Below are positions 1-64,000 of a stretch of 64,000 nt of DNA, one piece after another. This DNA is from Octopus vulgaris (Eukaryota). The number at the start of each line of letters is the position of its first letter. The first letter of the stretch is position 1. The position numbers and the translations under genes are program-made. The stretch spans positions 47,182,001-47,246,000 of the forward strand of contig OX597836.1 of NCBI GenBank assembly GCA_951406725.2. The letters run 5' to 3'. Under the pieces are notes generated by a model. The model was not told the DNA's origin. It ran no database searches and saw only the letters and a list, made by a program, of their open reading frames with translations.

Positions 1-235
1 CGGTTTCCCGGTTTCCTTGGCGTATAGGTTCCCCACCTAGACAGGACGCCGGTCCGTCACAGGTGAGCTGCTAGATGCAGGAGGAAAGAGTAAGAGAAAG
101 TTGTGGCAAAAGAGTCAGCAGGAGTTCGCCATTACCAAAGTTTCACTCATAAACACACACATCGCCCGGTCTGAGATTCGAACCCGCGACCTCTTGACCA
201 CGAGTCTACTGTTCTAGCCACTGGGCAATATACTT
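1..235 (-). mobile_element. Degenerate tRNA-headed SINE (C-type head, tail shared with the 14030 and 62036 copies)
   Basis: Reverse complement has a tRNA-like head (cccagtggctagaacagtagactcgtggtcaagaggtcgcgggttcgaatctcagaccgggcg); the body matches 14030-14315 and 62036-62338. Confidence 0.7.
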
Positions 236-512
236 CTACAGTTTGATGTTGAGTGCAGATAATTCTATAGTAATAGAAACTAAGGCTAATTATTTCTCCA
301 CGGAATTTCGACAGATATTTTAATTGCTGGTTTACAACCCGAAGATAATCGGTAATGGGAATGGTTGGTGCCGAAGAAGAAACGGTAAAACACTGTAGTA
401 AAACCACTTAGAGTTTTATTATTTTATCGTCTATGTTCTGGTTTTGAATCTCAGAAAATTTGACCTTCATCCTGAATAAATATGCTAGTTATATACTGAA
501 CTTGAACGAAGT

Positions 513-1243
513 AGGCGTAGGAGTGGCTGTGGTGAGGGCGCGTGGCTTAGTGGTTAGGGCATTCGGCTCATGATCGTAAGGTTGTGAGTTCGATTCCTGG
601 CGACGCGTTGTGTCCTTGAGCAAGACACTTTATTTCACGTTGCTCCAGTCCACTCAGCTGGCAAAAATGAGTTGTACTTGTATTTCAAAGGGTCAGCCTT
701 GTCACTCTCTGTGTCACGCTGATTATCCCCGAGAACTACGTTAAGGGTACACGTGTCTGTGGAATGCTCAGCCATTTGCACGTTAATTTCACGAGCAAGC
801 TGTTCCGTTGATCGTATCAGCTGGGACCCTCGTCGTCGTAACCGGCGGAGTCTTTTTTAAGGAGTGGCTGTGTGGTAAGTAGCTTGCTTACCAGCCACAT
901 GGTTCCGAGTTCAGTCCCACTGCGCGGCACCTTGGGTCTTCTACTATAGCCTCGGGCCGACCAAAACCCTGGTGAGTGGATTTGGTAGACGGAAACTGAA
1001 AGAAGCCCGTCGTATATATGCATATATGTTTGTGTGTGTGTGTGTGTGTGTTTGTCCCCCCCGCTAACATCGCTTGACAACCGATGCTGGTGTGTTTACG
1101 TCCCCTTAACTTAGCGGTTCAGCAAAAGAGACCGATAGAATAAGTACTAGGCTTACAAAGAATAAGTCCTGGGGTCGATTTCCTCGACTAAAGGCGGTGC
1201 TCCAGCATGGCCACAGTCAAATGACTGAAACAAGTAAAAGAGT
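513..1243 (+). mobile_element. SINE family A interrupted by a SINE family D insertion (about 537-859)
   Basis: A head aggcgtaggagtggctgtg at 513; D element with A box tggcttagtgg, B box gttcgattcc and gtgtccttgagcaagacac core. The 13-bp target duplication aggagtggctgtg occurs at 518 and 860. A ends in a (gtaaaaga) tail. Confidence 0.85.
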
Positions 1244-1709
1244 ACTCTTTTACTCTTTACTCTTTTACTTGTTTCAGCCATTTGACTGCGGCCATGCTGG
1301 AGCACCGCCTTTAGTCGACCCCAGGCCTTATTCTTTGTAAGCCTAGTACTTATTCTATCGGTCTCTTTTGCTGAACTGCTAAGTTACGGGGACGTAAACA
1401 CACCAGCATCGGTTGTGAAGCGATGTTGGGGGGACAAACACAGACATACAAACATATATATATACATATATACGACGGGCTTCTTTCAGTTTCCGTCTAC
1501 CAAATTCACTCACAAGGCCTTGGTCGGCCCGAGGCTATAGTAGAAGACACTTGCCCAAGGTGCCACGCAGTGGCAGTGAACCCGGAACCATGTGGTAGGC
1601 CCGAGGCTATAGTAGAAGACACTTGCCCAAGGTACCACGCAGTGGGAGTGAACCCGGAACCATGTGGTTTGTAAGCAAGCTACTTACCACACAGCCACTC
1701 CTACGCCCT
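1244..1709 (-). mobile_element. SINE family A, tail-to-tail with the previous copy, with an internal ~71-bp tandem duplication
   Basis: Reverse complement of the family A consensus; ggcccgaggctatagtagaagacac...ccatgtggt repeated at about 1526 and 1598. Confidence 0.85.
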
Positions 1710-1954
1710 AAAATATAAAAATCTTTTCACCAAAGCAAACAAGGCAGACAACTCCAGTGGAACAAAGACCTTTACTATTGCCCATTGCCGCCATAGAAAG
1801 GTTACACAGTGTATTACTTCACAATTGCTTATTGGCATTGTAGAAACTAACTTCTATATAGAAATGTTTATTAAAAAATGCTCTGCTTTTGAGAAAAGAA
1901 AATGATGTCAGCTAATAATCCAATTGTTTCCCTTGTTTGTCAGCTAGAAAACAA

Positions 1955-2168
1955 TCCTTTCTGCTATAGGCACAAGGCCTGAAATTTCTTTGGGGTGGGG
2001 ATAATCGATTGTGTCGATCCTAGTACGTAGTTGATACTTATTTTATCCACCCGAAAGGACGATAGACAAAGTTGACTTCGGCGGAATTTGAACTCAGAAC
2101 GTAAAGACGGGCGGAATGCTGCAAAGCATTTTGCCCGGTTTGCTAACGATTCTGCCAGCTCGCTGCCT
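1955..2168 (-). mobile_element. SINE family B (tRNA head, Nin/Deu-like central domain)
   Basis: Reverse complement ggcagcgagctggcagaatcgttagc...ttctgagttcaaattccgccga; central domain resembles gcctttcatcctttcggggtcgataaa-taagtaccag. Confidence 0.75.
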
Positions 2169-2983
2169 TTGACGGCTAGATAATAATGTAACTGAGACAC
2201 TAATGTTTCCCTCCACCCCAGTAGACATTTTGACCTTCGTGTTGTTATCTATAATGTTGTAGACGTTTGAAATAACCAAACCTACTTCTTTATTACTTAA
2301 ATATACAGTAAGCGCCACTTCATAATCAGATTATAAAACAATTGAATATTTGACCTCTTGATAAGGCTAAAATAGATCACTGCCCGCTTTCGCCTTCCTA
2401 CAGTAAAGATTTTATTTCATTTATCTAATAAATCTTGAGGAAACATGACTCCTATAATATAATTTTCTTTTATAACTTGATGGTCTTAAATAAATTAATA
2501 TTTTGCCTAATTATAGAATGGAGTAAAAACAAATCTTATTGTGAAAATTCTATTAAAAGAAACATCCTGTGGAACATAAAGTTTCCATTAAATCCATAAT
2601 TAATGCTTCATATCTGCCTAATCTTCCTACCAATGAGATGACATTTTAAATTATTTTATCTCCATCGTAAACTTAGGAGAACAAACCTTATTAATTAAAA
2701 TAATCAGTATTTAAAACTTCTCTAGCAACCAGCTATTAATAGGCAATAATTAGCAAAGCAACCGTCGTTAGCTCGGTTCGAAAATACAAAGTTTATTTAA
2801 TTATCTCTTAGTGAATACATGACATCATAATGGCGAATATTTAATTTCTGTTCCTCCTATAAATTGTCTTTATCTTTTTTTCTGAATCACATATTAATGT
2901 TCAACTCCTTGATCTGCACTTTATGTCCAGCAAAAAGAATGATAAATCATTTTTTTGTTCCACTAAGATATGCATACACACAC

Positions 2984-3023
<40 letters not shown>

Positions 3024-3024
<1 letters not shown>

Positions 3025-4030
3025 CGAGGCGCATTCCAGAAGTTTTGAGACTTAAGGAGAGGCTGTCATAACTGTCCTAGATAACTGTAATCTCAGTATA
3101 GCATTACTATATATTTCTTTACTACCCACAAGGGGCTAAACACGGAGGGGACAAACAAGGACAGACAAACGGATTAAGTCGATTACACCGACCCCAGTGC
3201 GTAACTGGTACTTAATTTATCGACCCCGAAAGGATGAAAGGCAAAGTCGACCGCGGCGGAATTTGAACCCAGAACGTAACGGCATACGAAATACGGCTAC
3301 GCATTTCGCCCGACGTACTAACGATTCTGCCAGCTCGCCACCTTTGTATAGCATTACTATGTGTCTAATTAGCTGACATGCCAGCATTTGTTATTCCTGA
3401 TTGAAAGTGACGGCTGTTACAGCACATTATATACATCCTACGAAACGCTGCCTCTCGCAGTTGACAGGTTCACAGAATGCAATCGGGACGCCAAGTCTGT
3501 TTGGTAAACGGGAGAAAAACGCTACAGGAACTTATGAAATACTCCAGACTGCTTTATGGATTAATTCGTACGAACCGAGAAGAGGCCAGGCAAAGCAAGT
3601 CCACGGGGAAGCTCATAATGATTTCTTCTTTCGACAGTAAGCGCATCATCTGCATCCATAGGGTTGTTTCTGGCTAGACAGTCAACAAAGAGTGCTTTGT
3701 GAAGATTTTGAGGGAGTTCAGTTAGAGATTTCGCTCAAAAGATCAGAGCAACTGCACCAGTACACAGTTCCCTGTTATCCATGGCTCACTTCCTGCGTTC
3801 ACGATGTTTCATCAACCAAGATGAGGTAGAAGCTTCAGTGAAGGAGTTCTTCACCTCGAAGGACAAGAACTAGTGTCAGCATGCGATCAAAGGACCCAAC
3901 CCGCCAAAAGTGGTGGCTTCAGACCGGTGCAACACGATGGCCTCTACTTTGAATGCTTGGCTACTTTAGATGTAATTTGACAAATGGAGCAAATACCAAA
4001 ATATTGCGAAACTTTAAACTCATCCCAATG
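3024..4030 (+). pseudogene. Mariner transposon relic(s) with a nested SINE B (3112-3342)
   Basis: Translations ARQSKSTGKLIMISSFDSKRII...*TVNKECFVKILREFR and MAHFLRSRCFINQDEVEASVKEFFTSKDKN...HDGLYFE resemble mariner DDD transposases; mariner-like terminus acgaggcgcattccagaagttt. The SINE has a 15-bp TSD gtatagcattactat. Confidence 0.7.
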
Positions 4031-4147
4031 TGAGTGTGTGTGTATGTGTGTGTGTGTGTGTGTGTGCAATGATTGTTTTTATGTGGAGTTACAATAAGAG
4101 TAATTTTACATTGGAGGATTATTCAACTTTTTTGTTGAGTGTATATT

Positions 4148-4282
4148 TATTATTCTTTAACAAGAATAGTGTTAATAGTAACTTTGAGTTTATACAAAGC
4201 TAAGATGAGCTCCCATGTAGCACAGCCCGATATCGGCTTACAGGGTCGAAGCTATGAAGTTACTGTCAATACTATTCTTGTT
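4148..4282. repeat. Small foldback with ~26-bp inverted arms
   Basis: aacaagaatagtgttaatagtaactt versus aagttactgtcaatactattcttgtt. Confidence 0.6.
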
Positions 4283-4595
4283 GAATAATGCTATATTTGT
4301 GTGTACGCGTGTGTGTATGTGGGGGGGGGGGGGGGCGGTGTAAATAACACGGTTGGAAGAGGTTGTTGAGTTCTACAATTGTTTCAAAAACACATCCGAT
4401 GTATTTTACGTAACATTACGAATATCCCGTAACATTCCGGTGTGCTTTATCCTTGGGTATGTATGACATTTTAGCTGAAAATAATTTGTCACAGAGGAGA
4501 ATACAAAACCGGACAAGCAGACAAAATGAAAAAAGTGGGAGTGAAGAGTAGAAATTTATATATATGTGCCTATTATTATATGTAAATAGAGATAA

Positions 4596-4699
4596 GTATA
4601 CTTCAGCAGTACATATGCTAAAATTGCCACGATACAGACATTAGCATGGTCCCTGCACAAGGGTGACGCGCAAATTAGTGAAGCGTTTCATATATTTTT
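4596..4699 (+). pseudogene. U6: U6 snRNA pseudogene, near full length
   Basis: cttcagcagtacatatgctaaaattgccacgatacagacattagcatggtccctgcacaagggtgacgcgcaaattagtgaagcgtttcatatattttt aligns to canonical U6. The ACAGAGAAGA region is damaged, so probably non-functional. Confidence 0.9.
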
Positions 4700-4950
4700 A
4701 GGCGCAGACGTGGCTGCGTGGTAAGAATCTTGCTTCCCAACCACATGGTTCCGGGTTCAGTCCCACTGCGTCGCACCTTGGCCTAGTGTCTTCTCCTATA
4801 GCCTCAAGCCAACCAAAACCTTGAGAATAGATTTAGTTGGCAGAAACTGAAGGAAGCATGTCGTATAAGTGTGTGTATGTGTATGTGTGTGTTTGTCTGT
4901 GTGTGTGTCTTTGTATCTGTGTTTGTCCCCCACCACCGCTTGACAACTAT
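4700..4950 (+). mobile_element. SINE family A, 3'-truncated, starting directly after the U6 oligo-T
   Basis: aggcgcagacgtggctgcgtggtaag...ggttccgggttcagtcccactgcg head. Confidence 0.8.
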
Positions 4951-5706
4951 TTTCAAAATAAAAGTCGTATATATCTGAGGGGAAACCATATCAGACAGTT
5001 ACAGGACATTCGTAATGTTACGTGAGATCCATCTTATGTGCTTTTGAAACAATTGTAGTATTCGACTACCCTTTCAATCCTTTTTATTTACAGATTTGAT
5101 TATCGAATTATAAGCAAATTTTGTTAATTTTGAAATGGAGTTGTACAGCACCTGTCATCGGAAACCACTTATCAGAATTTGCTGCCTAATCTCGATACGG
5201 GACAAACAGTGTTTGATGTATTGATTGATAAATGTTTGGAGCCATTATTGAGTCATCCGTTTTTCCATACAAGCCGTGTTTATGCTGGAGGCTAACGAAC
5301 TGCACTTTAAAATCACTCGATAGATCCTACATTGTGTTTGCATGTGTGTATGTGTGTGTGAAAAAGAGATAGAGAGAGAGTGAGTGTGTGTTTGTGTGTG
5401 CGTTTTTTTGTGTGTGAGTGAGTGTGTATGTGTGTGTATATGTGTATGTGTGGTGTGTGTGGATGCGTGTGTGTACGTGTATGTGTGTACGTGCGTCTGT
5501 GTGTGTGTGTGTGTGGACTTATATCCAGAAACCCAATAACAAACCATTCTCTTTAATCTCGTGCAACACACATACCATCACACATACCATCACAATCAGC
5601 TTAACATAAAACCTACGTAAAAAAAGATTAACTTTCCCCTTCACAAACAGAAAATACTTCAGTTGCTAACTTTACAAAAAAATCTTTTGTGAGTCCCACA
5701 ACGAGA

Positions 5707-6330
5707 ATATTGGTTTCAAGTTTTGGCACAAGGCCAGCAATTTCGTGGGAGAAGGCAAGTTGATTATATCGACTCCATAGCTTAACTGGTACTTATTTTA
5801 TCGACCTTCAACGAATGAACGGCAAAGTCAACCCCGGCAGCATTTGAACTCAGGACGTTAAGTCGGACAAAATACCGCTAAGCATTTTGTCCAGCGCACT
5901 AACGATTCTTATTTCTTTATTGCCCACAAGGGGCTAAACATAGAAGAGACAAACAAGGACAGACAAGGGGATTACGTCGATTACATCGACCCCAGTGCGT
6001 AACTGGTACTTAATTTATGGACCCCGAAAGGATGAAAGGGAAAATCGACCTCGGCGGAATTTGAACGCAGAACATAACAGCAAACGAAATACCTATTTCT
6101 ATTTCTTTACTACCCACAATGGGCTAAACACGGAGAGGACATACAAGGACAGACAAATGGATTAAGTCGATTATATCGACCCCAGTGCGTAACTGGTACT
6201 TATTTAATCAACCCCGAAAGGATGAAAGGCAAAGTCGACCTCGGCGGAATTTGAACTCAGAACGCAGCGGCATACGAAACACTGCTAAGCATTTCGCCCG
6301 GCGTGCTAACGATTCTGCCAGTTCGCCGCC
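5707..6330 (-). mobile_element. Cluster of three SINE B copies in tandem
   Basis: Three repeats of the gtacttat...cgaccccgaaaggatgaaaggcaaagtcgacctcggcggaatttgaac block. Confidence 0.8.
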
Positions 6331-6758
6331 TTTCCACTTCGAGAATATTGTCAAACATCTAAGACGCTCTTGCTGCTGCACACACTAACATCCAAAACTG
6401 TAACCCACAGAAAACTGTCCGAATGATTTAACAAACAAATTCCTCTTCAACACCTGACCAACAGGTGGGCCTTTTTCTTCTCGCCTTGCCTTTGCTACCG
6501 TACTTCAGTAGTCTCTGCTCGTCCAGGCAAACCCACCCAACACACCCATAACTCATCTTTTCATTATCTACACTCCCTAACATCTCAGGCCGTTAACCCT
6601 CATGAAATCCATGCCTATCTCCGTTTTATTTTAGTTCCTATAGTCATTAAGTGACAGATGTTGAAACTGAGCATCAACAGCAGTGAATGACACTTCGGTT
6701 TGTAATCAATTAATAAACTCTGCTACATATATTTAGCAGCTTGTTTTTAAATCCCAAT

Positions 6759-6800
<42 letters not shown>

Positions 6801-7019
6801 GTATATAAGTAGATATATTATGCATGCATAATATGTGTGCACGTGTGTGTGTATGTACGTGTGTGTATGTATATTAAGCGTACGTGTTTCAGTCAGTCTG
6901 TACGAGTCGACCATATTAGTACAACCGTCTGATTTATTACCACGTAGAAATGTATAACAATAAATAGGAAGACGGTTAAATACTCTTACACACACAACCA
7001 TATATCTGTACATAAGCAT

Positions 7020-7175
7020 GCATATATATATATATATATGCATGTATATGTATGTAAATGTATTATGTATTTATATATATGTATATATGTATGTATATAT
7101 ATATATATATATTGATTGATTGATTGATATATATATATATATATATATATATGCATGTATGTATACGTATATATA

Positions 7176-7223
<48 letters not shown>

Positions 7224-7238
7224 GTATGTATGTATATG

Positions 7239-7282
<44 letters not shown>

Positions 7283-7384
7283 ATTATATATATATATGTA
7301 TGTATATATATATATAGATACATACATATATTACATTATATGGATATACGCAGACTATTAAGCATTCTCTTTATTCTCCCGCAC

Positions 7385-7428
<44 letters not shown>

Positions 7429-7493
7429 CATATACACAAAACTAAGAAGAATGACCACTAAAGTGGACACTTAATATGCTAAACATAGACGTC

Positions 7494-7547
<54 letters not shown>

Positions 7548-7552
7548 GGGTG

Positions 7553-7605
<53 letters not shown>

Positions 7606-7696
7606 ATAGATAAATAGATATGTGTGTATGAATGTATGTACGAGTATATATGTATACATACATATATATGTATATATGTATGAATGTATGTGTATG

Positions 7697-7743
<47 letters not shown>

Positions 7744-7755
7744 TATATATATATA
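7020..7755. repeat. Compound microsatellite (TA)n/(GA)n/(GATA)n/(ATGT)n
   Basis: Direct inspection. Confidence 0.95.
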
Positions 7756-7900
7756 AATATCGTGTACATTAAAACACATTAAGAAGCTTCCAAATAGGAA
7801 AGCCTTGTGCTAGAAAGAGCAGTAGAAAACGCAAACCACTAATTATGGATAAATTCTCGAAAGGAATGAAAATTAAAAACGTTTATCATCTAATTTAGTT

Positions 7901-7966
7901 CCTAGACCATGGTTTCTGACTAATTCCAGTAAAAAATATTTACTGAGGCTAGTCTTCGTCAGTAGG
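7901..7966 (-). ncRNA. Type I hammerhead ribozyme motif (left arm)
   Basis: Reverse complement: ccta CTGACGA a gactag-cctcagtaaa-tatt-ttttactgga-attagtc a GAAA C CATG G TC tagg. Confidence 0.75.
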
Positions 7967-8176
7967 TAGCCTTTAGATTTCAACTATACACACAACTAGA
8001 TCCGCATGTAAACTAGCTGCCCGTATATCCTAAATTTTCAAAACCACTGCACAGGAAATAAACTTCTGTCGCCGTAAATAAACTGCATCTGCGCAGTGGT
8101 TTTGAAAAATTAGGATATACGGGCAGCTAGTTTACATGCGGATCTAGTTGTGTGTATAGTTGAAATCTAAAGGCTA

Positions 8177-8243
8177 CCTACTGACGAAGACTAGCCTCAG
8201 TAAATATTTTGTTACTGGAATTAGTCAGAAACCATGGTCTAGG
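8177..8243 (+). ncRNA. Type I hammerhead ribozyme motif (right arm), predicted cleavage after GUC at 8239
   Basis: Stem I ccta/tagg; core CTGACGA at 8181-8187; extended stem II (gacta/tagtc plus cagtaa/ttactg); GAAA at 8228-8231; minimal stem III with palindromic CATG loop. Confidence 0.78.
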
Positions 8244-8484
8244 GACTAAATTAGATGATAAACGTTTTTAATTTTCTTTCCTTTCGAGTATTTATCCCTA
8301 ATTAGTGGTTTGAGCTTTCTACTCCTCTTTCTAGCACAAGGCTTTCCTATTTGGAAGCCTCTTAATGCATTTTAATGTACACGATATTTTTATGTGAATA
8401 ATATATAGTCTATTGACTAATTTTTTTGTGCTAGGCCACTGGTAATAATAATTTCTATAATTCTTATTATTATTAATATATATT

Positions 8485-8559
<75 letters not shown>

Positions 8560-8574
8560 ATGTATGTATGTATG

Positions 8575-8620
<46 letters not shown>

Positions 8621-8702
8621 ACTGTATGTATGCATATATATGTATGTATATGTATATATGTATGTATGAATGTATGTGTATGTATATATATGTATGTATG
8701 TC

Positions 8703-8755
<53 letters not shown>

Positions 8756-9449
8756 CTCAACTCATACTTACGTGCTGAAGCTCTCCGTTTACATCATTTA
8801 TTCATCATACTCTTTCACACCTCACCTATAATAGTGATTTCCTTCAAAAGTTTTCTCTTATTCTCGTTTAAAAGGTGAATTTATCACTGACGTGTGGCTA
8901 TAACCAAAACATGAATATTCATTACAATGGCTGTTCGATGCAAATGAAGAAAATTGTTTATAGCATTTCGTATATTTGGTGCTTACGTTTCTTGTTTTCG
9001 TCATCGAGATTGAATGAAAGCGACGATAAATTATGATCATTCTGACCGATTAGAATTCAGTGTATGTTTTGATTTCATTCTCAGAATGACCTTATTAATT
9101 TATATGTCGAGCTAATGTGTCGCCTCTTTTACAAAGGGAAACTGTCCGTTTATTGATTGTGTCGCATTTTATCCCTCCTACTCGGCCCATAAGGAAGAAT
9201 TTAAACTCCATGGGTCGGATGAACTTACCATTGTTTTCTACACTACAAGCTAACTTTCAAAACCCATTAATTAGAGATTTTTTTCTGCGCTGTAGGACAC
9301 TGAACTGTGCGTACACATACAGTATAACTATTTGCAGGCAGATGTAAGTTAAAAATATTTCGGTATCTTGCACAGGTATATTGTTATAATGTTATAAATG
9401 GAAATGATTTCTGAACATTTCTGTCATTGGTTCGACCTACTACAACATC

Positions 9450-9672
9450 TGGCAGAAACGTTAGCACGCCGGGCGAAATGCTTAGCGGTATTTCGTCTGC
9501 CGTTACGTTCTGAGTTCGAATTCTGCCGAGGTCGACTTTGCCTTTCATCCTTTCGGGGTCGATAAATTAAGTACAGTTACGCACTGGGGTCGATATTATC
9601 GACTTGGTCCGTTTGTCTGTCCTTGTTTGTCCCTTCTGTGTTTGGCCCCTTGTGGGTAGTAAAGAAATAGGT
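9450..9672 (+). mobile_element. SINE family B
   Basis: ctggcagaaacgttagcacgccgggcg...ccccttgtgggtagtaaagaaatag. Confidence 0.85.
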
Positions 9673-9839
9673 ATTGAAAGGGAAAAGTCAGATCAGACGG
9701 CGGTGACAATATTAAAGAAAGGGAACAAAATATCTGGTTAACTGCAGAGACAAAATTTTGAAGTTATACCATTCGTCTTTAAGAATAATCAAATAAGAAT
9801 GAACTTTATACATTTTTCAGTGGATAACAAAGTGTAACA

Positions 9840-10300
9840 CGATTTTTGTCTTTGGGTAGTAACTGTTATTTCGTATTTGCTTACCCTTAAAAAGCATGAA
9901 AAATAGCTAATATTTCCTTCAAGCTTTGATTTCGTTACATTTATTCAAACCCCAAAGAATCCCACTCAACACATACCTATGATGCTCCCCCACTACTACT
10001 ACTCATCATCAGAGATCTACATATCGTTAACCACTAAGGCACCTGCTCAAGTGGTTACTGTCAAGCAAGTGACAAGCAAATCTGTGGTACTGAGCAAAAT
10101 ATTAACTATAACAATATTTCTGCTTCAGGAACTCAGCACTGAACCTGCTTGAAATGTAATGGAAAATAAGTCAGTTTCAAAACATTGGTGTCCAGGTTAC
10201 AAAAGCAAAGTTTGAAGGGGATAGTAGTGATTTCCTATGATTTCTAAAGAGAATCAAATAGGAAATAACACTTACTCACCAAAAAGACTAAATTTTTTGT
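9840..10300. mobile_element. Non-autonomous DNA element with ~90-bp imperfect inverted termini; a partial inverted copy lies at about 41170-41500
   Basis: gtctttgggtagtaactgttatttcgtatttg versus the reverse complement of caaataggaaataacacttactcaccaaaaagac; 41190-41500 matches the reverse complement of 9960-10290. Confidence 0.6.
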
Positions 10301-10701
10301 TAGACAGTGTATTTTGTTGGTTTCTCATTGAGAACATAGTTTTATCTAGCCTAAAAGAATTATTAAATGTTCTCCGTTTGTGTATTACACTAGCCAGTGT
10401 AATCCGTAATCGATTGAATTTTTCCCTAGGCAGGACTTGTACTCGTGCCGGCATAAAAGACTGAACGGTAGATTTTGACCACAGAATTAAGTGGAACAAA
10501 TTTGAACAAGATACATTTAGTGTTATGCGTTACCATTTCTATTGAGATCACTCTGTTCTCAACAAAAGAAGCCAGTTTTAGTTTCCACTTGAAAGCGTTT
10601 CACATTCGTTACTGATAATTTCAAGTAAAACAACAATGTCCGTACCTTCTATTTTATATTTCTTTAAAATGTACACACACATATATATATACATACATAT
10701 G

Positions 10702-10759
<58 letters not shown>

Positions 10760-10765
10760 TGTGTG

Positions 10766-10847
<82 letters not shown>

Positions 10848-11194
10848 CATACATACATTCACACATATGAAATATGTAGTTTAATCAGCAGATAGTAGAT
10901 TTTTCAAGGCGAGCTTGGGGATAACAAATGCAACAAGCTGAATTGATCCTTTTTTTAACAAGCTTGATAGAATCAAAATCATTGAAGACTCTCAGTGAAA
11001 ACTTATGATATACAGGGTTCTCCAATCAAATTCGTCATCAACTGTCATCATCAATTCGCCATCGTCAGCCTCAGTTACCTTACCTTCGATTACGTTATCG
11101 TCTGCAAAACCAATGGTCGCTCTCTAACCAGCCATAACAAACACCTTACATATATACATACATAGATAGGTACATACATACATACATACATACA

Positions 11195-11241
<47 letters not shown>

Positions 11242-11347
11242 TTTATAGAAGGAGCTTCTACAGGAATACATATATATATATATATGTAAACAGAATGAGA
11301 TAAAAATTCAAGGCTGTGAAAGATTTCAGAACATTTATATAGAGAAG

Positions 11348-11395
11348 GTCTTACAGCTGTTTCCGGGATATTTTAAATATCCCTTCATCGGAGAC
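11348..11395 (-). ncRNA. Type I hammerhead ribozyme motif (CCGAUGA variant)
   Basis: Reverse complement: gtct CCGATGA a gggatatt-taa-aatatccc g GAAA C AGCT G TA agac; perfect stems I and II, palindromic stem III loop, GUA cleavage triplet. Confidence 0.75.
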
Positions 11396-11692
11396 GGTGT
11401 GAGAGAATGGTTAAGCAATAGTTATTCTAGATAAGATATGAAATAGGGAGTGAAGTGGAGGAATGAAAATAGACGGGAGATATACAAGATATTGTATCTT
11501 CAGTTCCATCATTTAGGCACAATGGTATGCATATAAGATTCCTGTACCTTGTGATTAAGTTCCAATAGTATTTAAAATTGGTCATTCCAAGCAATGAGTA
11601 TGTAAATGGTGTTGACAAACTCTATGCTTGGAATGTGTATTGTAGAAGTATAACCAATTTATTGTACATAAATTTTAACAGCATAATATGTG

Positions 11693-11751
<59 letters not shown>

Positions 11752-11753
<2 letters not shown>

Positions 11754-12042
11754 AGGCGCAATGGCCCAGTGGCTAGGGCACCGGACTCGCGGTTTCGATT
11801 CACAGACCGGGCGTTGTGAGTGTTTATTGAGCGAAAACACCTAAAGCTCCACGAGGCTCCGGCAGGGGTGGTGGTGATCCCTGTTGTACTCTTCCGCCGC
11901 AACTTTCTCTCACTCTTTCTTCTGTTGGCCTGCTCGCTTAGCCAGCGGGGTGGCGTCATTTGAAGGCTAAAACAATGCGAAGCGCATTGTGACCAGCGAT
12001 GTGTAGCAACATCTGAGAGCGTGGTCGGTCACGGTGATCACG

Positions 12043-12047
<5 letters not shown>
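11752..12047 (+). mobile_element. SINE family C (tRNA head) with a distinct tail
   Basis: ggaggcgcaatggcccagtgg head; tail aaggctaaaacaatgcgaagcgcattgtgaccagcg...cacggtga. Confidence 0.75.
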
Positions 12048-12084
<37 letters not shown>

Positions 12085-12237
12085 TAATTTTGTGTGACTA
12101 TACCATACCTATGCCATATTTATTCGATGTGTGTTACGTAGGTTATATGTCTAACCTGAAAGTTTAGGAATTTCGTCTTAAAAAAAGTAACAATTCATCC
12201 TCCCCTTACCTACTACCATCAATATCATCACATTCAA

Positions 12238-12436
12238 AGGCGGCAAGCTAGCACCCCAGGGCAAAATGCCTAGCAGCATTTCGTCCGTCTTCACGTTCTG
12301 AGTTCAAATACCGCCTCTACTTTGCCTTTCATCCTTCGGCATCGATAAAATAAGTACCATCTGTGTACTGGGGGTTGATCTAATTGACTTAACCTCTCCC
12401 CCGAAATTGCAGGCCTTGTGCCAAAATTTGAAATCA
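12238..12436 (+). mobile_element. Degenerate SINE family B
   Basis: ggcggcaagctagc...gttctgagttcaaa...ttgcctttcatccttcggcatcgataaaataagtacc. Confidence 0.65.
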
Positions 12437-12548
12437 ACATGAACACATTATTGTTAATGTCAATCATTATCATCTAACAACAACTATAACAAATCGAAAG
12501 CTAATTTAATGAAGGAAAATATGGAATATACTTTTAAAAAATTTTACG

Positions 12549-12720
12549 AGGCGCAGGAGTGGCTGTGTGGTAAGTAGCCTGTCTACCAACCACATGGTTC
12601 CGGGTTCAGTCTCACTGCGTGGCACCTTGGGCAAGTGTCTTCTACTATAGCCTCAAGCCAACCAAAGCCTTGTGAGTGGATTTGGTAGATGGAAACTGAA
12701 AGTAGCCCGTCGTATATATG

Positions 12721-12799
<79 letters not shown>

Positions 12800-13034
12800 G
12801 CGTGTGTGTGTCTGTGTTTGTCCCTCTAGCATTGGTTGACAACCGATGCTGGTGTGTTTATGTCCCCGTCACTTAGCGGTTCGGCAAAAAGAGACCGATA
12901 GAATAAGTACTGGGCTTACAAAAAAAAAAAAAAGAATGAGTTCCGGGGTCGAGTTGCTCGATTAAAGGCGGTACTCCAGCATGGCCGCAGTCAAATGACT
13001 GAAACAAGTAAAAGAGTAAAGAGTAAAAGAGAGT
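12549..13034 (+). mobile_element. SINE family A, full length
   Basis: ggcgcaggagtggctgtgtggtaag head, internal (TA)n/(TG)n, (gtaaaaga)n tail. Confidence 0.9.
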
Positions 13035-13492
13035 AACGTTTTCCGTACTCAGCTTTTGTTGGAAGTTTATCAGAATTTCTTAAGTAGTTTTACAACAACG
13101 TAAACAGAAAAATATAATGCTATGAGCAAGTAATTAAATATATTGTATTATCTGATTTTAATAATTTTTGTTTACAAAGAACCATCAACTGGACAGGAAA
13201 TCGTTCTAAGTACTTCATAAAACAGCTGTAACCTAGGAGTAAGGAGGAGGTATATACAAAACTGGGAATATATGTTGTGATAACAAGGATTATCTCCATG
13301 GTGATAAGTTGTCTATCGGCAAAAGATAATAAAAACCAGCTTTTAATATAAGCTGGTGAAGGCAGCATGTCTGAAGAAAGCACAACACTCATAGAGTGCT
13401 CGTACGCTCTGAATATACGTAACATAAGCAAAATGCCTGCTAGGTTAACAGTTACCATAATAGCAAGTGGGGGGATAAATAATAGTAGTAGC

Positions 13493-13878
13493 TTTACTCT
13501 TTTACTTGTTTCAGTCATTTGACTGTGGCCATGCTGGAGCACCGCCTTTAGTCGAGGAAATCGACCCCCAGGACTTATTCTTTGTAAGCCTAGTACTTAT
13601 TCTATCGGTCTCTTTTGCCGAACCGCTAAGTTACGGGGGACGTAAACACACCAGCATCGGTTGTCAAGCGATGTTGAGGGGACAAACACAGACACACAAA
13701 CATATACACACACACATACATATACATATATACGACGGGCTTCTTTCAGTCTCCGTCTACCAAATCCATTCACAAGACTTTGGTCAGACACTAGCCCAAG
13801 GTGCCATGCAGTGGGACTGAACCCGGAACCATGTGGTTGGTAAGCAAGCTACTTACCATACAGCCACTCCTACGCCTA
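13493..13878 (-). mobile_element. SINE family A
   Basis: Reverse complement of the family A consensus. Confidence 0.9.
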
Positions 13879-14029
13879 TAAAGATTCTAGACAAAGCAGT
13901 GTAAAACAGATATATTTTATCGATTAAACTAAACATAATTTCTACTAATAAATCAATCTCGAGACTATATGTCTATTTAAATTACACTTATTTTATGGAC
14001 CCCGGATTGATGAATTTATTTTTATTTGT

Positions 14030-14315
14030 TCGCCCTTTTCAAGCGTAGCCAGGTTCATGGGCCCGGTCTCCCGGTTTCTATGGCCTATGTGTTCCCTCCA
14101 GTCCATCGCAGCGTTACTTAAGAAACTGGAAGAAAGAGTGAGAGAAAGTTGGTCCGAAAGAGTACAACAGGGGTCACCACCACCCCCTGTCAGAGCCTTG
14201 TGGAGCTTTAGGTGTTTTCACTCAATAAACACATACAACGCCCGGTTTGGGAATCGAAATCGCGATCCTTCGACCGCGAGTCCGCTGCCTTAACCACTGG
14301 GCCATTGCGCCTCCA
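14030..14315 (-). mobile_element. SINE family C
   Basis: Ends in ccactgggccattgcgcctcc, the reverse complement of the head. Confidence 0.8.
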
Positions 14316-14859
14316 CGGATTGATGAATAACAAAGTTAATCTAGACAATCTTACATTATTTGCTCGACGCTCTACCAATGTTGCTATTCTGTTATTCAAC
14401 AACTTCGACTTACAGATGTAGGAAGTCTCTTCTGAGGGGGTTTCATTTCGATGCCTTTTTATAGGAAATGTTTTGAATGATTTTCCAACAGGGATTGCGA
14501 ATTCTAATCATGTATTCTAAGTTACGTATTCTAATCACCAAGGTATCGCTAAACTGGAAGAACCAAACAAACCATAGGAGGGAATGCCATGATTGACTTT
14601 AATTTAGTTTTCCATAGACTACCTATAGAGACAGAGTCTGAGTTATTTGTTGCTGCTGAATTCCGGAAGTGACGTAAACTAAATTTAGAGTGAGAAATTC
14701 GTGTATCAAAAACTAAAGGTTCTTTATTCACAAACTGCTATTATAGAATGCTCATTCAACATTTGAAAAGAACCTTGGACATGAATGAAGAGATGCATGG
14801 AAGAAGTCAATCATTTCAAAAGGTAATGAGACCAAAGAGTTCAACTGGGTTAAAAAGTT

Positions 14860-17265
14860 CTACATGAAAGTCGCCTCAACGCATGTCTGCATATCATTAA
14901 CCACGACACGCCCAGTCCAGCACGCAGCGGCTGCTGACAGCTGATGAGTGGAACCAGTCCGTTCCACAGAAATCAAGAAAGTAAGCGTACCAACTTGATC
15001 AGCAACGAAGCAAATTAAGAGACGACTGTCAGGCAATATTAGATAACGGAAACGATGTACGCATTCGCCACTTCTGCCCGACCTTACTGGCTCAGCTTCC
15101 TCTAGGCCCATTTCTGGATGAGACTACCCACTCTTCTCCCTGCGTCACTTCCATCTGTTCATGTCCTCCCGGAAGTCAGGACCAAATCAGACTCCAAGCA
15201 ATTTAACCCAGCCTTCCGTTCAGCGTACCACGACTCAGCCATGTGGCACGGACTAGTCTTTCCAAATGCCTTGCTACAGGCCCACCGACTTCCCCTGGTT
15301 AATCTTTGCGCCTATCACCGCCTCGCGCTCCCTTAGGTTAGTGTCGCTCGATTTCCAAGATGTCCGACACTATTACGATGGCGTCGTCCGCATAAGCTGG
15401 CGCGATTCTTCCGCATCTTCGTTCACACAGGGTGACACACGAAAGATCCAGTTTCCATAGTGCGAGAACCAACAAGTACAGAAGGGGAAAAATTGGGCAT
15501 CCTTGATCGAATGTGCGATACTAAACGATTCCGATAGGTTGCCATTTACTTTGACCACCGATGTTACGTTGCAGGGATCAGCTGCTGGAAACGAGACCTG
15601 CCGCTGTGAGAAAAGCCACCAAGCATTGATGGCCAACCCTATCGAAAGCTTTTATTTGATCCATATTAATCAGAGCTCCATCTATCCCAGATTCCTTGCC
15701 TATTCTCCCGCTTGAGGTGGAAGTTGTCGCGGATAGATCTTTTTGAGATAACGCATGTTTGCGCATCACCGACCTGTCTATCAACGACAAACGCCAACCA
15801 CTTTGCTAACAACTTAGCCAAAAAATTTTAATCTGTGTTTAGCAGAGTTACAGGCCTAAAATTATCGATATATTTCTTCTTGTTCGGGTCCTTTCTCAAC
15901 AGCAACACTACACCTCTGATCACAAGACTGCGAATTCACCCCGTTGCAGTAAGCCTCTGCCAAGGAAGCGCCGAACAAGTTTGACGCATGAATATAAAGT
16001 ACGAAAGGCAGGTCATCCAGCCCTGGTGGCTTCTCGCTTGCACAGCTAGTCATCGCGTCCCATATGTCGCCGGCTAGGGTTAGGGTTAATAGCATTTCGC
16101 AAAATTCTGCATCCTTAACCGAAAGCCACACCAGGCCGCCGAGGTAAGAAGTGAAATTCATCCCCATCTCCGAATCACCGCGCGCCCTGTATAGTTCAGC
16201 AAAGTGCTACTGAGCATTCGAGTAGCAAGAGCCTGTCCGTCCCGTCAAAGACTGAGCTGAGGCTTTGTCTCCACGTTGCACCTACGCCATCCGGACCCAT
16301 CGGACAGCTTTCGTTCTCTCGTGTCTTAATCCACGCCTCCAAGCACTGACGACGCAACCTTCGTGCTTAGCATGGGAGAATTGGTCAAAGGCTATTCTCA
16401 CCGCCAGCACGTCAGCTGCTATTCCTCTGCTCTAATGGCCCTTTTTAGGGCTATCCACCAATGACTGTTGACGATTGCACGTGTCAACTTCCGATGGACT
16501 AACTTGCTAACCCAGTCTCCAAACGACGCGTTCAGCTACCATTACCCAAGACCCTGCTTATAGAGCCTATCTAGGTTGGCCGTACAGATCATGAACCTGT
16601 GGTCTGTGTAGTCGACGGCCTTGAATTGTGGACAACCTATGCTACTTCTGTCTACTGGATTACAGAATACTCTATGTAGGTACGATCTGGATGACTCTAT
16701 GCTGTTTGCTTATGTCCACATTGGTACATTCCGGTAATTCAGTCTGTTCCTCTCTTCCAGTTGGCAGCAATTGAGCAGATTTGTGAGATTTACATCCCCT
16801 CTCCTATTGGCTACCTCACAGAGTCCAAGAGTGCATCTAAGACTGCATTCCAATCACCCATTCGCACTGATGAGCGAGACATTCCAAAGAAAACCTCCAA
16901 ACGCTTGAAGAAATCAGGTTGCCCTGTCCTAGTCGGGATGCAGACAGCGACTAGTCTAAAAGCACTACTTTCGCATACCGTTCACGTCTAGGACCACTAA
17001 TTTACTTTCCAGATTCAAGAAGATCATCCTACTTCGAGATCTAGGCTTTATCTAAGCAACATTGCAACTCCACCTCCCATTCCAGGCCGATTAAGTGATA
17101 CGTAGACCTTAAAGTTATCAAAAATACGGGCTTGTGCATGTGTGTCGGAAATCCTTGTCTCGCTGACAGCTCTCACATTCATAGCTAGTGACCTGGAATC
17201 GTTGGGCCGGCGATCTTGCTTCCAAGAGGACGTACATTTATACAACCCACTCTTAAACCAGCCAT
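14860..17265 (-). pseudogene. L1/Tx1-clade LINE ORF2 relic (AP endonuclease + reverse transcriptase)
   Basis: Minus-strand translation starts MAGLRVGCINVRPL at 17265, then VSETRI, GGGVAMLL, GDWNAVLD, PPGLDDLP, NYRPVTLLNTD, DQIKAFDRVGH and AYADD (about 15385); many stops and frameshifts. Confidence 0.85.
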
Positions 17266-17924
17266 GATGACCGAAAAGAATTCAGAGGAAAAAGGGAGGC
17301 TACTTACCAGATGGTGCTGTTGGCGGTCAGGTAGTACGATCTCCATATCTGGTTGGGGTTCCTTTGGAACTCCCTTAAAAGCTACTGGTGGCTTTTACAT
17401 TAGGGGTTCCCACGTCATGAGGGAAGCAGTTCATAATGTTTTTTATATAAATTATCCAGTGGCACATACACCATCATCAGGGTTTGTGATACTTAAAAAG
17501 CACTGGTACCGAAAATCACACCCTTTCTCTATATATATCCTTAGTTTATGCTGTGAGGGTCATCAGTTCTTCTTTGGTCCTCCTCACTAACATGAAGTGA
17601 GATGTCTGAATGATTTGTTGATGCTGTTGTGTCTCTTTTCTTTTAGTGGGTTGTTGCGGTTGTAGTAGTGTTGGCGGGACTGGAGTGGTAGTGGTGGATG
17701 TGTTGATAAATGTGGTGGTGTAGGAGTTGGTTTTGCTAGATGTCTCTGTGTTTGTTGTAGATGTCTTTTCTGATGTACGGCTTCGTGTAAGCCTTGATAG
17801 CTTTTGTGTTTTATTTTTAGATTTTGTTTTTGCGTTTCATCCTTATTTCCACATTTTCAATTCGTGATGCAAAGGTATCAGTGTCTGTGGAATCTGTCTC
17901 AGATATGGGTGAAAGTGCATTTGT

Positions 17925-18262
17925 ACTTTTACGGATTCCATGGACAGCGAGGCTCACCAATGGAAAAGTTCTTAAGCAGATCAGGCCGAAAATGTCGCTA
18001 GAAGCTAGGATCACCAAGCATAGATTGGCATATTTCGGTCATATTATGCGGAGAAAATCCCTGGAGAAGGACATCATGCTCGGAATGGTCAGTGGCAAGA
18101 GAGGAAGAGGCCGACCAAGAACCGCTGGCTTGACACCATCAAGAGTGATATCGGAATGTACATAGCCAGCCTGAAAGAAGCGGCCCAGGATAGAACTGAC
18201 TGGAGGACACTGATCCAACGAGTGACCGAGAGTCGACTTCGACTGAGCGGTTAGAAGAGAGA
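17925..18262 (+). mobile_element. RTE-clade LINE 3' fragment
   Basis: LRIPWTARLTNGKVL...LAYFGHIMRRKSLEKDIMLGMVSGKRGRGRPR, then after a frameshift WLDTIK...AQDRTDWR; typical RTE C-terminus. Confidence 0.85.
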
Positions 18263-18399
18263 TGGGGTTGCAAATTTCACTGTTTCATTGTAATGTGTTC
18301 TTATTTTTCCGTTGCCAGACGTACTCACCCGCAGAGATAGATAGCATTTGTACTTGTACGAGTGTCTATGTGTGTATTTATGTTTAGAGGAGTCGGAGA

Positions 18400-19045
18400 A
18401 ACGGTGAAGGAAGAGCTTTGTTCGGAAAGGCCTCTGGGGCTTTCTGGTGTCCGTTGTTTTTCTTTCTATCATCGAAGGTGCTGCTGTTGTTGCTGATGTT
18501 AGTGTTGCCCCAGTTGGTGCTGGTTTTGCTGTCCCTGTTGTTGATGATGATATTACTGCCGGGGTTGGTGCGGCTGCTGATGCTGTTCGCTGTTGGTTTT
18601 GTTGCTCTGATTTTGTGGGCCTGATGTTAGAAGTAAGGAGGTCCTGTGGTTCTTTATCTTCTGCCGAGGGCAGAAAGTTCTTAAATGGCTTGTATCCCCA
18701 CACAGAATAAGATCTGGGATCTTGTGGATGTTGTCAAGTTTGATGTGGAGTAGCACCTCCACACATCCCAGACATTTTTCACGACGAGTTCGTTTCACCT
18801 CCAGGAGGCTGTTACTTCCTTCTAGGACGATCCATGCTAAAATCCACAGATATTCATCTCTGGTCGGATCTCTGAGATCTTAACTCTCACCGTCCTTTCT
18901 AAAAAAAGATGCTGTAGAAAATACTTATCACTCTGAGAGGGAACCATGGAGTGTTTGGCGGCCAGGGCTTCATTCTTAAAGGACACTGAAATGCCTAAAT
19001 ATTGCTTGGGCCGCTCGATCTGTTGTAGGTCGGCCATTATTTCGT
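18400..19045 (-). pseudogene. Tx1/L1-like ORF1 relic (degenerate zinc knuckle)
   Basis: VRVKISEIRPEM and LCGDTSHLRTFCP followed by a low-complexity T/A/P-rich segment; upstream of and co-oriented with the ORF2 relic. Confidence 0.5.
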
Positions 19046-19394
19046 TTGGTACTTGATCTATTGATCCCGAAAAGATGAAAGTCAAATTCGACCTCGGCGG
19101 AATGTGAACTCAGAACATAAAGGAAGTCGCAATGCCGCTAAGTATTTTGGCCGGCGTGCTAGCGATTCTGCCAGCTCGCCACCCTAATAATAATAATAAC
19201 GCTTTCAGATTTTGGCTCAAGGCCTGGAATTTCGATGAAGCTATAGGTCGATTAGATCGATCCCAGTGCTCAAGTGGTACTTATTTTATCGACCTCGAAA
19301 GAATGAAAAACAAAGTGTCCCTCGATGGAATTTGAACCTCAGAACAAGAAGACGGGTGAAATACCGCTAAATATTTAGCCAGTTCGCCGCCTTG

Positions 19395-19441
<47 letters not shown>

Positions 19442-19632
19442 CCTTTCTAGTGGAGGCACTAAGCCACTGATTTGTGGAGTGGAGACTAGTCGATTATATC
19501 GACCCCAGTGTTTCACTGGTACTTAATTTACCGGCCCCTAAAGGATGAAAGGCAGAGTTGACCTCGGCGGAATTTGAACCCAGAACGTAGTGACGGGCGA
19601 AATACCGCCAAGCATTTCGCCAGCTCGCCGCC
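19045..19632 (-). mobile_element. Three SINE B copies separated by (AAT)n
   Basis: Repeated gacctcggcggaatttgaac/ccagctcgccgcc blocks. Confidence 0.75.
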
Positions 19633-19698
<66 letters not shown>

Positions 19699-19770
19699 CC
19701 CTGATACAATACCAGGCACTGGCTCTCATAGTTTCTGATCTTAACTGATTGGAAGTGTTATCGTGTACAT

Positions 19771-19844
19771 AGATTGAAATGCAATAGATCGATAATTTCA
19801 TATGACACCGCTAGAAAAAACTGCTGTTCAAACCGAAAAGATCC
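19771..19844 (+). mobile_element. Right-end fragment of the Merlin-like MITE at 23384
   Basis: atgacaccgctagaaaaaactgctgttcaaaccgaaaagatcc is nearly identical to 23757-23799. Confidence 0.8.
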
Positions 19845-20279
19845 CTGCTTTTATTACACATATACCAGTTATATTCTCTTTTTTTTTACTTGAATGTCAC
19901 CTCCTTTGTTCTCTCTTCTTAATCTTTCCCGTTTTCCTTGCTAGAAAACATATTTTCCTTTTGATTTTTTCGAGAAGATATTTATTATTGCCCCGCTTGT
20001 TCAATGCATACTCGGGAGTCATCGTATATGTTTTATAACTGTCACGTACCTACTGTGAACTGCAGCAAATGAATGTGACTGCATCATATTGAAATGTGGA
20101 TCACTGTAACTAAACTATAGCTTCATATGGACTGCAGTGAATAGGGTATAATACTCTAGAGCCCTTACTCAAAAGTACTATACTGGGAATTAATTAGAAA
20201 AAACGGTTGAGATAACATAGATACAGAGGTTAAGAAAATCTATTGAAACACTGGGAAACCAAGAGGTATCAGACGAAAA

Positions 20280-20600
<321 letters not shown>

Positions 20601-21564
20601 TGACTTACCTGAAATGATGCAGAATATATAGATATATGTATATATTTTTTGTAAAACTTTGCCGATACTCTGATGTTTGCTACAAATACAGATGGATAAG
20701 AAAGCGAACTAGATGTGAGTTAATCATCTCTTCCACTCTTAACTCCAACTCACCCCCTCTTCTACCCACCGCTCACCCCCCTCCCTTCTGTCCAATTAAT
20801 AACATAAAGTACAATAAAAACAGCAGCCACTACGAGAGCAAGATCTTGCCTGTTCTTGCATAACATTTTTAATTGGTCTCTGCTCAAGGATTATCCGACC
20901 ACTGTGTGTCCTGTATCATGTCGTTCGTTACAAAGCAACTTGTCTACCTGTATGGTTATCAAGTTTACACATTCACCTGGAAAGTAAGATTAGTTATTAT
21001 GGAACATAATTGCGATGCTTCGACCATTTTTTCATTTATTTTGCTACATTTTTTTTTTTTTTGAGGTCGGGGTATCAGTTTTGTTAGATTTGCTTCTTGG
21101 GGTTAATTATATTAATGTTTTAGCTCTGTCGAACATAAATTGCATATGGAGAAAATTTCAGATTGTATGTGATGATAGTGTGGCTTTCTGAAAATCAATA
21201 CTGGTAAAAAGTAAAGCAGCGAATCGATAATTCAATGAGTTTTCCTATTCAGAAGTTTCTGTCTTCCCCTCCCCGTATTGCTCACCCTTAAAACTTCTTT
21301 ATGGGATTAATGTTTGTTTGTTTTGTTGTTGTTTTTTTGCAGTTTAAGCAAAGTTATTCTTTTTCTCTTCTACTTATTTCAATTCAATTAGTTGCGGTCA
21401 TACTGTAGCACTTCCTTCACAGTACACCTTGACCCATTTTTGTTGTCCAAAAGTTATATTAACCGATATTATTGGAGTTATCTCCTTTGCTTTCAACACA
21501 CACACACACAAAAAAAAAACAGATAGACAGGCAGACAGATAGACAGATAGACAGACAGACAGAC

Positions 21565-21690
<126 letters not shown>

Positions 21691-21691
21691 T

Positions 21692-21861
<170 letters not shown>

Positions 21862-22773
21862 GAACTGTAATTGTATTTACAAGATTCTTAAGTGTTTCCC
21901 TACAGTCATATAATCAATCGTACTTTTACCGACGGACATACGTAATATATAACTGTTACACATTCATATCTATGTGTATACGTAGGTATGCGTATGTATG
22001 AGTGCATCCCCACTATTGGCACTATTTGTTAGTAAACAGTGGGAACTGCGAAGGCGGATACGCACAACGTGTATCACTCCGCTGTATATCGACAGTTCGT
22101 AACAGGTTAAACACAAAAAACAATAACAACGCCTTCATTGAATTGTCTATCATCCCATCACGAACGAAACAATGCATAACAATAACATTCACCGAGTACT
22201 AGTTAAGCAAAGGCTTACAAGAGGAAACAAGGTGTTGCGTAGGATATTGAAACTGGAACCATTTGGCTACGAACTGAATTTAGATAGAAATTGAAGTTTG
22301 CACAATTGGCACTTTGCATGAATATTGGTTTCGGATTTTGGAACAAGGCCAGCAAATTCGGGAGGGAGGGAAAAGTCGATTACATCGATCCCAGTGCTCG
22401 GCTGGTTCTTAGTTCATCGACCCCGAAAAGATGAAAGGCAGAGTAGATCTCCGCTGAATTTGAACTCGGGACATGAAGGCGGTGGTGGTGGTATTGTTGC
22501 TGTTGTTATTGTTATTGTTATTATTGTTGTTTTGTTGGTAATGGTGGTGGTTGTGGTGGTGGTGGCGGCGGCGGCGTTGGTGCTGTTGTTGATGCTAATT
22601 TTACTTTTGTTGTTGATGTTATTATGACTGTCGTTGCTATTGTTGCTATTGTGATTGCTATTGCTTCTGTTGTTTAGCCGTAGGTGACACACCAAGGCGA
22701 AGGCGTTCCAGCAGTAAAAACCCATCTTATTTTCAGCAAAATATACTCCAGAAATAATATTCAAATTACATAC

Positions 22774-22861
<88 letters not shown>

Positions 22862-23290
22862 CTCCCTCCCTCCCTCTCTCTCTCTCTCTTTAAGATAGCA
22901 GGGCGTCATTTGAGGGGAATTAAGCTCTATTTACTAGCAGGTCGAGCAACCATAAAAGGGTTTCCTCATTCCTCTTTCCCTCGTTGTTATATTTTTGTTT
23001 GTTGTTAATAGTGATACGATGATGGTGATTGCGATGACGGTGATGATATTCTTTGTACAGGTCCATGATCGATCCTGTGGCAGCGGAGACCTTCGTCGTT
23101 CTTGGCCCCCTAGACCCTATCCCTGCTCACAGCTATCGGGATAAAAGTGGCTATTCGCATGTGCGAGCGCTGAGTCGAAGTGGCTGTCCCAACGCCTTTG
23201 CCATTTTACTCGCTGGGACCACAAGGTCTTCTCACTTACTGGGAATTCTACGCTCCACTCCTTCGTCGTCAATTACTCTATAATCACTGA

Positions 23291-23935
23291 TTATTGGTTT
23301 CAAATTTTGGCACAAGGCCAACAATTTCGGATGAAAGGGTTACTCGATTATATCAACTCCAGTATTCAACTGGTACTTATTTTGGATCTTTTCGGTTTGA
23401 ACGGCAGTTTTTAACATAATTTCCACGTAACTAAACACTTTTAAACTTCGTATACTGGTAGAATGTGTTTATAAAACATCTTTTTCTCTTGGCTTTATTG
23501 AGAAAATTCTAGAGTTTGTAAAATATTTGTTGTTTTTTCTTCAATTTCTGCAATTTCAACCAATCAGTGACGTCTATTGAGGTAAAAAACATTCTGTGCC
23601 GTATGAATATGTCTCTTGTTTAAGAAACAGATTGGGTTTATTTACATTTGTGAAGAAAAAAAAGATACCCTTCCCCCCACCCCTAACCCTAACCCTAAAA
23701 GAGATTGAAATGCAATAGATCGATTCTAGGGTCATGATTATGGGTGACAATTTCATATGACACCGCTAGAAAAAACTGCCGTTCAAACCGAAAAGATCCC
23801 TTATTTTACCGACCCCTCAAAAGTATGTAAAGCAAAGTCGACCTCGGCGGAATTTGAACTCGGAACGTAAAGACGGACGAAATACTGCTAAGCATTTTGC
23901 CCGGCGCGTTAACGATTCCGCCAGCTCACAGCCTT
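23291..23935 (-). mobile_element. SINE family B split by the MITE
   Basis: ggtacttatttt...accgacccc is continuous once 23384-23807 is removed. Confidence 0.75.
23384..23799. mobile_element. Merlin-like MITE (416 bp)
   Basis: TIR ggatcttttcggtttgaacggcagttttt / aaaaactgccgttcaaaccgaaaagatcc; 8-bp TSD cttatttt at 23376-23383 and 23800-23807. GG-starting TIRs with an 8-bp TSD fit Merlin. Confidence 0.85.
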
Positions 23936-24189
23936 GGAACCAGTGATTATTAAAATATATTAAAGAACTTAATAGCAGTTGCTTAATTTTTTTTGTACAG
24001 TTTGCTTTGCTTCCTTTTATTTTTGTTGTTGCTTAAAACATCTACGTGATGGTGGCGGCGGTGGTGGTGGTGATAGGGAGGGGTAATGTGGTGTAGTGGT
24101 ATAGCGTCAGCGTCAAGAGTGACGACTGGGGTAACAATTGCAGTGACGGTAGTGGTGGCTTTTGTGGAATGGAGGCGATGGTGATGACG

Positions 24190-24251
<62 letters not shown>

Positions 24252-24272
24252 TGTAGTAGCAGCAGCAGTAGC

Positions 24273-24343
<71 letters not shown>

Positions 24344-24344
24344 C

Positions 24345-24379
<35 letters not shown>

Positions 24380-24380
24380 C

Positions 24381-24415
<35 letters not shown>

Positions 24416-24419
24416 CAGC

Positions 24420-24491
<72 letters not shown>

Positions 24492-24512
24492 TGTAGTAGC
24501 AGCAGCAGTAGC

Positions 24513-24551
<39 letters not shown>

Positions 24552-24572
24552 TGTAGTAGCAGCAGCAGTAGC

Positions 24573-24631
<59 letters not shown>

Positions 24632-24632
24632 C

Positions 24633-24673
<41 letters not shown>

Positions 24674-24695
24674 CAGTAGTAGCAGCAGCAGTAGC

Positions 24696-24731
<36 letters not shown>

Positions 24732-24752
24732 TGTAGTAGCAGCAGCAGTAGC

Positions 24753-24787
<35 letters not shown>

Positions 24788-24794
24788 CAGCAGC

Positions 24795-24829
<35 letters not shown>

Positions 24830-25013
24830 CAGCAGCAGCAGTAGTAGTAGTAGTAGTAGTAGTGGTAGCAGTAGTAGTAGTAGTAGTAGTAGCAGTAGTA
24901 GTAGTAGTTGTAGTAGCAGCAGCAGTAGCAGTAGTAGTAGTAGTAGTAGTAGTAGTAGCAGTAGTAGTAGTAGTAGTAGTAGTAGTTGTAGTAGCAGCAG
25001 CAGCAGCAGTAGC

Positions 25014-25084
<71 letters not shown>

Positions 25085-25085
25085 C

Positions 25086-25120
<35 letters not shown>

Positions 25121-25124
25121 CAGC

Positions 25125-25189
<65 letters not shown>

Positions 25190-25190
25190 C

Positions 25191-25228
<38 letters not shown>

Positions 25229-25229
25229 C

Positions 25230-25267
<38 letters not shown>

Positions 25268-25268
25268 C

Positions 25269-25310
<42 letters not shown>

Positions 25311-25311
25311 T

Positions 25312-25363
<52 letters not shown>

Positions 25364-25364
25364 C

Positions 25365-25402
<38 letters not shown>

Positions 25403-25403
25403 C

Positions 25404-25447
<44 letters not shown>

Positions 25448-25463
25448 CAGCAGCAGCAGTAGC

Positions 25464-25505
<42 letters not shown>

Positions 25506-25518
25506 TGTAGTAGTAGTT

Positions 25519-25552
<34 letters not shown>

Positions 25553-25553
25553 C

Positions 25554-25591
<38 letters not shown>

Positions 25592-25592
25592 C

Positions 25593-25624
<32 letters not shown>

Positions 25625-25676
25625 CAGTAGTAGTAGTAGTAGTAGTAGCAGTAGTAGTAGTAGTAGTAGTAGCAGC

Positions 25677-25720
<44 letters not shown>

Positions 25721-25749
25721 CAGTAGTAGTAGTAGTAGTAGTAGTAGTT

Positions 25750-25784
<35 letters not shown>

Positions 25785-25802
25785 TGTAGTAGCAGCAGCA
25801 GC

Positions 25803-25894
<92 letters not shown>

Positions 25895-25919
25895 CAGTAG
25901 TAGTAGTAGTAGTAGCAGC

Positions 25920-25972
<53 letters not shown>

Positions 25973-25973
25973 C

Positions 25974-26006
<33 letters not shown>

Positions 26007-26019
26007 TGTAGTAGTAGTT

Positions 26020-26053
<34 letters not shown>

Positions 26054-26078
26054 CAGTAGTAGTAGTAGTAGTAGTAGC

Positions 26079-26136
<58 letters not shown>

Positions 26137-26153
26137 GCAGTAGTAGTAGTAGC

Positions 26154-26188
<35 letters not shown>

Positions 26189-26210
26189 CAGTAGTAGTAG
26201 TAGTAGTAGC

Positions 26211-26242
<32 letters not shown>

Positions 26243-26243
26243 C

Positions 26244-26305
<62 letters not shown>

Positions 26306-26306
26306 C

Positions 26307-26350
<44 letters not shown>

Positions 26351-26354
26351 CAGC

Positions 26355-26419
<65 letters not shown>

Positions 26420-26456
26420 CAGTAGCAGTAGTAGTAGTAGTAGTAGTAGTAGCAGC

Positions 26457-26503
<47 letters not shown>

Positions 26504-26516
26504 CAGCAGCAGTAGC

Positions 26517-26564
<48 letters not shown>

Positions 26565-26582
26565 TGTAGTAGTAGTAGTAGT
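24190..26582. repeat. 2.4-kb (AGT)n trinucleotide array with AGC/TTG variant units
   Basis: Direct inspection; source of the poly-Thr, poly-Ser and poly-Val ORFs. Confidence 0.97.
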
Positions 26583-27317
26583 TGAGATGGTGTTGGTGGT
26601 GGTGGTGGTGGTAGTAGAAATAGGTTCGCTCAACCGTTCAACATTGTAGGAACCAACAAACCTTGTTAGAGTGTCGTTCCTTTACAACTGTTTAGTTATC
26701 TCAGTACTGCCTCCTCTCTCTCTCTCTCTCCTTCTCTCTCTCTCTCTCTCTCCTTAATAACAGCTGCTCTGTTAATGAAAGAAAACTAACTTTGGTAGAC
26801 ATAGTTTAGTGATAATAACGATTTTATGCTCGCAGTTAAAACCAGCGACGGGAAAGGTGATGGCCTGTTGTGAGTTACTGTTGTGAGTCTGTCAATAGAA
26901 TGCCAAGTCCGAACACTTCCAAAGATACATCAAGTTACTTGATAGAACGAACCATCCTATTTATTCAGTTTCGTCGAAGTTGCCAATAATGACATTTCCT
27001 GAAGATGTAAAATGTATTAGGTTAGATCTACCTAATGTATCAGCATGGGGCGAATACCAGCATCCCAAAGTAGAAATATTCTGTCAAAGTTATAACAGCG
27101 GTTGAGATATTTTCCTTTGTGTCTGCAGCATTGGCTGGTTGTGCGCCGAAGATGTCGGACGAGCGGAAGGAAGACGCCGCCGAGCAATTTGATCGAAAGC
27201 GAAAGGTGTAATGGCGTCTGAGGAGGAAGATGGAAGATTCGGGAGATGCTTATTGAACTGAGGAAATCGGTTTGAAGGGTACGGGTGTTTGGGGACTCTG
27301 AGTACGAGAATCATGTG

Positions 27318-27707
27318 TATACATTCATACATACATACATACATACATACATACATACATACATACATACATACATACATACATACGTACGTACGTACGT
27401 ACGTACGTACATACATACATACATACATGCATACATACATTCATACATACATGCATACATGCATATATATACATACATACATGCATGCATGCATACATAC
27501 ATACATACATACGTACATACATACGTACATACATACATACATACATACATACATGCATGCATGCATACATGCATACATACATACATACATACATACATAC
27601 ATACGTACATGCATACGTGCATACATACATACATACATACATACATACGTACGTACGTACATACATACATACATTCATACATACATACATTCATACACAC
27701 ACACACA

Positions 27708-27741
<34 letters not shown>

Positions 27742-28422
27742 CATACATACATACATGCATATATATACATACATACATGCATGCATGCATACATACGTAC
27801 ATACATACGTACATACATACATACATACATACATACATACATACATACGTACATACATACGTACGTACATACATACATACATACATACATACATGGATGC
27901 ATGCATGCATACATACATACATACATACATACATACATACATACACATACATACATACATACATACATACATACATACATACATACATACATACATACAT
28001 ACATACATACATACATACGTACATACATACGTACATACATACATACATACATACATACATACATACATACGTACATACATACATACATACATACATACAT
28101 ACATACATACATACGTACATACATACATACATACATACATACATACGTACATACATACATGCATACATACATACATACATACGTACATACATACATGCAT
28201 ACATACATGCATACACACATACATACATGCATACATACACACATACATACAAACAAACATACATACATACATACATACATACATGCATGCATACATACAT
28301 ACATACACACATACATACATGCATACATACATACATACATACATACATACATACATACACACATACACATACATACATACATACATACATACATACATAC
28401 ATACATACATACATACATACAT
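27318..28422. repeat. 1.1-kb (ATAC)n microsatellite
   Basis: Direct inspection. Confidence 0.97.
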
Positions 28423-28431
28423 AAAGAGAGC

Positions 28432-28685
28432 TGTTGTGTCTGGGGAGAGTCATCCTCTTTTTAGTGCCTTATAATATAACACACTCACCACTTATTTCCA
28501 CTAATTTCTTATTTTTATTTTCCTAAAATTTTCATTACGTCTTGCAATCTTTTCATTAGTCTTGACTATTGAAAAGGTTGCAAAACGTAACGAAAAGTTT
28601 AGAAAAATAAAAATAAGTGGAAATTTTACCGGTGAGTGTGTTACATTATAAGGCACAAAAAGAAAATGACTCTCCCCAGACACAA

Positions 28686-28687
<2 letters not shown>
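28432..28687. mobile_element. Palindromic foldback MITE (~255 bp)
   Basis: tgttgtgtctggggagagtca...tgactctccccagacacaaca; the arms pair almost to a central loop near 28550-28570. Confidence 0.85.
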
Positions 28688-28749
<62 letters not shown>

Positions 28750-28755
<6 letters not shown>

Positions 28756-29795
28756 GGTTCGGCTGGTACAGTATTTCTTGACCTACTTTGTTGAGAGTGG
28801 AGACGGAAAGCCTGGAATAAAAAGTTACAGCCCTTTGTTTACTGGAAGAGTAATGTCTTTTGGAGGGACCTTTGGCCTTGTGTCGGTCGATTAGGGGTCA
28901 GGGAGATGTGAGGGCCGAGGAAGATAGAGTAAGGAAGAATCTAGTGACAGTGAAGAAGAGGAAGAAGGAAGTAGTGAGAAAGACAGAGTAAGGGATCTGA
29001 GAGCAGATAGAGAGAATATTAGCAGTGCTAAGACAGATCGGGGGTGGTGAGAGAGCAGAGGTTTTTGGACGGTCGGTATTCGGTCGTCAAAGCGAGCAGT
29101 TGGAATTTTAGGAGCGAGGATTTGGGAATTCGGGGCAAGAGTTTGGCAAGTTGGAGCTAGCAGTACTGAGAGAGATGAGGTGCAATATGAGGCGTTGGCT
29201 AATGTAAGGTACGTGAATTGTGTATTGATACGTGAAGAAAAAGAAGGAAAAGGAATCGATGTATTGAACAGTGAAAAGAAATGAGACAGTAAAAAGGAAT
29301 TTAATGAACAATGTGAAATGTGTAAGGACATTGTGTACAGTGTTGTGATTTGAACATTGTATAATGAACATTGAACTGTTAGGCCTTTAATGTCCTTCGA
29401 ACTGTATATGCCTTTAATGTGTTTTGAAATAGAACTGTGTCTTCGGACGTGTACTCTTGAAATGCTGATATATTGAACTTGATGTGTTGCTACCGGACGG
29501 TTATATTGTATCTGCATGTTTAAATGCTTTGATCTGTGGTATACCTGTATGATGTGCTGATTCTGTTACTTGCTTGTATTTACCTGATGTATCTTTAAAT
29601 GTAATTGATGTTGTAACAATTGATTGTCATATAAACTAGTTGTTAAATGTAAGCCAGTTGTGCCTTGCCTCATTGTGTGCCTCTCGGTTGCCTCTGTGCT
29701 GCTGCTGCTGTTGATGTTGCTGTCGTTGTCCCTCTCCTCTCCGAGTTTCCGTGGCGAACTTGCCCGTTCGGGCGAGCGACGGCAGGTGATTCCGT

Positions 29796-29799
<4 letters not shown>
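28750..29799. mobile_element. Solo-LTR-like element inserted in a (TA)n tract
   Basis: TG...CA termini with short inverted repeat tgttgtgg/ccgtaaca, ATAT on both flanks, 1050 bp, no credible coding content. Confidence 0.6.
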
Positions 29800-29845
<46 letters not shown>

Positions 29846-29848
<3 letters not shown>

Positions 29849-30256
29849 CGCAGGAGTGGCTGTGTGGTAAGTAGCTTTCTAACCAACCACATGGTTCCGG
29901 GTTCAGTCCCACTGCGTGGCATCTTGGGCAAGTGTCTTCTGCTATAGCCTCGGGCCGACCAATTCCTTGTGAGTGGATTTGGTAGACGGAAACTGAAAGA
30001 AGCCTGTCGTATATATGTATATATATGTATGTATGTGTATGTGTTTATGTGTCTGTGTTTGTACCCCCAACATCGCTTGACAACCGATGCTGGTGTGTTT
30101 ACGTCCCGTAACTTAGCGGTTCGGCAAAAGAGACCGATAGAATAAGTACTCGGCTTACAAAAGAATAATTCCCGGGTTCGAGTTGCTCGATTAAAAGGCG
30201 GTGCTCCAGCATGGCCGCAGTCAAATGACTGAAACAAGTAAAAGAGTAAAAGAGTA
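29846..30256 (+). mobile_element. SINE family A, full length
   Basis: Consensus match from head to tail. Confidence 0.9.
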
Positions 30257-30551
30257 TGTAAGAGTTGGTTTTTGTTGTCCTTGACAGTTTTGACACCGAT
30301 TTTCTCTTAAGCTTGTGGCACGCTGACCACGCCTAAGCTTTTCAGACTTTGATCTCAGCATCGAACCTGTCAACCCCAACTACCAAGATACCAGAAATCC
30401 TCGGCCGAATTCTTCTTTGGTCGATTCACTCATTGCTCATGGCTTGCAGATCGAGATTAATGTTTTGGGAAAAGAACATCTGTAGCGTTTTCTTCACATT
30501 TCTATGGTGACCGATTTTCCTTGCTGAAGTCGCTATACTACTGAGCAATAT

Positions 30552-30560
30552 CTGTGTGTG

Positions 30561-30628
<68 letters not shown>

Positions 30629-30684
30629 AGTGTGTGTGCGCGTGCGTGTGTGTGTGCGTGTGCGTGTGTGTGTGTCTGTCTGTG

Positions 30685-30733
<49 letters not shown>

Positions 30734-31177
30734 ATGCGTGTGTGCGCGTACGTGTGTATGTGTGTATGTGTGTATGTATGTATGTACGTACGTATGTATT
30801 CCGTAATATCAGCGCCATGCAGTGTTTAGACAGAAGCGAATTTAGGTTAGTTAAAATGTCTGTGGCATATTTCAACTTCTAAGGAAAAACTCGCTACAGT
30901 TAAAGTGGAAAAAAAAATTCTCCCTTGTGTTAAAAGGTGTGAAAACACCTTTTGCTACACCTGCCAGGTATGGTGTTTTTACATCTTTTATCATAAGAAA
31001 GAATTCTTCTTCCCGACGGTAACTTCCGTGAATTTGCCTTTACGAGTTGAAATGCGTCGCAAACATATTTTAAGTAACCTAAGTTCGCATATGTATGTAT
31101 GCATGTATGTATGTATGTATGTATGTATGTATGTATGTATGTATGTATGTATGTATGTATGTATGTATGTATGTATG

Positions 31178-31209
<32 letters not shown>

Positions 31210-31342
31210 TGTATGTATGCATGTATGTATGTACGTATGTATGTATGTATGTATGTATGTACGTACGTACGTATGTATGTATGCATGTATGTATGCATGT
31301 ATGTATGTATGTATTCGTGTATGTATGCATGTATGTATGTAC

Positions 31343-31398
<56 letters not shown>

Positions 31399-31415
31399 AT
31401 GTATGTATACGTATG

Positions 31416-31453
<38 letters not shown>

Positions 31454-31500
31454 TATATATATACATGCATACATACATATACAAATACGTATATACAAAC
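30552..31500. repeat. (TG)n, (ATGT)n and (TA)n microsatellites with a unique spacer
   Basis: Direct inspection. Confidence 0.9.
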
Positions 31501-31571
31501 AAATGTATCTTGAATAAAAAATATATATACATTTACATGCATATATACACATATAGAAATATATACGTGTG

Positions 31572-31980
31572 TACAGGGTGTTCGGGCTAAATTTGACAGT
31601 TTGCATAAAAGGAAGAGAAAACACAATATTCCATCCAAAAATAAAAGTATTTTTAACAAATCAAAAGACATCGACAAGATTATGGCTGCGAGATAAATAG
31701 TTCACTCAAAATAGCCGTACTCAGCTTCCACCATGACCTCAAAACGGCTCCGGGACCTGGCATATGGTTCCTCACTATATCCGTGGGCAGTTATTGGAAG
31801 ACCTCTTTGATCTTGGCCACCGACACGGCCTTGTTATTGCAGGCAGTGTGCTTGGTGTGTTTGTCAAAAGCACCCCACACATAGTAATCCATCGGATTTC
31901 AATCGGGGGAACTACAAGGCCAGGAATAAGGTCTCGTGACGTCGTGGAAATCCTTTGACAACAACTTCTGACTCTTCAGA
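31572..31980 (-). pseudogene. Tc1/mariner (maT/DD37D-like) transposase 3' relic with terminus
   Basis: Minus-strand translation WPRSSPD*NPMDYYVWGAF...RSRFEVMVEAEYGYFE*; terminus TA-CAGGGTGTTC. Confidence 0.8.
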
Positions 31981-31987
31981 AAGTGAA

Positions 31988-32340
31988 ATCTTTATATATA
32001 AAAGAGAAGTTGTGTGTCTGTCTCCTACGATTTAGATTCCTAACTACTCCCACATTTTGCGGTGCAGTTTAACCAAAACCGGGTATCTTATAGTCGTGAT
32101 TCATATCGAGCCCTTCTGGGTATTAGCGCGCGTCTACGATGAGTGTACGATTTTTTAAAAAAATTACCATCATTTTTTTCCATTTTAATGCATCTTTTTT
32201 CGCTATTATATAAGAGAAGTAACTCTCTAAAAATGTCTACGATGAGTCAACGATTAAAAAAAAATTCACTATCATTTTTTTTTCCATTTTTAATGCATTT
32301 TTTTGCTATTTTTGGGTTATAACTCTCTAAAATGTTTTTG
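31988..32340 (+). mobile_element. Possible non-autonomous Helitron 5' part with an internal ~105-bp duplication
   Basis: Starts a|TCtttatatataaaa...tgtgtgtctgtc, like many Helitron 5' ends; tctacgatgagt...aactctctaaaa occurs twice. Confidence 0.45.
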
Positions 32341-32502
32341 CAGAGCATTGAACAGTGATCATGATGTCGGTAGTTTTATACCTGGAACAAATCATGATAC
32401 AGGCAATTCTTTTCCAATATTCCACTCCTCCATGTCAATAAACTTTTGCTCAACTACAACTATTAATCATGGTCCATCCAAGTAGGGAGTTCTTGTTGAG
32501 TG

Positions 32503-32888
32503 TGGAGGCGCAATGGCCCAGTGGTTAGGGCAGCGGACTCGCGGTCATAGGATCGCGGTTTCGATTCCCAGACCGGGCGTTGTGAGTGTTTATTGAGCGA
32601 AAACACCTAAAAATGCTCCACGAGGCTCCGGCAGGGGATGGTGGTGATCCCTGCTGAACTCTTTCACCACAACTTTCTCTCACTCTTTCTTCCTGTTTCT
32701 GTTGTACCTGTATTTCAAAGGGCCGGCCTTGTCACTCTCTGTGTCACGCTGAATATCCCCGAGAACTACGTTAAGGGTGCACGTGTCTGTGGAGTGCTCA
32801 GCCACTTACACGTTAATTTCACGAGCAGGCTATTCCGTTGATTCGGATCAACCGGAACCCTCGTCGTCGTAACCGACGGGGTGCTTCC
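32503..32888 (+). mobile_element. SINE with a family C head and the tail of the 537-859 family D copy
   Basis: Head as at 11752; from gtacctgtatttcaaaggg onward it matches 673-850. Confidence 0.85.
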
Positions 32889-32892
32889 ATCC

Positions 32893-33230
32893 ATCTTGTT
32901 GAGTGAGTTGTATCCAGGTATGGGTGGTTTGTCTGGTATTCCTTCAAGAAATTTGTCCAGATACCGTAATGGGATCCTTTTCCTCTTTGATCTGTTTCGG
33001 GACAATGTTAAACAGGGTAGGGCCTGTTGAGGAAAAGAAATTGTGTTGCAGTGTATTTATGTGTTGTGATCCTGAAGTGGGTAGGAGACGTATAGCCCTT
33101 GGTCCTAGCCTTGGATGAACTTTGAAGCTAATGTTGAGGTTGATTGGGAAATGCCGATGGCGTATTCTCCACATCCTGCAAATGATGTATTGCTCACGGC
33201 GATGCTGGAGAGAATAGAATTTCAATGCTT
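32893..33230 (-). pseudogene. CR1/L2-group LINE 3' end relic
   Basis: YSLQHRREQYIICRMWRI...FSSTGPTLFNIVPKQIK...LDKFLEGIPDKPPIPGY. Confidence 0.7.
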
Positions 33231-33252
33231 AAATGTATAAATACACACACAC

Positions 33253-33285
<33 letters not shown>

Positions 33286-33518
33286 ACACACACACACACA
33301 CATACGCACACACATCTTTTCAGTCATTTTTCACTGCAGCACAGCTTGAAGAATTTTAGTCGAACGGAAGCTAAAATAGGCAGCACATATGCTAGGATAC
33401 AATAACCTTCGAAGCAGATCTAGTACAGATATGAGGAAAATATGGGAACCGGTATTAAGGAAGGATACAAAACTATTAGGTTTATAAGCCCTAAAAATTC
33501 ACTCTATAATTGCCCACA

Positions 33519-33812
33519 GGCATATAGCGCAATGATTAAGAAACGCGGGCTATTAATCCCAAGATTCCAATTTCAATTCCAGACAGTGCCTTGAATAAAT
33601 AATAATAGTAATAATAATAATAATAATAATATCAGCAAAAAAATATCTTAGGAATGAGACCCCGGGGTTGATTTCAAAATTCTACCAGGACACTTGATGA
33701 AGGCTGGAGAGTAAATCAACCGAAATGTTGTGGTAGCAACAAACACGATGAGAGCACATATCCGTCCAATGTAAATAATGTACAGAATTCTTCATCTTCA
33801 AAATATAGAGCA
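33519..33812 (+). mobile_element. Element with a degenerate tRNA-like head, an (AAT)n spacer and a degenerate hammerhead (33691-33732)
   Basis: ggcatatagcgcaatgattaag...tttcaattccagacagtgcc (A/B-box remnants, ggca/tgcc acceptor stem); cac TTGATGA a ggctgg...tcaacc GAAA tgtt gtg. Confidence 0.5.
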
Positions 33813-34369
33813 GAATAGATTCCAGCACTTATGATTCTTCTATATTCTTTTTTAACAAACTCTTAAGTTACGAGGATTTAAACGCGCCAGAATTACGTGT
33901 ATGTGTGAGTGGGTTTAAAATTTAATGTGTGTGTGTGTGTGTGTGTGTCTGTGTGTGTGTGTGTGTCTGTGTGTGTTTTTGTGTGTGTGTGGCGGGTGTG
34001 TGTGTGTGATTCACTTTCAACCCGCAGACACCGACAAGAATGGTGTTATGTAATTTTTCTTCAACTTACTTAAATTCACACACGCTCGCGTTCACACACT
34101 CACATACACACACACACACATACACACACACACGCACACGCACATACACATATGCACACACTCACACACGCGCGTGCGCGAAACCATTAAGCGGTTGAGA
34201 GCCGTTTTCCCGGGTGAGTTTCACCGAGTGCAACGTAATTTAATGATGAAACTTTTGAAGCCTAAATTATGTTAATTTCTTCGAAAAAATCATATATTTT
34301 TTCTCTTTTCCCTCAGCACAATATCTGGAGATTTCAAACGGACAGATAGATACATACATACACACATAC

Positions 34370-34415
<46 letters not shown>

Positions 34416-34486
34416 ATGTGTGTGTTTGTGTGTTTGTGTGTGTGTACGTATATATGCATATAATGTAGCTAAGTAGGTCTATGTGT

Positions 34487-34677
34487 CTTTTACTCTTTTA
34501 CTTGTTTCAGTCATTTGACTGTGGCCATGCTGGAGCACCGCCTTTGGTCAAGCAAATCGACCCCGGGACCTATTCTTTGTAAGCCTAGTACTTACTCTAT
34601 CATGCTCTTTTGCCGAACGGCTAAGTTACGGGGACGTAAACACACCAGGGGGACAAACACAGACACAAAAACATACG

Positions 34678-34727
<50 letters not shown>

Positions 34728-34885
34728 TACGACGGATTTCTTTCGGTTTCCGTCTACCAAATCCACTCACAAGGCTTTGGTCGGCCCGAGGCTATAGTAG
34801 AAGACACTTGCCCAAGGTGCCACGCAGTGGGACTGAACCTGGAACTATGGGATTCGTAAGCAAGCTACTTACCACACAGCCACTC
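34487..34885 (-). mobile_element. SINE family A
   Basis: Reverse complement consensus match. Confidence 0.85.
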
Positions 34886-34984
34886 ACATGTATACATGTA
34901 TGTATATATGTGTGTATGTGTGTGTGTGCATATAAATGTGTATGTGCATGTGTGTGTTCGTGTGTGCGTATGTCGGGTGGGGGG

Positions 34985-35385
34985 TATGTGTGATAAGAAA
35001 CTTGCTTACTGAACACATGTTACCGGGTTCAGTCCCATTGGGTGGTACCTTGGGTAAGTGTCTTCTACCTCGGGTCGATCAAAGCCTTGTGAGTGGATTT
35101 TGGTAGGCAGAAACTGAAAGAAGGCGGTGAGCTGGCAGAATTGTTAGCACGCCGGGCAAAATGCTTAGCGGTATTTCGTCTGTCGCTACGTTCTGAGTTC
35201 AAATTCCGCCGAGGTCGACTTTGCCTTTCATCCTTTCGGGGTCGATTAAATAAGTACCAGTTACGCACTGGAGTCGATGTAACCGACTTAATCCCTTTGT
35301 GTGTCCTTGTTTGTCCTCTCTGTGTTTAGCCCCTTGTGGGCAATAAAGAAATGAGAAACTGAAAGAAGCCCGTCGGATATATGTA

Positions 35386-35432
<47 letters not shown>

Positions 35433-35665
35433 CTTTGTGTCTGTATTTGACTCTCACCACCACCATCACCATTACCATCACCGCTTGACAACCGTTACTG
35501 GTGTGTTAATGTCCCCGCAACTAGCGGTTCGGCAAAAGAGACTGATAGAATAAGTACCAGGCTTTAAAATATAAATACTGAGGTTCATACATTCGACAAA
35601 AAAATTCTTCAGGGTGGTGCTCCAGCATGACCGCAACCGTGTGACTGAAACAAAAGATAAAAGAG
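34985..35665 (+). mobile_element. Older SINE A interrupted by SINE B (about 35123-35352)
   Basis: 15-bp TSD agaaactgaaagaag flanks the B copy. Confidence 0.8.
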
Positions 35666-36094
35666 ATACACATACAGGAGTGGCTGTGTGGTAAGTAGCT
35701 TGCTTCCCATGAGTCTTTGAGACTTCCCATGAGTCTTTGTTGTCAGTGTGCGCATGCACCATTGTATTGTGCTCTGAAGAAGATAGCCGGCTGAGTTTAG
35801 CCTGCCAAAAGAAGCTGCTGCGAGGTAAGACTTTTGTCTTGGACCCGGTGAGGGTCGTTGTCTGTGCTTATATATTTTACAAACAGGGAATCCTCACTGA
35901 ATTCAGGATGCTGGTCTACTTGTGGTTCAGCAATATCGTCCATAGTAAATGAAGATTTTTTTCTCATTGTCTGGTGGGCCTATCCTTCAAATACTTTGTT
36001 TTTACAAAAACATTTACCATTTTTGGAAAACTGTATTTCAAGTGTTCACATGAAGGCGCAGGAGTGGCTGTGTGGTAAGTAGCTTTGCTAACCA

Positions 36095-38334
36095 GACATG
36101 CGCAGTTAGTCGGTTGCTTCTTGTTGAGCTAGAGTGGACGTGAGTAACAAGCTCTGTCCAACTAAAGAAAAAAGACCAAAAACGGAAAGTTGTCGAGGTA
36201 AGTGATTTTGTTTATTGTGAGTTGGGCATAATTTATTGCGTGCCAATTATTATTTCAGTAGGTTGTGTCCAACTCTGAGACAATTTCGCCTGCGCTAGGC
36301 GGCTGCCGTTTTTGTGTTCATTGAAAAAAAAAAAAAAAGAAAAAACAGTGGAGGGGCGTATACTCAGAATTCAATACAGTTACTGTTAAAATTACCGTTG
36401 GCGGTAGCCAGTGCTGCGTTTGAGTTTGCTGAATTTATTCCCTTGTCAGAGTACTTCGCAAGAAAAGTATAAAAATAAGCCACTATTGGATTACCTTTCG
36501 GACCCATTTTTGTGGAGGTTGTGTTGCAGTTGCGGCGTTCCGGGTTCAACCCAGGCCGGGAGTACCGCAAGGCCAGAATATTTTTGCTGTGTTTTTTCTG
36601 TTTATTAACTTTCTTTTGAACTTCATTTACCCCCCCCCTTTTGTTTTTTCTTTATTGCGACTTTCCGTTAATTTCTTCCCTTCTGTTGTGCTTTCTCCTT
36701 TTTGTTTTTTCAAAAATCTATCAAATTTATTTAGACTTTTGAACTTTTTTCTTCCTGCTTTTGAGTTTAATTTGAATATATTTTTAAAAAAACATGGCAA
36801 TGAAAAATAACAAAGTTTTGGAGTGGGAAATCATACCACCCAAAAAGTGGTTGAAGGACCGTGAAGATAGGACGGTGGTGTTGAGAACCTACTCCAAGGC
36901 ACTTGACACCATCGCCCTATTCGAAAAGACGGCAATTGAGGAGGAGTTGGAGGAGTATTTGCCAACAATTAAATTCATTTCCAGGGGTGTCAAATATGCA
37001 ACGGTGTGATTGCTGTTTGACACCCCTGAAGAGGCTTGCAAATTTGCTAGCGAACCCTTGGAGGGTAAGGAAATCTTATTCCTGCCCACGTACAAAAAAA
37101 AGAAATTGATGAAAGCTTGGATCTGCGGACTGCCACCCGACATAGAACCCGAGTGGATAGAGGAGACTATCCGCCGGGGTCTGGGTGACAGCGAAACTAA
37201 GCTCCTCAATGTAAAAGTTCTTCCTGCGGCTGCTTGGGTTGGCTCGAAAGCAATTTTGACCCTGTGGACCCAATCAGCCAATCTGGTTTTTCCAGATTTT
37301 TTTAAAATGGCCGGGTGCAGGTACCCGGTGATGCTTGAGGGTCGCCCCCCTAAGTGTCATCGGTGCTTGGAGTCCGGCCACATAAAGAAGAACTGTCCTC
37401 GGGAACAAAATAGGATCCCGGAACAGTTAAGTAAAACCCCTCTAGAAGAGGGAACGATAACGGCCGAGAAAGCAGAGGACTCCTCAAGCAGAGGCCGAAA
37501 GAGGAAGGTGAGCAACAATGGGTGCTCACCAAAGGATAATAGGGATGAGGAGAGGAGGGCGAATCTTCCAGCCACGGAGGAGACGCACCCTCCCTCAGTT
37601 GAAAAGGGAAAAAAAAAGAAAAAGAGGAAGAAAAACGGGACGTTGCCGGCTGTCAGTGTGGCACCGGAATGTCGCGGAACTACGTCGGTTGGGGTTGTGC
37701 CACCGACAAGAGAAGGAATACCGTTGGCGGAAACTGTGCCGCCAACGAAAGAACTGAATGTATTGGTCATCTTCTATAGAGGAGGAGAAATTGAAAAAGT
37801 GATGGAAGAGCACTACAAGGGAGCACCTTTAGCCTTCACACAGGACCCCGAATGGCCTCCGCAGGTAGCTGTGGAGGCCGTGGGGTTCGACGTGACGCTA
37901 GGGTTAAAGGAGCTCAATGAAGATTATAACTTGGTCCCGGGCGACGCGAACTCGGAACTTGACTACGTTCTGAGGGAGGCGTGGTTGATGGTGGAGGGCG
38001 CGGGCACAAGCTATTTCGAGGACGATATGTATTATTAGTAATGGACTTAAGTCCAAAAATTGAAAAATTGTAAGAGGATTAATACCTCGTTTTGTATTAA
38101 TAATGGACTGCTAAGCCCAAAATTGGAAAAATTGTAAGAGGTTTAATACCTCGTTTTGTGTTTATCTTTTTAAAAAGAACAATGTTTTAGAGAAGCAAAA
38201 GTCGGCGGGCGCTTTCTGTCTTCTCCCATCCTTATCATCTTTCTTTCATTATCATTCACCTCATTAATGTCCTCGTCCAGCCCGCAAAGCTAACTTAATC
38301 TGTGTACTGCCTTTATGGCAAATGTTTTGAAATA
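36095..38334 (+). mobile_element. ORF1-only Tx1-like non-LTR retroelement inserted in a SINE A head
   Basis: TSD aagtagctt(t)gctaacca at 36077-36094 and 38335-38351; the SINE head (36055) and body (38335-38720) are split by the insertion; the element ends in AATAAA. Confidence 0.85.
36794..38038 (+). pseudogene. Gag/ORF1-like protein with a CCHC zinc knuckle (~414 codons, one internal TGA)
   Basis: ORFs 36794-37009 and 37010-38038 are in frame; RRM-like WICGLPPDIEPEWIEE, EGRPPKCHRCLESGHIKKNCP knuckle, basic KKKKKRKK. The paralogue has TGG at the stop position. Confidence 0.8.
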
Positions 38335-38739
38335 AAGTAGCTTGCTAACCAACCACATGGTTCCGGGTTCAGTCCCACTGCGTGGCATCTTGGGCAAGTG
38401 TCTTCTGCTATAGCCCCGGGCCGACCAATGCCTTGTGAGTGGATTTGGTAGACGGAAACTGAAAGAAGCCTGTCGTATATATATATGTGTGTGTGTGAGT
38501 GTGTGTGTTTGTGTGTCTGTGTTTGTCCCCCTAGCATTGCTTGACAACCTATGCTGGTGTGTTTACGTCCCCGTCACTTAACGGTTCGGCAAAAGAGACC
38601 GATAGAATAAGTACTGGGCTTACAAAGAATAAGTCCCGGGGTCGATTTGCTCGACTAGAGGCGGTGCTCCAGCATGGCCGCAGTCAAATGACTGAAACAT
38701 GTAAAAGAGTAAAGAGAGTAATTGAAAATTCTTTTTCTC

Positions 38740-40249
38740 ATTGTGAGAAATATAATTTGGTGACTTTCCTGCCACCGAAAGTCGTTCGCTGTTTTTAAAT
38801 AGTGTGTATTTTACGACTACGTTGGAAAGCTGTATTCAAGTGGAGCAGTTCAGGTTCGAATTGGAGTACCATAAGAGCTTAGAATACATGAATGCCCAGA
38901 AGATTTTTTTTGCTGTGTTTTCTTTTTTTGAACTATTATTTTCTTCTATTGTAATTTTTTTAACTGTTTGTTTTTATTTATTTCTTCTTCCCTTTTGTTT
39001 TCTTTTGAATTCTCTCTTTCCTTTTTTTGTGAACTATTGCTTTGGACATGGCAAAAAAACAATACGGATAAGATTGTTGCGTAGGAGATTGTCCAACCGA
39101 AGCAGTGGCTAAAAAATATGGAGGAGAGGACGGTGGTGGTTAGAACTTATTCTAAAGTTCTTGATTCCATCACCGTCTTCCCAAAACCAGTTATAGAAAA
39201 TGAACTGAAAGACTATTTGTCCTCTATGAAATACATATCCCGCGGTGTCTAACCTGCAACCGTATGGTTGCTGTTTGACAAGGCTCGCACAGCCCTTAGA
39301 GGGCAACGAGATTCTGTTCCTCCCGTCGTACTGCGAGAGGAAATTAATAAGAGCCTGGGTATGTGGGTTACCCCCAGGCACCGAGGCGTGTTGGATTGAA
39401 GATACCATCCGACGGGGACTGGGGACTGGGGGATAGCAGGCCCAAGCTCTTAAATGCCGACGGTCGATTGGAAGGGTCAAAAGCGATTTTGACCCTATGG
39501 ACCCCATCGGCCGCAACAGATCTGGTTTTTCCAGATTTTTTTTAATGGATGGCTTAAGGTATCCAGTGATACTTGAGGGTTACCCCCCCCCCCCACAAGT
39601 GTTACTCGTGCCTGGAGTCAGGTCATATTAAGAAGGACTACACCCGGGGCCGTAGTAAGGTCCCGGAGCAGGGAAAGCTGAAAGTACCCTCCGCTCTCCC
39701 ATTGCAGGGAGAAACGGAAGAAGTCTTTGAGGCATCGGCCTCAACGAGAAGGAGAAGAAAGGTAAACAGATGCGCAGGCTGCTGGAGAGGAGGACCCCCG
39801 GGTGTGCCGGTAGAGGCCCCGACTCCCGCGACCGTAAAATGGAAAAAGAAAAGAAAGAGAAACGGGAGACGGTCAGCGGAGGTCGTGACTCAGAAAGAGT
39901 TGTTTGAGGTCATGGTGACCTGCAATAAGAAAGAATTTGCTTTCCTCTTTCCGGACCCCGACCTGCCGATGCAGGCTTTCCTGCAGGCGGCGGGTCATTT
40001 GCTTGAGGGCTCCGATGAGGGGGATTGATTGTGTGTATACGGAATAATTTTGTAATGCACTATTAAGTCCAATAATTGTAAAAACTGTCATAAAAAAAGA
40101 ACAATGTTTTAGAGAAGCAGAGTATCGAAGGGCGTTTTCTGCCTTCTCTCATCAATATCATCCTTGTTTCATCATTCACCTCATCAATGTATATGTCCAG
40201 CCCGCAAGCTACTCTTTGTGATGCCTTTATGGCAAATTTTAATGAAATA
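38740..40249 (+). mobile_element. Second, diverged copy of the ORF1-only element (frameshifted)
   Basis: PLEGNEILFLPSY..RKLIRAWVCGLPPG, KCYSCLESGHIKK, and the same 3' UTR (aaagaacaatgttttagagaagca...gtccagcccgcaa...gcctttatggcaaat...gaaataaa). Confidence 0.8.
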
Positions 40250-40375
40250 AAGTAGCTTGCTTACGAAACACACTCCCACTGCATGGCACCTTGGGCAAGT
40301 GTCTTCTACTATAGCGTCAGGCCGACCAAAGCCTTGTGAGTGGATTTGGTAGACGGAAACTGAAAGAAGCCCGTC

Positions 40376-40424
<49 letters not shown>

Positions 40425-40650
40425 TGTGTGTGTATGTTTGTATGTCTGTGTTTGTCCCCCTAGCATTGCTTGACAACCGATGCTGGTGTGTTTACGTCTC
40501 CGTTACTTAGCGGTTCGGCGAAAGAGACCGATAGAATAAGTACTAGGCTTACAAAGAATAAGTCCTGGGGTCGATTTGCTCGACTAAAGGTGGTGCTCCA
40601 GCATGGCCACAGTCAAATGACTGAAACAAGTAAAAGAGTGAGAGTAAGAG
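40250..40650 (+). mobile_element. SINE family A body beginning at aagtagcttgc
   Basis: Resumes at the same consensus position as the copy at 38335. Confidence 0.85.
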
Positions 40651-41508
40651 CATACATAGATACATTATGTATGTGTATGTATACATATATATGTTCATGT
40701 GTATGAACAAAGAGCGAGAGAGAGATGGAGAGATGGAGAGAGAGGAGATGTCGAGATGGGGAGAGAGAGAGAGAGGGAGGGTGAATAGGAGATAATTCGC
40801 AAAAACTAATCTCAATATTTAAGTTTGTATATTTAATTAAATAATCTGTAGCCGGAGAAACGAACGTTTATCCATTGAGAAGATTAATCATTCCATCGAG
40901 TTGTCAGACAATGAAATTCAGATGCTTAATAAAAGTCACGTGAACATTTATAGCCATCAACAAACGTCTAATTGACAGAAGCAAAATCAATGGTGCTCTG
41001 TTTAATTTGAATTATGATTTTTTTTTTAGGTGGGGGAGGAGAGAAGGTTGAGAAAACATACTGAGAGGAAATAATTATTTTTAATTTATTATTCAATTTG
41101 ACTCACGTTCGTATTCCTGAGAGAATTTATGTGGGTAACCTTAGATACTCACAGCTTTCAATAACACTGGTTAACAATTTTATTTTTTGTTTGTCTTTGG
41201 TCAGTAAGTGTTATTTCCTATTTGATTCTATCTAGAAATCAAAGGAAATGACTACCATTCCCTTCAAACTTTGCTTTTCTCACCTGGACATCAATGTTTT
41301 GAAACTGACCTATTTTCCATTACATTTCAGACAGATTCAGTGCTGAGTTGCTGAAGCAGAAATATCATTATAGCAGACATTCTGCTCAGATTTGGTTGAC
41401 ATTAACCACTTGAGCATGTCCTTCGGTGGCTGATAATTTGTGGATCGTAGATCATGAGCAGAAGTAGTGAGGTGGGGAGCACCATACCCACGTGTTGAGA
41501 AGGATGCT

Positions 41509-41628
41509 TGGGCATCTTTAAAGCGTGCAAACAAACGCCGGTGTGGGACACACCAATCCATGGTTGACTCATATCTTTGTGAATTTATGTGGAGAAGGAG
41601 ATACGAGAAAGTTAATTTTATTTTATAA
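41509..41628 (+). pseudogene. Merlin (IS1016/IS1595-like) transposase C-terminal fragment
   Basis: [32 protein letters not shown], matching the W..K....GT.....SYL.EFMWR pattern. Confidence 0.7.
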
Positions 41629-41702
41629 AATCCTAGAGTGTTTTGCAAACATTCGTTCTTGAATTTTTTTAACTAATAGATGTCTGGATGTCTGTTGTAA
41701 GC

Positions 41703-42030
41703 AATGTTTTGACTGTTATTTCTAGCAACTCCTGTTGGTTTGCTCGCAGCTTTTAGATACTTTTTGCTCGCGAATGTTTTCATGTTTTCACTGTTTACTT
41801 TGTTCGTGTATATTTTAATGTTTTTGACTGTTATTTCTAGCAACTCCTGTTGGCTTACTCGCAGCTTTTAGATACTTTTTGCTCGCGAATGTTTTGATGT
41901 TTTCACTGTTTACTTTGTTCGTGTATATTTTAATGTTTTTTACTGTTATTTCTAGCAACTTCTGTTGGTTTGTTCGTAGTTTTTAAATATTTAATTTGCT
42001 CGCGAATGTTTTCATGTTTTTCAGTTTACT
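41703..42030. repeat. ~115-bp minisatellite, about 2.7 copies
   Basis: actgttatttctagcaact...gctcgcgaatgtttt repeated three times. Confidence 0.85.
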
Positions 42031-42139
42031 ACAGCTCGTTGATTGTTTTGACATGCCGATACCCCCGGATGGTGGAAGAGGCAGCAAACGCACTGTTTTT
42101 TGATTGGGTGAAAATTCTGAAATCATCAAACTTTGAATA

Positions 42140-42360
42140 CTCTCTTTTACTCTTTTACTTGTTTCAGTCATTTGACTGCGGCCATGCTGGAGCACCGCCT
42201 TTAATCGAGCAACTCGACCCTGGGACTTATTCTTTTGTAAGTCCAGTACTTATTCTATCGGTCTCTTTTGCCGAACCGCTAAGTAACGGGGACATAAACA
42301 CACCAGCATCGGTTGTCAAGCAATGCTAGGGGGACAAACACAGACACACAAACACACACA

Positions 42361-42405
<45 letters not shown>

Positions 42406-42568
42406 GACGGGCTTCTTTCAGTTTCCGTCTACCAAATTCACTCACAAGGCTTTGGTTGGCCCGAGGCTATAGCAGAAGACACTTGCCCAAGGTGCCACGC
42501 AGTGGGACTGAACCCGGAACCATGTGGTTGGTTAGCAAGCAACTTGTCACACAGCCACTCCTGCGCCT
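42140..42568 (-). mobile_element. SINE family A, full length
   Basis: Reverse complement consensus match. Confidence 0.9.
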
Positions 42569-42972
42569 GTCTAACATTTTTGCAAATTTTTTCAAGATTA
42601 AATGAATAACAAATGCGGATTCATCGTCAAAAATTACATCTATATGATACATTAAAAAAAAATTATATATAACTGTAAAGTGACGAAAACCACAAAGATT
42701 CCAGTCTAGTATTAGGGTCGACAGACCCCTCTCCAAAATCACTGGCCTTGTGTCAAAATTTATAACTATTATTATTGTTGTTGAATATATTTATTTTCTG
42801 TACGTCCTTCCAGTTTTTGCTCGTTAAATTTTAAAATACAAACATTACATTTTGGTGTTTATAAATATCTTGACATTTAGTGATGCTAGGAAAGATAATA
42901 TAAAATATATCGGCAGAAACAGAATCATATATCCTTCTTCTGTATAAACATAATCATATATCCTTCTTCTGA

Positions 42973-43203
42973 AGGTGGCGAGCTGGCAGAAACGTTAGCA
43001 CGCCGGGCGAAATGCGTAGCCGTATTTCCTCTGCCGTTACGTTCTGAGTTCAAATTCCGCCGAGGTCGACTTTGCCTTTCATCCTTTCGAGGTCGATAAA
43101 TTAAGTAGCAGTTGCACACTGGGGTCAATGTAATCGACTTAATCCGTTTGTCTATCCTTGTTTGTCCCCTCTATGTTCAGCCCCTTGTGGGTAGTAGAGA
43201 AAT
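42973..43203 (+). mobile_element. SINE family B with TSD atatatccttcttctg
   Basis: Consensus match with a direct repeat on both flanks. Confidence 0.85.
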
Positions 43204-43277
43204 ATATATCCTTCTTCTGTATATGCGCTGGAAAAAATATGTCCTGAAATAATATATAAATCACACACACAGACACA

Positions 43278-43328
<51 letters not shown>

Positions 43329-43329
<1 letters not shown>

Positions 43330-43662
43330 GGCGTGGATGTGTGGTACGAAGTTTAATTCCAGTCACATAGTTCGGGTTCAATCCCAATTCGTGACATCTT
43401 AGGCAAAGGTTTTCTACTACAACCTCCGGCCGACCAAAACCTTGTGAGTGGATTTGGTAGATAAAAATTGAATGAAGCCCATCGTATATATGTACATATA
43501 TCTTTGTGTGTCTGTTCTTGTCCCCTGCCACCACCATCACCATCACTTGACAACCGGGGTGGATTTTGTTTACATCTCTCAATAGAATAAGTACCAGGGT
43601 CGATTTGTTTGACTAAATTTCTTCAAGGCGGCGTGCCAGTATAGCCACAGACTGACACAAGT
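43329..43662 (+). mobile_element. Diverged SINE family A
   Basis: ggccgaccaaaaccttgtgagtggatttggtaga block. Confidence 0.7.
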
Positions 43663-43879
43663 AATATGTATGTATACACACACATTTACATGTTCCTCAA
43701 TGGTTATATTTGCACTTGCATGTGTAATATTACACGCACACACACACACATACACACACACATACACACACACATGGATCAAAACAGTTTGAATCATACT
43801 TATAACTCCCAATAAATGTGTTGAGTGCCCTTTCGTTTGTCCACCCATTCGTATGTTTATCAACCCTATCAAATCCCTA

Positions 43880-44325
43880 ATAGGTAGAACCTACCCTTTT
43901 AGTAGAACCCCCTGTACTGACACGAACTGTACTGTGCGTAGATTTAGCCCACAAACAAACTGTAAAGACAGAAATGTAGTCTATAGTATAAGATGTATAG
44001 AGGGACGATGTAGTAACAAGACAACAACGTACGTAGGGGAAACGGCACGGAGCATAGGAGAGCGGATAAATGTACATTGGAGGGAACTTAAGAAAGAAAA
44101 GAGCTAATCGGTTCTGTACCAGCACGCCGAGCAGGAACACGGGGGATCAATCAACAACATAGAAGTTAAAATCTTGTCCACACATAGAACAGACGCAACA
44201 CTTAGACAAATTACAGAAGCTACACACATAATAGAAGATAAACCTAGCCTGAATAGGAAACTGGAATGGAACACTAACGCACACACCCAACACACCACAA
44301 CATATGACAGAATAAGTTCCCCATA
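43880..44325 (+). pseudogene. Penelope-like element GIY-YIG endonuclease (C-terminal, Neptune-like Cys linker), one stop
   Basis: PCTDTNC...NCKDRNVVYSIRCIEGRC...YVGETARSIGERINVH...*SVLYQHAEQEH...LRQITEATHIIEDKPSLNRK. Confidence 0.85.
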
Positions 44326-44699
44326 AACCGATAAGAATATAAACAAAACATAATAAAATACACAGATAAACAAATGGAATTAAATAACTATATATATATT
44401 CAATATTTATAATTTTTAAAAAATTTAATTAAATTAAATACAAAATAATAATAAGTAGGTTTAAACACATGAACAAAATAAATAAAATCAAATTACATGA
44501 ACGTGTATAAATAGGGGATACAGATAATACAGATATTTTCCCCCACCCCCACCCACACAAACACGTACTTAATAAACATAGACACACATAGGGGTATACG
44601 CATGCGCATATAAAAACACATACAATAGGAATACAAAATACAAAATGGCTGATCGTTTGTAAGGAGAGACACACAAGTAAGAAAGAAGAAAGCAAAGGA

Positions 44700-44740
44700 C
44701 CACTGATGAGGTCACAGGAGTGTGACGAAAGAACACTGGC
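44700..44740 (+). ncRNA. Degenerate hammerhead motif in the 3' region of the Penelope-like relic
   Basis: cca CTGATGA g gtcaca-ggag-tgtgac GAAA gaacac tgg; the triplet reads CAC rather than NUH. Confidence 0.55.
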
Positions 44741-45227
44741 CGAAATAAGATTAAGATTAATGTAAAAAATAAATAACACTGAAGCAAAATAACACCAAAT
44801 ATATAGTGCGTGTGTTTTTATTGGCGCTAAACTGGCAAAATGACCATCCCTAAATACAACAATATATATATATATATGTGCGTAGCTTTCTCTTGTTGTA
44901 TGTATGTATGTATGTATGTATGTATGGATGGATGGATGGATGGATGGATGGATGGATGGATGGATGGATGTAAATGAAGGAATATATTAAAAAACGACTA
45001 AACGTGTTTTTATGTGTACATATGAATATATGCGCATGCGTATTCAAGTATCACACTTCGCCAACACATGAACAACGTATTCAAGCTATAGTGGGGAGTG
45101 GAGAGAATGTATCCTCTATTCAAATTGCAACTTTTTTCTTGTGATTCAGGTTTCATACTACTACGACCTTCAGTTCTCTCGTCTCCTCTCTCTATCTCTC
45201 TCTATCTTCTTCTATCTCTTTCTCTCT

Positions 45228-45280
<53 letters not shown>

Positions 45281-45859
45281 TCGCTCTTACTTTCTCGCTC
45301 TCTTTTTCTCTCTTTCCATGATCTTACTCACCAGAGAGCTTTCTTGTTGTTCCCTCCTTTACATTCCATAATCCTACAGTATTGCCCCTCAATCTATTTT
45401 CTCTCGTTATCATTTTGTTTCAATCATTCTTCTATTGGCAATCATTCGCTGACAGCTTTTTCCCCCAGAAGAAATCTATCTACATAAGTTCAACTTGAAA
45501 ATCAAACGCAATACCTCATACATCTGGGAACACCTTCAAGAATCATGATTAACTCCACTCTTCTTTCTTAGATGCAAACCAAATATTTGTGCGTAAAATC
45601 TTCAAGATAAAATCTATAATTTTTTTCTTATGCTCCTTGAGTTATGATCGCCGTTATATTGTTGATTTAATGGCAATGGAATGTCCGAAAAGCGAAAAGT
45701 ATTTCTCAAGATGCCTTACACTAAATATTTAGATAAAATCTACTGAGTCCAAAACTTTTCGTTAATGTTGAACATGCATTTCGATTCTCTGTGCTTCATT
45801 AAACTTAATGTATTGTGTCGAGGTGAATACATTTTCTCTTTTTTAATTTCAAAACTTCA

Positions 45860-46745
45860 AGATAACGAGCTGACAGCACACCGGGCGAAATGGTTAGCGG
45901 CAGGTCGTCTGTTTTCACGTTCTGGGTTCAAATTCCATTAATGTTGACTTTGCCTTTCATCATTTCGGGGACGCCATTTGAGCAGCGGAATCGATTGTAA
46001 TCGACTTACTCATGCCCCGAAATAGCTAGACGTTTGCTAAAGTTTGAAAACTTTATAACAACTGGCGACAAGGTGGCAAGTTGGCAGAAACGTTAGCACA
46101 CCGGGAGGGAATGCTTAGCGGCATTTCATCCGTCTTTATGTTCTGAGTTCAAATTCCGCCGAAATCGACTTTGCCTTTCATCATTTCGAGGTCGCTAATA
46201 GAACACTGGGGTCGGTGTAATCGACTAGTCCCCTCCCACCAAGTTTCAGGCCTTGTACCTTCAGTAGAAAGGATTATTACAGCTGTTGATAAGGTGGCCA
46301 GCTGCCTGAATCGTTAGCACACCGGGTTAAACGTTAAGCGGCATTTCATCCATCTGAAAGTTCCGAGTTCAGATGCATCGGAGTTGACTTTGCCTTTAGT
46401 TCCTTTCGGGGTTGATGAAATAAGTACCAGTTGAGCACTGGGGTGGATCTAATCGACTTAGCTCCTCAACCGAAATTGTTGGCGTTGTGCCAAAATTTCA
46501 CACCAATATTTCAAAACTACAAGGCGGTGAGATGGCACAGTTGTTAGCATACCGGAAAAAAATGTTTAGCGGCATTTCGTCCGGCTAAAATGCCGCTGAT
46601 TTCAAATTCTGCTGAGGTCGACTTTACCTTTCACCCTTTCGGGAGTTGATAAAATAAGTACCAGTTGAACACTGGGGTCGATGCAATCGACTTTATCACT
46701 CACCCAAAATCGATGGCCTTGTGCAAAACGTTGAAACCAATATTT
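45860..46745 (+). mobile_element. Four head-to-tail degenerate SINE B copies
   Basis: Four repeats of the agcacaccggg...gactttgccttt...tcgact block. Confidence 0.75.
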
Positions 46746-47938
46746 CAAAAACTAGTAAGGTATGATTTCAGAAGAGGATTTTTTTTTAATATGGTAATTC
46801 TACATTAGATACATCTACTCTGCAGTCGGTAAAATACCTGCTAAAACAATTCAGAACAAGCAAGCAGTTATCTAAATCATCAGTTTTTCACTTAAAACGT
46901 AATTTCTGCTGCATACGATACATAAAAGTTTGCATACGATACAGACGACGAATTTCTATTGCATAGGATTCGAAACATTGCCTAAAAAGGAACTTTATTC
47001 TGTTAATTTATTAATTCAGATTGTTGAATCGATACACACTTGAACAATAGGTGCTGGCATTTTTAACGGATGGGATGTGAGGAAACGTAATAAAACACAT
47101 CAATGAATTTGTTTTATTGGATAGCATTATCATTGTATTACCGTCACAAATTCGATTAATATTTAATTAATTTGATGGCCTCCATGATACTTGGCTGGCC
47201 ATCAAAGCAGGAAATATCTGCAGTTAAAACCGAAAAAGAACAATGTAGGGCTCATGAAGAAAGCAATCCAAAACAGACATGTAGCACACTTGCATAGAAT
47301 TAACTCGACTTCTCTTTCCGTCCATTTAGAAATGAAGAATGATGGAATTGAAACCACAGCTTCAAGTTCAAATGGACTCAAGTGATATACCGTATGTTTG
47401 GTCAGCAAATAAACATTTTGATGTTATGCAACCTTCAAAATATAAAATCTGATACTCTCTCTATGTGTAAAGATGTAACAAATTCATGCTAAAGAAAAAC
47501 AACCAACGGCCATGTTACTACTCTACAACCAACCGCATTAACCTTTGGCGACTGGCAACTTGCAGTACTAAGAGACTAACCATTAATGTCTTTATTATAT
47601 TACACCGCATACTGTCCACCATCATCTCTCACAGAGTGGTATCTCTCCGATTCAGTACAAGTAACAAGTAGACTGCTGATTACTACAGTAATCATCCTAC
47701 CCATCAACAATTCGTAGGCCTTACGTTTTAACAGACTCCGACCTTTACGACCTGACTAAAGGTGATGAATAGCGAAACGACTGCTTCCATGTTTTATGTC
47801 CCTGAATCCCATGAACAAGCTGTTCCATCCATCCCTTTTGTTTCCTCTTGCATTGACAGAGTGAGTCATTTTCTTTGAACGAGCGAAAAATTTACTACGC
47901 CCACTCTTATATCCATTTACACATACACACACTTTCTA

Positions 47939-47984
<46 letters not shown>

Positions 47985-48553
47985 ACACACTCTCTCTGTC
48001 TATCTCACACACACACAGAGCCAAACATGCGTACATACGTATATATATATTCATACATATGTATGTATGTATTTATATATGCATGCATGTATGTGTATGT
48101 ATGTATGTATGTATGTATGTATGTATGTATCTATGTTTGTATCAAAGCAAAGATGGATTAATAAGGGATTAGTAATCCACGCGAAATACTTCTTAAACTC
48201 TCTGTACATAAAACTATACCAGCCTAACCGAAAATTCTTTCTTGTGATCGGCATTGTACTTCAGCTAATCCGAAATCGAAGTACGTCACTAATCAAGTTT
48301 GTAAACCATTGGTTCCGTTACTAAGACAAGATGGTAAGTTTTTACAGAGTGACGCATAAAATAGGCAGAAATAATGGGTTATATACATTTATTTATTAAT
48401 TATAGGCTAACAGTTGTTTCAGATATACGTTTGGGTGTGTTCGTGGTTCCATCCTATCAGTCGATCCACTGAAAATATAGGAACCTCTTTCCTGGGCTAT
48501 CTTCTTCAGAGAGGAAACAAACCAAATGTCAAAGAAAAAGGAAGTGGGGTGTA

Positions 48554-48784
48554 GGCGGCGAGCTGGCAGAATGGTTAGCACACCGGGCGAAATGCGTAGC
48601 CGTATTTCGTTTGCCGTTACGTTCTGAGTTCAAATTCCGCCGAGGTCGACTTTGCCTTTCATCCTTTCGGAGTCGATAAATTAAGTACCAGTTACGCACC
48701 GGGGTCGATGTAATCGACTTAATCAGTGTGTTTGTCCTTGTTTGTCCCCTCTATGTTTAGCCCCTTGTGGGCAGTAAAGAAATA
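48554..48784 (+). mobile_element. SINE family B, full length
   Basis: Consensus match. Confidence 0.9.
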
Positions 48785-49059
48785 TATTAAAGAACTAAGT
48801 CATGTATTATAAGCCATCAACCTGAAGTTATTGTTGGTTCGTACCACGGGTTCGTAAAGAAATTTGATACTCTACCTCCCTATGGTCAGTGGCAGGTTGT
48901 TGGTGATTACTACTATAATTAGGAAAAAAAATTGTCGAGGGGAGGTATTTACAAATGTTCAAAACAAAATCAGCTGCTAGGGGGCTACTAATTATTTTAA
49001 ACCTAAGGTGTCAAAATCTGAATTTCAAAATCAAGCGTCCATCACATTGTGAAAGGCTG

Positions 49060-49355
49060 TCGTTGGAAAAGTTACGTTCCAAGAATAGTCCATGCTTTCA
49101 ATGAAGGTGATCCAGACCAAAGAGTGGAGTTTTGTGGGGGCCAAGATGTATAAGATGTATAAAAGAGACACACTTTTCAACAAAGATTACACCGACTGGG
49201 ACCCGATAATTTGCATATTACTGAGGAGCATCAAGTTAATTAATGAGGTTAATTAATGGTGTGGCTTACCATCAAAAGGATTAATTGGACAATTCTTTTT
49301 TGAGGCTATTGTAACTGGTCCCATTTACTGGAACTTGCTGCGACAATAGGTTGTG
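49060..49355 (+). pseudogene. Tc1/mariner (rosa-like) transposase relic
   Basis: [16 protein letters not shown]...[28 protein letters not shown]. Confidence 0.6.
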
Positions 49356-49357
49356 CC

Positions 49358-49818
49358 GAGCATTTTGCCCGGTGAACTAACGATTCCGCCAGCAACCCGC
49401 CTTAATAATATTTGTTATGTTGGTTTAAGATTTTAGCACAGAGCCAGTAATTTAGGGGTAAGGGGTAAGTCAATTACATCAACCCCAGTGCGCAACTGGC
49501 ACTTATTTTATCGACCCCGAAAGGGTGAAAAGCAAAGTCAACCTCGGCAGAATTTGAACTCAGAACATAAAGACAGACGAAATGCCTATTTCTTTACTAC
49601 CCACAAGGGGCTAAACACAGACGGGACAAACAAGGACAGACACACAGATTAAGTCGATTACATCGACCCCAGTGCGTAACTGGTACTTATTTAATCGACC
49701 CCGAAAGGATGAAAGGCAAAGTCAACCTCGGCGGAATTTGAGCTCAGAACGTAGCAGCAGTCGAAATACCGCTAAACACTTTGCCCAGCCTACTAACGAT
49801 TCTGCAAACTGGCCACCT
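49358..49818 (-). mobile_element. SINE B cluster (head fragment plus dimer)
   Basis: Two cgaccccgaaag...gtcaacctcggc blocks. Confidence 0.8.
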
Positions 49819-50520
49819 TCTTACGTCTTAAATATTGATCTCAAATTTTGGTACAAGACAAGGAATTGCGGGGGCGGTGTAAGTCGATAACAGTGCACGT
49901 CACCTTTGTTATATTTCTTGTATGTATATGTACATGTATGTATTTGTACACATGTGTATATCTATATGTATATATGTGTGTGTGTGCATATGCTTATAAC
50001 CTGGTATGTATATATGTGTGTGTGCGTGTGTGTATCGTGTGTGTGCGCGTGTGTGTGTGTGTATATATATAATCTGGAAATTCATAAAAAAATTTTATTA
50101 CATGTAATAAATTTTTTTCTGAATTTTCAGATTTTTCTATATGCTAGGCTACTTGTTATAAATTGATGTTAATATTCAATTTATCAGCCTCATTATTTAA
50201 ATTTCATATATATATAAAAGATTTAAACAGGCAGTTTGCGTTTATATTGTTTTGTGTGTATATGTTTATCTATACATATCTAATTGAGTACATGTGTGTG
50301 TGTGCATGTGTATGTATGTGTGTGTACGTGCATGTGTGTGTCTGTGTATGGGTGTATGTATGTGCATATATGTATATGTGTGTCTTATCTTTTTATCTTT
50401 TACTTGTTTTACTCATTAAACTACGATGGGACTTGAAGGATTTTTAGTCGAATGAATCGACCCTAGTACTTATTTTTTAAGCCTGGTACTCATTCTATCG
50501 TTTTCTTCTACAGAACCGGC

Positions 50521-50578
<58 letters not shown>

Positions 50579-50580
<2 letters not shown>

Positions 50581-50711
50581 GAAACCAGCGAAAAATTACT
50601 GGATAATTCTAGATCCTGGATTTCTGACTTTGCATTTAGGAATGTTTTGCCTCGTCAGTGAATACACACACAAGAGAAACATAAATACATATATATATGT
50701 GTGTGTGTGTT

Positions 50712-50760
<49 letters not shown>

Positions 50761-50868
50761 TTATGTTTCTTTTCTGCGTGTATTCTACTGACGAGGCAAA
50801 GCATTCCTAAATGCAAAGTCAGAATTCCGGGATCTAGAATTATCCAGAAATCTTTTACTAGTTTCATC
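50579..50868. mobile_element. Inverted pair of ~115-bp hammerhead-bearing repeats around a TA/TG microsatellite
   Basis: 50579-50695 is the approximate reverse complement of 50755-50868; hammerheads at 50607-50662 (-) and 50783-50839 (+). Confidence 0.8.
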
Positions 50869-51109
50869 TTGTCTCTTTGTTTTCTCTCCGTGTTGATATA
50901 AGGACAATTTAGGTGGTTTTAGAGTCAGATCATGGCTGCTATTTTCAGCATGGTGGTATCTCGTAGATACCCGAATTTATAATTTTAATAATTATTACCT
51001 TTGAAGGTTATTTTTTCCACGCTGACCACTTGATAAAATCTTATTTTGTTTTTAAATTAACGATCTTATCCTTATATATATAATATTTATATATATATAT
51101 ATATATATA

Positions 51110-51424
51110 TTTAGGGTAGTAAATTTTTACAAATTTCACTACCAGTGGCCTAGCATGTATAAAAAGGCAATAGACGACATATTATTCAATACAAAATAGT
51201 GTACATTTAAAACACAAAGCGAAATCATCTATAGCAGGCAATTTCTACACGCTAGGAGACAGTCAAAATGACCGAAAGCCACAAAAATTTAGGCAATGAA
51301 AAAATAAAAACTAGGTAAAACAAGGTAAAAGTTTATATTTTTTCATTCCCTTTGAAATCGCTTAAAGCTGTCTCCTTGCGTGTAGAAATTGCCTGTTATA
51401 GGTAATTTCTCTGTGTTTAAATGT
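51110..51424. mobile_element. Foldback relative of the 7752-8460 element, truncated at the tandem array
   Basis: 51203-51262 is inverted relative to 51368-51424; 51141-51215 matches the reverse complement of 8366-8443 (ctaggccactggt terminus). Confidence 0.7.
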
Positions 51425-54400
51425 CTCTGTCACGTGACTGTTGGCCGAAATCTGCCTTTCAGCCTCTGACCCTCGTTCTGTTAACATCGCTGTTTTCGTC
51501 CGCCACTATAAAGGCTTTTTCCATTGCGCCAGAGAAAAAATTTGTTTGCTTGTTATCAGTCGTAAGACACTGTTGTTTTCACCGTTAATGCTTCTGTATT
51601 TCATGTTTCTGTATTCCATTATTGTTTTTTGTTTTTTTATATCTGTCCCTTTTGCTGTCCTGGTGTTCGTATGCATTCGATCCTTCTTCCAGGAAATCTA
51701 CGCTTCCAGCTTAGTTTTTCTAATGCTCGTTGCTTGGTTTTTCTTGGAGGGCTGGCCGTGATCTAGTAATCTCAAGATTAATCAGCCGAAATTACTACGA
51801 TGATCCGGTTCTTGACTGAAGACTGAGGGTTTCGAATGTCCTGTCCGTGTTTATTGTGTCGTCTTCTAAGAGTTATACGTTCTTGTCCATGTTGTATTTT
51901 TCTACATACCTTAACATATATTCCAGGCGCCCCGTACCCCCCTTAACATTTATGTGAGCACATATTCTTAATAATTGGTACGACTCTCTGTTTGTCTCTC
52001 TCTCTCTCTCATTTTTACTTGATCTGTCCCCCTCTCTCTCTTTTCTCTCTACTCATCCTCTTTTTCTCTTCTCTTTCCTCTGATTCTTTGGTCTAGTCTT
52101 CCACTACCCTCCTATTTCTTTGTCTCGCTCTGCACTCACAGGTCATTCTTCGACACCCATCCCTTCTCCTCTCTGATTCCTTCTTTCTCTCTCTTCTCTC
52201 TCTTTGTTGCGTTTGTCCCTCCTCTCTCTCTCTCTTCCTTTGCTTCTCTTTCTTTTCTTTTCCCTCTTCTCTGTCACGTGACTGTTGGCCGAAATCTGCC
52301 TTTCAGCCTCTGACCCTCGTTCTGTTAACATCGCTGTTTTCGTCCGCCACTATAAAGGCTTTTTCCATTGCGCCAGAGAAAAAATTTGTTTGCTTGTTAT
52401 CAGTCGTAAGACACTGTTGTTTTCACCGTTAATGCTTCTGTATTTCATGTTTCTGTATTCCATTATTGTTTTTTGTTTTTTTATATCTGTCCCTTTTGCT
52501 GTCCTGGTGTTCGTATGCATTCGATCCTTCTTCCAGGAAATCTACGCTTCCAGCTTAGTTTTTCTAATGCTCGTTGCTTGGTTTTTCTTGGAGGGCTGGC
52601 CGTGATCTAGTAATCTCAAGATTAATCAGCCGAAATTACTACGATGATCCGGTTCTTGACTGAAGACTGAGGGTTTCGAATGTCCTGTCCGTGTTTATTG
52701 TGTCGTCTTCTAAGAGTTATACGTTCTTGTCCATGTTGTATTTTTCTACATACCTTAACATATATTCCAGGCGCCCCGTACCCCCTTAACATTTATGTGA
52801 GCACATATTCTTAATAATTGGTACGACTCTCTGTTTGTCTCTCTCTCTCTCTCATTTTTACTTGATCTGTCCCCCTCTCTCTCTTTTCTCTCTACTCATC
52901 CTCTTTTTCTCTTCTCTTTCCTCTGATTCTTTGGTCTAGTCTTCCACTACCCTCCTATTTCTTTGTCTCGCTCTGCACTCACAGGTCATTCTTCGACACC
53001 CATCCCTTCTCCTCTCTGATTCCTTCTTTCTCTCTCTTCTCTCTCTTTGTTGCGTTTGTCCCTCCTCTCTCTCTCTCTTCCTTTGCTTCTCTTTCTTTTC
53101 TTTTCCCTCTTCTCTGTCACGTGACTGTTGGCCGAAATCTGCCTTTCAGCCTCTGACCCTCGTTCTGTTAACATCGCTGTTTTCGTCCGCCACTATAAAG
53201 GCTTTTTCCATTGCGCCAGAGAAAAAATTTGTTTGCTTGTTATCAGTCGTAAGACACTGTTGTTTTCACCGTTAATGCTTCTGTATTTCATGTTTCTGTA
53301 TTCCATTATTGTTTTTTGTTTTTTTATATCTGTCCCTTTTGCTGTCCTGGTGTTCGTATGCATTCGATCCTTCTTCCAGGAAATCTACGCTTCCAGCTTA
53401 GTTTTTCTAATGCTCGTTGCTTGGTTTTTCTTGGAGGGCTGGCCGTGATCTAGTAATCTCAAGATTAATCAGCCGAAATTACTACGATGATCCGGTTCTT
53501 GACTGAAGACTGAGGGTTTCGAATGTCCTGTCCGTGTTTATTGTGTCGTCTTCTAAGAGTTATACGTTCTTGTCCATGTTGTATTTTTCTACATACCTTA
53601 ACATATATTCCAGGCGCCCCGTACCCCCCTTAACATTTATGTGAGCACATATTCTTAATAATTGGTACGACTCTCTGTTTGTCTCTCTCTCTCTCTCATT
53701 TTTACTTGATCTGTCCCCCTCTCTCTCTTTTCTCTCTACTCATCCTCTTTTTCTCTTCTCTTTCCTCTGATTCTTTGGTCTAGTCTTCCACTACCCTCCT
53801 ATTTCTTTGTCTCGCTCTGCACTCACAGGTCATTCTTCGACACCCATCCCTTCTCCTCTCTGATTCCTTCTTTCTCTCTCTTCTCTCTCTTTGTTGCGTT
53901 TGTCCCTCCTCTCTCTCTCTCTTCCTTTGCTTCTCTTTCTTTTCTTTTCCCTCTTCTCTGTCACGTGACTGTTGGCCGAAATCTGCCTTTCAGCCTCTGA
54001 CCCTCGTTCTGTTAACATCGCTGTTTTCGTCCGCCACTATAAAGGCTTTTTCCATTGCGCCAGAGAAAAAATTTGTTTGCTTGTTATCAGTCGTAAGACA
54101 CTGTTGTTTTCACCGTTAATGCTTCTGTATTTCATGTTTCTGTATTCCATTATTGTTTTTTGTTTTTTTATATCTGTCCCTTTTGCTGTCCTGGTGTTCG
54201 TATGCATTCGATCCTTCTTCCAGGAAATCTACGCTTCCAGCTTAGTTTTTCTAATGCTCGTTGCTTGGTTTTTCTTGGAGGGCTGGCCGTGATCTAGTAA
54301 TCTCAAGATTAATCAGCCGAAATTACTACGATGATCCGGTTCTTGACTGAAGACTGAGGGTTTCGAATGTCCTGTCCGTGTTTATTGTGTCGTCTTCTAA

Positions 54401-54445
54401 GAGTTATACGTTCTTGTCCATGTTGTATTTTTCTACATACCTTAA
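51424..54445 (+). repeat. 843/844-bp tandem array, 3.6 nearly identical units (A-B-A-B-A-B-A)
   Basis: Identical ORF calls at 51441, 52285, 53128 and 53972; the only difference noticed is one C-run length; ends in (TA)n/(ATAC)n. Confidence 0.95.
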
Positions 54446-55184
54446 TATATATATATATATATACATACATACGTACATACATATACATACATACATACAT
54501 ACATACATACATACATACATACATACATACATACATACATACATACATACGAGCAAAACACTTCATCGCGCGTTGCACTTCGATCACTTCAATACGTGAC
54601 GCGTGGCACACTTGTGCGCCAGTTCAGACAACGTCGATTTGATGAAGGGAATGTGAACTGAAGTGCGGCACACACATTTGATCTCTATCGACGAATCATT
54701 TTTGCCGGTCGTTCGGCAAAAGCTGGACGCTCATACGTCGTCTTCGACGGGGGAGGCCATCACATACACAATGGACTTCTTTCAATTCCCGTTCACCAAA
54801 TCCACTCTTGCTTAAGGTGCCTCTCAGCAGAATTGAAGCCAAGACCGCATGGTTAGGAAGCAAGCTTCTCTAACCACAGCAGCGCGTTCACACACACACA
54901 CAGCCAAACATGCATTCATACATATATATTCATACATATAGTCATACTTATGTATGTATGTATGTATGTATGTATGTATGTATGTATGTATGTTTGTATT
55001 TTTGTATGTATGTTTGTTTGTATGTTTGTTTGTATGTATGTTTGTATGTTTGTATGTATGTATGTTTGTATGTATGTTTGTATGTTTGTTTGTATGTATG
55101 TTTGTATGTATGTATGTATGTATGTATGTATGTATGTATGTATGTATGCATGCATGCACGCACAGACATACACACATGTGTATA

Positions 55185-55235
<51 letters not shown>

Positions 55236-56025
55236 CTATATGTGTATGTGACTCTGTGCGTGTGTGTGTGTGTGCGCGCGTGTCTGTGCGTGTGTGTATG
55301 TATCTGTACACATATTTATACACTGAAAAAGACAGAACATGAGAGACAGGCTAGAAAAAAATGAAGAACGGATTGAATTAGAATTATTGGCAATAAAAAT
55401 CATAAAAGAAACGCGAATGACTTATCTCAGAGAATCTTTAAATGTTTAGATTTTATTTTTTACTTTTTTAATTTCTACTTTTACCTTTCTTACTGCTGAC
55501 CTTATAATTCCACATTCACTCCTCGCACCACTTGTAGCACTACTAACTAGTAAACTGACGTTAGCCAGCTATTTTTAAACCAAAGACTTCCGTAGAAATC
55601 AATACACTACCTAAAACCCCGGTCGATATTTCGGCTGATGTCTGCGTGACATTCAGTTAGCGAATTATGCAAATATTACGTTAAGAAGGCAAAGAATTTG
55701 GTTAACGGAAATGACAATGTTGACGATGTTGGCGTCCGTAGCCATAGAGGTAGCGGAGGAAGGGCGCGAAGGGAATAAAATTTTCCATCAATATGACGTC
55801 AACCTACAGTTTTGTTTATCACATACAAACTCTAGCCTTACGCCACTGAAATTATTGAAATGATAACAGCAGCGTGGTCGAAAAACATTCCACTACAAAT
55901 ATATGAATCATTCATGTTGGCCCCCATCTAAGGACGAATAGTTTTACTGCCATTTTTCACCGTTCTAAATTAGCTGCCAGTAAGTACAAGGCGTGACACC
56001 ATTTATTATTGTAACTAGTGCAAGT

Positions 56026-56240
56026 ACTCTTTTACTTGTTTCAGTCATTTGACTATGGCCATGCTGGAACACCGCCTTCTTAGTCAAGCAAATCGACCCC
56101 AGGACTTATTCTTTGTAAGCCTAGTACTTATTCTATCGGTTTTTTTGCCGAACAACTAAGTTACGGGGACGTAAACACACTAGCATCGGTTGTCAAGCGA
56201 TGTTGGGGGGACAAACACAGACACACAAACATATACACAC

Positions 56241-56295
<55 letters not shown>

Positions 56296-56410
56296 TACGA
56301 CGGGCTTCTTTCGGTTTCTGTCTACCAAATCCACTCACAAGGCTTTAGTTGGCCCGAGGCTATAGTAGAAGACACTTGCTCAAGGTGCCACGCAGTGGGA
56401 CTGAACCTGG
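56026..56410 (-). mobile_element. SINE family A lacking its 5' end
   Basis: Reverse complement consensus match. Confidence 0.85.
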
Positions 56411-56492
56411 AGACGCCTATTATATGTATAATTTTCTTGCATATCAATTGTATATATATGTATGTATGCAAATACATACATATATATGTTTA

Positions 56493-56550
<58 letters not shown>

Positions 56551-56555
56551 ATATG

Positions 56556-56608
<53 letters not shown>

Positions 56609-56890
56609 TTATTTATTTATTTTATAGTAGAAGCTCCTTCTATAAAATAAATTACTTTACTCTGCTATGTATTGAGTACCTTATTTATTTATGTATATTG
56701 CAGTTTGGTTTGCACCGACTACTTACTTGTGTCTCTCAATTTCTATTGTATGTCCGCTTATATCTCTATGTGCGTCTATGTTTATTTAGTGTGGGGGGAT
56801 GCCTGGATCCTGGTTATATACATTCTTGTAATTTGTATTTTGTTTTTGTTGTTGTTGCTTTTGTTCTAATTTTGTTCATGTGTTTATCAC

Positions 56891-56937
<47 letters not shown>

Positions 56938-56940
<3 letters not shown>

Positions 56941-57250
56941 AAAAAAATAGGACAAGAACGCAACTTGCGACAATAAGACATCCAGACAGTTAGATGATAC
57001 ATAAAGGGAAAAAAAACAAGGACAGGTCATTCAGAGTTTTCTTTCGTCAGTCGAGTTCCAGAGTATCTTTGTAGTTTCGGCTGATTATACTCGAGACTGC
57101 TCCAACCTGGCCAGCCTCAAGGAAAATCTAAGCCAAGGGCACTAGATTCCTTGGAAGAAAGCAGTGAATATATACGAAAACAAGGACGGGGGCGAAACGG
57201 AGAAATGGTACGCAAATACAAACAACAGGTGTCTTTCGACTAAGGGCGAA
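56938..57250 (-). mobile_element. Diverged relative of the tandem-array A block, anchored in (TA)n
   Basis: The reverse complement shares ttcttcca-ggaatcta, ggctggcc...taatcagccgaaa, gactga(c/a)ga, gaatg(a/t)cctgtcc and cgttcttgtcc with 51660-51890. Confidence 0.65.
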
Positions 57251-57526
57251 TTAAATTAAACTGGCGTGTGTGGAAGTGAAGCCTTAAAGCAGGGACATAG
57301 AGATGTCAAGCATGGGAAGGAATATACATGTTACTGCCGTTACCAATATTATTGATAAGGTAAATTTGACTAGCAAGTTCACACCGTTACAGGCACAATA
57401 TAAGGTAAAATTTGATTCAGTAATAATACCACTTGCTAAATTCAGAGCCAATGCTCCAAAAACCACTCTTCAAGCTCATTTAAATAAGTACCAAACATGT
57501 AGTGTATGAACTGATAGTTAACTTGC

Positions 57527-57573
<47 letters not shown>

Positions 57574-57578
<5 letters not shown>

Positions 57579-57796
57579 AATCAAGGAACGGCCATAATAG
57601 GCCATTCACCCACTAGAAATAACAGCAAAAGCTTCAACCGCAAAATAACATCAATTCCGTAAACCAGGAGAAAATTAAAAAACATTTACCCTGTAAATTT
57701 AATTTTCTCCTGGTTTGAATTGATGTTATTTTGCGTTAAGCTTTTGGCTGTTATTTCTAGTGGGTGAATGGTATATGGCCGTTCCTTGATTGTGAT
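57574..57796. repeat. Foldback with ~105-bp arms next to (TA)n
   Basis: atcacaatcaaggaacggccata...aaaccaggagaaaattaaa versus tttaattttctcctggttt...tatggccgttccttgattgtgat. Confidence 0.85.
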
Positions 57797-57893
57797 GTTG
57801 AACTTAAAAATGGTTTATGACTATTTAAATTTTTTCCCACAAGGCCGCTGGTGGCAAAAGAATTCTACAAAATTTTTTGCCACCCTATATTGA

Positions 57894-57934
<41 letters not shown>

Positions 57935-58266
57935 AGGCGCATGACTCAGTGATTAGAGCGTCAAGCTTACGATCGTGAGATTTTGAGTTCGAATCCCGGA
58001 CCGGGCTGCGTGTTGTGTTCTTGAGGAAGACACTTTATTTCACGTTGCTTCAGTTCACTCAGCTGTAGAAATGAGTTGCGACATCACTGGTGCCAAGCTG
58101 TATCGGCCCCTTTACCTTTCCCTTGGATAACACTGGCGGCGTGGAGAGGGGAGGCTGGTATGCATGGGCGACTGCTGGTCTTCTCTAAACAACCTTGCCC
58201 GGACTTGTGCCTGGCAGGGTAACTTTCTAGGTGCAATCCCACGGTCAGTCATGACAAAAGGGGGTC
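57935..58266 (+). mobile_element. SINE with a family D head and a different tail
   Basis: ggcgcatgactcagtgattag...gttcgaatccc...cactttatttcacgttgct, then diverges from the 537-859 copy. Confidence 0.75.
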
Positions 58267-58389
58267 TCAATATATATATATATATATAGTTAATCCAAAC
58301 ATGAAAACACAAAGAGAAAACACAACAACGCGAGTACGTGGAACAAGTATTGTGTTATTGGACGCTCAGGAAAGAAGGAAAGAAGGAGG

Positions 58390-58424
58390 GTTTAACGTTT
58401 CGAGCGGAGCTCTTCGTCAGAAAC
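58390..58424 (-). ncRNA. Minimal type I hammerhead ribozyme motif
   Basis: Reverse complement: gttt CTGACGA a gagc-tcc-gctc GAAA cgtt aaac; palindromic AACGTT stem III; lies in a ~180-bp TA-flanked element (58289-58470). Confidence 0.75.
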
Positions 58425-58659
58425 ATAGGAAAAGGAAAGATCCAGAGAAGGGAAGACGGAGGAAAAAATATATTATATATTATACTATGTATGTATCTAT
58501 CTATCTACATATCTATCAATATAAGATATTTCATCGCATGCTTTATGTTGTTCAGAATCAAGTAGTTATAGAGTTACGGCAAATTATTTACATAGGATAC
58601 AGACTTAGCAAGTCCAAACACCAACCACTTAACTCTGTCTTTACAATGTACTAACTGGC

Positions 58660-58701
<42 letters not shown>

Positions 58702-59179
58702 CTTCTTTCCCTCCATCTTAATTGTACATCTCACAAATAGGGTTTCCCTTTGAAAAATGATTGCTAGAAACGACCATAATGAAATCAAATATATTATGAA
58801 ATTAGTCTAGCAAACGTTTAAAACCTCTTTTTAATGCTTGTAGTTGGTCATTTATCGTAAAGTATGATAATTTGAATGGTTCCATTAAAGCCTCCGCACA
58901 GCCTACACTTTAAAAACAGCACAAAAGCGATAAATCGGCAAAAAAATCTGTGGAAAAAATGAGAAAACATCAGAAGACAAATCGATAAAACAGCGCACGT
59001 GTCATAAAACGTGAGCTATTCATACAGCCACCTTATATTCGTCTAGCATCTGCATTTTGGTGCTTATCTTAAGGACCCAGCTTCAGATAGTCTCCTGATG
59101 AACACATTGACTGAAACAAAAATGACATCGGTTTTCGGTCTTGTAAGTTGAAGAACTTTAATGCCAACAGACCAATGAT

Positions 59180-59210
<31 letters not shown>

Positions 59211-59231
59211 CGTGTGCGTGTTCATATATAC

Positions 59232-59271
<40 letters not shown>

Positions 59272-59332
59272 TTATATATCAACCAACAATAATAATAAAA
59301 TAAGGATTAATACGAAGTGGCACAGCATTAAC

Positions 59333-59403
<71 letters not shown>

Positions 59404-59735
59404 GAGTGAGAGAGCAGTGCATGCCATCAAAGTGACACTGGGGTAAAATATACGAAGCCCAGTATACCCATCATGACTACCCGTCTAATAAGGGTACACC
59501 AGGCACATGCATCACAACCATATGTGTGCAACATGATGATCTCATATCAAGATAAATAGCACATGACCTTGCAGGTGGGGCCCAGTTAGAATTTTCTTCT
59601 GGTCGAGTAACCCATCCTGCTCAAAAGGTCCCTGAGTAAGGGTTCTTTAAGGATGTTGAACGAAACACCCATGTTTCCAGAGGTGAATTATTCAAACCCC
59701 AAAGAATCCCTCTCAACACATGGCTATGATACTCC
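59404..59735. repeat. Interspersed repeat next to (ATT)n
   Basis: Its right end ttattcaaaccccaaagaatccc-ctcaacacat is shared with 9941-9985. Confidence 0.5.
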
Positions 59736-59844
59736 TATGATACATATATATATATATGTCGCCATGATAGATCGTTAGCCACTACACACAATTTTTTCTC
59801 TTCTTTTTTCTCTCCTTGTTTCTCTCCTTGTTTTTTCTGTGTTC

Positions 59845-59880
59845 CTTTCTGTAGAAGAGCGTAGGCTCGAAAAGTAAAAG
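59845..59880 (+). ncRNA. Variant or degenerate minimal hammerhead motif
   Basis: cttt CTGTAGA a gagc-gtag-gctc GAAA agta aaag; same architecture as 58390 but with core substitutions. Confidence 0.5.
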
Positions 59881-60017
59881 ACTTTTTCTATTCCTGAGTG
59901 TTATACTAATACATCTGTTTGTTTTGTACATCACCTGTCTTCGTCTTTTGTTTGTTTTCGTAAACTCTTCCTATATATATAACTATATATATATAACAAT
60001 GATAAATATCAGAGTAA

Positions 60018-60049
<32 letters not shown>

Positions 60050-60117
60050 CTGTGAGTTTGCTACCCAGGTATCGGTTATCTTTCGAATTATTCGTAATAA
60101 GATAATTCATTTGTCTA

Positions 60118-60200
<83 letters not shown>

Positions 60201-60487
60201 TAAAATAAGGATTCGGATAGAATCAGGTACTTGAAAATATATGCATCAGGTAAAGTTGGATAAACCTTTGGTTTCGGCCTATGGTTGGTAAGTATCAAAT
60301 AGGATAATCCGGTTGTGTACATAGAAAAAAACAACCTTATGAGTATTTAGCGCCTAGTGGCTGGTCCAAATCCTTCGTTACTTTGAATAGTACGTTGTTG
60401 GTATATGCTAGGGTGTCCGGCAAGTCGTAAATCCCTTGGGTGTATCATAATCAAATGAATGATAACAGACGATGGATAATTGTCTGG

Positions 60488-60570
60488 TCGTTACAGCTGC
60501 TTCTTGCGCAACGTTTTAATGGAAGAATAAGAAGATTACTTCGTTACAAAAAACCGTAATCATCAGATGA
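60488..60570 (-). ncRNA. Degenerate hammerhead with a long stem II
   Basis: Reverse complement: tcat CTGATGA ttacg...cgcaa GAAG C AGCT G TA acga. Confidence 0.5.
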
Positions 60571-61179
60571 AGCGTAATTTTACAAACAAAAGAATATCCC
60601 AAGAATACAGCAGAGACGTGGCTGGAGTCTGTTTCGGTCAAATAGTCTTGGGCAAGAGACCAGTAGTCGCCGATAAGAGGTTTGGATAGTGTTTTCTGTT
60701 ATTTAACAAGTGCGGCACAAATATCAGTATCTTGGTATAAGGATTGCTTACCTAGTAGAATTGGACAAGGACTGGCTAGGGTGTGCAGGGTGCTACTTCT
60801 AGGTTAGGTATCTTTACTTTCGCTATCGCATAATACTGGGTAAACCACGGATAGAATGGTTAGTCCCTTCAATATAGCATACCATGCAAATATAGTAAGA
60901 GCGGATAGAAAGGAATGGTAAAGAGAAACGAGACTAGAATAACTCAGAAACAAATAGGCAGATCGATCAACGATAGAGGGAGTAAAGTAGATTGGCCCTA
61001 GGTTAGGAGCTATTACAGAGATTGTTTTATGTACTTAAAATAATTAAACATGCAGGTAGCCTTATGTATGCAGGAAAGACAAAGGTCGAGTTTATTATTT
61101 AGTAGATTTTCACTATTTGATCTTTTTAAAGTTTGGAAGCTCAAGGACGACAATGTTAAATTTGATTTAATTTGTAACA

Positions 61180-61560
61180 TCGTATTTCGTCCATCTTTAC
61201 ATTCTGAGTTCACATTCCGCCGAGGGCGACGTGACCTTTTATCCCTTCGGAGGTGTTAAAATAAGTACCAGTTGAGCACTGGGGGCGATGTAATCGATTT
61301 ACCCCTTCCTCGAAATTGCTGACCTGGTGCCAAAATTTGTGACCATTATTAATATCATAATAGATTAGGAAGGCGAGCTGGCAGAGTTGTTAGCACGCCG
61401 GGCAAAGTGCTTAGCGGCATTTCGTCTGTTTTTACATTCAAATTTTACCGAGGTTGACTTTGCCTTCTTCCTTTCGGGATCAATAAAATAAATACCAGTT
61501 GAGTTCTGGGGTCGATGTAATCGACTTACCCACCTTACCCTGAAATTACTGGCTTTGCGC
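61180..61560 (+). mobile_element. Two degenerate SINE B copies
   Basis: taagtaccagttgagcactgggg and ggcgagctggcagag blocks. Confidence 0.7.
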
Positions 61561-61800
61561 AAAATCAATATCAATATCATAAAAGATTAATTATGGTTCT
61601 TCTTTCTCAAAGAGGTTAACTAATCATTTGTTGTATTCCAGTGAGGACCAGTTTGCTATAAATTCTTCCTGAATACTTCTGGAATAAATTTCTATACTTA
61701 CTAATTGCTCTCCTTGTATCATACTGTTTGTTTACTTTCAAATCTCAATATGACATATTTTCCTCGTTCGTATTTGATGTGTGCGTGCGTGCGTGCGTGC

Positions 61801-61842
<42 letters not shown>

Positions 61843-61942
61843 TAATATTTCACTTAGGCATAGCAATGCTAATAACCTGGTGTTAGAACTCAATATACGT
61901 ATGTTTCAGAGAGAAGCCTTAGTCGAGTACAGGGCGTAACAA

Positions 61943-62027
<85 letters not shown>

Positions 62028-62035
62028 CGATAAAA

Positions 62036-62338
62036 GTCGCCCTTTTCAAGCCTAGTCAGGCTTATGGGCCCGGTTTCCCGGTTTCTGTGACGTATGTGTT
62101 CCCCCCAGCTGGACGGGACGCCAGTCCATCGCAGCGTTACTCGAGAAACAGGAAGAGAGAGTGAGAGAAAGTTGGGGCGAAAGAGTACAACAGGGGTCGC
62201 CACCAACCCCTGCCGGAGCCTCGTGGAGCTTTAAGATGTTTTCACTCAATAAATACACACAACGCCTGGTTTGGGAATCGAAGCCGCGATCCTCCGACCG
62301 CCAGTCCGCTGCCCTAACCACTGGACCATTGCGCCTCC
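62036..62338 (-). mobile_element. SINE family C
   Basis: Matches 14030-14315. Confidence 0.85.
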
Positions 62339-62339
62339 A

Positions 62340-62399
<60 letters not shown>

Positions 62400-62541
62400 A
62401 AGAAGAAGAAGAAGAAGAAGAAGAAGAAGAAGGCTAAGAAGGAATATATTCACAGACATGACAGAGTTGGAACCTACATACACTGGAAGCTATGTACCTA
62501 AGGCACACAGAGCGTGAAAGCACGCTATAAAAATAAAACTA

Positions 62542-62593
<52 letters not shown>

Positions 62594-62638
62594 TAAGTAA
62601 ATGTCATGGGAACAAGAAATTATGTAACGAACCTCATT

Positions 62639-62720
62639 AGCTTACAGCTGTTTCTGCTATAAAATGCAATGCACTTAAAGTTGAGTGCTTGTGTATCAGC
62701 TTATAAGCTACGTCGGAGCT
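62639..62720 (-). ncRNA. Hammerhead motif with an extended stem II (one core substitution)
   Basis: Reverse complement: agct CCGACGT a gcttataa...gcact-caactttaa-gtgc...ttatagc a GAAA C AGCT G TA agct. Confidence 0.6.
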
Positions 62721-63239
62721 TTAAAAATGCAGTAAAATTTTATTTGGGAAAGTATTTATATAAGGGAAAGATTACCATCGGAAAAAGCAGAAAACATGTG
62801 TAGGAAACGGGATTGAAGTGCGTCGGAAATAAGATTGAAATATACAGGAAATGAGATTGAAGAGTAACATGCAATTCCGAGGCAAATTTAAACCCAGATA
62901 AATCTATGTGTATAGAGAGATTCACATAGGAAGATCTCATATGTAGACGATTATTTATAGACACACAAAATATACGCAGAATATGTAGGTTGGAAATGGA
63001 GAGAGGCAGGAAGGAATAGAATCCAAAATCTAGGAAGAGAGAGTCAGGATAATTTAGAGAGTCGTAAAACTGATCAACGTGAGGATTCTAGCCAATTCGA
63101 CCACTAACAGAACAAAAACAATGAGCAAGAAACACGTGACTGATAACAACATGTGTGTATAGAGATACAAAGCATGCAAATGAACAAAGATATACGTTTG
63201 TATATAGACATACACATTGACATAAACACCTACATAAAT

Positions 63240-63274
63240 AGAGATAGATAGATAGATAGATAGATAGATGGATG

Positions 63275-63365
<91 letters not shown>

Positions 63366-63382
63366 GGATGGATGGATGGATG

Positions 63383-63437
<55 letters not shown>

Positions 63438-63482
63438 GGATGGATGGATGGATGGATGGATGGATGGATGGATGGATGGATG

Positions 63483-63569
<87 letters not shown>

Positions 63570-63570
63570 T
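63240..63570. repeat. (GATA)n/(GGAT)n microsatellite
   Basis: Direct inspection. Confidence 0.95.
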
Positions 63571-63839
63571 ACATACATTTATACATATATAAACAAAATA
63601 CACGCATACACACACGCACATACATGTATATATCCATACATGCATATGTATACATATAGTGAGTGAGTCTAAATGTTTGGATAACCATGTCGTTGCAATT
63701 GATAATCAGCCCATTTCGTTCGTTTAGATTTTGCTTGTGGCACAGTAAAATTTTAATTGCTTCCTGACTGCACAATTTTGTTTTGTTTTTGTGTTTTGTT
63801 TGTTTTTTGTTTTTTGTTTTTTGTGTGCGGATGGGTTAT

Positions 63840-64000
63840 CACCAATGGAGAAGTTCTTAAGCAGATAAGGCCGAAAATGTCACTAGAAGCTAGGATCACC
63901 AAGCATAGATTGGCATATTTCGGTCATATTATGCGGAGAAAATCCCTGGAGAAGGACATCATGCTCGGAATGGTCAGTGGCAAGAGAGGAAGAGGCCGAC
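63840..64000 (+). mobile_element. RTE LINE 3' fragment, nearly identical to 17955-18115
   Basis: caccaatgga-aagttcttaagcagat...ggaagaggccgac; runs off the end of the window. Confidence 0.85.

Follow-up and report, generated by a model that had tools for sequence, protein, structure and literature searches.

What is a foldback with a hammerhead ribozyme motif in each arm doing inside a TA microsatellite, and is the foldback itself the element? The window, that is, the whole 64-kb stretch of DNA analysed here, lies on contig C23 of a 2.8-Gb genome of 227 contigs. The ~300-bp inverted arms described by the first-pass annotation are indeed present (7755-8054 and 8089-8388): aligned without the microsatellite they match at 287 of 299 bases, plus one 1-nt gap, while the raw inverted-repeat blocks reach 92% (7744-7936/8208-8400) and 98% (7933-8054/8089-8210). 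The 12 differing positions include six transversions, and none is compensated. TA-rich and (TATG)n tracts flank the arms, with a (TA)n target at 7645-7754 on the left and (TA)n/(GT)n/(TATG)n at 8470-8754 on the right, neither assigned to a strand. The right arm extends ~80 nt further than the left, to ~8469, and the longest stop-free frame in 7755-8469 is 45 aa, in agreement with the claim that the locus is non-coding. A near-perfect palindrome inside a microsatellite could also be a fold-back chimera of the reads or the assembly. Arms that differ at this many positions and by a gap, together with a layout that recurs with different breakpoints on many contigs, make such an artefact barely credible.

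Scanning the whole window, on both strands, with a hammerhead descriptor gives exactly two matches, one in each arm and with the spelling first claimed (C3 at 8181, +, and at 7962, -). In both, the core CUGANGA/GAAA/UH surrounds three helices and is open at stem I. The right-arm motif occupies 8177-8243 (+), with stem I at 8177-8180/8240-8243, the first core strand at 8181-8187, an extra A at 8188, stem II at 8189-8226, a second extra A at 8227, GAAA at 8228-8231 and stem III at 8231-8238 with its palindromic CATG loop; the predicted cut follows C17, at 8239/8240. The left-arm motif occupies 7901-7966 (-), with a predicted cut at 7905/7904. Each motif lies on the strand that places it in the 3' arm, so that the ribozyme site is found there whichever strand is read, as had been stated. 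A scan of 6500-9800 against Rfam (E<=10) returns 93 matches, none of them to a hammerhead family; the identification therefore rests on the descriptor and on covariation across the family, not on Rfam.

Would either motif cut at this locus? The whole foldback has a predicted energy of -484 kcal/mol with a probability of 0.0 for the hammerhead helices, and 0.0 is also obtained for a nascent transcript holding the 5' arm, which a transcript of either strand would form first. In the isolated hammerhead the helices are predicted at only 0.1-0.35 (stem I 0.1-0.26, stem III 0.1), and cofolding of two copies predicts an intermolecular stem III. By these predictions the hairpin would block cutting. 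One sense hammerhead per strand, sequestration by the 5' arm and 4% drift between the arms indicate that this copy is likely dead; because it also has no same-strand partner, the folding model suggests that it most likely has no ribozyme activity and could at best supply double-stranded RNA. The suggestion that hairpin and ribozyme folds compete is thus right about the geometry and the hairpin, while the predicted contest is one-sided. A stronger version of that suggestion treats the foldback as a functional, strand-symmetric element, the transcript of which would alternate between a long hairpin and a self-cleaving fold. The arms are arranged as claimed, the two cores are intact, and 6 of the 155 loci of the family considered below carry inverted pairs in which both cores are strict. 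However, breakpoints and arm lengths vary at each locus, most copies are single-armed, and both the uncompensated arm differences and the hammerhead probability of zero in the foldback speak against a switch, which we hold to be very unlikely.

The right arm belongs to a dispersed family. A genome search with it gave 1939 first-look candidates, and among the best 40, which were scored, the best other copies are 89-92% identical. At least 91 exact matches were counted for a 24-mer taken from the ribozyme's 3' side and 99 for a pattern of the whole core, against 0 for each reversed control. Measured from cut site to cut site, the repeat unit is 473 nt long in one copy (L014) and 471 nt in another (L038). 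It is non-coding and low in GC (31-34%), carries one type I hammerhead per unit, and in three natural stretches its longest stop-free frame spans 45-57 aa. Fifty loci mapped on the L014 unit are 5'-truncated pieces of ~0.4-1.6 units; upstream of the hammerhead these copies always re-enter the unit's own 3' part and never a reading frame. On this unit, the left arm (7755-8054, -) runs from ~321 through the hammerhead to ~150, a "short" outer end joined to (TA)n, and the right arm (8064-8469, +) from ~296 through the hammerhead to ~230, a "long" outer end. The one-sided tail (8389-8469, +), absent from the left arm, is the continuation into the next unit. The 34-nt spacer between the arms is itself unit sequence, made of 24 nt of unit and a ~10-nt repeat of nearby unit sequence; as read from the sequence, this junction filler (8055-8064, +) repeats the nearby piece in sense orientation, and the piece occurs again at ~8075-8085. 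The foldback is not the element. The element is the dispersed 473-nt non-coding unit, which runs on one strand, and the single locus is an ordinary ageing insertion. The label "strand-symmetric element" is not supported: 18 of the 28 copies found by BLAST have no inverted junction, the breakpoints move from locus to locus and the two outer ends differ.

Searches with diverged neighbours extend the family to six subfamilies, including the sisters B, C, D, E and G, which are 51-85% alike and keep the same ORF-less order. Stem I appears as CCUA/UAGG, CCCA/UGGG, CCUG/CAGG and GUUA/UAAC, basal stem II as GACU/AGUC, AACU/AGUU, GCAG/CUGC and GAUU/AAUC, and the palindrome closing stem III as CAUG, UGCA or UAUA. 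The first-pass annotation had proposed covariation across genomic copies as a check. In an alignment of 30 copies, chosen by the analyst from 140 collected, all four pairs of stem I and three of the four of basal stem II are altered on both sides, while stem III differs by subfamily with no compensatory change in this alignment. Overall, 88.9% of cells pair and 9 of 15 pairs are altered on both sides. Cells changed on both sides number 46, against 13.0 in shuffles (0 of 500 reach the observed value) and far lower counts in slid controls; as related sequences can beat shuffles, the count of pair types, equalled in 9 of 500 shuffles, is the more cautious figure. Three subfamily-G rows are off by one column at the 3' side, which lowers the counts and does not raise them. 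Across the subfamilies, the core has 8 invariant columns out of 11 and the remainder of the alignment 66 out of 335; this MAFFT alignment used representatives picked by their core, and it misregisters the GAAA of E and G. Core and stems are conserved above the flanks, whereas conservation no better than the flanks had been named as the outcome that would count against the motif. The comparative evidence, a kept core with stems I and II covarying across subfamilies, means that the ribozyme fold is real, and it bears out, at the level of sequence, the assignment to type I hammerheads with a minimal palindromic stem III. C3 is present in 48 of 50 parsed family-A copies. In subfamily B, U replaces C3 in 19 of 29 parsed copies (L063-L087); this lineage has spread with a changed core, which counts against the ribozyme reading.

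Two intact hammerheads on the same strand, one unit apart, occur at 0 of the 155 loci that sample the family, leaving hardly any genomic substrate for dimer cleavage there. The L038 locus has two full motifs, one of them with a core change. Two other candidates were set aside: the same-strand core pair of L078/L081 is a 700-bp local duplication, and the second core match of L096 is spurious. Contigs from four sequencing runs, presumed to be RNA, contain pieces of the family that align to L014 and have no bearing on expression, cleavage or circles.

The window holds several other repeats. A hammerhead-less insertion of subfamily G, ~77% identical to the unit, lies at 51082-51215 (-) with an inverted piece at ~51230-51420. 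Copies of an abundant SINE-like repeat are found at 5910-6263, 9449-9574 and 19247-19682, which we take to resemble an octopus SINE. Further along are a 2.4-kb (GTA)n array (24190-26582), a four-copy repeat with a period of ~843 bp (51588-54150) and two related open frames (37010-38038 and 39570-40028, +) that encode a CxxCxxxxHxxxxC zinc knuckle and represent gag/ORF1-like LINE remnants.

How are such units inserted? The 89 loci compared (the window, L003-L050 and L088-L127) contain 31 divergent inverted junctions and no convergent one; six of these loci were fetched as known inverted pairs, and the unbiased rate is 10 of 28 BLAST-found loci. Outer ends cluster at unit positions ~150-170 and ~240-260, both AT-rich and merging into (TA)n. 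All 17 clean inverted pairs, read by eye, combine one short with one long end; they are what is left of 32 rows after 14 were dropped as an unrelated antisense motif and L010 as an inner junction. Under a broader classing, both ends can be assigned in 25 pairs, of which 24 are mixed and one, L104, is long-long. The tail, ~80-100 nt, is found on one arm only. Long inverted repeats with TA flanks would also suit a foldback or MITE-type DNA transposon inserted at TA. Yet the outer ends are asymmetric, the inner truncation is variable, the tandems are permuted and the ribozyme covaries, all of which are retroelement traits; element length is not constant, and symmetric fixed termini were not found among the copies. 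A DNA transposon is hardly conceivable here.

The same anatomy is familiar from Penelope-like elements (PLEs). According to PMC8557442 (in the part available), their insertions are partial tandems truncated at the 5' end, next to which lies an inverted copy; a tail of 30-40 bp is often present at one end, and there is a bias to (TA)n. In the accessible text of PMC3846280, an optional tail on one inverted pLTR, a usual head-to-head arrangement and action in trans are reported, and an antisense self-priming model is proposed. Partial tandems, a head-to-head inverted copy, a one-sided tail and a (TA)n target are all found in the present family, whose insertion anatomy matches that of endonuclease-bearing (EN+) PLEs; the link to PLEs made in the first-pass annotation holds to that extent.

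A very young PLE resides in the same genome. Its 775-aa ORF has RVT_1 and GIY-YIG domains on a 674-aa stretch and a CxxxxCxxC linker, a feature tied to Neptune (PMC8557442, as excerpted). An upstream 454-aa open frame shares ~90 nt with the RT frame, and the sequence suggests a frameshifted two-ORF layout. All 150 scored places, from 20447 candidates, are 100% identical over 241 aa; many copies keep the intact 775-aa RT-EN frame, and the 4271-bp unit forms perfect tandems (L210, at G000:C1:27840000-27849900; L211; L212; L140-L169). It also forms divergent foldbacks, 99.97-100% identical and with a one-sided tail, in (TA)n, and close pairs among the best 150 places, counted by eye, are divergent in 18 cases and convergent in none. 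Such near-identity indicates that the arms start identical, so that the 4% difference at the present locus reflects age. Copies of family A (~90% alike) are older than the young PLE family. The hammerhead core of the young PLE reads CCGAAGA in 32 of 32 young copies and CUGAAGA in 8 of 9 older ones (L210 9666, 5395 and 1124, -).

Is the unit part of such an element? Compared with the 4271-bp unit of the young PLE it has no similarity (best E 0.06), nor has it any to the pLTRs of the three or more coding families sampled, and it holds no RT plus GIY-YIG ORF between pLTRs. An autonomous PLE sharing its sequence was not found in the flanks of the loci fetched. It could nevertheless be argued that an autonomous PLE, with few or decayed coding copies, supplied the arms as its pLTR ends, and that the 473-nt unit is a solo pLTR repeat, or one derived by deletion, instead of an RNA that propagates independently. 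Truncated PLEs are taken as the source of most hammerheads that occur singly or on opposite strands (PMC4209133, in its accessible part), retrozymes are derived from pLTRs in the available text of a recent preprint (bioRxiv 10.64898/2026.07.22.740005), and PLE coding fragments abut the unit at three loci (L012, L094 and L102). However, the coding families of these three fragments have their own, unrelated 3' ends. A 4.2-kb direct pair on C20 (L031), considered as a full PLE, is a local duplication without an ORF. Copies of up to ~1.6 units run from unit into unit and contain no ORF, and the ORF-less order is maintained in all six subfamilies. The partner searches return the best 40 places, from which a rare partner could escape. 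On balance we judge a pLTR origin unlikely. At L102 (G000:C4:76450500-76455500), a 5'-truncated copy of the young PLE starts directly where a subfamily-C unit ends in TA, on the same strand; it was probably inserted later, into the target already used by the unit.

We favour, at a probability of roughly 0.8, the reading that the foldback is a pair of 5'-truncated, back-to-back copies of the 473-nt hammerhead unit, probably placed by a Neptune-type PLE enzyme acting in trans. The unit would be transcribed as a more-than-unit or circular RNA, in which same-strand hammerheads could pair by their palindromic stem III and cut as dimers. The RT-endonuclease of a Neptune-type PLE would then act on this RNA, with cDNA primed at TA-like sites from both cut ends of the target. 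Such two-end priming would yield two divergent arms, one with a short and one with a long outer end, and the insertion into the TA microsatellite was likely a single event. We infer the mobiliser by its footprint. Sequence and anatomy together suggest that the unit behaves like a non-LTR retrozyme that a PLE mobilises. Since two complete consecutive units occur neither at this locus nor among the 155 loci, and since no PLE ORF is present, we class it fully neither as a non-LTR retrozyme nor as a PLE. More tentatively, and with considerable doubt, the family may stand for a superfamily of hammerhead RNA circles without ORFs in cephalopods, with a hammerhead variant (long stem II, A.A base) that escapes standard models, copied by PLE enzymes of unrelated sequence that prime from both cut target ends on one circular template. 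If this were true, the strict short-end/long-end rule would be a direct genomic read-out of PLE integration and of retrozyme mobilisation.

Stem II deserves separate comment. Its insert measures 40 nt in the right arm and 39 nt in the left, with one A on each side, and 39-56 nt across the family. Its base is A.A in 44 of 50 parsed copies of family A, and in 22 of 22 of C and 10 of 10 of D, two counts that are not independent because these copies were selected by a pattern fixing the A.A letters. Elsewhere the base is A-U in 8 of 29 copies of B, which toggles between A.A and A-U (L063-L087), C.A or A.A in E, and plain G-C in G. The present motif thus differs from one with a Watson-Crick pair directly next to G12/A9 (10.1-11.1) and free of a 3' insertion. 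Mismatches at this position are tolerated elsewhere, since both an axolotl retrozyme (PMC7229834, in part) and the young PLE hammerhead have U.U. The structure had been called atypical. That description fits the long stem II and the 3' extra A, which are unusual though family-wide, but not the 5' extra A: in the accessible part of PMC4209133, an unpaired base between 9 and 10.1 and an enlarged helix II of 6-8 bp are typical of PLE hammerheads. The hammerhead literature consulted, as far as its available text goes, has no description of the 3' extra A or of a 39-56-nt insert.

How much of this is new? The layout, the PLE insertion signature and opposite-strand hammerheads are known, and it is the long stem II with its 3' extra A that, on sequence, is unusual. 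Dual minimal hammerheads ~100-700 bp apart on opposite strands are described in the accessible part of PMC4209133, so that, with the PLE insertion anatomy also published, the layout flagged at this locus is already in print. The way in which PLE tandem and inverted insertions are built, and retrozymes mobilised, is stated to be open in the available parts of PMC8557442 and PMC7229834. Literature on octopus and mollusc Penelope elements and hammerheads, in a coverage outside which most subscription papers and repeat databases fall, gives no account of the family or of two-end PLE priming. Hundreds of dated insertions, a fixed rule of orientation and two constant outer ends make this short non-coding family convenient test material, and its subfamilies, which vary in the stem II base (G-C, A-U, C.A or A.A) and at core position 3 (C3 or U3), form a natural series for hammerhead tolerance.

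Three known systems can be compared with the unit. With insertions of EN+ PLEs of the Neptune clade (PMC8557442 and PMC3846280, both in part) it shares 5' truncation, partial tandems, a head-to-head inverted copy, a tail on one end, (TA)n targets and a hammerhead near the 3' end. It differs in having no RT-EN ORF, no sequence link found to a coding family, and a tail of ~80-100 nt rather than 30-40 bp. Compared with the minimal hammerheads of PLEs (PMC4209133, accessible part), in which helix II has 6-8 bp, the present motif has a 39-56-nt insert with an internal loop and a further A between 11.1 and G12. Unlike metazoan non-LTR retrozymes as described in the available text of PMC7229834 and bioRxiv 10.64898/2026.07.22.740005, which form arrays, the family consists of dispersed insertions, 0.5-1.6 units long and with inverted arms, and has two intact consecutive hammerheads at 0 of 155 loci, a long stem II with an A.A base and putative unit circles. 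Its length is slightly above the ~170-400 nt of Cervera (PMC7229834) and falls inside the 51-972 bp that Li et al. report (bioRxiv 10.64898/2026.07.22.740005); the accessible text of that preprint gives cleavage for one of nine dimers tested. Shared with these retrozymes are the non-coding unit with one type I hammerhead, the low GC content, head-to-tail continuity and co-resident PLEs, and animal retrozymes are themselves argued, in the available part of the same preprint, to be non-autonomous derivatives of PLEs.
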